From: Ferruginibacter sp.
GTDB taxonomy: Bacteria > Bacteroidota > Bacteroidia > Chitinophagales > Chitinophagaceae
Reading direction: 5' to 3'
Assembly: GCA_019638635.1 (NCBI GenBank)
Contig: JAHBTM010000006.1
Coordinates: forward strand, 4,360-68,359
DNA length: 64,000 bases
Below are positions 1 through 64,000 of the stretch, piece by piece; positions within the stretch are counted from its first letter, which is position 1; every line of letters begins with the position of its first letter. The notes below the pieces were generated by a model that worked only from the letters and a program-made list of their open reading frames with translations, made no database searches and was not told the origin of the DNA. Made by a program: the position numbers and the translations under genes.

Positions 1-279
1 TAAAGAGGCCTTCCCGTGTTGCATCGTATCCTTAATAGCCGCTACTTCCTGCTTTATTGCTTCAGCACCGGCAGCATCGCCCCGGCCTATGAATTGGCCA
101 ATCTGCTTCGATAAACGATTCACTTCTGCCTGCATCGTTTCTGTTTCCAGTTTTTGCTTGCGGAGTTTTTCATCCAAAGCCAATATCTCATCCACATATT
201 CTGGTTTCGAAAAATGCCTGACAGCAAGCCTTTCCTTCACCAATGCCGGATCCTGACGTATAATATTGATAGATAACAT
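1..279 (-). CDS. serS: Seryl-tRNA synthetase, N-terminal part (runs off window start)
   Basis: Manual translation from ATG at 279: MLSINIIRQDPALVKERLAVRHF...LDEKLRKQKLETE...VNRLSKQIG, the typical SerRS N-terminal coiled-coil arm; not in the ORF track. Confidence 0.85.
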   Translation of the reverse strand, partial: MLSINIIRQDPALVKERLAVRHFSKPEYVDEILALDEKLRKQKLETETMQAEVNRLSKQIGQFIGRGDAAGAEAIKQEVAAIKDTMQHGKASL

Positions 280-335
280 CCTTAAAATTTTGAAATCATT
301 AAGAGCGCAAAGATAAAGGGCAAATGCTTAATACT

Positions 336-343
336 TATTTTTG
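336..343 (+). promoter_or_regulatory. Bacteroidota -7 promoter box TATTTTTG, 4 nt before ATG 348
   Basis: Exact match to TAnnTTTG. Confidence 0.6.
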
Positions 344-347
344 CCGC

Positions 348-704
348 ATGGAGCATGCAGCAGCAGATTTGCAGGTACGATGGCTGAAGTTAAGAATCAA
401 ACTCAAAGAACGTTTCGGTATCAAACCGGATATGAATGGAGTGCTCCTCCTCATCGGCATTCAGGAACTGGGGCAGGGTCCACAGGAATTTTCCAAAGAA
501 CAGAAACAAGACCTGATGCACATTGCCGTGTGTAAAGTGCTTGCTCAAAGCGGGTATTATGTGTACGAAGGAGATGATGAAGAAGGATGGCCTCACTATG
601 CATCTGCCCAACCTCTGCCACCTTTTAATTTGATAGAGCAGGAAAATTTCCTGAAAGATCATATTTTGCTTTATTTTCAACAAAACGGATTTATAGAACC
701 ATGA
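348..704 (+). CDS. Conserved Bacteroidota hypothetical protein
   Basis: ORF 324..704; likely start ATG 348 just after the -7 box; contains LIGIQELG and EGWPHY motifs; ATGA overlap with the next gene. Confidence 0.7.
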   Translation: MEHAAADLQVRWLKLRIKLKERFGIKPDMNGVLLLIGIQELGQGPQEFSKEQKQDLMHIAVCKVLAQSGYYVYEGDDEEGWPHYASAQPLPPFNLIEQENFLKDHILLYFQQNGFIEP

Positions 705-1354
705 CAAAAAAAATCTTTTTCCTCGCCTTACTGGCCGCTTGCTTCAGCATCACCTCCTACGCTCAAAAAAGCTCGATTCGTGTACAAATCAGTACCGATT
801 CAGGAACCATCGTTGTAAAACTGTATGATGAAACCCCATTACATAGAGATAATTTTATCAAACTGGTACGACAAGGATTTTATGACAGCCTGCTGTTTCA
901 CCGTGTCATTCCTGAATTCATGATCCAGGGTGGAGACCCTACCAGCAAAAACGCACAACCCGGCACCATGCTCGGCGGAGGCGGTGGAAATATGGAAAGG
1001 ATTCCAGCTGAATTCCACCCCAACCTGTACCACAAAAAAGGAGCCCTGGCTGCCGCAAGAGATAACAATCCCGCGAAAGCCAGCAGTGCCTGCCAGTTCT
1101 ACCTGGTACAGGGAAAGAAATTCACTGATGGAGAATTAAGTATGATTGCCACACGCACCGGAAAAACGTTCTCGGACGAACAACGGAAAATGTACACCAC
1201 TGTGGGAGGGACACCATTTTTAGATCAGGACTATACCGTATTTGGCGAAATAGAATCGGGCCTGGAAGTAGTAGACAAAATTGTATCCGCCCAAAAAGAC
1301 GGAGCCAACAGGCCGCTTACCGATATCCGGATGCAAATTACAGAACTCCCGTAA
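701..1354 (+). CDS. Cyclophilin-type peptidyl-prolyl cis-trans isomerase with signal peptide
   Basis: TPLHRDNF, FHRVIPEFMIQGGDP, SSACQFYLVQG, GGTPFLDQDYTVFG. Confidence 0.95.
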   Translation: MTKKIFFLALLAACFSITSYAQKSSIRVQISTDSGTIVVKLYDETPLHRDNFIKLVRQGFYDSLLFHRVIPEFMIQGGDPTSKNAQPGTMLGGGGGNMERIPAEFHPNLYHKKGALAAARDNNPAKASSACQFYLVQGKKFTDGELSMIATRTGKTFSDEQRKMYTTVGGTPFLDQDYTVFGEIESGLEVVDKIVSAQKDGANRPLTDIRMQITELP

Positions 1355-1402
1355 GCGAACATTTTTTATCATAAATTGCAGCCCAATCTTTAAATCATTT
1401 TT

Positions 1403-1780
1403 ATGAACTATCCGGATAACCTCCGTTACACCAAAGACCACGAATGGGTTTCATTGGAAGGTAACGTTGCTACCATCGGCATTACTGATTTCGCACAACA
1501 CGAATTGGGCGATATTGTATATGTAGACATTAGCACCAAAGGGAAATCTTTAAACGCAGAAGAAATTTTTGGAACGGTGGAAGCTGTAAAAACAGTCAGT
1601 GATTTGTTTTTGCCGGTGGCCGGAACCATAAGCGAAGTAAACCCTGCCCTAGATGGTGCACCGGATTTGGTGAACAGCGATCCCTACGGCGAAGGCTGGA
1701 TGGTAAAAGTAACGGTAAACAATCCGGCTGATGTGGATGCCTTGATGGATGCCGCCGCTTATAAAGCCATGGTAGGTTAA
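1403..1780 (+). CDS. gcvH: Glycine cleavage system H protein
   Basis: [23 protein letters not shown], lipoyl-Lys motif [18 protein letters not shown]. Confidence 0.97.
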
Positions 1781-2190
1781 TGTCATTCCGCATTCCTACA
1801 TCCTATGGGCCTGGTATTATCTGGTTCCTCATTGTTTTGTTTCTGCTGACTTTGCCCGGAAGTGAAATTCCCAATCCTATTCCCTGGATGCAAAAGATTT
1901 ATTTTGATAAATGGGTGCATGCAGTATTGTTTGCCGTGCTCACCTGGCTGTGGTTGAACCCCACCCTGCGCACCGGAAAAACGCTTTCCACACAACGAAT
2001 GGTTACCACAGTATTCGTTATCATTGCATGGGGATTGGCAACGGAATATATTCAGGACCAATGGGTCCCCTTTCGCAGTTTTGAGTGGAGTGATTGGGGC
2101 GCAGATGCTGCAGGTACGTTAATGGGTGCTATCTTTTTCTATCAAATTACCCTCCCAAAGCATAAAAAGCGGAATTCATCGTTTAAATAA
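1780..2190 (+). CDS. VanZ family membrane protein
   Basis: DKWVHAVLFAVL, TEYIQ, RSFEWSDWGADAAG; several TM segments. Confidence 0.85.
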   Translation: MSFRIPTSYGPGIIWFLIVLFLLTLPGSEIPNPIPWMQKIYFDKWVHAVLFAVLTWLWLNPTLRTGKTLSTQRMVTTVFVIIAWGLATEYIQDQWVPFRSFEWSDWGADAAGTLMGAIFFYQITLPKHKKRNSSFK

Positions 2191-2212
2191 CATCATCCCG
2201 TAAACTTTAGTT

Positions 2213-2220
2213 TACATTTG
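2213..2220 (+). promoter_or_regulatory. -7 promoter box TACATTTG, 5 nt before ATG 2226
   Basis: Exact match to TAnnTTTG. Confidence 0.6.
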
Positions 2221-2225
2221 TAGAT

Positions 2226-2942
2226 ATGGAATACAACACCACCCGAAATAAACTGGAGATGAAGGAATATGGCAGACATATTCAGAAAATGGTTGAACAT
2301 CTCCTGAAAATTGAAGACAAGGAAGTACGGCAGAAAAATGCCTATGCCGTCATAGAATTGATGGGCTTTTTAAATCCACACCTGAAAAATGTGGAAGATT
2401 TTCGGCATAAACTGTGGGATCACCTCTTCCTGATCAGTGATTTTAAACTCGATGTGGATAGTCCGTACCCCATCCCTACCAGGGAAACCCTTCGCGCCAA
2501 ACCGGATCGCCTGCATTACCCTAAACGATATCCGAAGTTTAATCACCTCGGTAAGAATATTGAAATTGTAATTGATAAGGCCCTAAACGAAGAGAACCCT
2601 GAAAAGAAACAGGGTTTTGCCAATGCGATTGCATACTACATGAAACTAACGTACAGTAACTGGCATAAAGAACTGGTGCAGGATGAAACGATTCAAAGTG
2701 AACTAAGCACCATCACCAAAGGCGAACTGGAATTCACCAATCGTCCGTTTGTGAAACACCGCGCAGACAACCGTTCCGATATGGATGATTATGCATCCAG
2801 AGGTCAGTACCGGAAAAATTACGGTGCTCGCGACGGTCGTCAGGGGCAACAGGGAAGAGATAACCGCGGAGGCCAGCGCCGGGATGGCAATGGAAGAGAC
2901 CGCAACATGGGCGGAAACCGTAATTTTAAAAAACGCTACTAG
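2226..2942 (+). CDS. DUF4290 family protein with R/G/N-rich C-terminal tail
   Basis: MEYNT-R..L.MKEYGRHIQKMV, DFRHKLWDHL, LDVDSPYP; usual position upstream of murA in Bacteroidota. Confidence 0.9.
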   Translation: MEYNTTRNKLEMKEYGRHIQKMVEHLLKIEDKEVRQKNAYAVIELMGFLNPHLKNVEDFRHKLWDHLFLISDFKLDVDSPYPIPTRETLRAKPDRLHYPKRYPKFNHLGKNIEIVIDKALNEENPEKKQGFANAIAYYMKLTYSNWHKELVQDETIQSELSTITKGELEFTNRPFVKHRADNRSDMDDYASRGQYRKNYGARDGRQGQQGRDNRGGQRRDGNGRDRNMGGNRNFKKRY

Positions 2943-2967
2943 GCAATACCGTTAGTTGCAAGTTATG

Positions 2968-2999
2968 AACCCTAATCTTTGAACAGATCGGGGTTTTTT
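2968..2999 (+). terminator. Possible intrinsic terminator or processing hairpin between DUF4290 and murA
   Basis: AACCCTAATCT/AGATCGGGGTT imperfect stem followed by TTTT. Confidence 0.45.
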
Positions 3000-3025
3000 G
3001 TTCAACCTACACAACTCATTTTTCT

Positions 3026-4333
3026 ATGGCAGTATTCGAAGTGCTCGGCGGCAAAACATTATCAGGCAGTATTGAACCACAAGGTGCAAAAAATGAAGCA
3101 CTGCAGGTGATAGCCGCTGTGCTGCTTACAGAAGATACCGTAACCATCAGTAATGTGCCGGATATCATTGACGTTCGCTTGCTGATTGAATTACTCGAAA
3201 ACCTAAATGTTAAAGTAGAACGCAAAAGTGCCGACACTTGGGCTTTTACAGCCGGTGATGTACAAGTGGAATATTTAAAATCGCCTCAGTTTCGTCAGGA
3301 AAGTGCCAGACTCAGAGGCTCTGTCATGCTGGCCGGTCCATTGCTCGCCCGTTTCAGAAAGGCCTATTTGCCTAAACCCGGTGGAGACAAAATAGGACGC
3401 AGAAGAGTGGATACCCACATCATTGGCCTGGAACGCCTCGGTGCCTCATTCCGTTATGATGAACCCAGCGGATTCTTTCAACTCGAAACAAAAGGATTGA
3501 AAGGAACTACCATGTTGCTCGACGAGCCAAGCGTTACCGCTACGGCCAATATTCTGATGGCTGCGGTGATGGCGGAAGGCCAAACGGTGATGTACAATGC
3601 GGCCTGCGAACCTTATATACAGCAACTCTGTCATATGCTGGTGCGGATGGGCGCAAACATCTCCGGCATCGGAAGTAATTTACTCACCATTCAGGGCGTT
3701 GACAAACTACAGGGCACACAGCATACCCTGTTACCGGATATGATTGAGGTAGGTAGTTTTATTGGTATGGCAGCCATGACTCAAAGTAACCTGACAATAA
3801 AAAATGCGGGCGTACAACATTTAGGTATCATCCCTGAAAAGTTTGAACAACTGGGCATCCATCTTCAATTGTCGGGTGATGATATCATAGTACCGGCGCA
3901 GGAACGTTATACCATACAACGCTTTCTCGACGGAGGTGTACTTTCAGTGTATGATCACCCGTGGCCCGGTTTCACTCCCGATTTGCTCAGCATTGTGCTG
4001 GTGACGGCGATTCAGGCCAAAGGCAGTGTGCTCATTCACCAGAAAATGTTTGAAAGCCGTTTGTTCTTTGTAGACAAGCTGATTGAAATGGGTGCACAAA
4101 TCATCCTGTGCGATCCGCACCGTGCTGTAGTGATTGGACTCGATCGTCAGAAACCATTAAGGGGCATACACATGACCTCTCCGGATATTCGTGCTGGTGT
4201 GGCTCTGCTGATTGCAGCCATGAGCGCAGAGGGCACCAGTGTGATACAAAACATTGAACAAATAGATCGAGGATACCAGTCTATAGATACCCGCCTGAAT
4301 GCATTAGGAGCGTCTATTCAAAGAATCAGTTAA
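3026..4333 (+). CDS. murA: UDP-N-acetylglucosamine 1-carboxyvinyltransferase
   Basis: GAKNEAL, LRGSVMLAGPLLARF, PGGDKIGRRRVDTH (Asp at the Cys115-equivalent position, as in fosfomycin-insensitive MurA), PWPGFTPDL, SPDIRAG, IDRGY. Confidence 0.97.
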   Translation: MAVFEVLGGKTLSGSIEPQGAKNEALQVIAAVLLTEDTVTISNVPDIIDVRLLIELLENLNVKVERKSADTWAFTAGDVQVEYLKSPQFRQESARLRGSVMLAGPLLARFRKAYLPKPGGDKIGRRRVDTHIIGLERLGASFRYDEPSGFFQLETKGLKGTTMLLDEPSVTATANILMAAVMAEGQTVMYNAACEPYIQQLCHMLVRMGANISGIGSNLLTIQGVDKLQGTQHTLLPDMIEVGSFIGMAAMTQSNLTIKNAGVQHLGIIPEKFEQLGIHLQLSGDDIIVPAQERYTIQRFLDGGVLSVYDHPWPGFTPDLLSIVLVTAIQAKGSVLIHQKMFESRLFFVDKLIEMGAQIILCDPHRAVVIGLDRQKPLRGIHMTSPDIRAGVALLIAAMSAEGTSVIQNIEQIDRGYQSIDTRLNALGASIQRIS

Positions 4334-4366
4334 CGTTTAAGTGCCTTTTTATTCTTTTCTTTGCGC

Positions 4367-4948
4367 ATGAGCCGTACGTATAAAAAAATAATCATCATTA
4401 CCGCTCCGTCCGGTGCCGGCAAAACTTCTATCACACGCCATTTACTACAACATTTTCCGGTGCTGGCATTTTCCGTTTCTGCCACCACCCGAAAAGCAAG
4501 GGCCAACGAAACGCACGGAAAAGATTACTATTTCATCACCCTTGAAGATTTTAAGAAGAAAATTGTAAATGATGAATTTATTGAATGGGAGATGGTATAT
4601 GTAGGAAATTATTACGGCACATTAAAAACAGAAATAGAACGTATTTGGAGCGAAGGAAAAATTCCTGTGCTCGATATTGATGTAAAAGGAGCCATCCATG
4701 TACAAAGAGAATATCCGATTAATACGCTGAGTATTTTTATTGAACCCCCATCGGTGGAAGTGCTGAGGGAAAGATTATCGAGCCGTGGCAGCGAAACCCA
4801 GGATACACTTGAAACCCGCGTCAGCAAAGCTTCTTACGAAATTACTTTCAAAGACCATTTTGATGAAGTGATTGTGAATGACGACTTGCAAAAAGCTTGC
4901 AACGAAGCAGAATTGCTGGTGGACAATTTCCTCAACCAACCGTTGTAA
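4367..4948 (+). CDS. gmk: Guanylate kinase
   Basis: TAPSGAGKTS P-loop, SVSATTRKAR..E.HGKDYYF, YYGT, LDIDVKGA, FIEPPS; ATG 4367 preferred over TTG 4361. Confidence 0.96.
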   Translation: MSRTYKKIIIITAPSGAGKTSITRHLLQHFPVLAFSVSATTRKARANETHGKDYYFITLEDFKKKIVNDEFIEWEMVYVGNYYGTLKTEIERIWSEGKIPVLDIDVKGAIHVQREYPINTLSIFIEPPSVEVLRERLSSRGSETQDTLETRVSKASYEITFKDHFDEVIVNDDLQKACNEAELLVDNFLNQPL

Positions 4949-4977
4949 TGTAATCGTTAAACCGTATATTTATTGAT

Positions 4978-6270
4978 ATGGAATGGGTTTCATTGATTGC
5001 GATCTTAGTTTCACTTGTGATTATCGGCTTTTTGGCCGGATTGGAATCCGCATTTATTTCATCCAACAAATTGTCTATTGAACTTGCGCGCAAGCAGGGA
5101 AAATATGCCGGTAAAACCTGGAGTCATTTTGCGGATAACCCTACCCGTTTCATGGGGACACTCTTGCTCGGTTATAGCGTGATGTTGGTTTTGTACGGAT
5201 TGCTCATCGGTGATTTATTGTCTCCGGTTTGGAATTGGATAGAACCCAAATTACCACCCGCTGCCGAAGCATATCTGAAGTACATTCGTTTACTGGTAGA
5301 AACAGTATTGGCATTATCCATTATTTTATTTGTAGAAGTTTTGAGCAGGGCCATTTTTCGTTCAAGCCATCATGTAATTCTTCAAAACGGCATCATCAGT
5401 TACATGGCCAATTTTTTTTATTGGCTGTTGTCTTCTCTGTCTTCCTTTTTTGTAAACGCATCGGAATGGATGTTGAAATATGTTTTTAATGTGCGCCTGA
5501 GCAAAAGAAAGGAGGTGTTCAGTAAGGTTGATTTGGAACAGTTCATCCAGCAGTTAAGATCAGGCGACGATGAAGATGTATCAGAATTAAACAAAGAGTT
5601 GTTTGAGAATGCGCTATCGCTGAGTGAAGTTAAACTCAGGGAGTGCCTCATCCCGCGAAAAGAAATTGTAAGTATGGATGTGCGGAGCTCTGTTGAAGAA
5701 GCACGGCAAAAATTCATTCAAACCAAACTCACCCGGTTGATTGTGTACGATCAGTCTATTGACAATGTGGTGGGATATATTCACCAACTGGATATGTTTT
5801 CTAACCCTCCTGATATCCGTCAAATACTGCATCCCATCCCCATGGTGCCTGAGAGTATGTCGGCCACCGATCTCATGAACAAATTCAACAGGGAGCGTAG
5901 AAGTATAGCGTGGGTGGTGGATGAGTTCGGCGGAACGTCAGGCATTGTAACCATGGAAGATTTACTGGAAGAAATTTTTGGTGATATTCAGGATGAATAT
6001 GATGTGGGGGAAACACTTATTGAAAGGAAGTTGTCGGACAGTGAATATTTACTTAGCGGAAGGCTGAAACTGGATTACATTCAAGAAAAATATGGCATGA
6101 AGTTTCCGGAGCACAACAACGAAGCAGAGACGCTCTCCGGATACATCGTGCAATACAACGAATCTATCCCTAAACAAAGGGGGCGCATCATTGCTGGTAA
6201 ATATGAATTCGAAATTATAACGATGAGCGGTACACGCATTGAAACCGTGAAATTAAAAGTGTTGAGGTAG
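4978..6270 (+). CDS. Hemolysin-family CNNM/CBS/CorC_HlyC membrane protein
   Basis: N-terminal TM domain (FLAGLESAFIS), CBS pair (CLIPRKEI, VVDEFGGTSGIVTMEDLLEEIFGDIQDEYD), C-terminal CorC domain (ETLSGYI). Confidence 0.92.
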   Translation: MEWVSLIAILVSLVIIGFLAGLESAFISSNKLSIELARKQGKYAGKTWSHFADNPTRFMGTLLLGYSVMLVLYGLLIGDLLSPVWNWIEPKLPPAAEAYLKYIRLLVETVLALSIILFVEVLSRAIFRSSHHVILQNGIISYMANFFYWLLSSLSSFFVNASEWMLKYVFNVRLSKRKEVFSKVDLEQFIQQLRSGDDEDVSELNKELFENALSLSEVKLRECLIPRKEIVSMDVRSSVEEARQKFIQTKLTRLIVYDQSIDNVVGYIHQLDMFSNPPDIRQILHPIPMVPESMSATDLMNKFNRERRSIAWVVDEFGGTSGIVTMEDLLEEIFGDIQDEYDVGETLIERKLSDSEYLLSGRLKLDYIQEKYGMKFPEHNNEAETLSGYIVQYNESIPKQRGRIIAGKYEFEIITMSGTRIETVKLKVLR

Positions 6271-6271
6271 C

Positions 6272-7342
6272 ATGACCATTGCCGTGCATATTCCCGGAAC
6301 ACCACCTGAACATTCGTTCTATTTCTGGTGCTTTAGCGAAATGGCTTCGTTGTATCCCGACCATCATTTTATTTTTATAACCGATCATCCTTTCACCACT
6401 TCCCCGGAACTGCCGGCCAATGTTACGCCACATCATTGCCCACCCATTATCAAAAACACATTGATCAGATATTACTGGTATCAGGTGAAACTACCTGCTA
6501 TACTGGAAAGATATCAGGTAGATGGTATGTTCACTCCCGGATTGTTTTGTAGTCTGGCAACCCGCGTACCGCAGGTGATGTTGCTGAATCACGCGCCTTC
6601 CCGCAAAGAATCTCAGGGCAATGTTTGGTTAAAAAGATATATCCGTAAGGCATCAGCTATAGCCTGCACAACATCCGGTATTGAAAATAAAGTTCAGGCA
6701 ATGTTCCCTGTTACATCAGGAAAGTGCCGGGTAACCGGCAAAGGTATTCACCCGCTGTTTGTACCTCATTCAGAAGTGGTACTGGATGCCCTCCGGAAAC
6801 ATAGCACTAACGGAAACGCATACCTTATTTTTGAAATCAATGAGAAGAATACATTGGCTTTCAGAACCGTCCTAAAAGCGTTCACGATTTTTAAAAAATG
6901 GCAACGCTCTTCGATTGAGCTGGTGTGTTTGCTACGTACCGCCTCCAACCAGCCACCCATCAGCGATTTTTCAAGTTATAAACTGCGGCAGCAGGTGCAC
7001 TGTGTCCATAAACCGGATCCGGCTGCAACGGCTGCATGGTATGCCGGCTGTTATGCATGGTTGGATGTGGATACGGCATCCAGGCTGGAGGAACAGGCAT
7101 TATGTGCCATGCAAACCCTGGTACCGGTGTTGTCGGCATCAACCTACCCGCTTATACCTGAGGATTCATATCTCAAAACGAATTTAACTGAACAGGGGGT
7201 GGCTGAAAACATGATGCGCATTTATAAGGATGAAGTGTTGCGGAATCAATTGATACATTCGGCAACCCGCACCTTGCAATCATATAACCGGCAAAACATG
7301 TATGAGGCATTGTTTAAACTGGCATCGGGCATAAACCGCTAA
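6272..7342 (+). CDS. GT-B fold glycosyltransferase (GT4-like), divergent
   Basis: GT4-like layout (YFWCFSEMASLYPDHHFIFI, VLKAFTIFKKWQRS, AMQTLVPVL, MMRIYKDEVLRNQLI); the E-x7-E motif is degenerate. Confidence 0.7.
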   Translation: MTIAVHIPGTPPEHSFYFWCFSEMASLYPDHHFIFITDHPFTTSPELPANVTPHHCPPIIKNTLIRYYWYQVKLPAILERYQVDGMFTPGLFCSLATRVPQVMLLNHAPSRKESQGNVWLKRYIRKASAIACTTSGIENKVQAMFPVTSGKCRVTGKGIHPLFVPHSEVVLDALRKHSTNGNAYLIFEINEKNTLAFRTVLKAFTIFKKWQRSSIELVCLLRTASNQPPISDFSSYKLRQQVHCVHKPDPAATAAWYAGCYAWLDVDTASRLEEQALCAMQTLVPVLSASTYPLIPEDSYLKTNLTEQGVAENMMRIYKDEVLRNQLIHSATRTLQSYNRQNMYEALFKLASGINR

Positions 7343-7370
7343 ACCACGTATTTTTGCAGAAATTAAGACC

Positions 7371-7718
7371 ATGCAAAAATCATCTATACAAATTGATATA
7401 ATGCTCGATCCGCTCAAAGTGCCGGAACAAATACACTGGAATGCGAGCGATACCCGCAGCGAAATGCAGCAACGGGCCAAGGCAATGTTTCTGGCATTTT
7501 GGGATGGTGCAGATAAAACAGCGCTTCGCATCGACTTATGGACCAAAGACATGATGGTGGATGAAATGGGCGATTTCTACTATCAGATGTTTATGACGAT
7601 GGCCGACACGTTTCAGCGTGCAACACGCCAGGAGGCCCTAAGTGAAGAGATGAAATCCTATGCCAAAGATTTCTTCAGCAAATTCAAGCAAGCGCTTCTT
7701 AAAGAACAACAACCTTAA
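7371..7718 (+). CDS. gldC: Gliding motility protein GldC
   Basis: VPEQIHWNASD, KAMFLAFWD, LRIDLWTKDMMVDEM, MADTFQRAT. Confidence 0.92.
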   Translation: MQKSSIQIDIMLDPLKVPEQIHWNASDTRSEMQQRAKAMFLAFWDGADKTALRIDLWTKDMMVDEMGDFYYQMFMTMADTFQRATRQEALSEEMKSYAKDFFSKFKQALLKEQQP

Positions 7719-7729
7719 ACACATTCGAT

Positions 7730-8179
7730 ATGCAACTGGAACAAAAAGTAATGGCTGAAATGAAAGAAGCCATGAAATCTAAAAATGAAGCTGCATTGCG
7801 TGCGCTGCGCGGAATAAAAGCTGAAATCATTAAAGCTAAAACAGAACCCGGAGCCAATGGCTCAGTGGATGAAGCCGGTGAAATGAAGTTGCTTCAAAAA
7901 ATGATGAAACAACGCAAAGACTCCTATGAAATTTTTGTACAGCAAGGCAGGGCAGAACTCGCCGAAAAAGAAAAGGAAGAAATGGACGTTATTGCACGTT
8001 TTCTGCCGGCCCAATTAACAGAAGATGAAATAACTGCTATCATTAAACGCATTATTACAGAAACGGGAGCCTCAACTGCTGCGGATATGGGAAAAGTGAT
8101 GGGTGCGGCATCAAAAGAAATGGCCGGCCGTGCCGATGGAAAATTGATTAGTCAGTTGGTGAAATCTCTCCTCGGTTAA
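7730..8179 (+). CDS. GatB/YqeY domain protein
   Basis: MKEAMKSKNE, KMMKQRKDS, FLPAQL, DMGKVMG, GRADGK. Confidence 0.95.
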   Translation: MQLEQKVMAEMKEAMKSKNEAALRALRGIKAEIIKAKTEPGANGSVDEAGEMKLLQKMMKQRKDSYEIFVQQGRAELAEKEKEEMDVIARFLPAQLTEDEITAIIKRIITETGASTAADMGKVMGAASKEMAGRADGKLISQLVKSLLG

Positions 8180-8185
8180 TCCCTC

Positions 8186-8719
8186 ATGTGGCTCGATGTG
8201 ATGATAGCAGCCCTTGGATTCTTAGCTATAATGCAAGGGATTAGAAACGGATTGGTCATGGCCGCTTTTTCTCTTATGGCACTGGTGGCAGGATTGGCAG
8301 CCGCCACCAAGCTCTCAGCGGTTGTAGCGGTACGCTTATCGGAGTCGGGTTATACCTGGCTTCCATTCATATCGTTTTTATTGGTATTCATCGTAGTGGT
8401 TTTGTTGGTGCGTATAGCAGGAAGTATGATGCAGCAGGCCGTACAATGGTCGATGCTGGGATGGATGAACCGAATCGCCGGTGCCGGTTTGTACTTGCTG
8501 TTGTACGGAATCATCATTAGTGTATTCCTGTTCTATTTGGCAGAAATGCGGTGGATTGCACCTGAAACCACAGAGAAATCTTTTTTTTATAATGTGTTGT
8601 ATCCCGTTGCACCTGCAGTGATAGAAAAGTTAGGTGCCTGGATACCGGTTTTTAAAGATGTATTCATTGAATTACAACAGTTTTTCGGCACCCTGGAAGA
8701 TAAAATATACGTTGAATAA
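8186..8719 (+). CDS. CvpA (colicin V production) family membrane protein
   Basis: MWLDVMI..GIRNGLV, LGWMNRIAGAGL; four TM segments. Confidence 0.9.
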   Translation: MWLDVMIAALGFLAIMQGIRNGLVMAAFSLMALVAGLAAATKLSAVVAVRLSESGYTWLPFISFLLVFIVVVLLVRIAGSMMQQAVQWSMLGWMNRIAGAGLYLLLYGIIISVFLFYLAEMRWIAPETTEKSFFYNVLYPVAPAVIEKLGAWIPVFKDVFIELQQFFGTLEDKIYVE

Positions 8720-8801
8720 GAGGCATTTGTTGTATTTTGACGTAATTTAGTGAGTGGCGATAAACAGTTGACTGACATTTGCAAACTAAACCGGCGAAGA
8801 G

Positions 8802-9579
8802 GATGAGTTTTGACATTAAACAAGACGGAAAATTTAAATTTATTGAGGAGGGTGAGGGAGAACCGCTGATGTTGCTGCATGGATTATTTGGAGCCCTCAG
8901 CAACTTCTCAGCGTTAATCCATCATTTTAAAAAAACGAATTTAGTAGTGGTACCCATGCTGCCTCTGCTCGACCTCGACCTGCTGCATACCTCTGTTGGA
9001 GGATTGCAGAAATACGTACACAAATTTATCGAACAAAGAAAATATGATGGCATCCACCTGATGGGGAATTCTCTGGGAGGACATGTTGCACTCGTTCATA
9101 TCCTGAAACACCCGGAAAAAATCAGATCGCTGATTCTGACAGGAAGTTCAGGTTTGTTTGAAAATGGAATGGGAGACACTTATCCGAAGCGTGGCGATAA
9201 AGAATACATCCGCAAGAAAACTCAACTTACCTTTTACGATCCCGCAATGGCCACTGATGAACTGGTGGATGAGGTTTTTGAAATAACGAACAATAGGCTG
9301 AAGGTGATTAAAATTATTGCGCTGGCTAAAAGCGCCATCCGTAATAACCTCGGCGATGAACTTACACAGATTACGCAACCGTGCTGTCTGATCTGGGGAA
9401 ATAATGACACCATTACTCCACCTTTTGTGGCTAAAGAGTTTCAACGATTGATTCCTAATAGTGAACTCCATTTTATTGATCAATGCGGGCACGCACCCAT
9501 GATGGAAGTGCCCGGTGAGTTCAACCAGATTCTGGAAGGATTTCTGAGCAGAATAAAAATGCCCGCTGCAACGGTTTAA
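8802..9579 (+). CDS. Alpha/beta fold hydrolase
   Basis: LLHGLFGALSNF, nucleophile GNSLGG, IWGNND, CGHAPMME; likely start ATG 8802 (MSFDIK). Confidence 0.92.
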
Positions 9580-9653
9580 ACAGTTTTTTTGTCTTGTTCC
9601 CATACAGCGATCGAACATCCGGTACATATTTGCCCGAACTTAACTCAACACCC

Positions 9654-10316
9654 ATGTTAACGAAAGACCTGATTAACCACAGCATACCGCGATTACAACC
9701 CCAGGATACCGTTGCAAAGGCCCTGCAGCTGATGAATGATTTCAGGTTAACACATCTCCCCATTGTACAGGATAATCTTTTTGTCGGATTAATCAGTGAA
9801 GATGATTTACTGGATGTGCTCGACGACAGAACCACCCTGAATGCCCTGCATCGCCAGTATATTGCTGCCACTATTAAATCATCAGATTATTTTCTGACAG
9901 CACTCGATTGCTGCATGCAATTTGAATGCCGAGTAGTAGCCGTAGTGGATGAGAAAAATGAATATCAGGGAAGCATCACTTCTTGGGATTTACTGAAAAC
10001 CATTGGTGAGTTCATAGGTTCCGGACATCAGGGGAGTATTATTGCATTATCGGTTGACAGAATCCATTACAATGTGTCGGAAATTTGCAGAATCATTGAA
10101 AGCAATGACGCAACCATCATGCACCTCAATACCATGTTTCACCCCAATACAGATATCATGACCGTTACCATTCAGATCAACAAAACGGAAGTGAACAGCA
10201 TTGTATCCACTTTTGAACGTTTCGAATACAATGTGATTTATAACCACGGTCCCGAAAACCTTGAAAGCGAAGTGGAAAGTAACTATAAACACCTGATGAA
10301 TTATCTCAACATTTAA
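9654..10316 (+). CDS. CBS domain-containing protein
   Basis: Two CBS repeats (DTVAKALQLM, HLPIV, GLISEDDLL) and C-terminal tail TFERFEYNV...NYKHLMNYLNI; likely start ATG 9654. Confidence 0.88.
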   Translation: MLTKDLINHSIPRLQPQDTVAKALQLMNDFRLTHLPIVQDNLFVGLISEDDLLDVLDDRTTLNALHRQYIAATIKSSDYFLTALDCCMQFECRVVAVVDEKNEYQGSITSWDLLKTIGEFIGSGHQGSIIALSVDRIHYNVSEICRIIESNDATIMHLNTMFHPNTDIMTVTIQINKTEVNSIVSTFERFEYNVIYNHGPENLESEVESNYKHLMNYLNI

Positions 10317-10356
10317 ACTGTTATATCTCCCCATCGTAACCGGATTATCGCACAGG

Positions 10357-11802
10357 TTGCGCAACCTGCTTTCTTTTATAGCCGTGTGGGGATTGCTTTG
10401 TGTTGCCCCTTCTGCCAACGCGCAGTTTACACCCACTCCTCCGTTACCGGCCAATATTGAATCTCTGTTGAAAGCAGATACTACACTTCGTGTAGAAGTT
10501 ACTGAATGGCTGGTTACCGGAAATAAAAAAACCAAATCCTACATTATTGAACGTGAAATGCTGATTCGAAATGGGGATACCATAGAGTTGAAACAACTAC
10601 ATGCCCTGTTGGATGAATCACGACGGCTGGTGTATAATACCGCCTTGTTTACAGCCGTGGATATCACACCCGTGTTACTCGAAAACAATCAACTGAGCAT
10701 TGTAGTAACAGTACAGGAAAAATGGTACATCTATCCTTTACCAAATTTACAACTGGCCGACAGAAATTTCAATGAATGGTGGAACACATATAATGCTGAT
10801 GTTTCAAGATTGATTTATGGCGTGCGGTTCTTGCATTACAATACCAGTGGGCGCAGAGATCCGCTATCCATTACGCTCAACGCAGGATACACGAGAAACA
10901 TCTCCATTCAATATGCTTCACCGTATTCAAACCGTTCACTCACCGAAGGTTTTTCTTTGATTGCATCCTATTCTGATAACCGCGAAACCATTGTGTCTAC
11001 ATCCGACAATAATAAACTTCAGCTTTTTAAAACAGATAATTTCTCCAGAAAAAATTTCGTTTTCGGAGCCAATTACATGCGCAGAAACGGGTTCTATTTC
11101 CGGCATCAAATAGGTGCTACCATAAATTATACTGCAGTAGACGACTCGGTTGTTATTTTGAACCCACGCTTTTTTAATACGGAGAAAACCAGTATATGGT
11201 ACCCTGATTTTACCTACAAACTGCAATTTCTGAAAGTAGATAATGTCAATTATCCGCTCGATGGTTTGTCGTTCAGTGCAGGTGTACTCAAACGCGGGTT
11301 CGGTTTCACCGGAGGGATGAACATGACTGCCCTCGATTTTACCGTGAACCGGTATAAACCCCATGGAAATAACTGGTATAGTGCAGTAACGGTTGCCGGA
11401 CAATTGAAAGCGCCTTTTCGATTGTCTTATCTGAATAATCGTGCATTTGGTTATAAGGAGTATTACATCCGCGGGCTGGAGTATTATGCCATCGATGGTC
11501 CGGTTTCAGCACTCGCAAAGTATACATTGAAGAAGAAAATAGCGCAGTTTAATATACCGGTACCTTTTAAAAACGTAATAGCAAACCGTGTGCCTTTTCA
11601 GATTTTTGCTAAAGTGTATGGAGATGCCGGAGTGAGTTATAATACGCCGGAAACTGAAACCCGCCTCAATAACCGCTTTTTGTATTCCAGCGGTGTTGGC
11701 CTCGATATTTTATCGCTGTACGACATGAGCCTGAGGCTGGAGTACAGTTTTAATCAGTTAGGTGAAAACGGCCTATTTTTGCATATTACAGGAGCATTTT
11801 AA
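10357..11802 (+). CDS. Omp85/BamA-TamA family outer membrane protein with one POTRA domain
   Basis: Signal peptide, POTRA (GNKKTKSYIIEREM...LYNTALF...VTVQEKWYIYP), IRGLEYYAIDG loop motif, terminal Phe; TTG start. Confidence 0.8.
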   Translation: MRNLLSFIAVWGLLCVAPSANAQFTPTPPLPANIESLLKADTTLRVEVTEWLVTGNKKTKSYIIEREMLIRNGDTIELKQLHALLDESRRLVYNTALFTAVDITPVLLENNQLSIVVTVQEKWYIYPLPNLQLADRNFNEWWNTYNADVSRLIYGVRFLHYNTSGRRDPLSITLNAGYTRNISIQYASPYSNRSLTEGFSLIASYSDNRETIVSTSDNNKLQLFKTDNFSRKNFVFGANYMRRNGFYFRHQIGATINYTAVDDSVVILNPRFFNTEKTSIWYPDFTYKLQFLKVDNVNYPLDGLSFSAGVLKRGFGFTGGMNMTALDFTVNRYKPHGNNWYSAVTVAGQLKAPFRLSYLNNRAFGYKEYYIRGLEYYAIDGPVSALAKYTLKKKIAQFNIPVPFKNVIANRVPFQIFAKVYGDAGVSYNTPETETRLNNRFLYSSGVGLDILSLYDMSLRLEYSFNQLGENGLFLHITGAF

Positions 11803-11816
11803 TTCCTGATTGTACC

Positions 11817-12695
11817 ATGAGGATAGCGATTTACAGCAGAGGGGTTGACAGCAACCAAATACAGGATATCAAAACCCTGTTGGATGTACTTGTACAACAA
11901 GGCGTTGAACCTGTATTCTACCAGGATTTTTTCAACAGCATTTATTCAGCCATTGAATTTGAAGGAACTTACTCAACTTTCAATGCATCCGATAATCTGG
12001 ATACCGATATTGATTGTATGATTAGCCTCGGAGGAGACGGCACCATGTTGGATACCGTTACCCTCGTAAAAGATACTGGTATCCCGGTGTTGGGTATCAA
12101 TTACGGACGGTTGGGTTTTCTGGCCAACATAGGTAGAAACGAAATCAATGAAGCCATGGATGCGCTCATCAACCGCAAGTATGTGCTTGATAAAAGAACC
12201 CTACTGCACCTTGATGCCAATGTTCCGTTATTCGGTGATTGTCCGTATGCACTCAACGAATGTGCATTGCATAAAAAGGATACTTCGCCTATGATTAAAA
12301 TTCATACGTACCTCAACGGTGAGTTTTTGAACACATACTGGGCAGATGGACTCATCATTGCCACCCCTACCGGTTCTACCGGTTATTCGCTCAGTTGCAA
12401 TGGTCCGGTTGTTTTTCCCGACAGCAGCAGCTTCGTGATTACACCGGTTTCCCCGCACAATTTGTCAATACGCCCCATCATCATACCGGATAATACCATT
12501 GTCTCCTTCGAATTGGAAGGGAGAGCCGATGGGTTTATCTGCTCCCTCGACAGTCGCCGTGAAATGGTCACCAGTGAAGTGCAATTAGCAGTGAGAAAAG
12601 AATCTTTTGGCATCAACCTGATTCGCCTGAATGAAAACCATTTCCTGCAAACACTGCGCAATAAACTGTCGTGGGGCATTGATAAAAGAAATTAA
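11817..12695 (+). CDS. nadK: NAD(+) kinase
   Basis: SLGGDGTML, GINYGRLGFL, ALNE, ADGLIIATPTGSTGYSLS, PVSPHNL. Confidence 0.97.
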   Translation: MRIAIYSRGVDSNQIQDIKTLLDVLVQQGVEPVFYQDFFNSIYSAIEFEGTYSTFNASDNLDTDIDCMISLGGDGTMLDTVTLVKDTGIPVLGINYGRLGFLANIGRNEINEAMDALINRKYVLDKRTLLHLDANVPLFGDCPYALNECALHKKDTSPMIKIHTYLNGEFLNTYWADGLIIATPTGSTGYSLSCNGPVVFPDSSSFVITPVSPHNLSIRPIIIPDNTIVSFELEGRADGFICSLDSRREMVTSEVQLAVRKESFGINLIRLNENHFLQTLRNKLSWGIDKRN

Positions 12696-12712
12696 TTACG
12701 CAGATAGAAGGC

Positions 12713-13684
12713 ATGGCAAGTAAACCCAAAAAAATTCAAACGATTTATATCATTTATTGGGTGATGCTGGCCTATATCGTAGCCGCATTGATCTGGTGGT
12801 TTATTGCCCTCGACCAGCAGAACCGTGAAATGACCAACTATATGTTCCTTACTCTGGATAACGGAGACCCTCAATTTGCGAATGAGGTTGAACGCATCCG
12901 AAATTTCAGAAGCAGAAAACAGGCACAATACCTCGGAGAAGGACTTACCTTTTTCCTGCTGATTATCGGTGCTGCTATATTTGTATTCAGGGCCATGCGC
13001 AATCAACTGAAGCTTGGCCAGGAAAGACAAAGTTTTATGATGGCGGTTACGCACGAACTCAAAACACCGATTGCAGTGTCAAAACTTAATCTGGAAACAT
13101 TGCTGAAACGCAAACTGGATGAACCCGTTCAGCAAAAATTCCTGAATAACACCCTGGAGGAAATGAACCGACTGAATGCGTTGTGTAGCAACCTACTGAT
13201 GTCTTCTCAATTGGAAAGCGGAGGTTTTTCATTCACACCGGAGAAGCTGGATCTGTCTCAATTACTGCAAGGCTGTATCAACGAGGCTTCTATCCGTTTT
13301 CCTGCTCGTCGTATACACGATAACGTTAGCCAAGGCGTAGTGGTGACGGGTGACCGGTTTCAATGGCAGGTAGCATTCAATAACCTCATTGACAATGCAG
13401 TGAAATATTCAAAAGAAGATATCACAGTATCACTGCAAAACGGAAAGACAGATTGCATCATTCAGTTCGCAGATGCAGGTTCGGGAATCCCCGACAGCGA
13501 TAAGCCAAAAGTATTCGATAAGTTTTACCGCGTAGGCAATGAGGCTACAAAATCTGCCAAAGGCACCGGACTGGGGCTGTATCTTGTATCGCGCATCGTA
13601 AAGAAACATGGCGGTACTATTTTTATAACAGATCATCAACCCACAGGCAGCATTTTTAATATTCAATTACCGTTATCCGTATAG
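12713..13684 (+). CDS. Sensor histidine kinase (HisKA + HATPase)
   Basis: Two TM helices, THELKTPIA H-box, NLIDNAVKYS, DAGSGIP, FDKFYR, GTGLGL. Confidence 0.95.
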   Translation: MASKPKKIQTIYIIYWVMLAYIVAALIWWFIALDQQNREMTNYMFLTLDNGDPQFANEVERIRNFRSRKQAQYLGEGLTFFLLIIGAAIFVFRAMRNQLKLGQERQSFMMAVTHELKTPIAVSKLNLETLLKRKLDEPVQQKFLNNTLEEMNRLNALCSNLLMSSQLESGGFSFTPEKLDLSQLLQGCINEASIRFPARRIHDNVSQGVVVTGDRFQWQVAFNNLIDNAVKYSKEDITVSLQNGKTDCIIQFADAGSGIPDSDKPKVFDKFYRVGNEATKSAKGTGLGLYLVSRIVKKHGGTIFITDHQPTGSIFNIQLPLSV

Positions 13685-13685
13685 T

Positions 13686-14408
13686 ATGATGCAGGAAAAA
13701 AAAGATTCAATCCTTATAGTGGAAGATGAAGAAAACCTGATGGAAGCCCTGAAGCTAAACCTCGAACTGGAAGGCTATGAGGTTACCAGTTGTGCCAATG
13801 GAGCGCAGGCACTCGATATTGTACACAAGGAACATTTTGATTTGATTATCCTCGATATCATGTTGCCGGAAGTAGATGGCATCACCGTTTGTGAAACCAT
13901 TCGCCTGCAAAACGATGAAATTCCCATTCTTATCTTGAGCGCAAAGAATACCGGTGCCGACAGGGTGCTGGGATTAAAAAAAGGAGCGGATGATTACCTG
14001 ACCAAACCGTTCAATCTCGAAGAACTTTTGTTAAGGGTTAAAAAGCTGTTGCTCAAAAGTACACAGATTCATAGCGCACATACCGTACCCGATGTGTACA
14101 CATTTGGAAAAAATAAAATTGATTTTAAAGGTTTGGTATGCTCAGGACGCTCCGGTGAATGGATACCCCTCACCAAAAAAGAAGTGATGCTGCTCAAGCT
14201 GCTGGTGGAACATAAAAATGAAGTGGTTACCCGGGAGAAAATCTTACAAACCGTTTGGGGATACAACGTGTATCCTACCACCAGAACCATTGATAATTTC
14301 ATCCTCAATTTCAGAAAGTATTTTGAAGATGATAGCCGCCATCCTGTGTATTTTCATTCAGTGAGGGGGTTGGGATATAAGTTTACACCTGTCGAAAGTA
14401 AAACCTGA
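13686..14408 (+). CDS. OmpR-family response regulator
   Basis: ILIVEDE, LIILDIMLP, GADDYLTKPF, winged helix RTIDNFILNFRK...VRGLGYKF. Confidence 0.95.
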   Translation: MMQEKKDSILIVEDEENLMEALKLNLELEGYEVTSCANGAQALDIVHKEHFDLIILDIMLPEVDGITVCETIRLQNDEIPILILSAKNTGADRVLGLKKGADDYLTKPFNLEELLLRVKKLLLKSTQIHSAHTVPDVYTFGKNKIDFKGLVCSGRSGEWIPLTKKEVMLLKLLVEHKNEVVTREKILQTVWGYNVYPTTRTIDNFILNFRKYFEDDSRHPVYFHSVRGLGYKFTPVESKT

Positions 14409-16170
14409 GCGATGCTGTTAGTTCCATGGCCCGGTCAAGTACTTCCGTGGGCTGATGCGCAGGGGTAATAGGCGCATACATATTCATTTCTAGTTCCTGT
14501 AGTAATTGTACCGTTGCTTGATGCAATGTCTCCGGCACTCCCTGCTTGTCTAATGTGTTTGCAATGGTTGCTGTATCAGTATACAGTGGCAGATGCAGCT
14601 TCGTACATAAGTGGTGTTTAAATTCCTGATGTAATGATTTGTAAAATGCATGTTCATTCCCGGGTTGTAATGCCAACCTGCTTTGGGTGAAAATATCTTC
14701 AAGTTCAGGTGTAACGACTTGCGGAGCTTTAGCATCTGCAATGCTAACCGGAGCGGATTTTATTTTTGATTTTTTTCTTCTGAACAATACAAACGCCACG
14801 GTTATCAAAAGTAATAGGGCAGTACCTGAAAGAATAAAAAGTACATTACGTGACAATGAAGTGTTGGCGGTAGTGGCGATAGGGTTGGGTTCATCTGTTG
14901 CAGCAAGCACATGCATTTCCAGTGCAGGGGCGGTTAGTGTTTCATAATTTTTTTTAACGGGGTTGAATACAGTAAACGATGCCGCAGGCAGGGTATACTC
15001 ACCCGGTGTTCTTACCAGAAACGGAATGATAAATTTCCGGCTGCCCGAAATATTTTCAGCGGTTAATCCAACATCATCCTGTATCACAGCCTCCAATGGT
15101 TCAAGTTCTTCAGGCCATTCAATTGCCGGCGGGGTTAACAATTGCAGATTACCTGAACCTTGCACTTCCAACACCAGTTTACCTTCTTTTTGAACCGGGA
15201 ACACGTACTGCATCAAAGTTGCATTGAAAGTAAAATCACCTACTGCTCCATTGAAACCTGCAGGAGGGTGAGCGGGTAAGGGCAACACCTTAACCGTGGC
15301 TTCATTGCTGGTTAATTGTACACGTTGCACCTTTACATTGGTTAAGAAGGGATCATAGTTCGGATCAAAAGGATCCAGTGAAACCCCCTGTGGAATCAGG
15401 TACACGTTGTTTTCCAACACTGCATTTTCAATGGTGAATGTACCGGTTTGTAATGGAATGAGCTGAACCTTTCGTATGGTGTACACATTATACTCCTTTC
15501 CATCTATCGTGTCCGTTTTTTCTTCTCCTTCATTTTCTTGCGGTATATCTGTTACCGAGAATCCATTGAAAGAAGGATTCCGTGTGAGTTTACTATCACA
15601 TTTCAAGCGTGAATACAGTTTATATTCGGCAATGAGGGGCTCCCCGTTGTAACACGTTGTTTTATCCGTTTCTAAACGGATGAATACTTCGTTACGAATT
15701 TTCTGTTCCAATGCTTTACGATCTGTCGGCCATTCTTCTTCAGATTGAAACGGGTTGGCTGGTTTGCGGCTATTGGAAGTGTTCAGCCTTCTTCCGGAAA
15801 GGATGTTGAGTTTGAGTTCGGGAAAACTTTGAACATCTTCTTCTGTACGTACCATTGCCGGAGGTAGGGTAAATTTTCCGGGTTGATTTATTACAACAGT
15901 AAAGGATACACTAAATTCTCTGGAAACCTTTCCATTTATTTTATGTTCACTGGCCGATTGAAATGGGCCTCCGATGTATCGCATGTTTTCATGGGTTGGT
16001 TGCCTGAATTGGCGGATGTGGGTGGTTCCTTTTATAGTAAATTGTAAAGTGAAAGGTTCGTTGGCATACAATTCTTTGGGTGCTGTAACCACTTCAAGTT
16101 GTAACTGCGCATACGTATTGCCGTTATAAATCAGGCAGAGAATACATAACGATAGTAAAATCTTCTTCAT
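14383..16170 (-). CDS. BatD family protein
   Basis: Signal peptide, repeated BatD Ig-like domains (FTLQFTI, YNGEPLIAEYKLY, GAVGDFTF, GSGNL), C-terminal TM helix; overlaps the 3' end of the response regulator. Confidence 0.85.
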   Translation of the reverse strand: MKKILLSLCILCLIYNGNTYAQLQLEVVTAPKELYANEPFTLQFTIKGTTHIRQFRQPTHENMRYIGGPFQSASEHKINGKVSREFSVSFTVVINQPGKFTLPPAMVRTEEDVQSFPELKLNILSGRRLNTSNSRKPANPFQSEEEWPTDRKALEQKIRNEVFIRLETDKTTCYNGEPLIAEYKLYSRLKCDSKLTRNPSFNGFSVTDIPQENEGEEKTDTIDGKEYNVYTIRKVQLIPLQTGTFTIENAVLENNVYLIPQGVSLDPFDPNYDPFLTNVKVQRVQLTSNEATVKVLPLPAHPPAGFNGAVGDFTFNATLMQYVFPVQKEGKLVLEVQGSGNLQLLTPPAIEWPEELEPLEAVIQDDVGLTAENISGSRKFIIPFLVRTPGEYTLPAASFTVFNPVKKNYETLTAPALEMHVLAATDEPNPIATTANTSLSRNVLFILSGTALLLLITVAFVLFRRKKSKIKSAPVSIADAKAPQVVTPELEDIFTQSRLALQPGNEHAFYKSLHQEFKHHLCTKLHLPLYTDTATIANTLDKQGVPETLHQATVQLLQELEMNMYAPITPAHQPTEVLDRAMELTASLRFYFRQV

Positions 16171-16248
16171 GCGTACTATGCAAATCTATAGGATATTACA
16201 AAGTTTATGTACCAAAGTGTCAGAAGAACGGGTGCAAGGTTATGTTAA

Positions 16249-16947
16249 TTATAAATCGCCCAATTGTGGTCGCACAACGAGTTGTTCCACTGTAGCCTGA
16301 GGGCTTAGTTGCGATGTGGCTACAACCAGTGCGGCAATATCTTCAGCTTCCATGATGCGCCCGGTTGAGTTGTCGAACCCTACCCATGAATCTGTAAATA
16401 CCGCACCCGGATATACAGCAGTTACCTTAATACCCTTTGTTTTTAATTCATGCCTCAGGTTCAGCGAAAACCCGTGTAACGCATGTTTGCTGATACTATA
16501 ACTGCCACCGCCCGGATAGGCATGCAAGGAGGCTATAGAACACATATTGAAGATGTGTCCGCGCCCGGCCTGTATCATAGACGGTAATAAAGCACGTGTT
16601 AAATGGTACGCACTGTAAAAGTTTATCCGCATCATGGCATCCATCTGCCCTTCTGCTTCATCCATACAGTTCCCCGGTTCAAATTTACCGGCATTGTTTA
16701 CCAGTATATCAGGGGCCCCATATTGAAGGCACCATGCGCCAAAGGCTTTTACTTCGGATACTTCCGATAGATTGGCTACATAGTATAACACTTCAGTTTT
16801 CGGGTATGCTTTATGAATGGCGTTGACCGCCAACTCCAAATTAACCTGGTTGGAGGCACATAGCAATAATCTACAGCCTTCTTTTGCAAAATGTTGCGCA
16901 ATAGCATATCCAATACCACGGCTGGCTCCGGTAATTATTACATTCAT
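16249..16947 (-). CDS. SDR family oxidoreductase
   Basis: ITGASRGIG, LVNNAG, NMCS, YSISK catalytic motif; likely start ATG 16947. Confidence 0.95.
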   Translation of the reverse strand: MNVIITGASRGIGYAIAQHFAKEGCRLLLCASNQVNLELAVNAIHKAYPKTEVLYYVANLSEVSEVKAFGAWCLQYGAPDILVNNAGKFEPGNCMDEAEGQMDAMMRINFYSAYHLTRALLPSMIQAGRGHIFNMCSIASLHAYPGGGSYSISKHALHGFSLNLRHELKTKGIKVTAVYPGAVFTDSWVGFDNSTGRIMEAEDIAALVVATSQLSPQATVEQLVVRPQLGDL

Positions 16948-17013
16948 ACCGTAAATTAACAGCAATTGATAACTTTGCACAAAATTATTCCCCGGTTAAA
17001 CACCTGATTTTCT

Positions 17014-17712
17014 ATGCCATCGTATCAACACCTGTTTTTTGATCTTGACCACACCTTGTGGGATTTTGATAAAAATGCTTCCATTGCTTTAAAAATTTTA
17101 TTTGAGGAGGAAGGGTTGAACAACAAAATTCAGGCACCGTTTGAAGATTTCTACCGCACCTACCTACACCACAACGAAGTACTTTGGAACCGATATCACC
17201 ATGGATTCATTTCTGCAGAGGATTTGAAATGGAGAAGAATGTGGCGTACACTCCTCGAGTTTAAAGTGGCCGATGAGGAATTATCCAAAACATTGGGCGT
17301 TAAGTTTCTGGACATTTTACCGATACAGAAAGAAGTTTTTCCCTACACATTCGAAATACTCCGTTATTTATCTGATAAAGGATATGTTTTACATCTTATT
17401 ACAAACGGTTTTCAAAAAACACAGCGTACCAAATTAATGCACAGCGGTCTGGAGCCGTATTTCCGGCATATGATTACCTCTGAATGCAGTAACAGTGTAA
17501 AGCCTAAAAAGGAGATTTTTGAATATGCCTTGCAGAAAAGTGGTGCCGCACTGAATGAAAGCCTGATGATTGGTGATAATCTGGATGCCGATATACAAGG
17601 GGCTATCAATGCCGGTATGGATTCTGTTTTTGTGAATCATACTCAAAAGCCACACAGTAGTTTATCTACATACACCATTACACACCTGAAAGAGCTTGAA
17701 CATATACTATAA
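17014..17712 (+). CDS. yjjG: YjjG family HAD pyrimidine nucleotidase
   Basis: FFDLDHTLWDF, LITNGF, VKPKKEIF, MIGDNLDADIQGA. Confidence 0.92.
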   Translation: MPSYQHLFFDLDHTLWDFDKNASIALKILFEEEGLNNKIQAPFEDFYRTYLHHNEVLWNRYHHGFISAEDLKWRRMWRTLLEFKVADEELSKTLGVKFLDILPIQKEVFPYTFEILRYLSDKGYVLHLITNGFQKTQRTKLMHSGLEPYFRHMITSECSNSVKPKKEIFEYALQKSGAALNESLMIGDNLDADIQGAINAGMDSVFVNHTQKPHSSLSTYTITHLKELEHIL

Positions 17713-17736
17713 AAAAATCCCGCACAGTGGCGGGAT
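17711..17736 (-). terminator. Intrinsic terminator of the small Cys-rich gene
   Basis: ATCCCGC/GCGGGAT stem with an A7 tract on + (U tract on -). Confidence 0.7.
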
Positions 17737-17756
17737 AATCAATGCGTTTGAACGGA

Positions 17757-17963
17757 TTACAACTTAGCTGTTTTTTCCGCTTTGCTTTTGCAGCAAGATT
17801 TTTTTTCTGCTGTTCCTTTATCTCCGCATGAAGCAGATTTTTTGGTAGAGCAGGAAGATTTTCCTTTTGCACATTTTTTCTTCTTCCCGCCTTCACCTTC
17901 GTGCGCAAACGCAACTCCGGTAAACAGGAAAGCAGCTGTGGCCAGTAAAAAAACTTTTTTCAT
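17757..17963 (-). CDS. Small secreted Cys/Lys-rich protein (68 aa)
   Basis: MKKVFLLATAAFLFTGVAFA signal peptide (AFA cleavage site); mature part has 5 Cys and many Lys; own terminator; start ATG 17963. Confidence 0.8.
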   Translation of the reverse strand: MKKVFLLATAAFLFTGVAFAHEGEGGKKKKCAKGKSSCSTKKSASCGDKGTAEKKSCCKSKAEKTAKL

Positions 17964-18044
17964 TCGAATGAACTTTTTAAAGTGATTAATCAGGGTAAAG
18001 TTAAACAATATGTGTTAAAGTTGAAAACACATTCGTTAAAAGGC

Positions 18045-18701
18045 TTATAAAGTGGCAATGACCGTTACTCCGCCCTGCACTTTTTGATTCATCTGCACAT
18101 TAACGCGTGTTCCGGGAGGCAAGAGTAGATCAACCCGGCTGCCGAACTTGATGAATCCCAGTTCTTCACCTTGTTTAACTTCTTGTCCTTCAACAAGATA
18201 GTTTACAATGCGCTTTGCCAAGGCTCCGGCAATCTGCTTCACGAGGATATCTGTTTGTCCTTTTCGGATCACCACGGAATGTCGTTCATTTTCGGTGGAT
18301 GATTTGGGATGCCACGCCACGAGGTATTTTCCTTTGTGGTATTTGTTATACACCACGGTACCTGAAACGGGATTTCTATTCACATGTACATTCGCCGGGC
18401 TCATGAAAATGGATACCTGTAATCTTTTTTCGTGGAAATATTCTTCATCATGTGTCTCCTCTATCACTACCACTTTTCCATCTGCCGGTGCAATAATGCT
18501 GCCGTCCTGAATAGTGAGCGTACGTTTGGGTATGCGGAAAAAAGAAACGATGAACAGTAAAAGGATGAACGTAAGCGCCAGCACCGTATAACAGAGCCAG
18601 GGATATTGCGCACGGAATATCCAGAACATAGTAAGGTTTATAGCTCCGAAAATTAAAGTGGCAACCGCAATAGACTTGTATCCCTCATGGTGAATGGTCA
18701 T
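18045..18701 (-). CDS. psd: Phosphatidylserine decarboxylase (short type)
   Basis: SFFRIP, IIAPADGKV, SIFMSPANVHVNR, KQIAG, FIKFGSRVDL cleavage motif. Confidence 0.96.
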   Translation of the reverse strand: MTIHHEGYKSIAVATLIFGAINLTMFWIFRAQYPWLCYTVLALTFILLLFIVSFFRIPKRTLTIQDGSIIAPADGKVVVIEETHDEEYFHEKRLQVSIFMSPANVHVNRNPVSGTVVYNKYHKGKYLVAWHPKSSTENERHSVVIRKGQTDILVKQIAGALAKRIVNYLVEGQEVKQGEELGFIKFGSRVDLLLPPGTRVNVQMNQKVQGGVTVIATL

Positions 18702-18734
18702 GATCAGTATTTAAGTCGCAAATGTACGCGCAAT

Positions 18735-19421
18735 TTATTTATACATAAAGAGCTGAACATACAGCCATACAGCAGGCGCTGCAAAGAGGAGTGAATCGAA
18801 ACGATCGAGAAAACCGCCATGGCCGGGAAGAATGCTTCCACTGTCTTTCACACCCGCCCGCCGTTTGAGTTTACTTTCATACAAATCTCCCAACGTACCG
18901 AATACCGCACACAAGGCGCTGATCACCAGCATATCGGTCCAGTGAATCATCTTGGTATAAAACCACGCAAAAATGGTCATGGACACAATACATAATATGG
19001 CACCGCCAATAGTGCCTTCCCAGGTTTTCTTTGGGGAGATAGGGCTGAAAGGTGTTTTACCGATGAGGGAACCAACTATATATGCCATGGTGTCATTGAT
19101 CCAGATAGAACATATCAATAGGGTGGGAATTACCGGATCATGATAGAGAATATAATCAGGATGCGGAACGGCAAAGCCTAAACTGGCAAATAGCAAAATC
19201 GGAATTACGATATACACAATGGCATGCACATATTTCATTCCCCCTCGTTCTGGCCGGATGAGGTGCATTAACTGAAAGAATTCTTTCATTGCACCCACAA
19301 TAATGATGGCACACAAAATAGCAAACGCATACCCGTTCACCATGAGTCCTGCCAGCATCACCCCTGCGAACACCACTGCAGTAAGGGCGCGTGTTTTAAA
19401 AATTTCTTTATTCAGTGCCAC
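18735..19421 (-). CDS. cdsA: Phosphatidate cytidylyltransferase
   Basis: WINDTMAYIVG, ISPKKTWEG, GDLYESKLKR, KDSGSILPGHGGFLDRFDS. Confidence 0.96.
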   Translation of the reverse strand: MALNKEIFKTRALTAVVFAGVMLAGLMVNGYAFAILCAIIIVGAMKEFFQLMHLIRPERGGMKYVHAIVYIVIPILLFASLGFAVPHPDYILYHDPVIPTLLICSIWINDTMAYIVGSLIGKTPFSPISPKKTWEGTIGGAILCIVSMTIFAWFYTKMIHWTDMLVISALCAVFGTLGDLYESKLKRRAGVKDSGSILPGHGGFLDRFDSLLFAAPAVWLYVQLFMYK

Positions 19422-20418
19422 CCGTTGTATTTTTAAAAGGGTTTCCGGTAGTACTTTGTTCAGTCAGCGCTTTTTCTTTTTCGGCTATGCGTAACCGGTT
19501 GTTTCTAGAATACAGGTTGATCCAATAAAATCCCCCTATGGTCAACAACACTGTAGGAATGATACTCCACCATGGCAACCGGGGATCAATATCATCGAGT
19601 TTAACTTCTGCATGTGTTTGGTTATACCAGAACAATTGTGCAGCAGCCAGGGCATTATTGGCAAAATGCACAAAAGTGTTCACCCACAAATTTCTCGTTT
19701 TGTAAAACAATAAACCAAGTACCACACCTAGAATCATCCGGCTTAGAAAAAGATACACGGATGCATGAATAAGGCTGAAGATTAGGGATGTAACCACTAT
19801 AGCGAGTATGGGTTTACCCCACCAGCGTTCAAAGAGCGTTTGCATCGTTCCCCTGAAAAACATTTCTTCAAACAAAGCGGGAAGCAAAGCCATAAAGATG
19901 AGTGCCATAATAAATTCACCCCATCCGGTGAGGTTGGCCAACACTTTTACCTGGCGTTCATAATCAGCTTCCAGTTTCATGGCCAGTTGGTTCAACTCCG
20001 GAAATCCGGCCACTACATTTTTAGTCATATCGGCCAAAGGAGAGGCAATCAGATTGGCAAAAAATATGAGTGCAAACCCAATAATAAGCTGTTGCACATT
20101 GAACCATCGGTTGAATCCCATCCAAAACCAATTTTTCCCCTGTACAATCCAGGAGAAAAGAACCGCCGGCAGAAACATCATACAAAAGGTTCCGGCAGCA
20201 TTCATCAACCTGACATACGTAGCGTTTTCTGGTTGCAGGAGTTTGTCCATAAAACCATCTGTACCCTCCGTCAGGGTAACGTTCATCCCATCCATTTGAG
20301 ATAAAACCAACATTTGGACAAAGGAGGCCAGTATCAATCCTGCACCCAAAAGTGCAATTAAAACACCTGTTTGCCCCCAGCCTGTAAATCCCTTTAAACT
20401 TCTGTATTGCATGCTCAC
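19408..20418 (-). CDS. CPBP (Abi/CAAX) family intramembrane metalloprotease
   Basis: PALFEEMFFRG, FSLIH, HFANN motifs; start is GTG 20418 or ATG 20412. Confidence 0.92.
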   Translation of the reverse strand: MSMQYRSLKGFTGWGQTGVLIALLGAGLILASFVQMLVLSQMDGMNVTLTEGTDGFMDKLLQPENATYVRLMNAAGTFCMMFLPAVLFSWIVQGKNWFWMGFNRWFNVQQLIIGFALIFFANLIASPLADMTKNVVAGFPELNQLAMKLEADYERQVKVLANLTGWGEFIMALIFMALLPALFEEMFFRGTMQTLFERWWGKPILAIVVTSLIFSLIHASVYLFLSRMILGVVLGLLFYKTRNLWVNTFVHFANNALAAAQLFWYNQTHAEVKLDDIDPRLPWWSIIPTVLLTIGGFYWINLYSRNNRLRIAEKEKALTEQSTTGNPFKNTTGGTE

Positions 20419-20459
20419 CGGATAAATAGTAACTTTGCAGCCGCAATATACATAACTAA

Positions 20460-21497
20460 ATGCCCAAAATAGGCAACATTACATTACCGGAATTCCCATT
20501 ATTGCTTGCGCCAATGGAAGACGTGAGCGATCCTCCTTTTCGTGCCGTTTGTAAAGACAATGGAGCTGATTTAATGTATAGCGAATTCATCAGCAGTGAG
20601 GGACTGATCAGGGATGCGATGAAAAGCCGGAAAAAACTCGACTTCTCAGAAGAGGAACGTCCATTTGGTATTCAGATTTTTGGGGGTGATGAAGAGGCCA
20701 TGGCCATGAGTGCCAGAATTTGCGAAACGGTTCAGCCTGATTTGGTAGACATCAACTTTGGTTGCCCTGTAAAGAAAGTAGTGAGCAAAGGAGCCGGTGC
20801 CGGCGTGCTGAAAGATATAGACCTGATGGTGCGTTTAACCGAAGCCGTGGTGAAGAGTACCCGCCTGCCGGTTACCGTTAAAACCAGACTGGGTTGGGAT
20901 GATCAAACTAAAAATATTGAAGAAGTAGCCGAGCGTTTACAGGACGTAGGTATTAAAGCGCTCGCCATTCATGGCAGAACCCGTTGCCAATTGTATAAAG
21001 GAGAAGCCGATTGGACGCTGATTGGAAAAGTGAAAAACAATCCGAAGATTCAAATCCCCATTTTTGGTAATGGCGATATTGATGGTCCGGTGAAGGCGAA
21101 GGAATATAAAGATAGATACGGTGTGGATGGAATTATGATTGGCCGTGCTGCGATTGGGTATCCTTGGATCTTCCGGGAGATTAAACATTATCTTGCTACG
21201 GGCGAGATGTTACCGGCCCCCACGCTGGAGGAAAGGGTAGCGGTATGTAAAAAACATTTGTACCGATCCGTAGAATGGAAAGGGCCTGTTGTGGGTATCA
21301 ACGAAATGCGTCGCCATTACACCAACTACCTGAAGGGGCTTCCCAATATCAAAGAATTCCGGTCGAGGTTGGTTACCCTGCCCACTAAAGAAGAAGTTGA
21401 GGTGGTGTTAGATGAAATGCTCGCCTATTACAAAGGGTATGAGTTTGAACGAGCCCCGATAGAAATCATCGACTACCATCAGAAATGTCCGCTATAG
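20460..21497 (+). CDS. dusB: tRNA-dihydrouridine synthase B
   Basis: LAPMEDVSD, DINFGCPVKKV, VTVKTRLGWD, IHGRTR, GNGDI, MIGRAAIGYPWIF. Confidence 0.96.
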   Translation: MPKIGNITLPEFPLLLAPMEDVSDPPFRAVCKDNGADLMYSEFISSEGLIRDAMKSRKKLDFSEEERPFGIQIFGGDEEAMAMSARICETVQPDLVDINFGCPVKKVVSKGAGAGVLKDIDLMVRLTEAVVKSTRLPVTVKTRLGWDDQTKNIEEVAERLQDVGIKALAIHGRTRCQLYKGEADWTLIGKVKNNPKIQIPIFGNGDIDGPVKAKEYKDRYGVDGIMIGRAAIGYPWIFREIKHYLATGEMLPAPTLEERVAVCKKHLYRSVEWKGPVVGINEMRRHYTNYLKGLPNIKEFRSRLVTLPTKEEVEVVLDEMLAYYKGYEFERAPIEIIDYHQKCPL

Positions 21498-22077
21498 TGT
21501 CGGATAATGCTTGAATTAAACGGACATCCAACGGATCAACCGCATGTTCTGTATAATGTGTTAATCGTCCGTTTTCATCAAGTATATACTTACAAAAATT
21601 CCATATTGGGGCACGATTGTTCCAGCCATTTTGTGTTGCATGACTCAACCAGTGAAACACAGGATGTTGCCCGGATTCTTTTTTAACGATGCACTTTTTG
21701 AACAATGGAAAATTGACTCCATACGTGATGCTGCAAAAAGTGACCACAGCATCATCATCACCCGGTTCCTGATTTTTAAAATCATTGCTGGGAAATGCCA
21801 GTATTTCGATGTGGGGTAAACGTTTTTTTAATTCGGTGAGTCCGCCCAACTGCGCCGTATATCCGCATTCCGAAGCAGTATTTACTATGAGGATTTTCTT
21901 TCCCCGCAATCTTTCGAACGAAAAGTTTTCACCGGAGGGTGTTTCAGCATGTAAAGTATAAAAAGATACAAAAGGAGTTACATTCTCTTGGAATATGCGG
22001 GTATTCCATTTAAATACTCCGGAAAGGAAGCGCAACAGCGGATAAATATGGCGTAAAAATTTTTGTTTTGCCGACAT
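21466..22077 (-). CDS. Glutathione peroxidase family protein (Cys type)
   Basis: LIVNTASECGYTAQ, LAFPSNDF..QEPG, WNFCKYILDE. Confidence 0.93.
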   Translation of the reverse strand: MSAKQKFLRHIYPLLRFLSGVFKWNTRIFQENVTPFVSFYTLHAETPSGENFSFERLRGKKILIVNTASECGYTAQLGGLTELKKRLPHIEILAFPSNDFKNQEPGDDDAVVTFCSITYGVNFPLFKKCIVKKESGQHPVFHWLSHATQNGWNNRAPIWNFCKYILDENGRLTHYTEHAVDPLDVRLIQALSDTIADISDGSR

Positions 22078-22081
22078 CTCT

Positions 22082-22097
22082 CAAAAGTACAACTTTA
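22082..22097. promoter_or_regulatory. Back-to-back -7 boxes of the divergent gpx/tadA genes
   Basis: TACTTTTG on - (22082-22089) and CAACTTTA on + (22090-22097), each 4 nt from its ATG. Confidence 0.5.
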
Positions 22098-22101
22098 CAA
22101 C

Positions 22102-22545
22102 ATGGAACCCGGTCATGAACATTATATGAAGCTGGCAATGGCAGAAGCACGGAAAGCATTTGATGCAGGTGAAGTACCCGTAGGTGCCGTGGTGGTGATG
22201 CATGGAAAAATCATAGCCCGCGCCTACAATCAGGTAGAGCTGTTGAACGATTGCACGGCACATGCAGAAATGCTGGCCATTACGTCCGCTTTTCATTCGT
22301 TGGGCAGCAAATATTTGCCGGATGCCACTTTGTATGTAACGGTAGAGCCCTGCCTGATGTGCAGCGGGGCACTATACTGGAGTAAAATTGGTGCGATTGT
22401 ATTTGGTGCAAAAGACGACAAGAACGGATACCGTCGCTCTACCGGAAACCATATTCCATTTCATCCCAAAACAAACTTACAGGGAGGCGTACTCGAAAAT
22501 GAGTGCGCTCAGTTGATGAAGGATTTTTTCAAACAGAAACGTTAA
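22102..22545 (+). CDS. tadA: tRNA adenosine deaminase / nucleoside deaminase
   Basis: EVPVGAVVV, HAE, TVEPCLMC zinc motifs; likely start ATG 22102. Confidence 0.9.
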   Translation: MEPGHEHYMKLAMAEARKAFDAGEVPVGAVVVMHGKIIARAYNQVELLNDCTAHAEMLAITSAFHSLGSKYLPDATLYVTVEPCLMCSGALYWSKIGAIVFGAKDDKNGYRRSTGNHIPFHPKTNLQGGVLENECAQLMKDFFKQKR

Positions 22546-22548
22546 GCG

Positions 22549-24186
22549 TTACTTTACTCCTTTTTCTTTCATGATTTTATTCAGCCATTTTAACATGGCT
22601 ACCATAATGCCGGTTGCCAGCAACAACAGCCCAAAGTTTATCCAGAAAAAATTGGCTTTGTTCTCATAGCCATCCCACAAACTGGATAATACACCCGACA
22701 GTTTATTTCCAATGGAAGTTGATAAAAACCACCCGCCCATCATCAGTGAAGTAATACGAACCGGACTCAGTTTAGATACCAGTGATAAACCCATCGGGCT
22801 CAACAGCAACTCACCGATGGTAATCACACCATATGTCATGATGAGCCACCAAACACTTCCTTTTTCCGAACCATTATTGGTGGAGTATACTGCCATCACC
22901 ATCACCAATACAGATAGTGCGGAAACAAAAAGCCCGAGTGCAATTTTTGTGGGTGTAGAAGGTTCTTTTCCTCGTCGGTTGAGGAATGCAAAGAATGCTA
23001 CAATCAACGGTGTTAACAGGATAACCCAACCGGGGTTTATACTCTGACTCAAATTGGTGGCCCATGCATAAATACTGCTGCCTTCTTCCGGTAATTTTTC
23101 GGGAGCTACATTTTTAAAATAATATGGATAGTTGTATTCTTTCTGAACTATATTATCAACTTTTTGTAACCTGAATTGTTGATCGTACAACGGTACAGAA
23201 TCTTTTTTATATGGAATGGTTTGTGCCTGTTTCAACGTGGTGAACACATCGGCTACCTGTCCTTTCACTTCACGGTCGGTATAACGATCGGCCCAGGTAT
23301 TTAGGGCGGTGCCGTTTTGTTTAAATACAGCCCAGAATAAAATAACCGCTGCGAAAATAGCCAGCAAAGCTGCGATGGGTCTTTTTTCATCTGCGGGAGC
23401 GCGGAAATAGAGATTAGAATAAAAATACAATACGGGTAAACATGCGAAGATGAATGCATCGGTACTATCAGATCCAAAAATATCTCCCGGTATAAGCCAG
23501 CCTAACACTCCGGCAATGATCGATGGAACCAGGATGAGCATGATGATTCGGGTGAAAGACATATCACCGGGTTGCACTCCTTTTTTTACATCGTACGCAA
23601 TGTAGTGTCGGGTTCCTGCCAGAAATATGATGACGCCAATAAACATACCAATACCGGCCGCTATGAAAGCGTAACCCCATCCTAACATAATATACAATGC
23701 AGCTCCGAAGAAGTTACAGATGAAGGCCCCAATGTTGATACCCATGTAAAAGATGTTGTATCCTTCATCTTTACGGTGTACGTATTCAGGAGTGGAGTAA
23801 ACATTACCCAATAGGGTGGAGATATTGGGTTTGAAAAATCCGTTGCCGAGTATCACCAGCGTCATAGCTACATAGAGTGCCGTGAGGTTATGGATGGCCA
23901 TCAGGCAATAACCAGCTCCCATCATCAACCCACCTATGATAATTGATTTTCTGTATCCGAAATAACGGTCAGCAATCAAGCCTCCCAGAAAAGGTGTAAG
24001 AAAAACCAATGCAATGAATGTACCATAGAGGTCTGCACTCTCAGCTTCCGTCATGGCAAATCCACCTTTTACATCTTTAAGATAGAGGGTAAAAATTCCA
24101 ATCATCAGGTAATAACCGAATCGTTCCCACATTTCAGAAAAAAACAAAAAGGGGAGGGCTTTTGGGTGTTTACGCGAGTTGCTCAT
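22549..24186 (-). CDS. POT/PTR family peptide:H+ symporter (copy 1)
   Basis: FFSEMWERFGYY, GNGFFKPNISTLLG, FYMGINIG, GELLLSPMGLS; likely start ATG 24186. Confidence 0.95.
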   Translation of the reverse strand: MSNSRKHPKALPFLFFSEMWERFGYYLMIGIFTLYLKDVKGGFAMTEAESADLYGTFIALVFLTPFLGGLIADRYFGYRKSIIIGGLMMGAGYCLMAIHNLTALYVAMTLVILGNGFFKPNISTLLGNVYSTPEYVHRKDEGYNIFYMGINIGAFICNFFGAALYIMLGWGYAFIAAGIGMFIGVIIFLAGTRHYIAYDVKKGVQPGDMSFTRIIMLILVPSIIAGVLGWLIPGDIFGSDSTDAFIFACLPVLYFYSNLYFRAPADEKRPIAALLAIFAAVILFWAVFKQNGTALNTWADRYTDREVKGQVADVFTTLKQAQTIPYKKDSVPLYDQQFRLQKVDNIVQKEYNYPYYFKNVAPEKLPEEGSSIYAWATNLSQSINPGWVILLTPLIVAFFAFLNRRGKEPSTPTKIALGLFVSALSVLVMVMAVYSTNNGSEKGSVWWLIMTYGVITIGELLLSPMGLSLVSKLSPVRITSLMMGGWFLSTSIGNKLSGVLSSLWDGYENKANFFWINFGLLLLATGIMVAMLKWLNKIMKEKGVK

Positions 24187-24256
24187 GCATTCGTTTTTCC
24201 GGTAATAAAAAAATGGCAACGGATGTCGCTGCCATTCGAAAATACGGTATAAAAAT

Positions 24257-25828
24257 TTATTTCAGTCCGTGCATCATCTTCAATAATTTTTTGCTGGTGA
24301 GGAAAAGCACCACAGCGGCCACACCGGCGAACACCACAAAAATCATGAAGAAGGCGTAGAGACTATCGATTTGATAACCAAACAGGCTGGTGAATTTTCC
24401 ATCTTCAGGGAACAGTTTACTCAACATACCTGCAAAGTCATTGGCCATGGCGTTGGCCAGGAACCAAACACCCATGAGCAGGGAAGCCAGTCTGGCCGGG
24501 GCCAATCGTGCCACCATGGATAATCCGATAGGCGACAGGCACAACTCACCAAATGTGTGCAGGATGTACATACCAATGAGCCAGAACATGGAAATTTTCA
24601 TAGCAGTATCAACACCTTTCACACCAATGGCAATAACCAGGAAACCTACGGCCAACAGGAATAAACCGATGGCTTGTTTTACAAGAGAAGGGGGCTCCTT
24701 ATCTTTCTTACCAAGTGAAGTCCAGGTACTGGCAAACAAAGGTGCAAACAAAATAATGGCGAGTGGGTTGATAGATTGGAACCAACTGGCCGGCATTTCC
24801 CAACCGAAGATGAAGCGGTCGGTGTTTTTATCTGCAAAAATGGTCAGGGAGGCACCGGCTTGTTCAAAGGCACTCCAGAAGAAGATAACAAAGAACGCGG
24901 CGATATATATTACAACGATGCGATCTCTTTCTATTTTAGTTAAGTTAGGATCGGAGATGATGAATCCTGCGGCGGAAATTGAAGTGGCAAACACGAGTGT
25001 GCTGATCCAGTTGAATCCAACCACATACAAGAAGAACATCCAAAGTGCTGCATAAATAAAAACCCACAAACCAATGCGCGATGCAGTAAACTCCGGTTTC
25101 TTTTCAGCAATGGTTTCAAAAGTGGATAATTTATCTTTTCCATCAGCCGGTATGGTAACATCCGGAATGATTTCTTTGGCAGAAGGCAACACACCGATTT
25201 GTCTGCCATCCGCTGCAACAATGTATTTGTTTTTCAATAACTGGAACATGATGATACCAAACACCATCCCAACGCCGGCAGCGAAGAAACCCCATTTATA
25301 ATCCACTTTTTCTGCGAGGGCTCCACAAATGAGTGGAGAGAAAAATGCTCCCAGGTTAATACCCATGTAGAAGATGGAGAAAGCAGCATCCACGCGCTTA
25401 TCACCTTTGGCATACAACTGATTAACCATGGTGGAAATGTTCGGTTTGAACAATCCGTTACCCAATACCAATGCCACCAATCCTAATACAAAAAGTGTTT
25501 TGGCAAGGTCCATATTCGTTGAAACGGCTGCGGCACAGAAGAACAATGTGAATTGTCCGATAGCCATCAACACACCACCCCAGAAAATAGATTTTCGATT
25601 GCCCCAGTAACGGTCGGCAATGAAACCTCCAATCAGTGGAGTAAGGTAAACAACTGCGGTAAAGTTTCCGTAAATGCCTGAAGCCAGTTTGGTATCAAAC
25701 TCCAGCATTTTGGTCATAAATAAAACGAGGATGGCTCTCATCCCGTAGTAACTGAAACGTTCCCACATTTCGGTGAAGAACAAAACGAATAACCCCTTGG
25801 GGTGTCTGGTAGATGTTGTTTCGGCCAT
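24257..25828 (-). CDS. POT/PTR family peptide:H+ symporter (copy 2)
   Basis: FFTEMWERFSYYGMR, GNGLFKPNIST, FEQAGASL, WFQSINP, GELCLSPIGLS. Confidence 0.96.
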   Translation of the reverse strand: MAETTSTRHPKGLFVLFFTEMWERFSYYGMRAILVLFMTKMLEFDTKLASGIYGNFTAVVYLTPLIGGFIADRYWGNRKSIFWGGVLMAIGQFTLFFCAAAVSTNMDLAKTLFVLGLVALVLGNGLFKPNISTMVNQLYAKGDKRVDAAFSIFYMGINLGAFFSPLICGALAEKVDYKWGFFAAGVGMVFGIIMFQLLKNKYIVAADGRQIGVLPSAKEIIPDVTIPADGKDKLSTFETIAEKKPEFTASRIGLWVFIYAALWMFFLYVVGFNWISTLVFATSISAAGFIISDPNLTKIERDRIVVIYIAAFFVIFFWSAFEQAGASLTIFADKNTDRFIFGWEMPASWFQSINPLAIILFAPLFASTWTSLGKKDKEPPSLVKQAIGLFLLAVGFLVIAIGVKGVDTAMKISMFWLIGMYILHTFGELCLSPIGLSMVARLAPARLASLLMGVWFLANAMANDFAGMLSKLFPEDGKFTSLFGYQIDSLYAFFMIFVVFAGVAAVVLFLTSKKLLKMMHGLK

Positions 25829-25999
25829 GCGGCTTAGTTTTGGTATATTAAATGAATAATAAGCTTACAAAGTAAGGAAAATCTGATGAAGTGAATCAAC
25901 CATTGGTAAAATATTGAAACAGCGGCCTACGCATAGTAATAATTAATATATGGTTATCCGTTTTCATCGTTTTACATTTGCTGCCGTAATCTATCATCC

Positions 26000-27307
26000 A
26001 TGAATATACTCCTGATTGGCGGCGGGGGCAGGGAACATGCAATGGCCTGGAAACTGCGCCAAAGCCCTTTATGTAATGCGTTGTTTGTAGCCCCCGGGAA
26101 TGCAGGTACAGAACAACTGGCAACCAACTTATCCATTTCAACGGTCGATTTTACTGCTATCGCCAAAGCCGTCCTCGAGCATCAGATTGATATGGTGATT
26201 GTAGGCCCGGAAGAACCATTGGTGAATGGCATATGGGACTATTTTCAACAGAATGCTTCTCTTCGACACGTTCAGGTGATCGGTCCTTCTGCTGAGGCCG
26301 CCCGATTAGAGGGCAGCAAAGCTGTTGCAAAGGCATTTATGCAGCGATATGGTGTTCCAACCGCAGGATACCGTGAATTTACCATAGACAATTTTGAAGA
26401 AGGGATGGAATACATCCGCAACCATCCGTTACCGATTGTGTTGAAAGCCGACGGACTCGCAGCAGGCAAAGGAGTAATCATTTGCAATAATATGGTGGAA
26501 GCACTTGCGGAGTTTGAGTTGATGCTGCAACATTCAAAATTTGGAGAGGCCGGAAAAAAAGTAGTGGTGGAAGCTTTTTTGAAAGGAATAGAAATGAGCC
26601 TCTTTGTTGTAACCGACGGGAAAGATTATGTGCTGCTGCCTGAAGCGAAAGATTATAAAAGAGTAGGAACCGCAGATACCGGACTGAATACCGGAGGTAT
26701 GGGTGCGGTTAGCCCGGTGCCGTTTTTCGATGCATCCCTGAAGAAAAAGGTCATTGAACGTGTGGTGGAACCCACTATCCGGGGCTTACAAGCCGAAGGT
26801 TTAAAATACACCGGGTTTTTGTTTTTTGGATTGATGATTGTAGATCAGGAACCATTCGTAATAGAATATAATTGCCGTATGGGTGACCCTGAAACACAAG
26901 TGGTGTTGCCCCGTTTGGATATAGACCTTGTACATCTGATGCGTGCCGCTGCCTCAGGCACACTACATACTGTTACAGTTGCAGAGCATCCTCAGGCTGC
27001 AGCCACTGTTGTGGCGGTGAGTGGCGGTTATCCCGGCCCGTATGAAACCGGAAAAGTGATATACGGCCTCGATCAGGTGCCTGAAACAGCATCTGTCATA
27101 TTTCATGCAGGCACCCGCCGCCAAGGCAAGGAAGTGCTCACCAACGGTGGCCGGGTGTTATCGGTTTCATCTTTTGGCGAGCATATTCATTTTGCTGTGC
27201 AGGAAAGCATATTCATTCTTGAACTGCTCGAGTTTGAGGGAATGTATTTTAGAAAAGATATCGGTTATGAGTTCAACTCCAATCTTCAAACTAACGGGAA
27301 GGCGTAA
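26000..27307 (+). CDS. purD: Phosphoribosylamine-glycine ligase
   Basis: GGGGREHA, APGNAG, LEGSK, VLKADGLAAGKGV, NTGGMG, EYNCRMGDPETQ, TNGGRVL. Confidence 0.97.
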   Translation: MNILLIGGGGREHAMAWKLRQSPLCNALFVAPGNAGTEQLATNLSISTVDFTAIAKAVLEHQIDMVIVGPEEPLVNGIWDYFQQNASLRHVQVIGPSAEAARLEGSKAVAKAFMQRYGVPTAGYREFTIDNFEEGMEYIRNHPLPIVLKADGLAAGKGVIICNNMVEALAEFELMLQHSKFGEAGKKVVVEAFLKGIEMSLFVVTDGKDYVLLPEAKDYKRVGTADTGLNTGGMGAVSPVPFFDASLKKKVIERVVEPTIRGLQAEGLKYTGFLFFGLMIVDQEPFVIEYNCRMGDPETQVVLPRLDIDLVHLMRAAASGTLHTVTVAEHPQAAATVVAVSGGYPGPYETGKVIYGLDQVPETASVIFHAGTRRQGKEVLTNGGRVLSVSSFGEHIHFAVQESIFILELLEFEGMYFRKDIGYEFNSNLQTNGKA

Positions 27308-27505
27308 TCGAATTTTTTTTACAGGTATTTCTACAATTATTTCGCTAAATAAATTAGTATTCGCATCTTTCTGAACAATGGTTTAAAAAAATGCTGGAGA
27401 AACCACGAAAAATCTTTTAATTTCAACGGTTTGGGATTGGTTTATCCAATTATTTAATTCAAATTTGCAAACACTCTCTCAATTAGCTAGTGAACGATAC
27501 ATTTT

Positions 27506-28531
27506 ATGGGAATTTTTAATTTTTTAACGCAGGAAATCGCGATGGATTTGGGTACAGCAAATACCCTGATTATCCATAACGATGAAGTAGTGGTGAACGA
27601 ACCTTCCATTGTTGCGCTCGATCGTAACAATCCGAAGAATTTATTGGCGGTGGGTAAAAAGGCGTTGATGATGCACGAAAAAACCCATGAAAGCATCCGC
27701 ACGGTTCGTCCGCTGCGCGATGGTGTAATTGCCGATTTCAACGCAGCTGAATTGATGATACGGGAAATGATTAAAATGATTTTCCCTAAGAAACCGCTGT
27801 TTCCACCCAGCTGGAGAATGATGATTTGCATACCCAGCAGCATCACGGAAGTTGAAAAGCGGGCGGTGCGCGACAGTGCTGAACAAGCCGGCGCCAAAGA
27901 AGTGTATCTCATCCATGAACCCATGGCCGCCGCACTGGGTATTGGTATCGATGTGGAAGAACCGGTAGGAAACATGATTATTGATATTGGAGGAGGAACC
28001 ACCGGTATTACGGTGATTGCTTTGGCGGGTATAGTGTGTGACCAGAGTATTCGTATTGCAGGCGATGAATTTACCGCTGATATCATGGAGGCATTGCGTC
28101 GTTATCACTCCCTGTTGATTGGAGAAAGAACGGCAGAGCAAATTAAAATTCAGGTGGGCGCCGCATTGAAAGATCTCGACAATCCACCGGATGATATTCC
28201 CGTAAATGGCCGCGACCTGGTCACAGGTATTCCCAAGCAGGTGATGGTGAGTTATCAGGAAGTTGCAGAAGCCCTCGATAAAAGTATTTTCAAAATTGAA
28301 GAGGCCATCCTCAAAGCATTGGAAACCACGCCACCCGAATTGGCAGCAGATATTTATCGCCGCGGTTTATATATCACCGGTGGTGGTGCATTGTTACGCG
28401 GGCTTGATAAACGCCTGACTGCAAAAATTAAATTACCCGTACACGTAGCCGATGATCCGCTGAAGAGTGTGGTGCGTGGCACAGGTATTGCATTAAAAAA
28501 TTACGACCGGTATCCATTCGTGATGCGATAA
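27506..28531 (+). CDS. mreB: Rod shape-determining protein MreB
   Basis: DLGTANT, RPLRDGVIADF, EPMAAA, DIGGGTT, TGGGALLRG. Confidence 0.98.
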   Translation: MGIFNFLTQEIAMDLGTANTLIIHNDEVVVNEPSIVALDRNNPKNLLAVGKKALMMHEKTHESIRTVRPLRDGVIADFNAAELMIREMIKMIFPKKPLFPPSWRMMICIPSSITEVEKRAVRDSAEQAGAKEVYLIHEPMAAALGIGIDVEEPVGNMIIDIGGGTTGITVIALAGIVCDQSIRIAGDEFTADIMEALRRYHSLLIGERTAEQIKIQVGAALKDLDNPPDDIPVNGRDLVTGIPKQVMVSYQEVAEALDKSIFKIEEAILKALETTPPELAADIYRRGLYITGGGALLRGLDKRLTAKIKLPVHVADDPLKSVVRGTGIALKNYDRYPFVMR

Positions 28532-28573
28532 GCATTTCCGCTTCGTAACCCTTATTCGTAAAAAGACCTGCAG

Positions 28574-29431
28574 GTGAGAAATATTTTCTTATTTATCCGT
28601 CGTTACTTCAATTTCCTCCTGTTCATTTTTTTACAGATGGTGTGCGTGTACTTTATTGTATCGTACAGTAAATTTCACGAAGCCGCATTTGGCAAAACGG
28701 CTAACCAAATCACCGGAAAAATCAACAAACGCTACAGCAACATTCAGTATTACTTCAATCTGCGTAAAACCAATGATTCACTGGTGAAAGCCAATGAACG
28801 GTTGTATAATCAGTTGCGGCTCGATAGGCAAAGGAGTGATTCCATTCAATTGGCACAAATAGATTCACTTTTTACCGATTCGCTCGTTCAGGCATCATCC
28901 TTTGTGTTCAGAGGAGCGCGCGTAGTTTCCAACGCTGTGAGTACACCCAATAACTTCATTGTGCTGGATGGCGGCTCGGCAAAAGGCTTTCATAAGGGGA
29001 TGGGGGTGATTTCAGCCGAAGGTGGAGTGGTAGGCATCATAACGGAAACCAGTACTGATTTTTCCGTAGTAATGAGCCTGCTGCACAAAGACAGCCGCAT
29101 CAGTGGCAAAATTTTTAAAACGGGAGAAACCGGAACTGTTACCTGGGACGGCGAACAACCCAACGTACTCTACATGAATGGCATTGCAAAAAGTGTAAAA
29201 GTGGCCAAAGGAGACAGCATCATCACCAGCGGTTTTAGTACTACCTTCCCGAAAGGCCTGCTCATTGGACGTGTAGAAGGTGCCTATGCAGTACCTAATA
29301 CCAATTTTATAAAAATTAAAATCACCACACATACCAATTTCTACAACATCCAGCACGCGTATACCATAGAAAACAAAAACGCCACTGCCGTCAATGAATT
29401 ATTGAAACACGTTCAAAAACAATTGCAATAA
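28574..29431 (+). CDS. mreC: Rod shape-determining protein MreC
   Basis: N-terminal TM helix, coiled coil, GMGVIS..GVVG, GDSIITSGFS..FPKGLLIG; follows mreB. Confidence 0.94.
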   Translation: MRNIFLFIRRYFNFLLFIFLQMVCVYFIVSYSKFHEAAFGKTANQITGKINKRYSNIQYYFNLRKTNDSLVKANERLYNQLRLDRQRSDSIQLAQIDSLFTDSLVQASSFVFRGARVVSNAVSTPNNFIVLDGGSAKGFHKGMGVISAEGGVVGIITETSTDFSVVMSLLHKDSRISGKIFKTGETGTVTWDGEQPNVLYMNGIAKSVKVAKGDSIITSGFSTTFPKGLLIGRVEGAYAVPNTNFIKIKITTHTNFYNIQHAYTIENKNATAVNELLKHVQKQLQ

Positions 29432-29964
29432 TGCCGCCCCTGTTTAAACATATTTTCCGCTTTATCCTGCTGATTTTGTTTCAGGTGTTTGTACTCGATA
29501 ATATCCGGTTGCATCAACTGGCAACGCCGTACCTCTATTTTCTGTTTATTTTGTGGTTGCCATTCAATATCAACAGAACCGTATTATTGATTACCGCATT
29601 TGTGCTGGGCTTTACACTCGACAGTTTCAGGCATCATCCCGGTTTTCATGCCGCAGCCTGTGTGATGATTGCCTACGTAAGACCTTTCCTCATCAATTTC
29701 CTTATTCCTCAGGAAGGCGCAGAAACCAATTATGAAGAACCATCCATTCAAAGTATGGGCGGTTTATTACCATATATGATTTATGCAGGGATCCTTGTGT
29801 TTATTCATAATGCGTGGCTCTTTTTGCTGGAAGCATGGCAATTTGAAAATGCCTGGTATTTTTTTAGCAAGACTTTTCTTACCACAGCAGTTTGTTTAGT
29901 CTTAATTTTGATAACGGAATGGATTTTTCCACGCAAACAAAAATTCAGGACGAACACGATTTAG
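29431..29964 (+). CDS. mreD: Rod shape-determining protein MreD
   Basis: Hydrophobic protein (PYLYFLFILWLP, GFTLDSF, GFHAAAC) between mreC and mrdA. Confidence 0.9.
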   Translation: MPPLFKHIFRFILLILFQVFVLDNIRLHQLATPYLYFLFILWLPFNINRTVLLITAFVLGFTLDSFRHHPGFHAAACVMIAYVRPFLINFLIPQEGAETNYEEPSIQSMGGLLPYMIYAGILVFIHNAWLFLLEAWQFENAWYFFSKTFLTTAVCLVLILITEWIFPRKQKFRTNTI

Positions 29965-29991
29965 TTTTTCATTGTTTAATGTACGGTATCC

Positions 29992-32109
29992 TTGTCTTCA
30001 TCTAATCATTCCAGAAAAAATGTGGTGAAGCTCATGTTTGGGCTTACAGTGATTATTATCATTGTGCGTCTCTTCACGCTGCAACTGGTATCATCAAAAT
30101 ATAAAACACTCGCCGATGATCAGGGTACATTCCGAAAAGTGGTTTATCCGGATCGTGGTTTGATATACGACCGCAAAGGCAGGGCCATTCTGCAAAACAC
30201 CATTATTTACGACCTTATGGTGGTGCCTTCCAAAATTAAAGGCACGGATACCATGGCCTTATGTAATATCCTCGGTATAGATACGGCTGAATTCCGTAAA
30301 CGCATCATCACAGCCATCATTAAAAACCGCAGTTACCGTCCATCTGTTTTTGAACCACTGCTGAGTGATGAAAAAATGGCCAAGCTAAATGAAAACCTTT
30401 ATCGCTTTGCCCCGGGATATTATTTACAAGAGCGGCCGGTGCGTGATTATCCGTACGATGCGGGCGGAAATATTCTCGGTTATTTATCGGAGGTGGATAC
30501 GAACTTTTTGAAGAAGCATGAAAATGAAGGATATGTTTCGGGCGATTATGCCGGTAAAACCGGTCTGGAACTTTCATACGAGAAAGTACTGATGGGGCAG
30601 CGTGGTATTGAATACCTGAAGCGCGATAATAAAAACCGCATCACCGGAAAACTTGAAAACGGATTGTATGATACAGCAGCAATCTCCGGTCAGAATCTAT
30701 ATACCTCACTCGATATAGAACTACAGTCTTTCGGAGAAGAACTCATGGAAAATAAAGTGGGTGCCATTGTAGCCATTGATCCGCAAACGGGCGGAATCCT
30801 TGCCATGGTGAGCAGCCCTACCTATAAACCCCGGTTGCTCACAGGCTCTGAAAGAAAGAAGCATTATGTGGAATTGTTGCTCGACCCGCGCATACCATTT
30901 CTGAACCGTACCATCGGGGCGTATTATGCTCCGGGTTCTACTTTCAAAACATTACAGGGTTTGCTTGGGTTACACGAAAGAGTGATAGATGCTAAAACTA
31001 CGTTCAGTTGCAATGGCGCGTTTTATGGTTGCGGTAAACCCATGCGTTGCCTTGATCCGGGGGTGTGGGCACTGCAAGGTGCTATTACGCATTCGTGCAA
31101 CACGTACTTTGCACATGTGATGCAACGTGTAATCAACAATCCGAAATATGAAAACATCGACAGCAGCCTGAACGCGTGGGCGCGCTATATGAATGCATTC
31201 GGATTGGGTGTAAAACTGGGAGTAGATTTACCGTTTGAGAAAGCAGGAAGAATTCCTACCGCAGCTACGTACAACAAGATATACGGAAAAGGCCGCTGGA
31301 ATTTCTGTACGTTCCGTTCGGTAAGTATTGGTCAGGGTGAAGTAGAATCAACCCCATTACAGGTAGCCAATGAAATGGCCTACCTTGCCAACAAAGGATG
31401 GTATATTGCCCCCCATGTGGTTGATTCCATTGATGGAGGAGATAAATTTGGTTTGCTGGAACCGTATAAAATTAAACACACCGCCGTGGATATTGCCGAC
31501 AGCCTCTTTGAAGCTATACACGACGGTATGCAGGGTGTAATGGAAAGCGGAACCGGAAGACGCGCTAAAGTACCGGGAATTGTAGTTTGTGGTAAAACCG
31601 GAACCGTAGAAAACTCATACAAAGGGGTGAAACAAAAAGACCATGCCTTTTTTTCTGCCTTTGCACCCCGGCATAATCCTCGCATAGCCATTGCCGTTAT
31701 TTGTGAGAATGCCGGTTTCGGCGCCAGTTCAGCTGCACCCATCGCCAGCCTCATGATTGAAAAGTACCTGAAAGATTCCATTGAAGGGAAAGAGCGGAAA
31801 GAAAGGGCTGAGCAAATTAAGAAAATGAATCTTATGCCACCGAGGTTAGTGTCTGCCATGCGTACACACGATTCCCTGATGCATAAGCGCGATTCAGCCT
31901 ACCTCATTGCCAAGGGGTATATAAAAATTGCCAAAGATACCACAGGCATAGCCGAGGAAGATGATTCAGATGCATTGGATAATTTTAAAAAAACAGAAAA
32001 GGAAAATAAAAACAAAGAAAATCGAACGGATAGTCTTCCCACTTCCGCAATATTGCCGGGAGCCATGAGGCCACTGTCTGACACTTCAAAACCAAGAACC
32101 AACCGATGA
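29992..32109 (+). CDS. mrdA: Penicillin-binding protein 2
   Basis: PDRGLIYDR, YAPGSTFK (SxxK), HSCN (SxN), GKTGT; TTG start because an in-frame TAA lies at 29977. Confidence 0.95.
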   Translation: MSSSNHSRKNVVKLMFGLTVIIIIVRLFTLQLVSSKYKTLADDQGTFRKVVYPDRGLIYDRKGRAILQNTIIYDLMVVPSKIKGTDTMALCNILGIDTAEFRKRIITAIIKNRSYRPSVFEPLLSDEKMAKLNENLYRFAPGYYLQERPVRDYPYDAGGNILGYLSEVDTNFLKKHENEGYVSGDYAGKTGLELSYEKVLMGQRGIEYLKRDNKNRITGKLENGLYDTAAISGQNLYTSLDIELQSFGEELMENKVGAIVAIDPQTGGILAMVSSPTYKPRLLTGSERKKHYVELLLDPRIPFLNRTIGAYYAPGSTFKTLQGLLGLHERVIDAKTTFSCNGAFYGCGKPMRCLDPGVWALQGAITHSCNTYFAHVMQRVINNPKYENIDSSLNAWARYMNAFGLGVKLGVDLPFEKAGRIPTAATYNKIYGKGRWNFCTFRSVSIGQGEVESTPLQVANEMAYLANKGWYIAPHVVDSIDGGDKFGLLEPYKIKHTAVDIADSLFEAIHDGMQGVMESGTGRRAKVPGIVVCGKTGTVENSYKGVKQKDHAFFSAFAPRHNPRIAIAVICENAGFGASSAAPIASLMIEKYLKDSIEGKERKERAEQIKKMNLMPPRLVSAMRTHDSLMHKRDSAYLIAKGYIKIAKDTTGIAEEDDSDALDNFKKTEKENKNKENRTDSLPTSAILPGAMRPLSDTSKPRTNR

Positions 32110-33443
32110 GTAACCAGCCGGTGATAGCAAAAGGAGTTGACTGGCTTACAGTATGGCTGTATGCCTTGTTGGTGATTATCGGACTCATCAGTATTTTCTC
32201 TGCGGAATATAAAACCGGCGACGATTTCTTTCAACAGCTGTTGGGATTCGAAAAAAATTACAGCAAGCAGGTTATGTACTTCGGAATATGTCTGGTTATA
32301 GCGGTATTCATTCTCCTGTCTGATAGCAAGGTATTTCCCGCTACGGCCAATCTGTTGTATGTAGTAGGGGTTGTATTGATGATTGCCACATTTCTGATTG
32401 GCAAAGAAGTAAAAGGTTCCAAGAGTTGGATTCCATTGGGTTTTATGAACCTGCAACCGGTGGAAACCGCTAAAATTTTCACATCTCTAGCACTGGCCAA
32501 GTATCTTTCATTGCCCGATCTGGATTTGAAGCAACCTCGTAGTCAGGCGATAGCTGCCGGAATTGCGTTTCTACCTATTGTGTTTTCAGTTTTGCAAAAT
32601 GAAACCGGACTGGCACTCGTGTACTTTGCATTTTTATTGCCCATGTATCGGGAAGGCTTACCCTCTGTATATCTCATTTCCGGAGCATCACTGGCCGGAT
32701 TGCTTATTGTTACCCTGTTGTTACCCACGAATACCCTGATGTTAGTGCTTACGGTACTGGCTGCATTAATTATCCTGTTTATGCGAAAATCGTTTAAGCG
32801 TAACAGTAAGTCGTTGCTGATGATTGTGTTGTTCTGGGGCGCCTCTATGCTTTTTGTCGGGATGGTTGTTCCGTTTATGTTCAAAAGTGTATTTCAGAAA
32901 CATCAGGCTGATCGTATTTTTAGTTTGGTAGGAAAAGATAATCCGTTTATTAGCGCTGATACGGCAGTAATGGATACAAAAAAGCCTGTTCGAAAAAAGC
33001 CGGTAGAAAATTACAATGTAAAGCAATCGAAAATTGCCATTGGTTCCGGTGGATTAACCGGTAAAGGATTTTTAAAAGGTACCCAAACACAGGGAGATTT
33101 TGTTCCCGAACAACATACCGATTTTATATTTACAGCAGTAGGTGAGAACTTTGGATTTGTTGGCAGCACGCTGGTGGTATTATTATATGCTGCCTTGTTG
33201 TTCCGCATTATTTTTCTGGCAGAAAGGCAGCGAAGTACGTTTTCCAGGGCGTATGCCTATTGTGTGGCCGGCATTTTATTTTTTCACGTGTTGGTGAATA
33301 TTGGAATGACGATCGGACTGGCACCGGTGATTGGCATTACCCTGCCTTTGATGAGTTACGGTGGCTCATCCCTGCTTACATTTACCATCCTGATTTTTAT
33401 TTTACTGAAACTGGATTCCGATCGTCAGATGGTCATCCGATAA
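32106..33443 (+). CDS. rodA: Rod shape-determining protein RodA
   Basis: KSWI, LQPVETAK, QNETG, QSKIAIGSGG, PEQHTDFIF, LPLMSYGGSS. Confidence 0.96.
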   Translation: MSNQPVIAKGVDWLTVWLYALLVIIGLISIFSAEYKTGDDFFQQLLGFEKNYSKQVMYFGICLVIAVFILLSDSKVFPATANLLYVVGVVLMIATFLIGKEVKGSKSWIPLGFMNLQPVETAKIFTSLALAKYLSLPDLDLKQPRSQAIAAGIAFLPIVFSVLQNETGLALVYFAFLLPMYREGLPSVYLISGASLAGLLIVTLLLPTNTLMLVLTVLAALIILFMRKSFKRNSKSLLMIVLFWGASMLFVGMVVPFMFKSVFQKHQADRIFSLVGKDNPFISADTAVMDTKKPVRKKPVENYNVKQSKIAIGSGGLTGKGFLKGTQTQGDFVPEQHTDFIFTAVGENFGFVGSTLVVLLYAALLFRIIFLAERQRSTFSRAYAYCVAGILFFHVLVNIGMTIGLAPVIGITLPLMSYGGSSLLTFTILIFILLKLDSDRQMVIR

Positions 33444-33453
33444 TATTTTACGC

Positions 33454-34188
33454 ATGAAGATTATCCCACTGAGTGAAGGCTCATTTACGATTGATGGAAC
33501 CAAAGACTTCATACCGTTTAATACGGCTACCGATCAACTTCAGGAAAGACCCCGGGGAAGTTTACTCGTAGAAATTCAACCGTTCGTGGTTGTTTTGGAA
33601 GAGGACATCATTTTACTGGATACCGGTTTGGGGTTTCAGGATTCAATAGGCCAATTGCAAATTCACCACAACCTTTCCAATGCAGGTATCAAGCCCTCAG
33701 ATGTTACCAAAGTTTTACTATCCCATCTGCATAAAGACCATGCAGGGGGTGTTGGAAAAGACAATCAGCTGAATTTTCCCAACGCGCAATATTATATTCA
33801 TCAGAAAGAATTGGAGTATGCCCTAGAAAAGGGAGTGCCATCCTATGATGTAAATGATTTTAAATTATTGATCAACCATCCGCAATGTACGCTGCTTCAG
33901 GATGATGCCGGAAATATCGGACAATACATTCGATATGAAATGCCGGGCGGGCATTGCCCTTTCCATTTGGCTTTTTGGATGGAGGATGCCGGTGAAACCG
34001 TTTTATTTGGTGGAGATGTAGCACCACAACTGCAACAAATGAAACATAAGTTTATAGCTAAATATGATTATGACGGGAAAAAAAGTATGGAGCAACGTGC
34101 CCAATGGTGGCAGGAAGGCAGAGAGCAAGGGTGGACATTTTTATTCTACCACGACATAAAAATTCCCTCCTTCAAAGCCGGGATATAA
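33454..34188 (+). CDS. MBL-fold metallo-hydrolase
   Basis: LLDTGLG, SHLHKDHAGG, GGHCPFH, GGDV, FYHD. Confidence 0.92.
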   Translation: MKIIPLSEGSFTIDGTKDFIPFNTATDQLQERPRGSLLVEIQPFVVVLEEDIILLDTGLGFQDSIGQLQIHHNLSNAGIKPSDVTKVLLSHLHKDHAGGVGKDNQLNFPNAQYYIHQKELEYALEKGVPSYDVNDFKLLINHPQCTLLQDDAGNIGQYIRYEMPGGHCPFHLAFWMEDAGETVLFGGDVAPQLQQMKHKFIAKYDYDGKKSMEQRAQWWQEGREQGWTFLFYHDIKIPSFKAGI

Positions 34189-34245
34189 AAAGGAGGCCTG
34201 CCCTAGACAGAGCTGGCCGTGCTAACCTATGAAAAACACCTGATA
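34187..34245 (-). ncRNA. Candidate small RNA (~55 nt)
   Basis: On - strand: ATTG-N19-TACATTTG promoter, then single-stranded GGUGUUUUUCAUAGG, then hairpin GGCC-A-GCUCU(GUCU)AGGGC-A-GGCC followed by UCCUUUUU; no ORF on that strand. Confidence 0.55.
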
Positions 34246-34276
34246 CAAATGTATTATAAATAATATAAATTCCAAT
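34246..34276 (-). promoter_or_regulatory. -33/-7 promoter of the candidate sRNA
   Basis: TACATTTG (34253-34246) exact match; ATTG (34276-34273) 19 nt upstream. Confidence 0.6.
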
Positions 34277-34324
34277 GCCTGTGCCCTTTTTTAGTAGACA
34301 AACAGGCAGTTGGGGTGTTTCCAT

Positions 34325-34353
34325 AAAAAAACCACACTGTAAGGGTGTGGTTT
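34325..34353 (-). terminator. Intrinsic terminator of the ECF sigma operon
   Basis: ACCACAC/GTGTGGT stem with an A tract on +, 19 nt past the stop at 34372. Confidence 0.7.
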
Positions 34354-34371
34354 CCTGAAATTTCTTGGTGA

Positions 34372-34773
34372 TTAAGGCCTGCCCGGGCCGGGACGTTGCC
34401 TGGATTGTTTCAACCTTTCTACCAGTTTTTTGCGAAATTCCGCGTCTTTGCGATAAAACTCATCCGTTCTTTCTTTTCCGATGATGCCGGAGAAACGGCT
34501 TTCGTATTTCTTTTTGATGTTCAATAACTGCTGTTGTCGATCCAACTCCGGAAGGTCGCGCGGTACTTTTTTCATTTCCTCGTCGAAACTGGTATGCACC
34601 GGCCAGAATTTTTCAGCTTCGTCGGAAGTTAATTGCAAGGCTCGGGTGATATACGCTACATAAAGCGCTTCCACACGTTCACCGGGGCGGCCTGGTCCGT
34701 CACCCCCGGGGGGTTGTGACATCACTGAACTTCCGGAAATTAGTAAAACCAATGCGATGTACAATGCTTTCAT
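34372..34773 (-). CDS. Secreted helical hypothetical protein (possible ECF accessory)
   Basis: Signal peptide; RVEALYVAYITRALQLTSDEAEKFWPVH motif typical of the third gene in Bacteroidota ECF triads. Confidence 0.75.
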   Translation of the reverse strand: MKALYIALVLLISGSSVMSQPPGGDGPGRPGERVEALYVAYITRALQLTSDEAEKFWPVHTSFDEEMKKVPRDLPELDRQQQLLNIKKKYESRFSGIIGKERTDEFYRKDAEFRKKLVERLKQSRQRPGPGRP

Positions 34774-34774
34774 A

Positions 34775-35425
34775 TTACATTTCTTTTATATCAGGCAGGT
34801 TGAGCTTTTGTAAAAACTGGTCGAGTGTGTTATCATCTAACCAATAATCTTCAGGAGCCGGTAAATCCTCTTCCATTGCAGCTTCAGCCACCAGAGCGGC
34901 ATTCACATCAAATCCTGAACTTTCAAGGTAAGCAATAATTTCCTCACCGGAAATTGATTGCAGTACCTCTTCATATCGGTTCTCGCTGATTATTTGATTG
35001 GCGGAGAGGTAATTGTTTTCTACTGAATGGACGGAAGCAGACTGTATCCATTGGAACACACCCAACCCCAGCAATCCGGTACATGCGGCAGCAAGGGCAT
35101 ATCTCATCATTGAAAAACGCGGAGAGCCGATGGTGTGTACCGGTGCCATCTCCGGAGTTTCCGCCGGGTAAGCACCCATGGATGTACCAGCTTTGACTTT
35201 TTGTAAAACCGTATCGGCAAATTGATCAAAATAGCCAGCCGGCACGTCTTGTATTCCGCTACTATGGCCGGTTGTTTGTTTCATGAGCGATAATGGGAAT
35301 GTGTCAAAATACCCTTCGGGCACCTCATACAAAGGTGCGTCGGGTACAGGAAGCAGCCCCGGGGCCAGTTCACTGAGTTCCTGACGGGTATTTTTTTCAT
35401 TCTCAAACATCCGTTCTTCGACCAT
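34775..35425 (-). CDS. Probable anti-sigma factor (single TM)
   Basis: Two VPxGYF(D) repeats, one TM helix (YALAAACTGLLGLGVF), directly after the ECF sigma gene. Confidence 0.7.
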   Translation of the reverse strand: MVEERMFENEKNTRQELSELAPGLLPVPDAPLYEVPEGYFDTFPLSLMKQTTGHSSGIQDVPAGYFDQFADTVLQKVKAGTSMGAYPAETPEMAPVHTIGSPRFSMMRYALAAACTGLLGLGVFQWIQSASVHSVENNYLSANQIISENRYEEVLQSISGEEIIAYLESSGFDVNAALVAEAAMEEDLPAPEDYWLDDNTLDQFLQKLNLPDIKEM

Positions 35426-35441
35426 TTCCGGTTGTACAGGT

Positions 35442-35999
35442 TTAATGATTCAGAATATATTCTTCTACCTTTTTAACGGCGTGGTGATAGCTAGCTTTCA
35501 ACGCCCCCTCACTGGTTTCCAATATTTTACTCATGGCTTCGTAGGGCATTTCTTCATAATATCTCAGGCTGAAAACCACCCTTTGTTTTTCAGGTAATTG
35601 TTGTATGGCCAGCTGCAGTTTCCACTCCAGTTTAGAAGCATCAAAGTGTTTTTCGGCACGGATGGTATTGGAGAGGTTGGAATGTTCGTTATCCAGCGAG
35701 GCAGACTGGCTGTTTCTTTTTTTATTTTTTTCGAGGTACGACAGACTTTCGTTGGTAGCAATCCGGTATATCCAGGTAAATAGTTGGCTGTCTTCCCGGA
35801 ATCCGTCGAGGTGCTTCCACATTTTGATGAATACATTCTGCATCACATCATTGGTGTCTTCATGGTGCACCACCATACGGCGGATATGCCAGTAAATGCG
35901 TTCCTGATATTTTCTTACAATTCGGGTATAGGCTGATTCACGGGTAGCCGGGTTAGCAAACTCCAGTAACAGGGTTTTATCGTCGGGATGTACAGCCAT
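35442..35999 (-). CDS. ECF-type RNA polymerase sigma factor
   Basis: YQERIYWHIRRMV, DVMQNVFIK, TWIYRIATNE, LPEKQRVVF, GALKASYHHA. Confidence 0.95.
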   Translation of the reverse strand: MAVHPDDKTLLLEFANPATRESAYTRIVRKYQERIYWHIRRMVVHHEDTNDVMQNVFIKMWKHLDGFREDSQLFTWIYRIATNESLSYLEKNKKRNSQSASLDNEHSNLSNTIRAEKHFDASKLEWKLQLAIQQLPEKQRVVFSLRYYEEMPYEAMSKILETSEGALKASYHHAVKKVEEYILNH

Positions 36000-36002
36000 A
36001 CA

Positions 36003-36965
36003 TTACATACTCTTTTTTCGGGCGATGGCTTTTTCAGCGGCATCTACAATGTGTTGAACATCCAGGCCGTATTTCACCAATAGTTCCGAAGGTTTACCGC
36101 TTTCACCGAAGGTATCCTGTGTACCCACAAACTCCATGGGTACAGGGTGGTATCTGGCAGCAGCCTGTGCGATACTGTCGCCCAATCCTCCAATCACGTT
36201 GTGTTCCTCAGCGGTAACCGCACAACCTGTTTTTTTAAGCGATGCCACTACAGCATCATTGTCGAGCGGTTTAATGGTATGGATGTTCAACAAATCCACA
36301 CTATATCCTTTCTCCTGTAATATTTTTCCGGCTTCAACAGCGTTCCAAACCATATGCCCGCAGGCAAAAATGGATACATCCGTACCGAATTCAAACTGCT
36401 GTGCCTTCCCGATTATAAAGTCGCGTTCCTCAGTAAAAATGGGCCAAACCGGACGGCCGAAACGTAAATACACGGGCCCTTGATAATCAGCAATGGCCAT
36501 GGTAGCGGCTTTGGTCTGATTGTAATCAGCCGGAACGATAACGGTCATGCCCGGAAGCATCTTCATTAAACCAATATCTTCCAGTATCTGATGGGTAGCA
36601 CCATCTTCACCGAGTGTGAGACCGGCATGGGAGGCGCAAATTTTTACATTCTTATTGCTGTACGCTATGCTTTGACGGATTTGGTCGTACACCCTTCCGG
36701 TGGAGAAATTGGCAAACGTGGTAGTGAATGGAATTTTACCGCCAACGGTAAGGCCGGCGGCAACGCCCATCATATTAGCTTCCGCAATTCCGCACTGAAT
36801 GAATCTTTCCGGAAATTCTTTCATGAAGGTATTCAGTTTCAAGGATCCGGCTAAATCGGCAGTGAGTGCCACAATTTGGTCGTTCTTGCGGGCGGCTTCA
36901 ACTATTCCGTCACCAAAACCACTTCGGGTGTCTTTTTTACCGGTTACTTGTATATTTTTAAGCAT
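36003..36965 (-). CDS. Transketolase, C-terminal subunit
   Basis: DTRSGFG, ADLAGS, GIAEANM, GEDGATHQ, YLRFGR, IKPLD, AEEH, FGESG; likely start ATG 36965. Confidence 0.95.
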   Translation of the reverse strand: MLKNIQVTGKKDTRSGFGDGIVEAARKNDQIVALTADLAGSLKLNTFMKEFPERFIQCGIAEANMMGVAAGLTVGGKIPFTTTFANFSTGRVYDQIRQSIAYSNKNVKICASHAGLTLGEDGATHQILEDIGLMKMLPGMTVIVPADYNQTKAATMAIADYQGPVYLRFGRPVWPIFTEERDFIIGKAQQFEFGTDVSIFACGHMVWNAVEAGKILQEKGYSVDLLNIHTIKPLDNDAVVASLKKTGCAVTAEEHNVIGGLGDSIAQAAARYHPVPMEFVGTQDTFGESGKPSELLVKYGLDVQHIVDAAEKAIARKKSM

Positions 36966-37001
36966 ATTGATATTTAATTCTGGCATGCAAGTTACGGTTC
37001 A

Positions 37002-38051
37002 TTAGTTTAACATTGGGTCAACGTATCCGGGTAAATCTTTTTGCAGTTTTTGTTCCCAGTCCCATGCGGTGCGCATCATATCTTCCAGTGAATAGCGACA
37101 TTCCCAGCCCAGTACATTTTTTGCTTTTTCATTGTTGGCATAGATGGCTATCACATCTCCGGCCCTGCGTGGGCCAATTGTGTAGTTTAATTTGGACTTG
37201 CTCACTTTTTCAAACATCTGAATCACTTCCAAAACGGTGAATCCGTTTCCACTGCCCAGGTTAAATACATCACAGGATGTTTCGTTCTTACCATCCATCA
37301 GGTAATGCAGGGCCAGGGTGTGGGCGTGTGCAATATCAGACACGTGGATATAATCCCTCACACAACTGCCATCACGTGTGGGATAGTCCTGACCGAACAC
37401 CTTCATTTCCGGAAGGATACCGGCGGCTGTTTGAGTGATGGCCGGCACCAGGTTGGCAGGTTTGCCCAGGGGCATTTCACCAATGAGGGCGGATGGATGT
37501 GCACCAACCGGATTGAAGTAACGTAGCAGCACTGTTTTGAGTGGTGATGTTTTTACCAGGTGCCGGATGATTTCCTCGCCCATTTGTTTGGTGTAACCGT
37601 AGGGAGATTCAGCAGGCTTCATGGGTGTTTCTTCGGTAACCGGTACATGATCCGGGTTGCCATACACGGTACAGGAGGATGAAAACACAAAATGAGGTAC
37701 CTGAAACTCCTCAGCGCAACGTAAAATATTAATGAGTGCATTGAGGTTGTTATCGAAGTACATCAGGGGTTGTTCCACCGATTCACCCACGGCTTTATAG
37801 GCAGCAAAATGAATAATACCAGAAATGTGTGGGTTTTCCTGAAAAACGGCCTGCGTATCGGTAAAGTTGCACAGGTCTACCGGGTAGTTCTTCACCCTCT
37901 TACCCGTGATGCGTTCCACACCATGGAGGATAGAGGCATGGCTGCGGCTGTTGTTATCTATTGAAACCACATCAAAGCCATTTTCTATGAGGTCTACAAG
38001 GGTATGTACTCCAATGTATCCGCACCCCCCGGTAACCAGTATTTTTTTCAT
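37002..38051 (-). CDS. galE: UDP-glucose 4-epimerase
   Basis: VTGGCGYIG, IHFAAYKAVGES, FSSSCTVYG, YGYTK, LRYFNPVGAH, RDYIHV. Confidence 0.96.
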   Translation of the reverse strand: MKKILVTGGCGYIGVHTLVDLIENGFDVVSIDNNSRSHASILHGVERITGKRVKNYPVDLCNFTDTQAVFQENPHISGIIHFAAYKAVGESVEQPLMYFDNNLNALINILRCAEEFQVPHFVFSSSCTVYGNPDHVPVTEETPMKPAESPYGYTKQMGEEIIRHLVKTSPLKTVLLRYFNPVGAHPSALIGEMPLGKPANLVPAITQTAAGILPEMKVFGQDYPTRDGSCVRDYIHVSDIAHAHTLALHYLMDGKNETSCDVFNLGSGNGFTVLEVIQMFEKVSKSKLNYTIGPRRAGDVIAIYANNEKAKNVLGWECRYSLEDMMRTAWDWEQKLQKDLPGYVDPMLN

Positions 38052-38102
38052 GATGCAAATAAACTGAAAAATAAAAGCATCACCATGGTAAACCGAAGCT
38101 TG

Positions 38103-39743
38103 TTATAAAAATAATTTGGTGATAAAGTACGTGATGGTAGCCAGCACGGCACTCACCGGAATAGTTAATATCCACGCCCAAACCAGGTTGATGGTAACGC
38201 CCCAGCGTACCGCGCTCAGTCTTTTGGTAGCACCCACCCCAATGATGGAGCCGGTAATAGTATGTGTAGTAGAAACGGGTATTCCCATTTGTTCGGTCAT
38301 GAACAGCGTCATAGCTCCAGATGTTTCTGCGGCTACGCCTTCCAGTGGGGTAACCTTGGTTATTTTTGTACCCATGGTTTTAATAATCTTCCATCCACCA
38401 CTCATGGTACCCAATGCAATGGCTGAATAACAGGCCAATGGTATCCAGTTGGGCATTTCCTTAATATCTACCAGCATTCCTTCAGCCACCATAGCTGCGG
38501 CTATGATACCCATTACTTTTTGGGCATCGTTGCCCCCGTGTCCAATACTGAAAATGGCAGAAGATAACAGCTGAAGTTTCTTGAACATGCTACCGGTACG
38601 CAGGGCACTGGGTTTGCGCATTTTCTCCACATAAAAGAAACTCAGGATAAAGATCAGCGCTATTGCAGCTATGCCATACCGTAAGTAGCTGTTATCGGCG
38701 CGCGCAATTTGTTTTTCGATGTCTTTTCTAAGGCTGATTCCATTGATGGCGGAAAGCAACTGGCGGTAATCTGCCGCGTGCAATCCCATAATGTTTCCGA
38801 TACTATCAGCCAGTTTTGTATTATCCATCACCCCATATTGAGCATAGAGGTGTGTGGTTTTTTCCACCAGTGCAAACATACTGTCGGCCTGTGGTTTGAA
38901 TTCTGGTTTTTGATCGGCTTTTCGTTTCAGTCCTTCCAGCCGGAATGTAGTATTCATCACATCCCTCATTTCAGGTTCACCCATACCCACAAGATATCCT
39001 CTGGATTCAATTTCGTTTGCGATGGCTACAGCCCCTTTCTTGTTGTACTCTTTTGCCAGCACCACCGAACTGTCGTATCGCAATCGAGCAATTTCATATT
39101 GAGCTGTACGGGAAGGATCTTTTTTCAGTTTATCTATCTGATAAAACTTGGCAAGATTTTCTTTAATCTTTCCTTGTTGAAGATAGTTAAACACCATCCA
39201 CACACCTGCTGTTGCCACTACGATGATGGCGGTTTTTAGCCAGAATCGCCGGTTGATTATGACCAGCGTGAGGAACATGGACACCAGCATACCTATGAGT
39301 GGCGCCAGGAAGATGAACAGGATGATTTGCAGTACCTTTTTATCTTCAATAATTTGTGAGATGCCGATGAATCCTTTTTTATCAATAGCATGCGCAATAG
39401 CCGCCCCTGCGAAACCACCGATAAGGGTGTGTGAAGAAGAAGAGGGGATACCATACCACCAGGTGAGCAAATTCCACGCAATGGCAGCAATAAGGCCGGA
39501 AAATATTACCGGGAGGGTAATGAATTCAGATTTTACTGTTTTGGCAATGGTATTGGCAACGGCGTGGTCTTTAAAGATGAAGAAGGCCACAAAGTTGAAA
39601 AAGGCTGCCCAGGCAACGGCCTGAAATGGAGTAAGCACCTTAGTAGAAACCACCGTAGCGATGGAGTTGGCCGCATCATGAAACCCGTTGATATAATCAA
39701 ACACCAGGGCGAGGAATATGATAACAAGAAGCAGAGTAGACAT
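38103..39743 (-). CDS. PiT family inorganic phosphate transporter with a large internal insertion
   Basis: NGFHDAANSIAT, GIPSSSSH, GHGGNDAQK, GGWKIIKTMG, GIPVSTTH; 546 aa because of a ~200-aa insert. Confidence 0.93.
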   Translation of the reverse strand: MSTLLLVIIFLALVFDYINGFHDAANSIATVVSTKVLTPFQAVAWAAFFNFVAFFIFKDHAVANTIAKTVKSEFITLPVIFSGLIAAIAWNLLTWWYGIPSSSSHTLIGGFAGAAIAHAIDKKGFIGISQIIEDKKVLQIILFIFLAPLIGMLVSMFLTLVIINRRFWLKTAIIVVATAGVWMVFNYLQQGKIKENLAKFYQIDKLKKDPSRTAQYEIARLRYDSSVVLAKEYNKKGAVAIANEIESRGYLVGMGEPEMRDVMNTTFRLEGLKRKADQKPEFKPQADSMFALVEKTTHLYAQYGVMDNTKLADSIGNIMGLHAADYRQLLSAINGISLRKDIEKQIARADNSYLRYGIAAIALIFILSFFYVEKMRKPSALRTGSMFKKLQLLSSAIFSIGHGGNDAQKVMGIIAAAMVAEGMLVDIKEMPNWIPLACYSAIALGTMSGGWKIIKTMGTKITKVTPLEGVAAETSGAMTLFMTEQMGIPVSTTHTITGSIIGVGATKRLSAVRWGVTINLVWAWILTIPVSAVLATITYFITKLFL

Positions 39744-39779
39744 GTCAGCTGTTTATACTTGGTGATAATTTCATAACGA

Positions 39780-40427
39780 TTACGCGTACTTGATGATGAT
39801 GCTCTCAATCACGTTGGAGGCATCTTCACACTTATCAGTTACAATTTCCATCACCTGATATATTTCTCTTTTCTTGATTACTTCTTTGGCATCAGGTTCT
39901 GTAGCAAACAGTCGTTCAATACTCATATCAAAAATATCATCCGCCTGGTTTTCAATACTGTTGATGGCAACCAGTGCATCGGTAATCTGGCGCATGTTTT
40001 TCATATTGCGCAATTCCGTAACGGCTTTATGAACCTGTACGGTACCTTCCTGTATCAACTCGCCCATTTTACGAATGCCCGGATCATCCGGATTTACATG
40101 GTAGAAGTTGATTTTTTTAACGGATGCATATATATAATCCGCAATATCATCCAGAGCGGAGGCCAGGTAGTGAATATCTTCCCGGTCGAAGGGGGTAATG
40201 AAATTTTTTCCCAGTTCAGTAAAAATGGAATGCGTTAAATCATCATTTACGTGTTCCAGGTCATCTACCTCCTTAATCAGTTTAGCACGCTCCTCATAAC
40301 TGGGCTCGTTGATGATATCCACTACTTTATCGCCCATCTTCACCAACACTTCCGCCACATTCTCAAACAACGCAAAGAAAACCCTGTCTTTAGGTAAGAA
40401 AATCTTCAAAATGGAGTTCAATGACAT
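39780..40427 (-). CDS. DUF47 (PhoU-like) phosphate transport regulator
   Basis: LEHVNDDLTH..F.EL...FITPFDREDI..LASALDDIAD, ENQADD, TDKCED; standard partner of PiT. Confidence 0.95.
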   Translation of the reverse strand: MSLNSILKIFLPKDRVFFALFENVAEVLVKMGDKVVDIINEPSYEERAKLIKEVDDLEHVNDDLTHSIFTELGKNFITPFDREDIHYLASALDDIADYIYASVKKINFYHVNPDDPGIRKMGELIQEGTVQVHKAVTELRNMKNMRQITDALVAINSIENQADDIFDMSIERLFATEPDAKEVIKKREIYQVMEIVTDKCEDASNVIESIIIKYA

Positions 40428-40443
40428 ATCCCTAAAATTTCGG

Positions 40444-40451
40444 CAAAAATA
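40444..40451 (-). promoter_or_regulatory. -7 box TATTTTTG for the DUF47-pit operon
   Basis: Exact TAnnTTTG match 16 nt upstream of ATG 40427. Confidence 0.6.
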
Positions 40452-40489
40452 ACCATACTATATCCTGTTCGATTTGCACTTGAAATTGA

Positions 40490-40536
40490 TAACATTTACA
40501 TAATATTCGGGTAATCTTAATTTCTTATTAGTTTTG
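40490..40536 (+). promoter_or_regulatory. Putative Pho-box array plus -7 box upstream of the porin
   Basis: TAACATT (40490), TAATATT (40501), TAATCTT (40512) at exact 11-bp period, then TAGTTTTG (40529-40536). Confidence 0.65.
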
Positions 40537-40541
40537 CGCAC

Positions 40542-41846
40542 ATGAAAATCAAGCAGATATATCTGGTTGTTGGGTTTGTGCTGATTACATTGGGTGGTAA
40601 ATCCCAGTTTCTGATGGACATGGTTGATACTACCTCGGGTTTAGGCAAAGCGTTCATCTCCATGTATGAGAATTATGGTAAAATTCGTATTACCGGATAC
40701 ATGCAACCCCAGTTTCAGGTGGCTAAATCTAAGGGGGCACCCAGTTTCATAGGTGGTGATTTTGATCCGGGCGTGAATAACCGCTTCATGTTGCGGCGTG
40801 GACGTATCCGCTTCGATTATCTGCATTTCCCTAAAAAACTCAATGGCCCGTCTCTTCAATTCGCCTTTCAGTTTGATGGTACTGAACGTGGAGTAAATAT
40901 CCGTGATTTCTGGGGCCGTGTATTTGAGAACCGGTATCAGTTGTTTTCATTTACCATGGGCATGTTTGCCCGGCCGTTTAGTTATGAGGTGAATCGTTCA
41001 TCGGTTGACAGGGAAAGTCCGGAGCGCGGACGCCTCACCCAATTGCTGATGAAAACAGAACGCGATATGGGGATGATGCTTTCCTTTGATCCAAGAGTAG
41101 AAAAACATAAATGGAAGTATCTTAAAGTGGATGCGGGTTTGTTTAACGGACAAGGTTTAACCTCGCCAAGGGATTACGACAGCCATAAAGATTTTATTAT
41201 GCGTGTTGCCCATAAACCCCGCATGGTGAGTAAAAATCTGGCATTGAGCGGGGCCGTTTCATATTTGAACGGAGGGTTGGTACAAAATACGCCTTACATA
41301 TACTCAACCCACACGGTGAATGGTGTAAAACAGGTAAAGGTAGATTCAACTACAACCAACGTTGGCAAAATTGCACCCCGTGATTATTATGGCGCGGATG
41401 CACAGGTGAAATGGCACCACAAGGCAGGAGTAACCGAGCTCCGCATGGAATATGTAAATGGAAAACAAACAGCCTCCGACCTAACTTCAGAAACACCCAT
41501 CCGCCTATTTACGGATCGTGAAGGATATTACATCCGCAATTTCGATGGTGGTTTCTTTTATTTGTTGCACAACATCTTTAATAAACAGCATCAGGTAATA
41601 CTCAAGTACGACTGGTACGACCCCAACACCAGTGTACAAGGAAAAGAAATTTCGCAGGGCAATCATTTTACCGGAGCCGATGTACGCTTCTCCACCTTTG
41701 GTGCGGGTTATGTGTATTATGTGAATGACCACCTTAAAGTAACAGCCTGGTACGATCATGTTCGAAATGAAATCACCGAGCTTCCCGGTTTTACAGAAGA
41801 CATCAAAGACGATGTATTCACGCTTCGCTTACAGTTTGAGTTTTAA
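40542..41846 (+). CDS. Outer membrane porin (phosphate-selective OprO/P-like)
   Basis: Signal peptide, FMLRRGRIRFDY, RDFW, MFARPFSYE..RSS..RESPERGR, terminal LRLQFEF; Pho-locus context. Confidence 0.75.
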   Translation: MKIKQIYLVVGFVLITLGGKSQFLMDMVDTTSGLGKAFISMYENYGKIRITGYMQPQFQVAKSKGAPSFIGGDFDPGVNNRFMLRRGRIRFDYLHFPKKLNGPSLQFAFQFDGTERGVNIRDFWGRVFENRYQLFSFTMGMFARPFSYEVNRSSVDRESPERGRLTQLLMKTERDMGMMLSFDPRVEKHKWKYLKVDAGLFNGQGLTSPRDYDSHKDFIMRVAHKPRMVSKNLALSGAVSYLNGGLVQNTPYIYSTHTVNGVKQVKVDSTTTNVGKIAPRDYYGADAQVKWHHKAGVTELRMEYVNGKQTASDLTSETPIRLFTDREGYYIRNFDGGFFYLLHNIFNKQHQVILKYDWYDPNTSVQGKEISQGNHFTGADVRFSTFGAGYVYYVNDHLKVTAWYDHVRNEITELPGFTEDIKDDVFTLRLQFEF

Positions 41847-41850
41847 TGCG

Positions 41851-41901
41851 TAACATTCCCGAAACATTACCGTAACACTTGCTTAACGGATTGTTTACCT
41901 G
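41851..41901 (+). promoter_or_regulatory. Putative Pho-box array upstream of the TonB-dependent receptor
   Basis: TAACATT (41851), AAACATT (41862), TAACACT (41873), TAACGGA (41884), TTACCTG (41895) at exact 11-bp period. Confidence 0.7.
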
Positions 41902-41943
41902 CAGTTCATGCAGCTTGTGTCTCTTTGCATCAAATAAAGAGGC

Positions 41944-44760
41944 ATGAGATTTTTTACGTTTTTATTGTGTGTATTAATATCAGGTGTAACCTATGCACAA
42001 AATGGATTGGTTGAAGGCCAGGTAATAGATGAAAGAACAGGTTATCCAGTAGCCGGTGTTTCAATACAAGTTTCGGGTGAAAAAACACAATTTGTATCTA
42101 ATCAGGAAGGACGCTTTGGCTTTAATTTACCTGCCGGGAAATCATATTCCATTATATTTTCATCAGTAGGGTTTTCAACAAAAGCAATAGATGATGTGCA
42201 GGTTGAAAAGGATAAGGTAAGTAACCTAACTGTGGCGTTAGTAAGAAAAGCAAAGGATGAAGAGGCGGTGGTAGTAAGAGCCAGTGCACGACGCGAAACC
42301 GTGAATGCCATGATTGTTTTTCAAAAGAACACCAATACTGTAGCGCAGGTGGTATCCGCTGAGGCCATTAAAAGATCACCGGACAGAAATACCGGTGAGG
42401 TTTTGAAACGTGTTCCCGGAACCAGCGTACAAGAAGGAAAGTATTTGATTGTAAGAGGTTTGGCCGACCGTTACAATCAGGCCATGCTCAATGGTATTTT
42501 GTTGAGCAGTACTGAACCTGACCGTAAAACATTCAGCTTTGATTTGTTTCCATCTTCCATCATTGAAAACATCGTTATCAATAAAGCCTTTATTCCGGAA
42601 TTACCCGGAGAGTGGGCCGGTGGGTTGGTTCAGGTAAATACAAAAGATGTTCCGGGAAAAGGATTTATGAATTTCCAGATTGGCACCGGTTTTAACACGG
42701 CTACCATTGGAAATGATTTTTATTCGTATCGTGGAGGCAAAACCGACTTTCTGGGTTTTGATGATGGCACCAGAAGTATTCCGGGTGCATTACCGGTGAA
42801 ATCATCTTTCAATCAGTTATCAACACAACAGAAGACGGAATGGGGTAAGCAGTTTAAAAACATATGGACTGCCAATCCTCTGAACAACAGATTAGCCGGT
42901 GTGTTGAATCAGTCAGTGCAAATCAATGGCGGATTTAAAAAATCTCTTGGAAAAAACAATTCACTTTCTGCCTTACTGGGTGTGAATTACAACCGCAGCA
43001 ATCGTCGTTCCTCCTTCGTAAACCGCATTTACTCCATTCAGAATAATACAGCAGATATCAACTTTGATTACAATAACGAAAAGTATAGTACCGATATTCT
43101 TGCAGGTGCCATGGCGAACTTTACTTTACAGTTGGGGGTTAACCATAAAATTTCATTCAAGAACATCCTCAATGTAAATACTACAGATTACGCAACCATC
43201 AGAACCGGAAAAGATTTTGAGACAGATCCCATTGTGGGTGATAATATACGTGCCACTGAGTTAGCCTTTAAAGCCAATACTTTTTTCAATACGCAAATTG
43301 CCGGCGACCATTACATCAAGCCGTTGAAATCGAAATTGCATTGGTATGGAAGTTTCAACATTTTAGATCAGCATATACCTGACCAGCGACGCGTTCAATA
43401 CAATCAGCTCAATCCTAATGATCCCAATTCACCCTTTGCTTTGTTGGTCAGTTCTTCCAAAACATCACAAAAGAGCGGCAGCAGATACTTTGGTTTCTTA
43501 AGTGATTATAATTATACAATGGGGGTTAATCTTTCTCGCCCGTTTCAAATCGGGCAAAGGGTACATAACGTGAAAGCCGGATATTTCTTTCAGGTAAAAG
43601 ACCGGTTATTCGATAGCCGCCCGTTTGCAATTTATTTGCCCGTGGATAATCCTACCCTTCGTTTAATGGATCAGGCCAGTGTGTTTGCTCCCGAAAATTT
43701 TGGAAACGGATTTGATAACCTTTTTGCCTTCAACGAAATTTTTGATTATCGTTACCGGTATGTAGCTAACTCCATTTTGAATGCAGGATTCCTGCAGTTC
43801 GATCAGCCCGTTGGAGAAAAGACAAGAATTGTGTGGGGTGCAAGATTGGAACATTTCGATCAGGTTGTGGGCAGCATGGAGAAAAACGATCCCCGCCATG
43901 TGTATTCCAAAAAGAAGGATGTGTTACCGGGCATGAACCTTACCTACAAACTCAATAACAAAACCAACATTCGTGTTTCAGCATCGCAAACGGTGATTCG
44001 TCCAGAGTTCAGAGAATTGAGTGCATTTAGTTTTTATGATTTTGATTTAGGTGCTACGGTAACAGGTGAACCGAATCTTGTCCGCACCAAAGTAACGAAT
44101 GCGGATATACGCTACGAACTCTATCCGGCAGGTGGTGAAATGTTAACCATGGGGGTGTTCTATAAATATTTTAAAAATCCGATTGAATTGTTTTTTAATC
44201 AGTCGGGTGCAGGCAGCAGCAGCACATTCAACTACCTGAATGCTACAGAAGCCAGCAGTTATGGTGCCGAGCTGGAATTCAGGAAGAAACTGGATTTTAA
44301 TCAGGCGTTGAAAAACTTCACAGCGCATGGAAACGTATCGTACATCTACAACCGTATTCCCGGGTTAAACCGTCCCATGCAGGGGCAAAGTCCTTATCTT
44401 TTAAATCTGGGGTTACAATATGATTTACAAAAGCATGGATTGAGTACAACCGTGTTGTTTAACCAAATTGGAAGAAGAATTTATTATGTAGGAACTGCTT
44501 CAAACACAGGACAGGTAATCAGTGATAACTATCCACCGGTTTGGGAAGCACCCAGGGCTATACTCGATTTTCAGGTATCTAAAAAAATTATCCAAAACAA
44601 AGGTGAGTTGAGATTAAATGTATCAGACATACTCAATCAGAAAGCAAAATTCTATCACGATCTCAACGGAAATAAAAAATATGATAAGAAAGAAGATGCA
44701 CTCGCTATCAGAAGAATTTACGGCACCAATATTTCAATCTCATTCGCCTACGGGTTTTAA
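41944..44760 (+). CDS. TonB-dependent receptor
   Basis: Signal peptide, carboxypeptidase-regulatory-like N-domain, plug (LKRVPG, VRGLADRYN, DLFPS), barrel, terminal YGF. Confidence 0.95.
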   Translation: MRFFTFLLCVLISGVTYAQNGLVEGQVIDERTGYPVAGVSIQVSGEKTQFVSNQEGRFGFNLPAGKSYSIIFSSVGFSTKAIDDVQVEKDKVSNLTVALVRKAKDEEAVVVRASARRETVNAMIVFQKNTNTVAQVVSAEAIKRSPDRNTGEVLKRVPGTSVQEGKYLIVRGLADRYNQAMLNGILLSSTEPDRKTFSFDLFPSSIIENIVINKAFIPELPGEWAGGLVQVNTKDVPGKGFMNFQIGTGFNTATIGNDFYSYRGGKTDFLGFDDGTRSIPGALPVKSSFNQLSTQQKTEWGKQFKNIWTANPLNNRLAGVLNQSVQINGGFKKSLGKNNSLSALLGVNYNRSNRRSSFVNRIYSIQNNTADINFDYNNEKYSTDILAGAMANFTLQLGVNHKISFKNILNVNTTDYATIRTGKDFETDPIVGDNIRATELAFKANTFFNTQIAGDHYIKPLKSKLHWYGSFNILDQHIPDQRRVQYNQLNPNDPNSPFALLVSSSKTSQKSGSRYFGFLSDYNYTMGVNLSRPFQIGQRVHNVKAGYFFQVKDRLFDSRPFAIYLPVDNPTLRLMDQASVFAPENFGNGFDNLFAFNEIFDYRYRYVANSILNAGFLQFDQPVGEKTRIVWGARLEHFDQVVGSMEKNDPRHVYSKKKDVLPGMNLTYKLNNKTNIRVSASQTVIRPEFRELSAFSFYDFDLGATVTGEPNLVRTKVTNADIRYELYPAGGEMLTMGVFYKYFKNPIELFFNQSGAGSSSTFNYLNATEASSYGAELEFRKKLDFNQALKNFTAHGNVSYIYNRIPGLNRPMQGQSPYLLNLGLQYDLQKHGLSTTVLFNQIGRRIYYVGTASNTGQVISDNYPPVWEAPRAILDFQVSKKIIQNKGELRLNVSDILNQKAKFYHDLNGNKKYDKKEDALAIRRIYGTNISISFAYGF

Positions 44761-44788
44761 ATTTTAACATATAAAATAAGCATACAAC

Positions 44789-46201
44789 ATGAAAAAGGTA
44801 TTATTAGGGTTAGCCATTGTAACGGCCGTTTCGCTGCAATGCCGCAAAATTGAAGTAGATGGAGAGGGTGGTTCCAACATACCAACCGATCCCACCGAAA
44901 ATGTTATCTTAGAAGGAAGGATAACGGAGAACCGTACACTAAAAGCAAATTTTACATATAAACTGCGCGGACTGGTTTATGTTACAAATGGTGCCATCCT
45001 CACCATAGAACCCGGAACTAAAATTGTGGGGGAATCGGGAAGAAATGGCGGCCTCGTTATTACCCGCAGCAGCAAGATTATAGCTGATGGAACTCCTGAA
45101 AAACCTATTGTATTTACCTCTGAAGAATCTACACCAGCACGTGGCGACTGGGCCGGTGTGGTTATTCTGGGAAATGCTCCCACCAATGCCTCATTCAACG
45201 GTATTCAGGGGGTGGGTGAAATTGAAGGAGGAATCAATAACAGTGATGGTTTAGGTTTGTATGGAACGCCTATTACACAGCAACAAAACCCCGCAGACAA
45301 CAGCGGAATCCTGCGGTATGTTAGAATTGAATATGCAGGATATGCATTTTTACCCGACAAGGAAATCAACAGCTTAACGCTGGCCGGTGTGGGAAGTCAG
45401 ACTGTAATCAACCATGTGCAGGTATCGTATGCCAATGATGATGCTTTTGAATTCTTTGGTGGAACCGTGAACGCTTCACATCTCATTGCCTACAAAACAC
45501 TGGATGATGATTTCGACACCGACAATGGCTACAGCGGAAAAATTCAATTTGGTATTGTGTTGAGAGACAGCGCAGCAGCCGATATCAGTAAAGTGGAAGC
45601 ATTCGAAAGTGATAATGATGCCAATGGAAGTACTTTAACGCCATTAACCAAAGTGGTATTCAGCAATTTTACCGTACTGGGTCCGCGTGCAACCACCGCC
45701 AACACAGGGAACAATCTCTATCTCGCTGGTGCGCAAATCCGCAGAAATTCAAGCATGAATTTGTTTAATTCAATTATTGCAGGATGGCCAGTGGGTTTAT
45801 TGATTGATGGCAGTAAAGGTTCTCCAACAGATTTAAATATTACCGGCACGACACCCACATTATTTGTTCAAAATACAGTAATCTCCGGTTCTCCAGATGG
45901 ATATGCCGTTCGGTATGCGCCTAGTGCTTCTAATCCAACCGGTAGTACACATCAATCCATGCTAGACTGGTTCAATACACCATCGTACAATAACACCATT
46001 CTTGCAACCAACAGTGCATTAGGGTTAACCGATCCATTCAATTATAACAATCCTGATTTTAACCCGGTACCCAACGCTTTGGTGGCTACAGGAGCCAGTT
46101 TTACTCATCCGAATGTTGCCTCCGGTTTTACATCGGTGAGTTATCGTGGTGCTTGTGCGCCTGGAGATACGTGGTGGAAAAACTGGACCAGGTTCAATTA
46201 A
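44789..46201 (+). CDS. Surface lipoprotein, probable right-handed beta-helix
   Basis: Lipobox SLQ-C, DNSGILRYVRIEYAG, DDAFEFFGG, DDDFDTDNGY, FESDND acidic repeats; cotranscribed with the receptor. Confidence 0.8.
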   Translation: MKKVLLGLAIVTAVSLQCRKIEVDGEGGSNIPTDPTENVILEGRITENRTLKANFTYKLRGLVYVTNGAILTIEPGTKIVGESGRNGGLVITRSSKIIADGTPEKPIVFTSEESTPARGDWAGVVILGNAPTNASFNGIQGVGEIEGGINNSDGLGLYGTPITQQQNPADNSGILRYVRIEYAGYAFLPDKEINSLTLAGVGSQTVINHVQVSYANDDAFEFFGGTVNASHLIAYKTLDDDFDTDNGYSGKIQFGIVLRDSAAADISKVEAFESDNDANGSTLTPLTKVVFSNFTVLGPRATTANTGNNLYLAGAQIRRNSSMNLFNSIIAGWPVGLLIDGSKGSPTDLNITGTTPTLFVQNTVISGSPDGYAVRYAPSASNPTGSTHQSMLDWFNTPSYNNTILATNSALGLTDPFNYNNPDFNPVPNALVATGASFTHPNVASGFTSVSYRGACAPGDTWWKNWTRFN

Positions 46202-46232
46202 CAGCGTTCTCGTATTAGGTTTATATATATTC

Positions 46233-46266
46233 AATCCCCCTTCCTGTTCTCAGGAGGGGGTTTTTT
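46233..46266 (+). terminator. Intrinsic terminator after the lipoprotein gene
   Basis: CCCCCTTCCTG/CAGGAGGGGG stem followed by T6. Confidence 0.75.
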
Positions 46267-47323
46267 ATTCGGAGGCGCTGGCTTTTTTGGATAGTGTAAA
46301 TCCGAAGGTGGAACCCACATCTACTTTACTGCGTACATGAATGGTTTGTCCATGGGCTTCAATAATGTGTTTGCAAATAGACAAACCCAACCCGCTGCCA
46401 CCGGTTCGGCGCGCGCGCGCTTCATCGGTGCGGTAGAAACGTTCAAACAAACGCGAGAGCTGGTCTTCGGCAATACCAAAACCATTGTCGCTGATTTCGG
46501 TGAGTACCCGGTTGTCATCCAGATTGTAAAAACTGGCTTCAATAATGCCTTCCATTTTGCCGTATTTAATGGAGTTCTCTATCAGGTTGGTGATCACCTG
46601 TCTGATTTTTTCTTTGTCGGCATACACCGTAAGAGGAGATTCGCATCCCTTCTTAATAAAGGCTTTAATCTTTTTTTCCCGCAGATGTATATCTAATGAT
46701 TCAAACACTTCCAATACCAGATCCTGAATCACAAAATTTTTCTGATGCAGTTTTACCTGCCCGCTTTCCAGCGATGAAATTTCATCCAGGTCATCCAATA
46801 AATTTACCAACCGTTCTACATTCCTTGAAGTGTTTTGTAAAAACTTCGTGTTTACCTCATCGTTGTGTAATGCGCCGTTGAGTAGGGTTTCCACATAACC
46901 CTGAATGGCAAACACCGGAGTGCGCAGTTCATGTCCGAGGTTTTGAAGAAACTCTTTTCTGAATGCCTCATTCTTGCGTAAAATTTCTACTTCCTGTTTC
47001 TTTTGTTGTGCCCAGGATTCCACATCGGCACGAACTTCTTCTATGCCTTTTTGCGGCAACAGATTTTTATAATAAAACTCCTCTTTCTTACTCGCCTTGG
47101 TTTGGTAAATGAGTTTATAAATCAGTTTTATTTTACGGTAAATAAATGTTTGAAGCGTAAACAAAATCAATCCGTAACTGCCGGCAAAAATGACCATAAA
47201 AGACAACAGGGCAATCCACCAAACCGGTTTAAAAATAAAAATACCGGTGGCTATAGGCAGCGAAAGGATAAATGCGGTGAAGAGCGATAACTCCTGGGGA
47301 GTAAAACTTTTATTTCTGAACAT
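46265..47323 (-). CDS. phoR: PhoR-like sensor histidine kinase
   Basis: Two N-terminal TM helices with no periplasmic domain, NLGHELRTPVFAIQGYVETL, NLIENSIKYG, FERFYR, GGSGLGL; symbol assigned from context. Confidence 0.8.
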   Translation of the reverse strand: MFRNKSFTPQELSLFTAFILSLPIATGIFIFKPVWWIALLSFMVIFAGSYGLILFTLQTFIYRKIKLIYKLIYQTKASKKEEFYYKNLLPQKGIEEVRADVESWAQQKKQEVEILRKNEAFRKEFLQNLGHELRTPVFAIQGYVETLLNGALHNDEVNTKFLQNTSRNVERLVNLLDDLDEISSLESGQVKLHQKNFVIQDLVLEVFESLDIHLREKKIKAFIKKGCESPLTVYADKEKIRQVITNLIENSIKYGKMEGIIEASFYNLDDNRVLTEISDNGFGIAEDQLSRLFERFYRTDEARARRTGGSGLGLSICKHIIEAHGQTIHVRSKVDVGSTFGFTLSKKASASE

Positions 47324-47349
47324 GTACCGAAAAATTTCATATACATGCG

Positions 47350-47357
47350 CAAAGATA
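47350..47357 (-). promoter_or_regulatory. -7 box TATCTTTG for phoR
   Basis: Exact TAnnTTTG match upstream of the kinase gene. Confidence 0.6.
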
Positions 47358-47404
47358 CTTCATTTATACACACCGGCTTTTCCACCCCCATTTATACATA
47401 TGAC

Positions 47405-47562
47405 GAAATCATACGATTTCAACCCTGTAGGAGCATGTGCCATGAATTCAGGGGCTGTCACTATACTAACCACGGCTCAACATCAGTACCGGCCATATAT
47501 CGCAAGTCCGATTCCGAAAGCTTTCAGAATCCGGCAGACCTTCAGCAGCAGAATCAACAGGG
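47405..47562 (-). other. Structured non-coding stretch between phoB and phoR
   Basis: Hairpin GAUUCUGAA(AGCU)UUCGGAAUC at 47510-47531, extendable with G-U pairs on the - strand; second hairpin GAAATC/GATTTC at 47405-47420; CCCTGT/ACAGGG ends at 47423 and 47557. Confidence 0.35.
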
Positions 47563-47687
47563 CCCATCATATTTTCGTGTAGGCGTAATGGTTAATATCA
47601 ATGTTAGTGTAAGCAGGTAGATTCGGGCAATGGTACAAGCAAGCCTGTCTCAAAATCAGCGCCATATATGAATACCCGCTGATGGTA

Positions 47688-48365
47688 TTAACCGGTGAAT
47701 TTGTAACCCACACCTTTCACCGTAGCAATACAATCCATATCAAGCTTCTGACGAATTTTTCGGATGTGTACATCAATGGTACGGTCGCCCACGATGACTT
47801 CGGTGCCCCATACCTGATTTAATATTTCGTTGCGCAGAAAAACCTTTCCGGGTTTAGAGGCGAGTAATGCCAGCAGCTCAAATTCTTTTCGGGCCAGTAC
47901 AATGTCGCGCCCTTTCACCGTTACCAGAAAACGTTCACGATCAATTTTTAAATCGCCTGCTATCAATACTTTGGCATCATCGCTTCCAATCCTCCTGAAC
48001 AGTGATTGAACTTTGCTAAGTAAAACATTCGGACTAATCGGTTTGTTAAGGAAATCATCAGCCCCGGCTTCCAATCCCCTGATTTCAGAATTATCATCGC
48101 CCAGGGCCGTCAAAAAAATGATCAGGGTATGTTGAAATTCCGGCTGAAGCCTGAGTTGCTGACAAACCTCAAAACCATTTTTCATCGGCATCATGGCATC
48201 CAGAATGATCAGGTCGGGCTGATAAAATTTAGCCAACTCCAGGGCTTCGGCACCATTTTTTGCGGTCATCACTTCATATCCATCCTTCCGCAAATTGAAC
48301 GAGATGATCTCCAGGATATCCGGTTCGTCATCCGCAATCAGTATTTTACCTTTTATCATAATCAA
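47688..48365 (-). CDS. phoB: PhoB-like OmpR-family response regulator
   Basis: ILIADDEPDI, LIILDAMMP, GADDFLNKP, RTIDVHIRKIRQK, TVKGVGYKF; symbol assigned from context. Confidence 0.8.
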   Translation of the reverse strand: MIMIKGKILIADDEPDILEIISFNLRKDGYEVMTAKNGAEALELAKFYQPDLIILDAMMPMKNGFEVCQQLRLQPEFQHTLIIFLTALGDDNSEIRGLEAGADDFLNKPISPNVLLSKVQSLFRRIGSDDAKVLIAGDLKIDRERFLVTVKGRDIVLARKEFELLALLASKPGKVFLRNEILNQVWGTEVIVGDRTIDVHIRKIRQKLDMDCIATVKGVGYKFTG

Positions 48366-48373
48366 CGGTTTTG

Positions 48374-48429
48374 CAAAATTACTTGTTGCTCAAGCGTTAA
48401 CCGGTTGTTATAATATTATCAAATTGTTA
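48374..48429 (-). promoter_or_regulatory. phoB promoter with putative Pho boxes (autoregulation)
   Basis: On -: TAACAAT (48429) and TAATATT (48418); TAACAAC (48410), TAACGCT (48399), CAACAAG (48388); 11-bp spacing within each group; then TAATTTTG (48381-48374). Confidence 0.6.
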
Positions 48430-48514
48430 AACGCCCGGTGTTTAATCTGTAATTTGAATGCGTCTGTTTCGTACAGATGTTAAATAATCGGCATCTTTGC
48501 AGTTAAGATAAGAC

Positions 48515-50720
48515 ATGCGCATCATTTTACTCTACATTATTTTACTTTCAGGTGCTTCGGTTGCCAGGGCAGATACTTTATCTATTCCCATCAACCGCAT
48601 GTTTTTTCACGATAAAATTACCGCCGAGCAAAAATTAGTAGATCAGCTCGATGGTAAAGCCGACGGTGTTTTTTCCGTTGGAACCCATGAAGAAATCAAT
48701 CAACGGTTAACGGATGCATTGTACCGAAAAGTGAAAGATGTTACTTATTGGATTGAACGAAACGACAGCCTGGCTACCAACAATGAAAAAGTAAAATACC
48801 TCAACTATGTAGAACAAATGCTGCGTCAGTTCAGGGGGTTGTTGAAGAACCATGAAATACACGCTATCGATTTTGCCATGCTCAATCAGGTATTCTTTGA
48901 TGCGCTGCAATTGCACGCCCAGGGAGCCTCATTTACTTCAGTGATAACACCTGCGCCGTTCGGAATAGCAAAAATTGTTACAGAAGTTTTGCAAGACAAC
49001 GCCCACATACAAGCCGCACGGGAAGTGGTGTACACTAAGTTTTGTTATGCCTTTCCTGATAAGATCCTGCAAACGATTCGGCCGTTTGTAAACCACCCAA
49101 TGGCCGATAGTTTAATTGTACTGGCTGCCCGCTCAAATCCTGCTCAATTGTATTCCTATGCACAATCGCGCAGCACACCGGAAGGTGCCCTCATCCACCG
49201 CAATACCCATCCAATTGTTCAGGGCATCGCTGAACTGAGCCATACTCCACAGGCACTGTTTTATTTCCCTTTTTTAGACAACATCTTAACGGGTAAACAA
49301 ACCATTGAAAGCATACGAAATATTCTGGGAGATGGTTACCGCAAATACGACAGTGTAGCATATTATAAATTATTGGTTCAAACCGAAATTGAATACTACA
49401 AACGCATGGCCCCCCCGCTGAAAGACACACCCGTAGCCATGTTTGGAGCAAACGGCTTAAGAGATATGCTTCGCAAAAAATCAATCGAACATTTTGTAAC
49501 GCCCATCAATGAATTACACAATGTATCTAATATTCAGGTGCGCATGAAAGCCATTGAACCACTCACGGCACACGAGTTGTATTATATGATGGTGATGGGA
49601 GAGCATGAATTGTACACATCGAGTTATAAGCACTCGTTTAACCGCATGTTGATGCAGATGGGGCCAAAACTTCGCGGAGATGATTTGCTGAAAACGGTTC
49701 ATTTCGATCAGTTTAAAAAGTTTATTAAACTGGCAGCAGGGTATAATAAGCTGGATACCTTTTTAAAAACCATGCCAGCAACCAGTGCTGAATTATTGAT
49801 GAAAGCATTTGTAGCCAATCTCGATAAAACAGAAAATCTGGAAGATGCTGTAGATGTGGCCGGCTCTTACGCTAGCACATCACCGACAAATTGTTACAAT
49901 CTATCCTGCAATACGTTGATGAAAATCTGGACTCCATCGTGAAACAGGAAATGAAAGAGGCCAATTAATTTATGGCTTACTGAGGGAAATCTTTTTGTCT
50001 GCCGATACCACCCAACGAACCAATCTCACGGCCACGCTCGGCATTCCATCTATTTATGAAATTGGCCATGGGCAATTACAGAATGAAGAGGGTAAAGTGA
50101 TTCAACAGGTTTTTTTCTATGGAGATGAAGATGGTAAGGCGTTTTTCCCGGCATTTGTGCAATCGTTTTCATCCAAAGACTGGAAAGTAGTGCCTAAAAA
50201 AGAATGGATTGAATTCATATCGCACAACGGAAAAGTGGAAGTGTATGTCAATCGTCCGTTAGATAACGATGCCAATTTAGATGATAGTGCGCAGGTGCAT
50301 TTAATCAAGTATCTGGAAGATTTAGGTAAGTTCCCTACGGTGGTAGTGCATCGTGGCCATAGTTACTGGTTACCAAGAACCATCAGCCGCATGTCACCGG
50401 AAGCGCGAATTGTTTTATTAGGTTCCTGCGGAGGATATAAAAACCTGAATCAGATACTGGAGGTTTGTCCGGATGCACACATCATCTCCACCAAAGAAAT
50501 CGGGAAAGGCGATTTGAACCAGCCCATTATCAATTACCTGAATCAGCACTTTGTGGGCGGAAAAGATATTGGGTGGAGAAGTATGTGGAGAACCTTAACC
50601 ACTCAGTTCGCAACTTCACCAAGGGAAACACGCGAAAGCTGGGAAGATTATGTACCTCCGCACCGAAACCTTGGAGCCATATTTATTAAAGCATATCACA
50701 GAAAAATTCAGGCGGAATAG
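48515..50720 (+). pseudogene. Secreted hypothetical protein (~730 aa) interrupted by frameshifts near 49877 and 49947
   Basis: ORF 48515..49942 (signal peptide) continues in a shifted frame as ITDKLLQSILQYVDENLDSIVKQ and then in a third frame as GNERGQLIYGLLREIFLSAD into ORF 49995..50720. Could be an assembly error rather than a true pseudogene. Confidence 0.6.
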
Positions 50721-50742
50721 AATGACCTAAGTGTAACCGTTC

Positions 50743-52530
50743 ATGAGTAAACCGAAAAAAACATTCAACCTTGCCTTGCTGAAGCGTGTATATCGTGTAG
50801 CGGCACCCTATAAAAACAAATTTTATCTCTCGCTTTTTCTGGCGGTGTTATTGGCCGTGATGGCACCGATAAGGCCCTGGCTCATTCAAATGACCATTCA
50901 TTACGGAATCGAAAATCATGCTGCCGGTTGGCTGCTGAAAGGTCCGGGTGCATTTCTGATTGAAATCACCGTTATTCAAATTGTACTTTTATTGATAGAT
51001 GGCGCTGCACGATTTTGGTTTGCTTTTACATCCGCCCGATTGGGGCAGTATGTGGTGCGCGATTTACGCGTGAGCACCTACAGGAAAATCCTGAACCTCA
51101 ATGTACGGCAGTATGATACAACACCGATTGGCACATTAACTACTCGCACCATCAACGATATAGAATCGGTGAATGATATTTTCAGTGATGGACTGATTCC
51201 TATCATTGCAGATTTACTGGCGATACTATCCATACTCGGATATATGTTTGCAGTAGACTGGAAACTCACATTGGTTTGCCTGGCCCCATTTCCCCTTCTG
51301 ATTGTTGCCACCTACTTTTTTAAAGAAAGTGTAAATAAGTCCTTTATTCGTGTACGCAATGCCGTTGCCTCGCTTAATGCGTTTGTGCAGGAACATATTA
51401 CAGGCATGCAGGTGGTGCAGGCTTTTGCCGCTGAACATCAGGAGCAACAGAAGTTTGAAAAAATCAACCGTGAACATAAAAGAGCAAACATCCGCGCCAT
51501 CTTTGCATACTCTGTATTTTTTCCGTTGGTAGAATTGGTGTCGGCTGCCTCAATCGGTTTGTTGGTGTGGTGGGCAGGTAAAGAATCGGTGTTTGCCGGA
51601 GCCGGAAACGAAGTGGCGGGTGTAATCACTGCATTTATTTTGTGTTTGAATTTGCTCTTCAGGCCGCTTCGGGTAATGGCTGATAAGTTCAATGTGTTAC
51701 AAATGGGTATGATTGCCAGTGAGCGGGTATTCAAAGTACTCGATAATACAGATGTAACACCCGATTCGGGAACAGTCACCACTCCCATTCAGGGAGCCAT
51801 CGAATTCAGAAATGTATCTTTTGCGTATAACGAAGGTGCGCCTGTTTTGAAAAATGTAAGTTTCTCTATACCGGCGGGTAAAACGCTGGCTATTGTAGGT
51901 GCTACCGGAAGTGGAAAAACCACCATCACCAGCCTGATCAACCGTTTATATCCTGTAACCAGTGGCGATATTTTAGTGGATGGGATACCGGTGAACCATT
52001 ATGAAGTATCGTATTTAAGAAGCCGGATAGGGGTGGTTTTACAGGAGGTATATCTATTTAGCGGAACCATTCGCGACAACCTCACCCTGCGCAACCCCGA
52101 CATTTCAGAGGCGGCCATGGAGCAGGCGACAAAACTGGTTGATTTACACCCATTTATAATGAATCTTCCGGGAGGGTACCAATTCAATGTGCGGGAACGG
52201 GGTGCAGTGCTTTCGCTGGGGCAGCGTCAATTGCTGTCGTTTGCCCGGGCTGTTTTATACAATCCGTCGGTGCTGATTCTGGATGAAGCCACCTCTTCGG
52301 TGGATGGGGAAAGCGAAGCGTTGATACAACAGGCCATTGAAAAGTTAATCGCCGGGCGTACCTCTATTGTTATTGCCCATCGGTTGAGTACCATCCGCAA
52401 GGCCGATCGTATCCTGGTTATGGAGCGGGGCGAGGTGGCCGAGTGGGGTAGCCATGAAGAGTTGATGGAAAAGCAGGGGGCTTATTTTCGTTTATACCAA
52501 ACTCAGTTTAGTCAGACGGATGAGGTTTAA
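50743..52530 (+). CDS. ABC exporter (type IV; fused TMD and NBD)
   Basis: Six-TM domain, GATGSGKTT Walker A, LSLGQRQ signature, LILDEATS, IAHRLST. Confidence 0.96.
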   Translation: MSKPKKTFNLALLKRVYRVAAPYKNKFYLSLFLAVLLAVMAPIRPWLIQMTIHYGIENHAAGWLLKGPGAFLIEITVIQIVLLLIDGAARFWFAFTSARLGQYVVRDLRVSTYRKILNLNVRQYDTTPIGTLTTRTINDIESVNDIFSDGLIPIIADLLAILSILGYMFAVDWKLTLVCLAPFPLLIVATYFFKESVNKSFIRVRNAVASLNAFVQEHITGMQVVQAFAAEHQEQQKFEKINREHKRANIRAIFAYSVFFPLVELVSAASIGLLVWWAGKESVFAGAGNEVAGVITAFILCLNLLFRPLRVMADKFNVLQMGMIASERVFKVLDNTDVTPDSGTVTTPIQGAIEFRNVSFAYNEGAPVLKNVSFSIPAGKTLAIVGATGSGKTTITSLINRLYPVTSGDILVDGIPVNHYEVSYLRSRIGVVLQEVYLFSGTIRDNLTLRNPDISEAAMEQATKLVDLHPFIMNLPGGYQFNVRERGAVLSLGQRQLLSFARAVLYNPSVLILDEATSSVDGESEALIQQAIEKLIAGRTSIVIAHRLSTIRKADRILVMERGEVAEWGSHEELMEKQGAYFRLYQTQFSQTDEV

Positions 52531-52571
52531 CCGAATAAGGGATTAAATTTTACTATTAATGTTTCCGCCCT

Positions 52572-52579
52572 TATCTTTG
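52572..52579 (+). promoter_or_regulatory. -7 box TATCTTTG for atpB
   Basis: Exact TAnnTTTG match 19 nt before ATG 52599. Confidence 0.6.
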
Positions 52580-52598
52580 CGCCAAAATTGAGGAAAGC

Positions 52599-53675
52599 AT
52601 GGTGCAAAAGTGTTTAAAATCTTTACTGGTGGCGGTTTTTGGGCTGATGACCGTACTAACTCCTGCCAAAGTTTTGGCGGGTGGCGCACCGGGTGAAAAG
52701 TTAGATCCTGCCAAAATTATCTTAGACCATATCAAGGATGCCCATGAGTTCCATTTTTTTACCCTGGGCGATTTCCATGCAACCATTCCGTTACCGGTGA
52801 TTGTGTTTAGTCCTGAAAAGGGTTTATCCGTTTTTTCCTCCTCCCGTTTTGAGCACGGCCATGCGGCGTACAATGGGTATGAGTTGAAAGAAGGAAAAAT
52901 TGTAGCCCAGGATGGAAGTGCATTGTATGATTTCTCCATGACCAAGAATGTGGTTCAGATGATACTGGCGCTGATCGTTTTAGTGCTGCTGATGAATGGC
53001 ATTGCCAAGAAATACAAAAAAGGAATTGGGGTTACCTCTGCGCCCACCGGATGGCAGAATGCAGTGGAGCCCGTGATTACATTTGTGCGTGATGAAGTGG
53101 CCAAACCCAACCTCGGAAAAAAATGGGTGAAATACATGCCGTACCTTTTAACGCTGTTTTTCTTCATATTGATTAATAACTTATTCGGACTGATACCCGG
53201 TGCGGCCAACGTAACTGGTAATACGGCTTTCACCATCGTATTGGGTGTTATTTCTCTGATAGTGATTATGTTTAGCACCAACAGTCACTTCTGGGGTCAT
53301 ATTTTCTGGCCTCCCGGGGTACCGTTGCCGGTGAAGCTGATTTTGATTCCTATTGAATTATTGGGAGCCGTGGTAATCAAACCTGCTGCGTTGATCATTC
53401 GTTTGTTTGCCAACATGGTAGCAGGGCACATCATCATCCTGAGTTTTGTTTCTCTGATATTTATTTTTGGAGCCATGAGTAAAGTAGCCGGAATAGGATT
53501 TTCACCTATTTCTGTTGCCTTTACTGTCTTCATTTACTTTATAGAATTGCTGGTTGCGTTTATCCAGGCATTCATCTTCACCAATTTAACGGCAGTGTTT
53601 ATCGGACAAGCCTTTGAGGGTGGACATGACGACCACCACTCAGGTGAGCATGCACACGGTCACGCAGTAGCATAA
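52599..53675 (+). CDS. atpB: F0F1 ATP synthase subunit a
   Basis: Bacteroidota-type N-terminal extension, LIIRLFANMVAGH, ELLVAFIQAFIF. Confidence 0.97.
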   Translation: MVQKCLKSLLVAVFGLMTVLTPAKVLAGGAPGEKLDPAKIILDHIKDAHEFHFFTLGDFHATIPLPVIVFSPEKGLSVFSSSRFEHGHAAYNGYELKEGKIVAQDGSALYDFSMTKNVVQMILALIVLVLLMNGIAKKYKKGIGVTSAPTGWQNAVEPVITFVRDEVAKPNLGKKWVKYMPYLLTLFFFILINNLFGLIPGAANVTGNTAFTIVLGVISLIVIMFSTNSHFWGHIFWPPGVPLPVKLILIPIELLGAVVIKPAALIIRLFANMVAGHIIILSFVSLIFIFGAMSKVAGIGFSPISVAFTVFIYFIELLVAFIQAFIFTNLTAVFIGQAFEGGHDDHHSGEHAHGHAVA

Positions 53676-53694
53676 AGATTTTATTCATTTATAA

Positions 53695-53958
<264 letters not shown>

Positions 53959-53973
53959 TTGCTGCACAAATTT

Positions 53974-54012
53974 ATTACTGCACCTTAAGCACAGGGCGGC
54001 GGGTGCAGTAAT
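53974..54012 (+). other. Intercistronic stem-loop after atpE
   Basis: Perfect 11-bp inverted repeat ATTACTGCACC/GGTGCAGTAAT with no U tract. Confidence 0.6.
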
Positions 54013-54045
54013 CTTCAAATTGAAAAAAACATAATTAATAATACC

Positions 54046-54540
54046 ATGGATTTATTATTGCCACACGTAGGTTTAATTTTCTGGACGCTACTTGCTTTCC
54101 TGATTGTATTTTTTCTGCTGAAAAAATTTGCATGGAAAGCCATCCTCAATGGTTTGAACGAAAGGGAAGCGAATATCAACGATGCGATTGCCACTGCTGA
54201 AAAGGTGAAAATGGAAATGGCTCAAATGAAAAGCGAGAACGAAGCCTTATTGGCTACAGCTCGTGAAGAGCGCGCACAAATGTTGAAAGAAGCGAAGGAG
54301 ATTAAAGATAGAATGATCAATGATGCACGCGATGAGGCTAAAGTGCAGGCTGCAAAAATTATTGCCGATGCACAGGCTTCAATCCAAAACCAGAAAATGG
54401 CTGCCATGATTGACATTAAAAATCAGGTAGGTAAAATGGTGATTGAGGTAAGTGAGAAAATCCTCAGAAAGGAATTATCGAACAAACCGGAACAGGAAAC
54501 CTACATCCGTCAGTTAACCGACGAAATCAAATTGAACTAA
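54046..54540 (+). CDS. atpF: F0F1 ATP synthase subunit b
   Basis: GLIFWT..AFLIVFFLLKKFAWK TM helix followed by a long coiled coil. Confidence 0.96.
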   Translation: MDLLLPHVGLIFWTLLAFLIVFFLLKKFAWKAILNGLNEREANINDAIATAEKVKMEMAQMKSENEALLATAREERAQMLKEAKEIKDRMINDARDEAKVQAAKIIADAQASIQNQKMAAMIDIKNQVGKMVIEVSEKILRKELSNKPEQETYIRQLTDEIKLN

Positions 54541-54581
54541 TCTTTTGATTCGTTAGCCGCAGGCATTCAAATTTAAAACAC

Positions 54582-55145
54582 ATGAACAATCCACGTTTAG
54601 CAGGAAGGTATGCAAAAAGTCTGATCGGACTGGCTCAGGAAAAAAGCCAGTTAGAGCAGGTGTATGCCGACATAAAAATGTTGAAGGGAATCACTCAGTC
54701 GAACCCTGATTTCCTTGCACTATTGCGGAGCCCGGTGGTATCAGCAGATAAGAAACAGAAAATCCTGACTGCGGTGTTGGATGGAAAGGTATCGGCGATC
54801 ACGGCAGGATTTATTAAACTGCTCATCAGCAAACACCGCGAAAGCAACCTTCCTGAAATTGTTACTGCCTTTGTAAAACAGTACAATGAGTTGAACAACA
54901 TTCATGAAGTTCGAATCACTACGGCCCAACCGATGAGTGCGGAAATGCAACAGGCTATTGTGGATAAGGTGAAATCCAACGCACATTTTGAAAAGATTGA
55001 ATTAACTACAATGGTGAAAGACGAGCTCATTGGTGGGTTTAAACTGGAAGTAGGAGATACATTGATAGATGCATCTATTTTACGCGACCTCAAAGATGTA
55101 AAGCGTCAGTTCCAGAGCAATGAGTATATACATAACATCAGATAA
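54582..55145 (+). CDS. atpH: F0F1 ATP synthase subunit delta
   Basis: LAGRYAKSL, LLRSPVV, ELIGGF, IDASI. Confidence 0.96.
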   Translation: MNNPRLAGRYAKSLIGLAQEKSQLEQVYADIKMLKGITQSNPDFLALLRSPVVSADKKQKILTAVLDGKVSAITAGFIKLLISKHRESNLPEIVTAFVKQYNELNNIHEVRITTAQPMSAEMQQAIVDKVKSNAHFEKIELTTMVKDELIGGFKLEVGDTLIDASILRDLKDVKRQFQSNEYIHNIR

Positions 55146-55169
55146 TTAATTACAACACTTTATTCCCGG

Positions 55170-55197
55170 GCTGCTTCATATTGAAGCAGCTTTTTTT
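55170..55197 (+). terminator. Intrinsic terminator directly after atpH
   Basis: GCTGCTTCA(TAT)TGAAGCAGC followed by T7. Confidence 0.85.
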
Positions 55198-55344
55198 ATG
55201 CTTGTAACTTCATCCATCTAATGGCTAAGAATGATATGAGATTTATAAAACACACAAAGTGTATGTCAGGTTTGATAGCAAGAGAAATATTGAAATCATT
55301 TAAAAAAATACGTTGCTGTATATCCTAATTTAAGATTGAATCGG

Positions 55345-55383
55345 GTAAAATCATCGCAATTACGTATTTTAGGATGATTTTAC
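55345..55383. repeat. Perfect 11-bp inverted repeat with 17-nt spacer
   Basis: GTAAAATCATC (55345-55355) and GATGATTTTAC (55373-55383). Confidence 0.7.
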
Positions 55384-55400
55384 ATCTAATCATTCACACC

Positions 55401-55571
55401 ATGAGTCCCATAAGGATAATTATTCCTATTCTACTATTTTCATTGTTTGTGTTTTGGATAATGTATAGACTCTTTATTAAAAGAGACTTACGTCAACACA
55501 AGAACAGTGTTTACGTAGGATGTTTTTTTGTTGCCGTATGGGCCATCCTATATGCTGTTCTCTGTTATTGA
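55401..55571 (+). CDS. Small two-TM membrane protein (56 aa; 65 aa if started at 55374)
   Basis: MSPIRIIIPILLFSLFVFWIMYRLF-basic loop-VYVGCFFVAVWAILYAVL hairpin topology. Confidence 0.5.
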   Translation: MSPIRIIIPILLFSLFVFWIMYRLFIKRDLRQHKNSVYVGCFFVAVWAILYAVLCY

Positions 55572-55705
55572 ATCAATGGTTTTGCATCCATCTCTTTGAA
55601 AGATTGCCCGAATTCTGGGATCCCACTAATATTCAATGCTATCCACCCGGCTATCCTCAAGCTTCATGGCTTGTAGAAATAGTGATAATTAAAAAACAAT
55701 TAAAA

Positions 55706-55739
55706 TTTATTGTAAAACAATAAAAATGTATTATTTTTG
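55706..55739 (+). promoter_or_regulatory. Palindromic operator and -7 box of the DUF2975-HTH operon
   Basis: TTTATTGT-AAA-ACAATAAA (55706-55724) just upstream of TATTTTTG (55732-55739). Confidence 0.7.
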
Positions 55740-55763
55740 GATATCATTTTAAAATTTAAACGA

Positions 55764-56300
55764 ATGACCAAACTGGATAAATTTGCAATTACATTGCTAT
55801 ATGTCATTGCATGGTTAATCTTTGTAGGATTAAGCATTGAGGCCGGAGGATTGATTGTAAACTTTTTTTTCAGTGTTTTCAAACCGCAAGTCGTTGAGCG
55901 GCTTTACCAGAAGTTAGATTTGAGTGTCATGTACGCACAAAGCAAAGCCGTTTTTTTTGGGGTGTACAGTTTTATCATTTTTATCGCAGTTTTAAAAGCC
56001 GTTTTATTCTATAGGGTGATACAACTGGTACATCATTTAAATTTAAATAAACCCTTCAGCCGATTGGTATCCCGAAAGGTTCTGCAGATCAGCTATTATA
56101 CTTTTTCTATTGGTATCATTAGCCTCATCGCCCGCCAGTTCGTAAAAAACGTATCGCATCACGGCTATACCATCGATATATTAGGGGAGTTTTGGGTGGA
56201 TAGTCAGGCATTTATTCTAATGGCAACGGTTATTTATATCATTGCCGTAATTTTCAAAAGGGGAATTGAAATGCAGGAAGAAAACGAATTAACTGTTTAA
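55764..56300 (+). CDS. DUF2975 family membrane protein
   Basis: Four TM segments, LNKPFS, C-terminal IFKRGIEMQEENELTV; likely start ATG 55764. Confidence 0.9.
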   Translation: MTKLDKFAITLLYVIAWLIFVGLSIEAGGLIVNFFFSVFKPQVVERLYQKLDLSVMYAQSKAVFFGVYSFIIFIAVLKAVLFYRVIQLVHHLNLNKPFSRLVSRKVLQISYYTFSIGIISLIARQFVKNVSHHGYTIDILGEFWVDSQAFILMATVIYIIAVIFKRGIEMQEENELTV

Positions 56301-56303
56301 GCT

Positions 56304-56528
56304 ATGCCTATAATTGTAAACCTGGATGTGATGATGGCAAAGCGCAAAATGTCGCTTAATGAACTTTCAGGCAGAGTAGATTTAACGCTCTCCAACCTTT
56401 CTATTTTAAAAACCGGTAAAGCCAAAGCCATTCGTTTTAGCACCCTGGAAGCGATATGTAAAGCGCTGGATTGCCAGCCCGGTGATCTTTTAGAATATGT
56501 TGACGATTCAAAGAATTCAAAAAATTAA
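56304..56528 (+). CDS. Cro/C1-type HTH regulator (YozG-like)
   Basis: MPIIVNLDVMMAKRKMSL, NLSILKTGKAKAIRFSTLEAICKALDCQPGDLLEY. Confidence 0.95.
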   Translation: MPIIVNLDVMMAKRKMSLNELSGRVDLTLSNLSILKTGKAKAIRFSTLEAICKALDCQPGDLLEYVDDSKNSKN

Positions 56529-56543
56529 ATAAACGCATCTAGT

Positions 56544-56927
56544 ATGAAAAAGAAAGTCACACATTTTGCCATATACATCGATGATATGGAGCGAGCGAAA
56601 CATTTTTATGACAGTGTATTTGAGTGGGGTTTTAGTGGCTATGGCACAACAGACTTTATGCAAATTAAAGTAGATAAAACTGCACAGGGAGAAACCATTG
56701 GTGCATTGCAATCACGCAAATACGCACCGCTTCCCGAAAAAATAATTGGACTGGAATGTACGGTTGCCGTGGAGAATCTGGACGAAACGATAGATCGGGT
56801 GAAAGAGAATGGCGGGCAAGTGCTCATGCCGAAAACGGTTATTCCAACGGTAGGTTGGTTGGCCAAATTTTTAGATACAGAAGGAAACCTGATTTGTGCC
56901 ATGCAATACGATATGAATGCAAGATGA
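56544..56927 (+). CDS. VOC (glyoxalase-like) family protein
   Basis: VTHFAIYIDDMERAKHFY..VFEW, NGGQVLMPK..IPTVGWLA.FLDTEGN. Confidence 0.93.
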   Translation: MKKKVTHFAIYIDDMERAKHFYDSVFEWGFSGYGTTDFMQIKVDKTAQGETIGALQSRKYAPLPEKIIGLECTVAVENLDETIDRVKENGGQVLMPKTVIPTVGWLAKFLDTEGNLICAMQYDMNAR

Positions 56928-57364
56928 AACCCATCCGACACATACATCCGCACTTTCAATATTGGCTCAAGTATAAAGATCAACACCTCATTCACCTCTA
57001 TACAGATGTACGCATGTATCTGTTGGAATTGTTCCCTGCATGCAATGAAATACTCTACCATACACATGCCCTTACATCAGTGTATTCAATATCCGATAAA
57101 CTGTCTGATGCGTTTTGTATGATACCCATCTACACCCAACACCTGAATGTGGGTTTTAACAAAGGCGCCCTCCTGAAAGATCCGCATCAATTGTTAAAAG
57201 GAACCGGAAAATTGATCCGGCATATTGAAGTAAAACATCCTAATGACTACAGAAATCTCAGTGTACAATCACTGATACAGGAAGCCTATGATTTTGCAAG
57301 GAAAGATATGGACAAGCCCACAATGTCTACCGGAAATACAATTTCGAAAATCAAAATTCCCTAA
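56924..57364 (+). CDS. DUF1801 family protein
   Basis: Start ATG 56924 overlaps the VOC stop (ATGA); AFCMIPIYTQHLNVGFNKGALLKDPHQLLKGTGKLIRHI. Confidence 0.8.
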   Translation: MKPIRHIHPHFQYWLKYKDQHLIHLYTDVRMYLLELFPACNEILYHTHALTSVYSISDKLSDAFCMIPIYTQHLNVGFNKGALLKDPHQLLKGTGKLIRHIEVKHPNDYRNLSVQSLIQEAYDFARKDMDKPTMSTGNTISKIKIP

Positions 57365-57471
57365 GAGTGATTCTCTTTTTATTTTAAGCAGTATACACAG
57401 GATGACAAATGCTCAGCGACATGGGCCATATAATATCAACCCCATCGTAAATAGGAAGGGTTTCACGGACA

Positions 57472-57500
57472 TAAAAAAAGGGTTGCATCATTGCAACCCT
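57472..57500 (-). terminator. Intrinsic terminator of the M36 protease gene
   Basis: AGGGTTGCA(TCAT)TGCAACCCT with an A tract on +. Confidence 0.8.
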
Positions 57501-57520
57501 TGTACAATAGCCTATTAAAA

Positions 57521-60500
57521 TTATCGGTTCACATGAACCTGTGCAGAACGAATAAACTTACCGTCTTCCATCAGCACCAACATATAATTTCCGGCAGCTA
57601 CATTCCTCATATCCACCTGCATCACTTCAACGGATGTGCCCGGATTAGAGGTGTAATATTTAGCATATACCCTCGAACCCTTTGCATCATACACGGCTAC
57701 AAGGCGCTGTGCTGGTGTGTTTCCTGCGGTATTGCGAACCCTCACCTGGAATACTCCGTTGTTGGGGTTTGGAGTAATGAAGGAGAAGTTCGGCTCTGCC
57801 AGTGTAATGATTAACGTATTGGAAGTTCCTGTACATCCATTCACTTCTGCAGTAGCGGTATAGGTTCCCACCTCATCAGATGACACCACCAGTGTATTGC
57901 CCGTTTCTCCAGGAACAACGCCGCCATTTTTCAACCACGTGAAGGTTGTGGTGGCCGGTGTGGCGCTGGCGGTTAATGTGGTGGTACTTCCTTCTTCAAC
58001 AGATGTATTGGTTGTATTGATAACAACGTTTGGTACCGGGTTAACCGTTACCGTTATATTGTCGGACGATGTACAGCCGTTAGCATCTGTTCCGGTAACC
58101 GTATAGGTTGTGGTATTGTTGATATTGAAGGCTACTCCGTTGGTTACACCATTATTCCAGGTGTACGTGCTGGCACCATTACCGGATAATGTTACAGCAC
58201 TTCCGCTACAAACAGCAGTTGCCGGTCCGTTGGCAGTGACTACCGGTAAAGGATTTACCGTTAATGTAGCTGCATTGGAAGTAACGGTATTGCAGGCTCC
58301 ATTGATAACCACGCGATATTGGTTGTTGTTATCATTAACATCTACACCAGTGGCGCTATAAGTAGCCGAAGTAGCACCGGCAACATCGGTCCAGGTGGTA
58401 CCCCCATCGGTACTCACCTGCCATTGATACGAAAGGGCGTTGGTAGCTTGTACAGAAAAGTCTACATCAGAACCACTGCAACCTGCATTATTAGACGGTT
58501 GAGTTGTTACGGCAGCCGTTCCGGTTACGGTTAACACCGCAGCATCAGAGGGTAAATTAGTGGTACACACCCCATTGACCAACACTCTGTAGCGATTGTT
58601 ATTCATGCCGGCTGTTACTGCGTTTACATTCAAGGTAGTGCCCGTTGCACCGGCGATGGTATTCCATGTGGTGCCCCCATCCGTACTTACCTGCCATTGA
58701 TAAGTGAGACTTATGCCACTGGCAGTAACGGTGAAGGATACATCTCCACCCGGACAAGCAGCAGCTGCTACAGGTTGAGTAGTGATGGATGCGGCTGCAT
58801 TCACTTCAAGGTTTGCAGCACTGGAGGTGATGACGCCCGGAGAACAACTGGTAACCAATACACGATAGGTATTGCCATTGTCGGTAATGCTCACATTGTT
58901 GAGTGTAAGATTGGCCGCCGTAGCACCGGTAATATCATTCCATGTATTACCGCCATCTGTACTTACCTGCCACTGATATCCCAATCCGGAGCCGGTAGCA
59001 GCCACACTAAACGAGGCGTTCGTGCCGGCGCAAACGGTGGTGTTCACCGGTTGTGTACCAATAGCTGCCGTAGCACTGATGGTTAACGTGGCAACGCTAG
59101 AGGTGAGGTTTGTTGTACAAATATTGGAAAGAACAACTCTATAACGGTTACCGTTATCCGAAGTTGAAAGGTTGCTGACTGTTAAAGTAGTGGCAGTTGC
59201 TCCCGGAACATTATTCCATGTGGTTCCCCCATCGGTACTCACCTGCCATTGAATGCTTGGGTTGGTTCCATTCAGTGCAATGTTGAACACAGCATCATTG
59301 CCGGTACACGCTGTTACATCAATAGGTTGTGTGGTGATGGATACCGGACTATTCACCGTAAGCGTAGCAGTTCCTGAATTTAACGCACCGGCGCAACTGG
59401 TTACTACCACACGATAGGTTAGTCCGTTAAAGGTTGCATCTACACTGTTCAGGGATAATGTGGCAAAGGTAGCTCCGGTAATATTGTTCCAGGTGGTACC
59501 TCCGTTCGTGCTCACTTGCCACTGATACGAGTTGGCCGTACCTGTTGCAGTAACGTTGAAGGCTGTATTTTCACCTGCACACACCGTGGAACTTTGAGGT
59601 TGAGCTGTAATGGTAGCCGCAACGCTCACGGTTAATATAGCAGGGTTAGAGATTAAGTTGGAAGTGCAGGCATTGTCCAATACTACGCGGTAGCGGTTAT
59701 TGTTGAGGCTGCCATCCACCGCTGGAACGGTTAACACAGCGGCCGTGGCTCCCGGAACATTATTCCATGTAGTACCACCATTAGTGCTCACCTGCCACTG
59801 ATAAGTAACAGCTTGGCCGGCGGCGGTTACACTGAATACCGCATCACTACCGGAGCAGGCATTCACATTCGCCGGTTGGGTAGTAATGGATGCCGATTCA
59901 TTCACCGTGAGCACAGCCGCGTTAGAGGATAACGCACCACTGCAACTGGTTACAACCACACGGTACCGGTTGTTGTTCAACGAAGCAGCCGCATTGTTTA
60001 TATTCAATGTAACTCCTGTTGCACCGGTGATATTATTCCAGGTATTTCCCCCATCGGTGCTCACTTGCCATTGATAGGTATTGTTACTACCGGTAGCGGA
60101 TACACTGAAAGACGTATTATTTCCTGAACAAACCGTTGCATTGGTAGGTTGTGTTGTAATAGCAGCAGCCACACTAACTGTTAGTATAGCGGCAGAAGAG
60201 GTTAAACTTCCTGCACAGGTATTACTAACAATAACGCGTACCCGATTGTTATTCATGGGGCCGGTTACCGCCGGAATGGTGAATGTGGCGGTATTGGCTC
60301 CCGATACATTGCTCCAGGTGTTTCCTCCGTCCGTACTTACCTGCCACTGATACGTAATGTTGGTGCCGGCAGCGGAAACTGAAAATACCGCATCGGTTCC
60401 CGAACAGGCATTCACATTAGAAGGAGCGGTAAGGATAGACGCTGTTTCAAGCACGGTAAGTGTAACAGCAGCAGAATTGATAGCACCGGAACATCCCGTC

Positions 60501-63500
60501 ACTATTGCCCTGTACCGGTTGCCGTTGAGGTTAACAGTAGCTCCATTGATGTTCAATGTGGAGGATGTGGCACCGGTTAGGTCTGTCCAGTTAGCACCCC
60601 CATCTATACTCACCTGCCATTGATATGCAAGTCCGGTACCCGAGGCCGTAACACTGAACGATGTATTATTACCGGAGCATACACTCTGGTTCACCGGTTG
60701 AGTGGTGATGGCAGCCGGGTTGTTTACAGTAAGGGTAACACCGGTTGAGGTAACAGATGACGGACAGGTATTACCGGTAATCACCCTGTATCGTGTATTA
60801 TTCTGGCCGGCAGTTACTCCGGTTAGTGTAAGCGTTGCCGTTGTAGCCGTCGGGATATTTCCCCATGTATTTCCACCATCCGTACTCACCTGCCACTGGT
60901 AGGTTGGTGCTGTACCAGATACCGCTACTGTAAACACCGCATTGGATCCGGCACATACGGTAACATTCACCGGTTGAGTGGTGATGGCTACATCGTTACA
61001 AGTTACGGTTTCCACTACCAGGGCAGAAGTATCGGCATAATCTACGCGAATGCCCAGTCCGTTAAACAGCGACGTGCGCATATTCACCCAGGGCTGGTTG
61101 ATTACACTAATATCATCTACATACCAACCGGAAGTGGTAGATGGTGCGGAATTATCATCAGAACCAAAACGGAATCGGAACCGCATGTTTTGTCCGGCCA
61201 GTTGTGTTAGATTAACTACTGTTGAAAAAAAGCTATTGGCCAGCCCGGTAAACGCCGGACGGTTACTAAGCACGTTAGTTGAAGCGTTTCCAATGGCTCC
61301 GTTGTATCTTCCTTCAATCATACCTGATCCGATATCAAACCAGGTTGTTCCGTTGTTAACAGATGCTTCAACCACACCACCATCCCATCCGGATTCGGTC
61401 AGGAAACGGTGGCTGAATTTTAAGCGGGCTGTGGAGTTGGCAGGTAAATTAATATTGACAGAGCGTTCCAGGCGCATGTCGGTTGAAACGTTGAAGTTTC
61501 TGGCATAAAACGAACGTGTAGGGCTGGAACTAAATGTGGTGGAGGTAACCCAGGTATTGGCCGTGGGTGTTCCTATACTCACCCAACCGGCCCCTAAAGT
61601 TGAATTGGGAACAGTTTCTTCAAACAGGGTAACTGTAGGGAAGTATGCTCCTGTGTTCACACGAACCACAAAAGGATAATCCTGTGTTACACCCGCCGCC
61701 TGATTCACATCAAAACTCACTACACGTGTGGTGCTGTTATATGTTCCACCACTTACATAAGTAACGTTGGCCGGTAAAGTATCTCTGAGTATATAATTGC
61801 TGATGGGTCCGCAAGGGCTGGACACCGTATTCACGTAAGTGATGAGCTGGCCTTCCTCTACTTCGGTTACGCCTCCCTGTGAGAGCGACAGGTACACCGG
61901 ATAACTGTTGTCGGGTGTTTGATCGTTTACATCATCCGTTGACCCTTCATTGGCATAAAAACCCATCCCTCTTCTGCGGAAGGCCTCCCAGATGGAACAC
62001 TGATAGGCGCCGTTGAATAATATCTGATCAGCAGCCAGGATAGCATCTCTTCCCGAAATAAAACCCGGATTACATTGTTGTAGTTTCATGCCTTCCATTA
62101 CCAAACGCATTGCGATGGAGTTACCACCCGGTGCATTCGGATTGGTGAAGTTGGGGTTTATCACACCCACCTGGTTGATGATGTTCCAGGTCATATCCCA
62201 TAGGGTAGCGCACCAAAGTTCACCACGGGTGTGCTGTTGCGATGAAACGAAAGTGGAATAGGTGAGGTTGTTGATAGCGAAGTTGGTGGTATATCTTCTG
62301 TTTCGGATTCCACTGCCATTTACTGTTTGTCCAGAAGCAAAAGTGCCAATCCCTCTGGGGCTGGTAAACCCTGTATTCAGGTTAGAGTTGGCCCAGTCTT
62401 GCGTATACATCAGGGTGAAATAATCACTCCAGCCTTCTCCCATTTGTTCTTCATTGGTCAGACAAGAAGCCTGATTGGGGCCACCGGTTAATCGGTTGCT
62501 GATACCATGCGCAAATTCATGTACCACAATCCCATTATCGGTTGACCCATCGCGTTGAATACCACTTCCCCATAAATACATCTGCATGCGCGGACGAGTA
62601 CCATCAGGAGGAGTCGCAAAGTTGGCGTTGTTTACGCCACCGGCATCCTGTGCATCGGCGATTACATAATCGTTTCCGGCACCACCACGTCCCTGATTGT
62701 TATTCTGAAAATTACCATTCACTTCCGCAAAACCATACACATACGACAGGTTATGCGCGATGTTGTTCCAGTAGAACAGGTTGGTAATATTGAATTGCTG
62801 ATTAGGAACCGGAGACGTTTGTGTAGGGGTTACTGTAAAATCGGGAATGAATATAAAGTTTAACGGATCAGGTGAAGTGGATGATTGTGCTGATTGACCA
62901 AAAGTGGAGTTGTTATCATCCCGGTCTTCCTGTGCATATACGTTGTTGCCTCGTGTTTCCCAGAAATCAAAGGAACCGTCGTTATGCCAACCGAGTGTGG
63001 TAGCGTTCCCAGGAAATAAATTCCAGGGGTTGGAAACTGCGGTTGGGGTTCCGCCGGGATGAATGCGGCTTTCTGCAGGATAAGGAATGATGTGATAGTT
63101 GGCCGTATTGACCAGTTGTGTTTGATCAGGTGATGCTGTATGTTGTGATGAGGATGGATGCGCATCAACAGTAGAGCAGGCATCTTCCATTGGCTCCGCA
63201 GCATTGTGGCTGTGCCCGAACTGGCAATAGATGGTCAGGTTGGTTTCATTGATGAATGAGTTATCGAACGCGTTGATACGAATCAACCAATAGTCGGATG
63301 ATTTCAGGGGCGCATAAAAAAACTGCCAGGCCAGTTCTACAGTGCTTTTTTCTTTAACAGGAATCCAGATTAATTCGGCAAAAATATCTTCAAAAGCTAC
63401 GCCGAGTGTTCCAAAATACATTTTACTACCCTTGGTTTCTGTTATTGATACCGGTCCGGTAACCACTGCTCCTTTTTGTTGCAGAGCGGTAATCAGGGCG

Positions 63501-63847
63501 TTTTGTACGGTTACCGATGGCATACCGTTCAACCCGGCCAGTCCGCGTACATTTTTAATCCGATTGCCCTGGGCACTAACCAACGCACCATTTTTGAATG
63601 CCAGTGTTTGAATGCTGTTATACACCGGAATACCAAGGTGGGTTTGTTGCAGATACACCATATCGGTTCCTGCAAATGTGTTGTGGTAAGCGCTGCTGAT
63701 GACAGATTGTTTTAAATCTTCCTCAGATAGGCCAATTTTTTCACTGTTTTTCAACACCAGGTTCATGGCGGCCTCCGGTTGAATATCCTGTGCTCGGGTA
63801 GTCAATGCGAGGCTAAACATCACAACGAACAGTAAAATTTGCTTCAT
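57521..63847 (-). CDS. T9SS-secreted M36 (fungalysin) metallopeptidase with DUF11-like, carbohydrate-binding-like and 12 Ig-like domains
   Basis: Signal peptide, FTP/PepSY propeptide, TxGNNV, VHEFAHGISNRLTGG, GEGWSD, type-A CTD (PNPNNG...VYDAKG...GNYM); likely start ATG 63847. Confidence 0.93.
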   Translation of the reverse strand: MKQILLFVVMFSLALTTRAQDIQPEAAMNLVLKNSEKIGLSEEDLKQSVISSAYHNTFAGTDMVYLQQTHLGIPVYNSIQTLAFKNGALVSAQGNRIKNVRGLAGLNGMPSVTVQNALITALQQKGAVVTGPVSITETKGSKMYFGTLGVAFEDIFAELIWIPVKEKSTVELAWQFFYAPLKSSDYWLIRINAFDNSFINETNLTIYCQFGHSHNAAEPMEDACSTVDAHPSSSQHTASPDQTQLVNTANYHIIPYPAESRIHPGGTPTAVSNPWNLFPGNATTLGWHNDGSFDFWETRGNNVYAQEDRDDNNSTFGQSAQSSTSPDPLNFIFIPDFTVTPTQTSPVPNQQFNITNLFYWNNIAHNLSYVYGFAEVNGNFQNNNQGRGGAGNDYVIADAQDAGGVNNANFATPPDGTRPRMQMYLWGSGIQRDGSTDNGIVVHEFAHGISNRLTGGPNQASCLTNEEQMGEGWSDYFTLMYTQDWANSNLNTGFTSPRGIGTFASGQTVNGSGIRNRRYTTNFAINNLTYSTFVSSQQHTRGELWCATLWDMTWNIINQVGVINPNFTNPNAPGGNSIAMRLVMEGMKLQQCNPGFISGRDAILAADQILFNGAYQCSIWEAFRRRGMGFYANEGSTDDVNDQTPDNSYPVYLSLSQGGVTEVEEGQLITYVNTVSSPCGPISNYILRDTLPANVTYVSGGTYNSTTRVVSFDVNQAAGVTQDYPFVVRVNTGAYFPTVTLFEETVPNSTLGAGWVSIGTPTANTWVTSTTFSSSPTRSFYARNFNVSTDMRLERSVNINLPANSTARLKFSHRFLTESGWDGGVVEASVNNGTTWFDIGSGMIEGRYNGAIGNASTNVLSNRPAFTGLANSFFSTVVNLTQLAGQNMRFRFRFGSDDNSAPSTTSGWYVDDISVINQPWVNMRTSLFNGLGIRVDYADTSALVVETVTCNDVAITTQPVNVTVCAGSNAVFTVAVSGTAPTYQWQVSTDGGNTWGNIPTATTATLTLTGVTAGQNNTRYRVITGNTCPSSVTSTGVTLTVNNPAAITTQPVNQSVCSGNNTSFSVTASGTGLAYQWQVSIDGGANWTDLTGATSSTLNINGATVNLNGNRYRAIVTGCSGAINSAAVTLTVLETASILTAPSNVNACSGTDAVFSVSAAGTNITYQWQVSTDGGNTWSNVSGANTATFTIPAVTGPMNNNRVRVIVSNTCAGSLTSSAAILTVSVAAAITTQPTNATVCSGNNTSFSVSATGSNNTYQWQVSTDGGNTWNNITGATGVTLNINNAAASLNNNRYRVVVTSCSGALSSNAAVLTVNESASITTQPANVNACSGSDAVFSVTAAGQAVTYQWQVSTNGGTTWNNVPGATAAVLTVPAVDGSLNNNRYRVVLDNACTSNLISNPAILTVSVAATITAQPQSSTVCAGENTAFNVTATGTANSYQWQVSTNGGTTWNNITGATFATLSLNSVDATFNGLTYRVVVTSCAGALNSGTATLTVNSPVSITTQPIDVTACTGNDAVFNIALNGTNPSIQWQVSTDGGTTWNNVPGATATTLTVSNLSTSDNGNRYRVVLSNICTTNLTSSVATLTISATAAIGTQPVNTTVCAGTNASFSVAATGSGLGYQWQVSTDGGNTWNDITGATAANLTLNNVSITDNGNTYRVLVTSCSPGVITSSAANLEVNAAASITTQPVAAAACPGGDVSFTVTASGISLTYQWQVSTDGGTTWNTIAGATGTTLNVNAVTAGMNNNRYRVLVNGVCTTNLPSDAAVLTVTGTAAVTTQPSNNAGCSGSDVDFSVQATNALSYQWQVSTDGGTTWTDVAGATSATYSATGVDVNDNNNQYRVVINGACNTVTSNAATLTVNPLPVVTANGPATAVCSGSAVTLSGNGASTYTWNNGVTNGVAFNINNTTTYTVTGTDANGCTSSDNITVTVNPVPNVVINTTNTSVEEGSTTTLTASATPATTTFTWLKNGGVVPGETGNTLVVSSDEVGTYTATAEVNGCTGTSNTLIITLAEPNFSFITPNPNNGVFQVRVRNTAGNTPAQRLVAVYDAKGSRVYAKYYTSNPGTSVEVMQVDMRNVAAGNYMLVLMEDGKFIRSAQVHVNR
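58260..60997 (-). repeat. Ten tandem ~92-aa Ig-like repeats
   Basis: Each has ITTQP..C.G...F.V.A.G....YQWQVSTDGG.TW...GAT...L....N..YRV...C....S..A.LTV. Confidence 0.9.
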
Positions 63848-63961
63848 AGATGTGTAGTTTGGAAAAGTGCCGTTTTGCGACAAATCATTTTTATAAAAAT
63901 TAGGTAAATTTTGAGGCGGTAATTTACGTCATAATTCTCTCATTTTGTTTACTGGCTGGCT

Positions 63962-64000
63962 TTATTTTCGGCGTTTGAAGTGGCGATAGCCGGCATATTT
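63962..64000 (-). CDS. Possible 3' end of a gene entering from beyond the window
   Basis: Open frame KYAGYRHFKRRK-stop only; too short to identify. Confidence 0.25.
   Translation of the reverse strand, partial: KYAGYRHFKRRK

Follow-up and report, generated by a model that had tools for sequence, protein, structure and literature searches.

What is encoded in the short interval between an ECF sigma factor operon and a convergent MBL-fold hydrolase gene in Ferruginibacter sp.? An earlier note on this DNA, a stretch of 64,000 nucleotides that we refer to as the window, had proposed a stand-alone small RNA (sRNA) gene with a promoter, an unstructured 5' region and a terminator, and had named four target mRNAs within the window; conservation in relatives sustains the gene, and the four targets have to be given up. 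To our knowledge, functional insight into Bacteroidota sRNAs comes almost entirely from gut Bacteroides. The phylum largely lacks Shine-Dalgarno sites.

We consider it reasonably probable that window positions 34241-34187 (- strand) encode an independently transcribed, trans-acting FopS-like sRNA of about 55 nt that acts by pairing with start regions and is linked to the ECF operon. The RNA would begin with an unstructured 5' region, (A)GGUGUUUUUCAUAGGUUAGCA, and end in a Rho-independent terminator; the 5' region would pair across translation start regions, as in the 'R1-seed' sRNAs FopS and GibS of Bacteroides.

A candidate sRNA unit downstream of an ECF operon

The features of the locus are the following:
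33454-34188, + strand: MBL-fold hydrolase gene (Pfam), convergent to the sRNA
34187-34241, - strand: predicted sRNA, about 55 nt (covariance model R1, synteny-chosen homologues)
34187-34194, - strand: U-rich tail UCCUUUUU (sequence)
34195-34218, - strand: terminator hairpin GGCC-A-GCUCU / GUCU loop / AGGGC-A-GGCC (fold, covariation)
34220-34240, - strand: invariant single-stranded 5' region GGUGUUUUUCAUAGGUUAGCA (fold, conservation)
34239-34229, - strand: R1-type core GUGUUUUUCAU, within GGUGUUUUUCAUAGGUUAGCA
34241, - strand: predicted transcription start (A)
34246-34253, - strand: -7 box TACATTTG (sequence; Bacteroidota sigma-A consensus TAnnTTTG)
34273-34276, - strand: -33-like promoter element ATTG, with a TTG core (sequence)
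34322-34356, - strand: T1, the intrinsic terminator of the ECF operon itself, upstream of the sRNA promoter
34372-35999, - strand: linked ECF operon, directly upstream of the sRNA unit
34773-34372, - strand: secreted protein of 133 aa (p133), no family
35425-34775, - strand: putative anti-sigma factor of 216 aa (p216), no family
35999-35442, - strand: sigma factor (Pfam, NCBIfam)

Within the operon, p133 has a signal-peptide-like N terminus, a faint match to Metal_resist (CpxP/Spy-like, E value 0.022) and a hint of the 'Skp family'. On the other side, the MBL gene is the last one after those for PBP2 and RodA; a transketolase subunit is also among the neighbours of the locus. The terminator that the earlier note had assigned to the operon is real: the T1 stem (34353-34329, with the inverted repeat 34329-34337 / 34345-34353) is followed by a U7 run, folds at -13.4 kcal/mol (z -2.1) and carries compensatory changes in L002, L006 and L011, and equivalents lie 3' of p133 in L137-L139.

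All elements of the second unit proposed for the - strand were found. A spacer of 19 nt separates ATTG from TACATTTG, the 5' stretch GGUGUUUUUCAUAGG starts at 34240, and the tail UCCUUUUU overlaps the TAA stop codon of the MBL gene (34186-34188, + strand). As mapped start sites in Flavobacterium have the -7 box at -12 to -5 (PMC9723704), we placed the predicted +1 at 34241. Among relatives, the n positions of the box vary while its T, A and TTTG positions are preserved (TAGATTTG in L010), and the promoter logo shows a fixed distance between TAnnTTTG and the RNA. Across 121 distinct upstream regions of homologues, the position-specific logo has A at -12, TTT at -9 to -7 (95-113 regions) and G or A at -6; a TTG is found 17-23 nt 5' of the box in 50 of them and is preserved in L010-L012 and L137-L139, the last three of which each have the order operon, terminator, TTG-N19-TAnnTTTG, sRNA. 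Judged by its sequence, the promoter of the candidate is of the housekeeping Bacteroidota type (TTG-N19-TAnnTTTG). As a separate observation, the promoter spacer is 100% identical within the subclade of the window, which is more than the sRNA model requires.

Structure and covariation of the RNA

GGUGUUUUUCAUAGGUUAGCA is mostly unpaired in the minimum-free-energy fold, in which a weak 5-bp helix is predicted (GUGUU with nucleotides ~23-27). A long hairpin that pairs the seed with 34325-34314 (z -2.66) is unconserved in L002 and L006 and does not belong to the element. The terminator hairpin folds at -17.6 kcal/mol on the - strand compared to -11.8 kcal/mol on the + strand, a difference due to one U-G pair that occurs as U-G in 67 of 117 homologues and whose counterpart on the opposite strand would be a C-A mismatch. 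G-U pairs in the hairpin thus fix the transcribed strand, and the G-U pair that had been claimed to favour the - strand is borne out both by the fold energies and by the homologues.

Taken by itself, the window sequence is unremarkable, with one match against 2.7 expected in a 15-mer search allowing up to three mismatches and a hairpin fold z-score of -1.66. Over 117 sequences, 97.7% of hairpin cells are paired and eight of the nine pairs have changes on both sides; the observed covariation was reached by none of 500 shuffles, and slid controls are far lower. Unlike the single-sequence statistics, the comparative evidence for the unit is overwhelming and places it beyond chance. Covariance model R1 scores 71.4 bits at 34187-34241, its only strong match in the window (runner-up 46237-46269, 19.5 bits), and could seed a new Rfam family, which would improve the annotation of thousands of metagenome-assembled genomes.

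Conservation and distribution in Chitinophagia

Ten carrier lineages were chosen through the neighbouring proteins (MBL or p133) and not through the RNA sequence. The RNA is intact in all ten, its 5' 21-23 nt being 100% identical, and the flanking genes of the same lineages go down to 25-64% amino-acid identity; GGUGUUUUUCAUAGGUUAGCA as such is 100% identical in L002, L006, L010, L011, L013, L016 and L137-L139. Species with 79-80% identity in the MBL protein share a 97-nt block that is 100% identical, with flanks that have diverged. Even at 61-68% MBL identity the 48-nt RNA core is unchanged, with promoter changes at n positions, as a 1-nt spacer indel and beside the start site, and with a variable U tail; in all homologues the tail is U-rich and its sequence variable. 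Promoter, seed and hairpin are conserved jointly in relatives, the check that the earlier note itself had set.

A metagenome scan returned more than 120 loci and 125 distinct versions of the RNA, from Chitinophagia of soil, sludge and freshwater. The RNA is retained without the ECF operon in L010 and L025 and occurs in about ten unrelated contexts besides the syntenic site, with a tandem duplicate in L078 and a diverged paralogue in L038 (two copies each). The window carries one copy, and run X56 contains many variants. No copy was found at the syntenic site in L001, L014 (Pinibacter soli) and L015, filters off included, and an MBL-protein search of genome contigs gave one distant locus, without the operon. 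On this distribution, the predicted sRNA is class-wide in environmental Chitinophagia and extremely conserved. Metatranscriptome data consist of assembled contigs (depth 2-11), some of which stop before the unit (X19) and others of which run past both ends; their signal over the unit may be DNA carry-over, read-through or antisense MBL 3' UTR.

The hairpin could also be nothing but a terminator, either a back-up for ECF read-through or that of the MBL gene, beside incidental promoter- and seed-like sequences. Its place fits such a role, as it follows T1 on the same strand at a distance of 110 nt, has a U tail and comes directly after the MBL stop, but a terminator needs neither an invariant 21-nt stretch nor a positionally conserved TAnnTTTG box. 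On the + strand, moreover, the stem contains C-A mismatches and is not followed by a U tract. The unit is also kept without a preceding ECF operon (L010, L025 and other contexts) and where the MBL gene, convergent in 78 locus copies, is not so: it is inverted in L013, L016 and L115, and the sRNA is still there. We regard this reading as very improbable, and the comparative data effectively refute it.

The earlier note had seen no ORF on the - strand; a 50-codon ATG ORF (34324-34172) does run through the unit, so that a tiny protein gene, of this ORF or of a shorter peptide, has to be weighed, as has a DNA site such as dif/Xer at the replication terminus, given that the unit lies between convergent gene blocks and that xerD adjoins the MBL gene in L001. 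However, the start and 5' part of the ORF are unconserved, with non-triplet indels in close relatives, and its conserved part is free of any synonymous variation, so that the unit is non-coding. GC skew keeps its sign at 34.2 kb, which speaks against dif, and the covarying hairpin with its G-U pairs points to an RNA. Either possibility is hardly credible.

A seed identical to that of FopS

No Rfam family reaches its threshold for the window RNA, and a 3-kb scan listed nothing. The best sub-threshold match, for the window and L103 alike, is RF04319 FopS (BTncRNA_FopS), with 17.3 and 18.6 bits, respectively (E value ~0.7-1), where the gathering score is 56 bits and the alignment needs deletions of 13 and 6 nt. 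A literal sequence search of the literature found no paper.

In Bacteroides thetaiotaomicron, FopS RNAs have been shown experimentally to block translation of SusC-like mRNAs next to the start codon, and conservation of the FopS/R1 sRNAs is reported for the Bacteroidaceae, with 12-15 copies in each genome (PMC11697453). Their R1 seed, consensus positions 1-11 (GUGUUUUUCAU), is identical in 11 of 11 positions at window 34239-34229 and invariant in all homologues of the candidate, and the AGGUUA block and the terminator also align. Common to both are a similar size (55 nt in the candidate, 65-70 nt in FopS), a single-stranded 5' seed with an anti-start-codon CAU and a Rho-independent terminator, and the predicted ATTG-N19-TACATTTG of the candidate conforms to the FopS promoter type, TTTG at -33 and TAnnTTTG at -7, of sigma-A(Bfr). 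Whereas FopS continues with R1' (positions 12-21, gGUAUUAGAU), the candidate has AGGUUAGCAC, and its seed extension is AGGUUAGCA(A)C rather than GGUAUUAGAU. Some 19 nt of the FopS body are missing from the candidate, which belongs to the class Chitinophagia and has a single main copy, syntenic and linked to an ECF operon, whereas FopS is multicopy in Bacteroidaceae. The reverse complement of the GUGUUUUUCAU 11-mer has one chance occurrence in 1.65 Mb of both-strand sequence (L001). The U-rich seed common to both may stem from homology or from convergence.

Because the candidate has the seed of FopS, and FopS represses SusC-like mRNAs at the start codon and binds RbpB, the general mechanism of the earlier note, start-codon masking, is plausible by analogy, and its alternative of an RNA-binding-protein sponge likewise gains indirect support. 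In the target mRNA, CAU would pair with the AUG, AGGUUAGCA with the 5' UTR, and GGUGUUUUU with codons 2-4 where the protein begins Met-Lys-Asn/Lys, and this pairing would block ribosome loading on mRNAs without Shine-Dalgarno sites; the action of the sRNA may be modulated by an RNA-binding protein of the RRM type. With its seed equal to that of FopS/GibS, the start-codon-masking logic of B. thetaiotaomicron may be a general solution in a phylum poor in Shine-Dalgarno sites.

Predicted targets within the window

We found no convincing target within the 64-kb window, and none at any of its 101 ORF starts. The four mRNAs previously proposed (Pho lipoprotein, 44789; VOC, 56544; galE, 38051; Cys-rich protein, 17963) do no better than chance: their duplexes reach -6.3 to -10.7 kcal/mol, compared to a mean of -10.4 ± 2.4 kcal/mol over the 101 ORF starts, among which three of them rank 40th, 61st and 77th, and they have only the generic ATGAAAAA in common. 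The window has a single SusC-like gene (41944-44760), whose product begins MRFF and which shows no complementarity to the RNA.

Several further candidates were rejected. The best site in the adjacent operon, inside the sigma gene at 35871-35852, gives -20 to -29 kcal/mol, values that shuffled controls reach as well, and in a whole-window duplex scan the best non-self match (39286-39307) lies antisense to the PHO4 gene. The 9-mer UGAAAAACA, recurrent in sigma region 4 (LPEKQR), shows ordinary synonymous variation, its recurrence following from amino-acid conservation and codon bias. The start regions of p133 have only the generic AUGAAAAA in common, with a mean duplex energy of -10 kcal/mol.

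Complementarity to sigma and anti-sigma mRNAs

Of the 120 loci that the 21-mer detected, 88 have the operon of ECF sigma factor, putative anti-sigma factor and secreted protein directly upstream of the RNA and in the same orientation. In clade A, 10 loci have (U)UGCUAACCU(U)AUG at the start of the sigma gene (UUGCUAACCUUAUG) within otherwise divergent 5' UTRs, and CAU and AGGUUAGCAA of the RNA are complementary to the sigma AUG and the 10 nt upstream of it; duplexes reach -19 to -23 kcal/mol, compared to -7 to -17 kcal/mol in most other loci. In clade B, the complementarity is to anti-sigma codons ~15-25 (GCCGUUGCUAACCU), with 13-17 contiguous nucleotides and duplexes of -30 to -39 kcal/mol. 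Synonymous sites are invariant there and the flanks saturated, and L027 has the same 13-mer in another reading frame. In both clades it is the 3' seed half of the RNA that is complementary, and the sites may be one evolutionary event each. Since the RNA is tethered to the operon and complementary to its mRNA in two clades, it is probably a post-transcriptional arm or feedback element of an envelope-type sigma module, and the fixed adjacency together with this complementarity suggests how ECF modules may gain such an arm.

Linkage in 88 of 120 loci and extended complementarity in two clades would equally suit an RNA that regulates its neighbours and has no wider regulon, either through the adjacent ECF mRNA (the sigma:anti-sigma ratio) or as a cis-antisense RNA to the 3' UTR of MBL/RodA/PBP2; any MBL 3' UTR would be perfectly antisense to it, because the stop codon overlaps the sRNA tail. 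Yet a duplex search gave no significant site in the operon of the window clade or of L137-L139, the 5' half GGUGUUUUU is invariant but unused by the sites of clades A and B, and the RNA is kept in lineages that lack the operon or carry the MBL gene the other way round, with extra copies at unrelated loci. A role confined to the neighbours is thus unlikely.

Quite unlikely, too, is an RNA that chiefly binds protein, its 5' region titrating or delivering an RRM-type protein (an analogue of RbpB) or another factor instead of serving as a seed. At least 21 invariant nucleotides exceed the needs of a typical sRNA seed, and the 5' portion of FopS RNAs is bound by the RRM-1 protein RbpB (PMC11697453). 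RNA-RNA pairing is nonetheless favoured by the nucleotide-level conservation of the complementary sigma and anti-sigma sites, and the same seed acts by pairing in Bacteroides, as proven by compensatory mutations (PMC11697453); an RNP1 motif search of the 64-kb window, uninformative for the whole genome, found no RRM gene.

Comparison with envelope-stress and ECF-linked RNAs

Proteobacteria have envelope-stress sRNAs in the sigma-E-dependent MicA, RybB and MicL and in CpxQ, which derives from the cpxP 3' UTR. These and the trans-acting candidate are alike in being small seed-type RNAs attached to an envelope-stress regulatory module, and, just as the gene of a periplasmic chaperone immediately precedes CpxQ, that of secreted p133 lies upstream of the candidate; there is no sequence relation. 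Whereas RNAs of the CpxQ type are processed from the upstream mRNA, the candidate has a predicted promoter of its own, with T1 between p133 and the RNA, and with this housekeeping-type promoter and this separation it would be neither 3' UTR-processed nor evidently ECF-dependent. We know of no Hfq in Bacteroidota.

Tentatively, and with more doubt than conviction, the R1 anti-start-codon seed (GUGUUUUUCAU) might be an ancient, phylum-wide device. The founding copy in Chitinophagia would then be hard-wired to an envelope-stress ECF module, repressing Met-Lys-Asn/Lys envelope mRNAs and feeding back on sigma and anti-sigma, with the FopS family as a later expansion; if so, the pairing site would shift by clade, lying at the sigma start in some and within the anti-sigma coding sequence in others.

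Small RNAs beside ECF sigma genes are also known in Bacteroidota as the guide RNAs of dCas12f-sigma-E systems, including an example from Chitinophagaceae (PMC13472631). We rejected this identity for the candidate, as the locus has no Cas12f-sized gene and no CRISPR repeat-like scaffold; the guide segment of such an RNA would be variable, whereas the 'guide-like' 5' region of the candidate is invariant.

Anatomy of the candidate sRNA locus

The candidate sRNA unit occupies a 183-nt gap separating two convergent genes, flanked on one side by an MBL-fold hydrolase gene and on the other by the 3′ end of an operon encoding an ECF sigma factor, a putative anti-sigma protein (p216) and a secreted protein (p133).

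33454-34188, + strand: MBL-fold hydrolase gene, the last gene after those for PBP2 and RodA
34276 to 34187, − strand: candidate unit, consisting of ATTG, 19 nt, TACATTTG, TATCA, GGTGTTTTTCATAGGTTAGCAC, GGCCAGCTCTGTCTAGGGCAGGCC and TCCTTTTT
34218-34195, − strand: hairpin of the candidate, with a U tail on this strand only
34353-34329, − strand: stem of T1, the terminator of the ECF operon, followed by U7 (fold and inverted repeat)
35999-35442, − strand: ECF sigma factor gene, first of a three-gene operon that also encodes a 216-aa protein and a 133-aa secreted protein

As the earlier note had read it, the ECF operon has a separate terminator, and the candidate hairpin belongs to the − strand, where it folds at −17.6 kcal/mol compared with −11.8 kcal/mol on the + strand; a U-G pair, present in 67 of 117 aligned sequences, fixes the transcribed strand. 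Its statement that the − strand carries no ORF is contradicted by a 50-codon ORF crossing the unit, which in relatives is destroyed by indels in the diverged flanks. Nor does GC skew point to a replication terminus or dif site at the unit. Just after T1, UAUGGAAACACC (34314-34325) can pair with the seed (34228-34240), part of the invariant 5′ stretch of the candidate, in a read-through transcript whose 146-nt fold reaches −42.6 kcal/mol (z −2.66); we discarded this pairing because its upstream arm is not kept in two compared loci (L002 and L006).

Conservation in relatives

Judged in a single sequence, promoter, seed and hairpin are little above chance. We collected syntenic loci by similarity of the MBL protein, not of the RNA, and found the three elements kept together: relatives whose MBL proteins are 98, 80 and 79% identical share, at 100% identity, a 97-nt block running from the promoter to the U tail, while in these same relatives the T1 loop, the post-T1 spacer and the MBL 3′ end have all diverged. 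Where MBL identity falls to 61-68% (L010-L013 and L016), the 5′ 21-23 nt are still 100% identical, as is the full 48-nt transcribed core in L010-L012, and hairpin changes in L013 and L016 are confined to unpaired positions. The −7 box of these relatives keeps TAnnTTTG with varying n positions, the promoter spacer is one base longer in L011 and L012, and the U tail is variable. The 5′ 23 nt are again identical in three more loci, which we picked by their p133 homologues (47-62% identity class); here the sRNA always follows a T1-type terminator and then a TTG-N19-TAnnTTTG promoter. The corresponding site lacks the sRNA in three related loci: L001, L014 (Pinibacter soli) and L015.

A metagenome scan with a 21-mer matched more than 120 stretches, with 125 distinct versions among the matches listed; source names of the loci are Ferruginibacter, Puia, Chitinophagaceae and Chitinophagia. 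Over 117 aligned sequences hairpin pairing is 97.7% and eight of the nine pairs vary on both sides; these values were attained in 0 of 500 shuffles, and slid controls were far lower. Upstream, TTT stands at −9 to −7 in 95-113 of 121 distinct sequences, with G/A at −6 and A at −12. By the −12 to −5 position of the sigma-A box in Flavobacterium (PMC9723704), transcription is predicted to start at A34241 and to yield an RNA of about 55 nt. By these comparisons the candidate is a genuine sRNA gene, conserved to a very high degree.

Three species-level lineages share the 97-nt block (34187-34283) at 100% identity, down to every promoter-spacer base, while their flanking proteins have only 71-86% identity. 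This is more constraint than is usual for an sRNA and its promoter; a regulator-binding site may overlap the block, or the antisense MBL 3′ UTR may have a function.

Genomic context

Among the 120 loci listed as 21-mer matches, the sigma/p216/p133 operon immediately precedes the sRNA on its strand in 88; another 13 are too short for a call, and of the other 19 several have a p133-like secreted ORF. A role as terminator alone does not account for the unit: it is kept without a preceding ECF operon (L010, L025) and despite an inverted MBL gene (L013, L016, L115). L078 contains a duplicate, L038 a diverged paralogue, and about ten copies have unrelated surroundings. As the sRNA remains beside the ECF operon despite MBL inversion in L013 and L016, this operon is its evolutionarily tied neighbour. 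A functional tie of the sRNA to the sigma module is probable.

In these Puia-like lineages (L013 2211-2501; L016 1725-2501) the MBL gene is inverted relative to RodA, with a PDDEXK_3 gene inserted in L016. The two sRNA copies of L078 (2943-3006 and 3804-3867) are identical and 861 nt apart; in L038 (5188-5251, 5997-6060) a second, diverged copy (52 bits) lies about 800 nt upstream of the first, with CAUAAAGG replacing CAUAGG and no ECF operon nearby. Both are signs of a capacity to become multicopy. An extra-context copy in L114 (4055-4118, − strand) precedes by about 870 nt a 1060-aa SusC-like gene (1-3180) of the same strand, whose product has a CarboxypepD_reg-type N-terminus, and further copies adjoin unrelated genes in L044, L054, L063, L092 and L109.

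Relation to FopS

No Rfam 15 family reaches threshold for the candidate. When 131-161 nt were scanned, Bacteroides FopS (RF04319) was the top match for the window and the top sRNA-family match for the distant L103 variant, at 17-19 bits (E about 1) against a gathering score of 56, which places the candidate outside formal FopS membership. RF04319 ranks best because the FopS consensus start, GUGUUUUUCAU, is identical to window 34239-34229 and the AGGUUA block and terminator also align, whereas 13 + 6 consensus positions are missing.

The 14 FopS RNAs of Bacteroides thetaiotaomicron, described as conserved within Bacteroidaceae, have canonical sigma-ABfr promoters and combine a single-stranded 5′ seed (R1/R1′) with a terminator (PMC11697453). 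In-line probing, compensatory mutants and in-vitro translation showed that they prevent translation of SusC-like mRNAs by pairing beside the start codon; bile salts induce them, and the RRM protein RbpB binds them (PMC11697453). The R1 seed also occurs in GibS (PMC7366714). The reverse complement of the shared 11-mer has one chance occurrence in 1.65 Mb of both-strand sequence; given this rarity, the same phylum and the same architecture, the seed identity is unlikely to be accidental, convergence on AUGAAAAA-type starts being a conceivable alternative source. By its sequence, then, the candidate is a new, shorter FopS relative or analogue from Chitinophagia.

Putative targets

The anatomy and general idea of the earlier note hold; its specific targets do not, as the four in-window mRNAs it named (Pho lipoprotein, VOC, galE and a small Cys-rich protein) are indistinguishable from chance. 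Across the window no ORF start or other site stands out, and the sole SusC-like gene has no complementarity to the sRNA.

Two other clades carry extended sRNA-complementary sites in the adjoining operon. The 10 loci of clade A have (U)UGCUAACCU(U)AUG at the start of the sigma gene, with the remainder of the 5′ UTRs dissimilar; the computed duplex with CAUAGGUUAGCAA has −19 to −23 kcal/mol, and one of these sigma starts is a called protein start. In clade B (about 7-13 loci with several promoter types), putative anti-sigma codons ~15-25 read GCCGUUGCUAACCU, with 13-17 contiguous complementary nt (−30 to −39 kcal/mol), all synonymous sites invariant and the flanks saturated. The same 13-mer, the sRNA-complementary GCCGUUGCUAACC, lies about 886 nt upstream of the L027 sRNA in the second repeat of the anti-sigma N-terminal motif, and its different frame (S-P-L-L-T in L027, P-A-V-A-N in L047 and L031) points to selection on the nucleotide sequence. 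Controls (antisense strand, downstream regions) give at most 9-10 nt of complementarity, paralogues aside. In the window's own clade neither site was found. By analogy, the sRNA would most likely act as FopS does, by pairing across mRNA regions where translation starts. A 9-mer that recurs in sigma region 4 and the start regions of p133 were rejected as pairing sites, as coding constraints explain both.

Expression and assembly signals

The candidate sequence is present in many metatranscriptomic runs, as assembled contigs that are shallow and overrun both unit ends or stop before the unit; we therefore infer its transcription and transcript ends. Metagenome assemblies are interrupted here: contigs of X5 end and begin within window 34186-34215, and X10 leaves 34131-34344 uncovered; such breaks are expected if an identical block, common to co-occurring species, forms a branch point of the assembly graph. 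In run X56, eight unitigs with differing variants cover the sRNA core on L103 (1845-1902), at a summed depth of ~420 compared with 27 for the flanking 30-kb contig, so this sample holds either many variant copies or many species.

Neighbouring proteins

Neither p133 (34372-34773) nor p216 (34775-35425) matches a curated family. The former has a signal-peptide-like start, a conserved LxLTxxEAEKFWP motif and a faint Pfam match to Metal_resist (CpxP/Spy-like), and is labelled 'Skp family chaperone' in some sources; a part played by the operon in envelope stress is plausible. Homologues of p216 share an N-terminal ELxxISP...PxGYF motif, sometimes duplicated. The MBL-fold hydrolase has a weak precomputed Pfam match to Anti-Pycsar_Apyc1 (PF23023), and in NCBIfam it most resembles quorum-quenching lactonases, at scores well below cut-off. 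Elsewhere in the window (41944-46201), a TonB-dependent receptor (CarboxypepD_reg/Plug/beta-barrel, SusC-like) followed by a 470-aa protein without a family adjoins PHO4 and PhoU-like genes, and may form a phosphate-related SusC/D-like pair.

Follow-up and report, generated by a model that had tools for sequence, protein, structure and literature searches.

How does a bacterium without the PstSCAB transporter and PhoU take up phosphate (Pi) and adjust its Pho regulon? This question is raised by a gene cluster of Ferruginibacter sp. (positions 38103-48430 of the "window", the whole 64,000-nucleotide stretch analysed here), which is composed of pitA, a DUF47/PitR gene, an OprP-like porin gene, genes for a TonB-dependent transporter (TBDT) and a beta-helix lipoprotein, and a phoR/phoB pair (Table 1). 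The original prediction described seven contiguous genes forming a phosphate-related module with a PhoR/PhoB-like pair, in a window devoid of pstSCAB and phoU. Gene calls and Pfam domains recover all seven genes where it placed them, the assignments to phosphate and to PhoR/PhoB are borne out, and the absence of pstSCAB-phoU extends to the whole assembly. The locus very likely serves as the principal phosphate-starvation cluster in this soil/water member of the Bacteroidota. The fuller explanation, in which a Ferruginibacter (Chitinophagales) lineage lost pstSCAB-phoU and has here the core locus of its Pho regulon, working as proposed below, is considered likely. An Rfam search of the 36-52 kb region returned no credible match.

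Table 1. Features of the Ferruginibacter phosphate locus (window coordinates)
Feature	Position	Strand	Basis
pitA, PiT-family Pi/H+ symporter, 546 aa	38103..39743	-	Pfam PHO4, E 7.8e-97, full profile
pitR, single-domain DUF47/PhoU_div protein, 215 aa	39780..40427	-	Pfam PF01865, 75 bits vs cut-off 24.4
Candidate Pho-box array 1, three 11-bp units GATAACATTTA CATAATATTCG GGTAATCTTAA	40488..40520	+	PWM, rank 1 genome-wide
OprP/OprO-like outer-membrane porin, 434 aa	40542..41846	+	Beta-barrel; signal peptide; C-terminal Phe; homolog Pfam and AF2 fold match
Candidate Pho-box array 2, four 11-bp units CGTAACATTCC CGAAACATTAC CGTAACACTTG CTTAACGGATT	41849..41892	+	Upstream of transporter gene
TonB-dependent transporter, 938 aa, not SusC-type	41944..44760	+	Pfam CarbopepD_reg_2, Plug, OMP_b-brl_3
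Surface lipoprotein, 470 aa	44789..46201	+	Lipobox (SLQC); right-handed beta-helix fold; AF2 pLDDT 81.5, pTM 0.85
Convergent junction, lipoprotein gene/phoR, 63 bp	46202..46264	.	Synteny map vs L070
phoR, minimal histidine kinase, 352 aa	46265..47323	-	Pfam HisKA and HATPase_c only
phoB-phoR spacer, unusually long, with dispersed ~100-nt repeat at about 47449-47551	47324..47687	.	Relatives, repeat copies
phoB, OmpR-family response regulator, 225 aa	47688..48365	-	Best NCBIfam matches are PhoB models; neighbours PhoU/Pst in relatives
Candidate Pho boxes 3, two two-unit boxes TTAACAATTTGATAAT and ATAACAACCGGTTAACGC	48394..48430	-	Upstream of phoB

A search of the whole genome found neither PhoU nor PstC and no PstB above the cut-off, and tblastn with PhoU, PstS, PstC, PstA and NaPi-PhoU seeds from relatives gave no match in the assembly. 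A close relative (L070) carries a pstS-pstC-pstA-pstB-phoU operon, all five products of which score above the NCBIfam cut-offs, exactly at the site of the 63-bp junction of the window. Judged from the aligned gene orders, this junction is an empty site relative to L070, and the layout looks like an ancestral phosphate supercluster minus pstSCAB-phoU.

The kinase consists of two transmembrane (TM) helices separated by a 3-residue turn, a linker, and the DHp and CA domains (hydropathy, Pfam). No PAS domain is matched in it, and the stretch from TM2 to HisKA measures only about 55 residues. The lack of a periplasmic sensor domain, noted in the original prediction, is true; it is not distinctive, because canonical E. 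coli PhoR also lacks one, and the difference lies in the missing PAS domain. The protein remains below the cut-offs of the curated equivalog models (TIGR02966, 210 vs 334; NF053855, 165 vs 500; NF008235, 153 vs 390), which align only to its C-terminal 230 residues (the DHp-CA half). Its ortholog is present as a single copy of about 350 residues in 145 of 151 genomes of the order. In relatives keeping Pst, it lies directly beside pstSCAB-phoU (abutting phoU in G176, G152, G141, G090, G052, G028, L070, and others), and a PhoB-like regulator accompanies it in nearly all loci. By sequence and neighbourhood, the window kinase is a genuine PhoR ortholog of its order. The idea that its short architecture is an adaptation to Pst loss was dropped, because the identical architecture is found beside phoU in relatives. 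PhoB likewise scores below the cut-offs of its models (TIGR02154, 213.5 vs 296.2; NF053854, 203.6 vs 270); its gene has an alternative ATG start at 48359. The spacer between phoB and phoR measures -4 to 80 bp in most relatives, and the dispersed repeat that it harbors here has at least six further copies in the genome (76-85% identity) and no Rfam match.

PitA displays a soluble insertion of ~165 residues between its two halves (about residues 190-352, from hydropathy). The PF01865 match of PitR spans residues 15-213, with no second domain, which fits the size of the PitR family (about 205-230 residues). The two genes lie 36 bp apart on the same strand, a pairing retained in all relatives examined, and tblastn finds each in a single copy. 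PitA is the only recognised Pi importer of this genome and PitR its only PhoU-fold protein.

The porin's own sequence has no Pfam match, PF07396 included, even at E 10, and a profile search reaches OprO only at E 0.09. PF07396 is present, however, in about 40% of its homologs at 58-63% identity, and its AF2 model (pLDDT 70) has OprP (PDB ID: 2o4v) as best PDB match (E 2e-12, TM 0.55), general porins scoring nearly equal. A 37%-identical homolog stands at the head of the pstSCAB-phoU-phoR operon in L027. Sequence searches of the PDB with the porin and the lipoprotein yielded nothing usable. The lipoprotein possesses conserved acidic motifs (DDxxEFFGG and DDDFDTD), and the similarities of its AF2 model, all weak, are to beta-helix lyases, epimerases, and tailspikes. 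Transporter and lipoprotein occur as a pair in 67 of 79 loci. Furthermore, the window pair fits the PUSIII/IV layout, in which a TBDT gene (PF07715, PF13715, and PF14905) close to phoBR precedes the gene for a lipoprotein of pectin-lyase fold.

The repeat boxes originally noticed at three promoters are real. They form arrays in which TAAC/TAAT units recur every 11 bp. Up to 75 other genomes conserve these arrays in the orthologous promoters, where the 11-, 22-, and 33-bp spacing peaks reach 10-25 times background. The boxes were analysed by histograms of unit spacing across orthologous promoters and by a PWM whose training set comprised relatives only, and which was then used to scan the window genome. 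Array 1, located in the divergent pitR/porin intergenic region and facing the porin, is the best site in the whole genome (score 25.9), and array 2 is the second-best (score 25.8); a PlcP-like/glycosyltransferase operon and PhoH come next. At least three in-register units occur in 55% of 75 orthologous transporter promoters vs 4% of other genes, and the 11-bp spacing peak of response-regulator promoters amounts to 5.0 per kb vs 0.66. Upstream of phoB, a TTAACAAT-N3-ATAAT motif is conserved in L010, L012, L016, L020, and L021. The intergenic region containing the third set of boxes is common to phoB and a divergent secreted-protein gene. When the genome is scanned strictly, three exact TAAY units spaced by 11 bp are no more frequent than at other spacings, and a two-unit pattern yields only a mild intergenic enrichment. 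As predicted operators, the arrays precede the porin, TBDT, pitR, phoB, PhoH, and PlcP-like genes, and the 11-bp unit GGTAACATTTC is offered as a candidate Pho-box consensus for this group. In orthologous promoters, the box upstream of pitR is mostly in reverse orientation; repression of pitR-pitA by PhoB is thus conceivable, as is the absence of any PhoB control over these genes.

The following working can be proposed. Upon Pi limitation, the minimal, membrane-anchored, PAS-less PhoR would phosphorylate PhoB, which would bind head-to-tail to the 11-bp-period TAAC(A/T) arrays. Bound PhoB would then activate its own operon, the OprP-like putative anion porin, and the transporter with its surface lipoprotein, a pair to which Tbdt and FII, induced by Pi starvation in the PhoBR operon of Flavobacterium johnsoniae, correspond. 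The divergent region containing the porin promoter would also serve pitR-pitA, and periplasmic Pi would be imported by PitA, the sole Pi importer. As the sole PhoU-fold protein, PitR is the foremost candidate for the link by which PitA activity would repress PhoR when Pi is plentiful, as in Staphylococcus aureus. The interpretation in the original prediction, that PiT-DUF47 may supply the signal to PhoR, is thus supported in part. Among these steps, we infer above all this last one, and a PitR-to-PhoR link in Ferruginibacter, suggested by analogy, is put forward tentatively.

The route itself is not new. In S. aureus, PitR together with PitA has been shown genetically in 2025-26 to control PhoPR (Vermilya et al. 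2026, PMC13170248), the loss of PitR raising the output of this Pi-responsive two-component system. A competing reading, which is also possible though short of probable, holds that PhoR of this clade senses intracellular phosphorus status alone, that PitR only gates PitA, and that its location near phoBR is a leftover of a pit-pitR/pstSCAB-phoU/phoBR supercluster from which pstSCAB-phoU was deleted. Among the 32 genomes of the order without any PhoU-like accessory (PhoU, PitR, or NptA-PhoU), 31 keep the PhoR ortholog, several of them with a ~470-residue PiT devoid of DUF47. DUF47-PiT and Pst-PhoU occur together in another set of genomes of the order (31), so the adjacency of pitR-pitA to phoBR may be an inherited relic; in family f5, pit-pitR is divergent from pstSCAB-phoU-phoBR, and the filled site of L070 points the same way. 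According to two reports, cytoplasmic signals activate Salmonella PhoR (PMC11389368) and shape the Caulobacter response (10.1101/2023.10.07.561339). In addition, two-hybrid (BACTH) assays in S. aureus detected no contact of PitR with PhoR or with the transporters (PMC11705898). Against this reading, the S. aureus genetics show that PitR restrains PhoPR while total cellular Pi is unchanged. Moreover, pitR-pitA is found next to phoR in at least three gene orders, directly adjoining and co-oriented with it in four of the order's genomes (G155, G084, G144, and G071), and in genus g46 it fills the slot that pstSCAB-phoU has in sister genomes, which exceeds the expectation for a passive relic. DUF47 as the only accessory is the most common state in the sample of 151 genomes (43 genomes).

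A stronger form of the PitR-to-PhoR link is doubtful. It would make PitR-PitA the sole transporter-coupled input to the minimal PAS-less PhoR in Pst-less Chitinophagaceae, that is, a natural single-input Pho system. If it were true, PhoU-fold accessories would have to act away from a PAS domain, on the membrane helices, the linker, or DHp, because sister genomes have this PAS-less PhoR in one operon with PhoU.

Far less probable is a role unrelated to phosphorus, such as glycan or metal uptake, for both the transporter-lipoprotein pair and the two-component system, with the TAAC arrays binding another regulator. The resemblance of the lipoprotein fold to polysaccharide lyases and epimerases would agree with it, as would the sub-threshold scores of regulator and kinase. 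However, in Bacteroidota and Ignavibacteria alike the pair recurs beside phoBR, pst, phoU, or pit-pitR, its counterparts in F. johnsoniae rank among the genes most strongly induced by Pi depletion, the same boxes lie ahead of PhoH and of the PlcP-like lipid-remodelling operon, and relatives have the kinase ortholog in an operon with phoU. Widespread (the lipoprotein family counts more than 600 loci across Bacteroidota) and tied to phosphate genes, the pair probably captures a phosphorus-containing substrate. Finally, the idea that a normal pstSCAB-phoU operon controls PhoR and is missing only through a draft-assembly artefact draws on an unclosed assembly (127 contigs, estimated completeness 97.5%) and on the presence of pst-phoU in L070 and in one genome of the genus (G022), and it is rejected as highly improbable since five independent markers are all absent, PhoU/Pst is likewise missing from 23 of the 24 other genomes in the genus, some of which are 100% complete, and the window sequence runs unbroken, without the operon, through the place that the operon has in L070.

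The Pst-less phosphate handling of plant-associated Flavobacterium thus appears to hold in Chitinophagales too. With one importer, one accessory, and a minimal kinase, such bacteria offer natural simple systems for dissecting how the PhoU-fold partner of PiT relates to PhoR.

Compared with the PstSCAB-PhoU-PhoR/PhoB system of E. coli, the locus shares a two-TM kinase without periplasmic sensor, an OmpR-family regulator, and 11-bp direct repeats; in addition, relatives encode this PhoR ortholog in an operon with pstSCAB-phoU. In contrast, Pst and PhoU are missing from the genome and PAS from its PhoR, and the core of the boxes is TAAC(A/T) instead of CTGTCAT. Gardner et al. are said to have identified, in 2014-15, the PAS domain of E. 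coli PhoR as its contact with PhoU. The porin resembles the phosphate- and pyrophosphate-selective OprP/OprO of Pseudomonas aeruginosa in its predicted 16 strands, its length, its best fold match (OprP), its homologs in PF07396, its conserved Arg and Lys columns, and its probable link to the Pho regulon; identity is only 14-15%, however, and the window sequence misses the Pfam model. With S. aureus, the locus has in common a single-domain PF01865 protein beside pitA and the proposed restraint of a Pi-responsive kinase with the cognate transporter. S. aureus, however, also possesses Pst-PhoU and NptA-PhoU, whereas PitR-PitA is the only pair in Ferruginibacter, a member of another phylum in which PhoR lacks PAS and extracytoplasmic parts.

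The closest likeness, by published descriptions, is to the PhoBR operon/PUSIV of F. johnsoniae (Fjoh_0541-0549), an organism also devoid of Pst (Lidbury et al. 2021, PMC8115612). Fjoh_0542-0546 encode OprP, PhoR, PhoB, Tbdt, and FII, and upon Pi depletion Tbdt and FII rise with log2FC values of 8 and 9.9, respectively. The Pi-induced Fjoh_0545 has the same Pfam set as the window transporter, and F. johnsoniae PhoR is listed with only pf00512 and pf02518 (PMC8115612). Both clusters combine an OprP-type porin, a HisKA/HATPase_c-only PhoR, PhoB, a PF07715/PF13715/PF14905 TBDT, and a pectin-lyase-fold lipoprotein. The window cluster differs in its gene order, in the addition of pitR-pitA, and in having no glycosyltransferase, a boxed candidate PlcP/glycosyltransferase operon being located on another contig. 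Since this type of cluster and the sensing route through the PiT partner have both been described in other bacteria, the Ferruginibacter locus is a clear but fairly ordinary example.

The phosphate cluster holds the seven genes of the original prediction, on which open reading frames and domain matches agree (see the table). Going by the names of near-identical homologs, the organism is a Ferruginibacter (order Chitinophagales, phylum Bacteroidota). PitA, the PiT transporter, harbors a soluble insertion of ~165 residues (residues ~190-352) with extra hydrophobic helices on both flanks; within the order, the length of PiTs adjacent to DUF47 genes spans 330-590 aa, one same-genus genome having a 383-aa form. 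A secreted protein of 475 residues, without a Pfam family, is encoded divergently from phoB, and the intergenic region with the phoB boxes is common to both genes. It is a conserved phoB neighbour family-wide (33-59% identity in relatives' loci L010-L020, L071, L078, L087, L089, L094, and L104), and may belong to the regulon. The phoB-phoR spacer, 364 bp long where most relatives have -4 to 80 bp, holds a ~100-nt hairpin-forming dispersed repeat (conserved core CCGGCCATATATTnCAAGTCCGGnCCCGAAAGCTTTCnGGATCCGGCAGCCC) that has no Rfam match and at least six other copies in the genome, at 76-85% identity (contigs C13, C88, C67, C42, C62, and C11).

Features of the phosphate cluster and best-scoring box arrays (window positions unless a contig is named)
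Feature	Position	Strand	Remarks
pitA	38103-39743	-	PHO4 match, E 7.8e-97
pitR	39780-40427	-	single-domain DUF47/PhoU_div, 215 aa
Box array, genome rank 1	40488-40520		score 25.9
Porin (secreted beta-barrel)	40542-41846	+	434 aa
Box array, genome rank 2	41849-41881		score 25.8
TonB-dependent transporter	41944-44760	+	938 aa; CarbopepD_reg_2, Plug, OMP_b-brl_3 domains
Lipoprotein	44789-46201	+	470 aa
phoR (histidine kinase)	46265-47323	-	352 aa
phoB-phoR spacer	47324-47687		repeat core at about 47449-47551
phoB (OmpR-family regulator)	47688-48365	-
475-aa secreted protein	48515-49942	+
Next-best box array	C109:5222-5254		upstream of a PcrB-family (GGGP-synthase-like) gene
Next-best box array	C41:1416-1448		upstream of a Metallophos_2 phosphoesterase and glycosyltransferase operon (PlcP/Agt-like lipid remodelling)
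Next-best box array	C61:19134-19166		upstream of a PhoH-like ATPase gene

The porin itself has no Pfam match; of the homologs sharing 58-63% identity with it, ~40% carry PF07396 (OprO/OprP family). The top PDB match of its AF2 model (pLDDT 70) is OprP, closely followed in score by general porins, and a homolog 37% identical to it starts the pst operon of a relative (G176). The lipoprotein is confidently modelled by AF2 as a right-handed beta-helix (pLDDT 81.5), for which only weak structural relatives are found. Its family counts more than 600 loci in Bacteroidota and Ignavibacteria, and in 67 of 79 loci its gene comes after a transporter of the window's type. A sizeable minority of these loci have the pair next to phoBR, pst, phoU, or pit-DUF47 (the kinase in 16, DUF47 in 13). 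Two Chryseobacterium loci (L079 and L080, Flavobacteriales) possess a phoBR-adjacent pair 52-58% identical to that of the window; it is closer than many Chitinophagales copies, a possible sign of the pair having been transferred laterally.

TAAC/TAAT units at 11-bp intervals are visible by eye at the porin (40488-40520), transporter (41849-41892), and phoB (48394-48430) promoters, and these shared boxes hold up in orthologous promoters and, for the porin and transporter, in genome-wide ranks. Spacings between TAAY words were counted in orthologous promoters from 140 loci. At transporter promoters (n=75), spacings of 11, 22, and 33 bp reach 14.3, 10.0, and 7.0 per kb versus a background of 0.6 per kb; porin promoters give a similar signal, DUF47 promoters give it in reverse orientation, and phoB promoters have a smaller 11-bp peak, the 11-bp spacing being found at 1.0 per kb for 906 other genes of the same loci. 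At least three in-register units are carried by 55% of transporter, 50% of porin, and 42% of DUF47 promoters versus 4% of other genes. A position weight matrix built from relatives alone (unit consensus GGTAACATTTC) and scanned over the whole genome places its two best arrays in the window. This layout is that expected of Pho boxes, to which PhoB would bind. Among the operons behind the next-best intergenic arrays, that of Metallophos_2 and glycosyltransferase shares its Pfam families with lipid-remodelling genes that F. johnsoniae has in its Pho regulon, namely those for PlcP and glycosyltransferase.

The lack of pstSCAB and phoU, noted for the window, extends to the whole genome within an assembly of 127 contigs that is 97.5% complete. 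This assembly contains no PhoU domain, no PstC, and no PstB above the cut-off (top score 170 bits versus 343), and tblastn with relatives' PhoU, PstS, PstC, PstA, and Na/Pi-PhoU seeds returned zero matches; pitA and the DUF47 gene each occur once. PhoU is also missing from 23 of the 24 other genomes of the genus. In a close relative (locus L070), whose kinase and lipoprotein are 73% and 69% identical to those of the window, pstS-pstC-pstA-pstB-phoU, all five above NCBIfam cut-offs, fills precisely the site that separates the lipoprotein gene from phoR; in the window, the same site is a contiguous junction of just 63 bp. Given the marker absences in genome and genus and this filled site facing a contiguous junction, missing contigs are a very unlikely cause.

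The window kinase is a clear PhoR ortholog. It scores below the curated PhoR model cut-offs, with an alignment covering the DHp-CA half only. Two transmembrane helices joined by a 3-residue turn are followed by ~55 residues up to HisKA, leaving no space for a PAS domain. The predicted lack of a periplasmic domain is correct but not distinguishing, since the canonical E. coli PhoR likewise has no periplasmic sensor domain. Exactly one ortholog, always about 345-380 aa long, is present in 145 of 151 high-quality genomes of the order. Where PhoU is present, the ortholog often abuts it (e.g., in G176, G152, G141, G090, G052, G028, G174, G102, and G156), the gene order of G176 being, by Pfam, porin-pstS-pstC-pstA-pstB-phoU-kinase; in other lineages, it lies near a Na/Pi-cotransporter-PhoU fusion. 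A single short ortholog order-wide, including genomes where it abuts PhoU, indicates that the short PAS-less PhoR is ancestral in the order and not a response to Pst loss.

The original interpretation, in which PiT-DUF47 supplies the signal to PhoR, is partly supported: the module type, the absence of Pst and PhoU, and the PhoR orthology stand, and a link from PitR to PhoR in Ferruginibacter is a tentative reading that falls somewhat short of probable. In its favour, PitR is the sole PhoU-fold protein and PitA the sole Pi importer of the genome. Of 78 DUF47-bearing genomes, 13 have DUF47 no more than ~12 kb from phoR, far above chance; pitR-pitA and phoR are co-directional immediate neighbours in four genomes (G071, G084, G144, and the same-genus G155), and in one genus (g46) pitR-pitA occupies the pstSCAB-phoU slot of G176 and G152. 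In the PhoU-less relative G144 (L026, contig C13, 9137-14187), pitR-pitA-phoR are separated by 10-11-bp gaps, and a polyphosphate-polymerase-like set of genes (DUF2490, DUF4956, and VTC-domain) lies in front of them.

By PhoU-like accessory, the 151 genomes divide, with approximate counts from the listed rows, into DUF47 only, as in the window (43), NptA-PhoU only (29), PhoU only (12), NptA-PhoU with DUF47 (4), none (32), and PhoU with DUF47 (31). In this last class DUF47-PiT coexists with Pst-PhoU, which counts against the link. In family f5, DUF47-PiT is divergent and adjoins pstSCAB-phoU-phoBR; with this coexistence, the window may just retain an old supercluster minus Pst. Furthermore, the box upstream of pitR is usually oriented away from it. 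The PhoR ortholog is kept in 31 of the 32 accessory-free genomes, some having a ~470-aa PiT without DUF47, so that PhoR of this order is evidently able to work without a PhoU-like partner. That PhoR responds to a cytoplasmic signal independently of any accessory is about as plausible as the PitR link.

The cluster type is already published and the sensing route has experimental precedent in another phylum (S. aureus), neither being established for Chitinophagales. The residual novelty would be a natural system in which PitR-PitA alone feeds a PAS-less PhoR, which would suit finding how PhoU-fold accessories contact the kinase. In S. aureus, a two-hybrid study detected no PitR contact with PhoR or transporters (PMC11705898); PitR loss under Pi-replete conditions leads to higher PhoPR output, and PitR functions only with its cognate transporter (Vermilya et al., PMC13170248). 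Plant-associated Bacteroidetes are reported to have no PstSABC and nevertheless to respond strongly to Pi depletion (Lidbury et al. 2021, PMC8115612). In the same work, the F. johnsoniae "PhoBR operon" (PUSIV) encodes a glycosyltransferase, OprP (pf07396), PhoR (pf00512 and pf02518 only), PhoB, a Tbdt (pf07715, pf13715, pf14905), and a pectin-lyase-fold lipoprotein, FII, the last two reaching log2 fold-changes of +8.0 and +9.9, respectively, upon Pi depletion (PMC8115612). Compared with PUSIV, the window cluster is the Chitinophagaceae version, supplemented by pitR-pitA.
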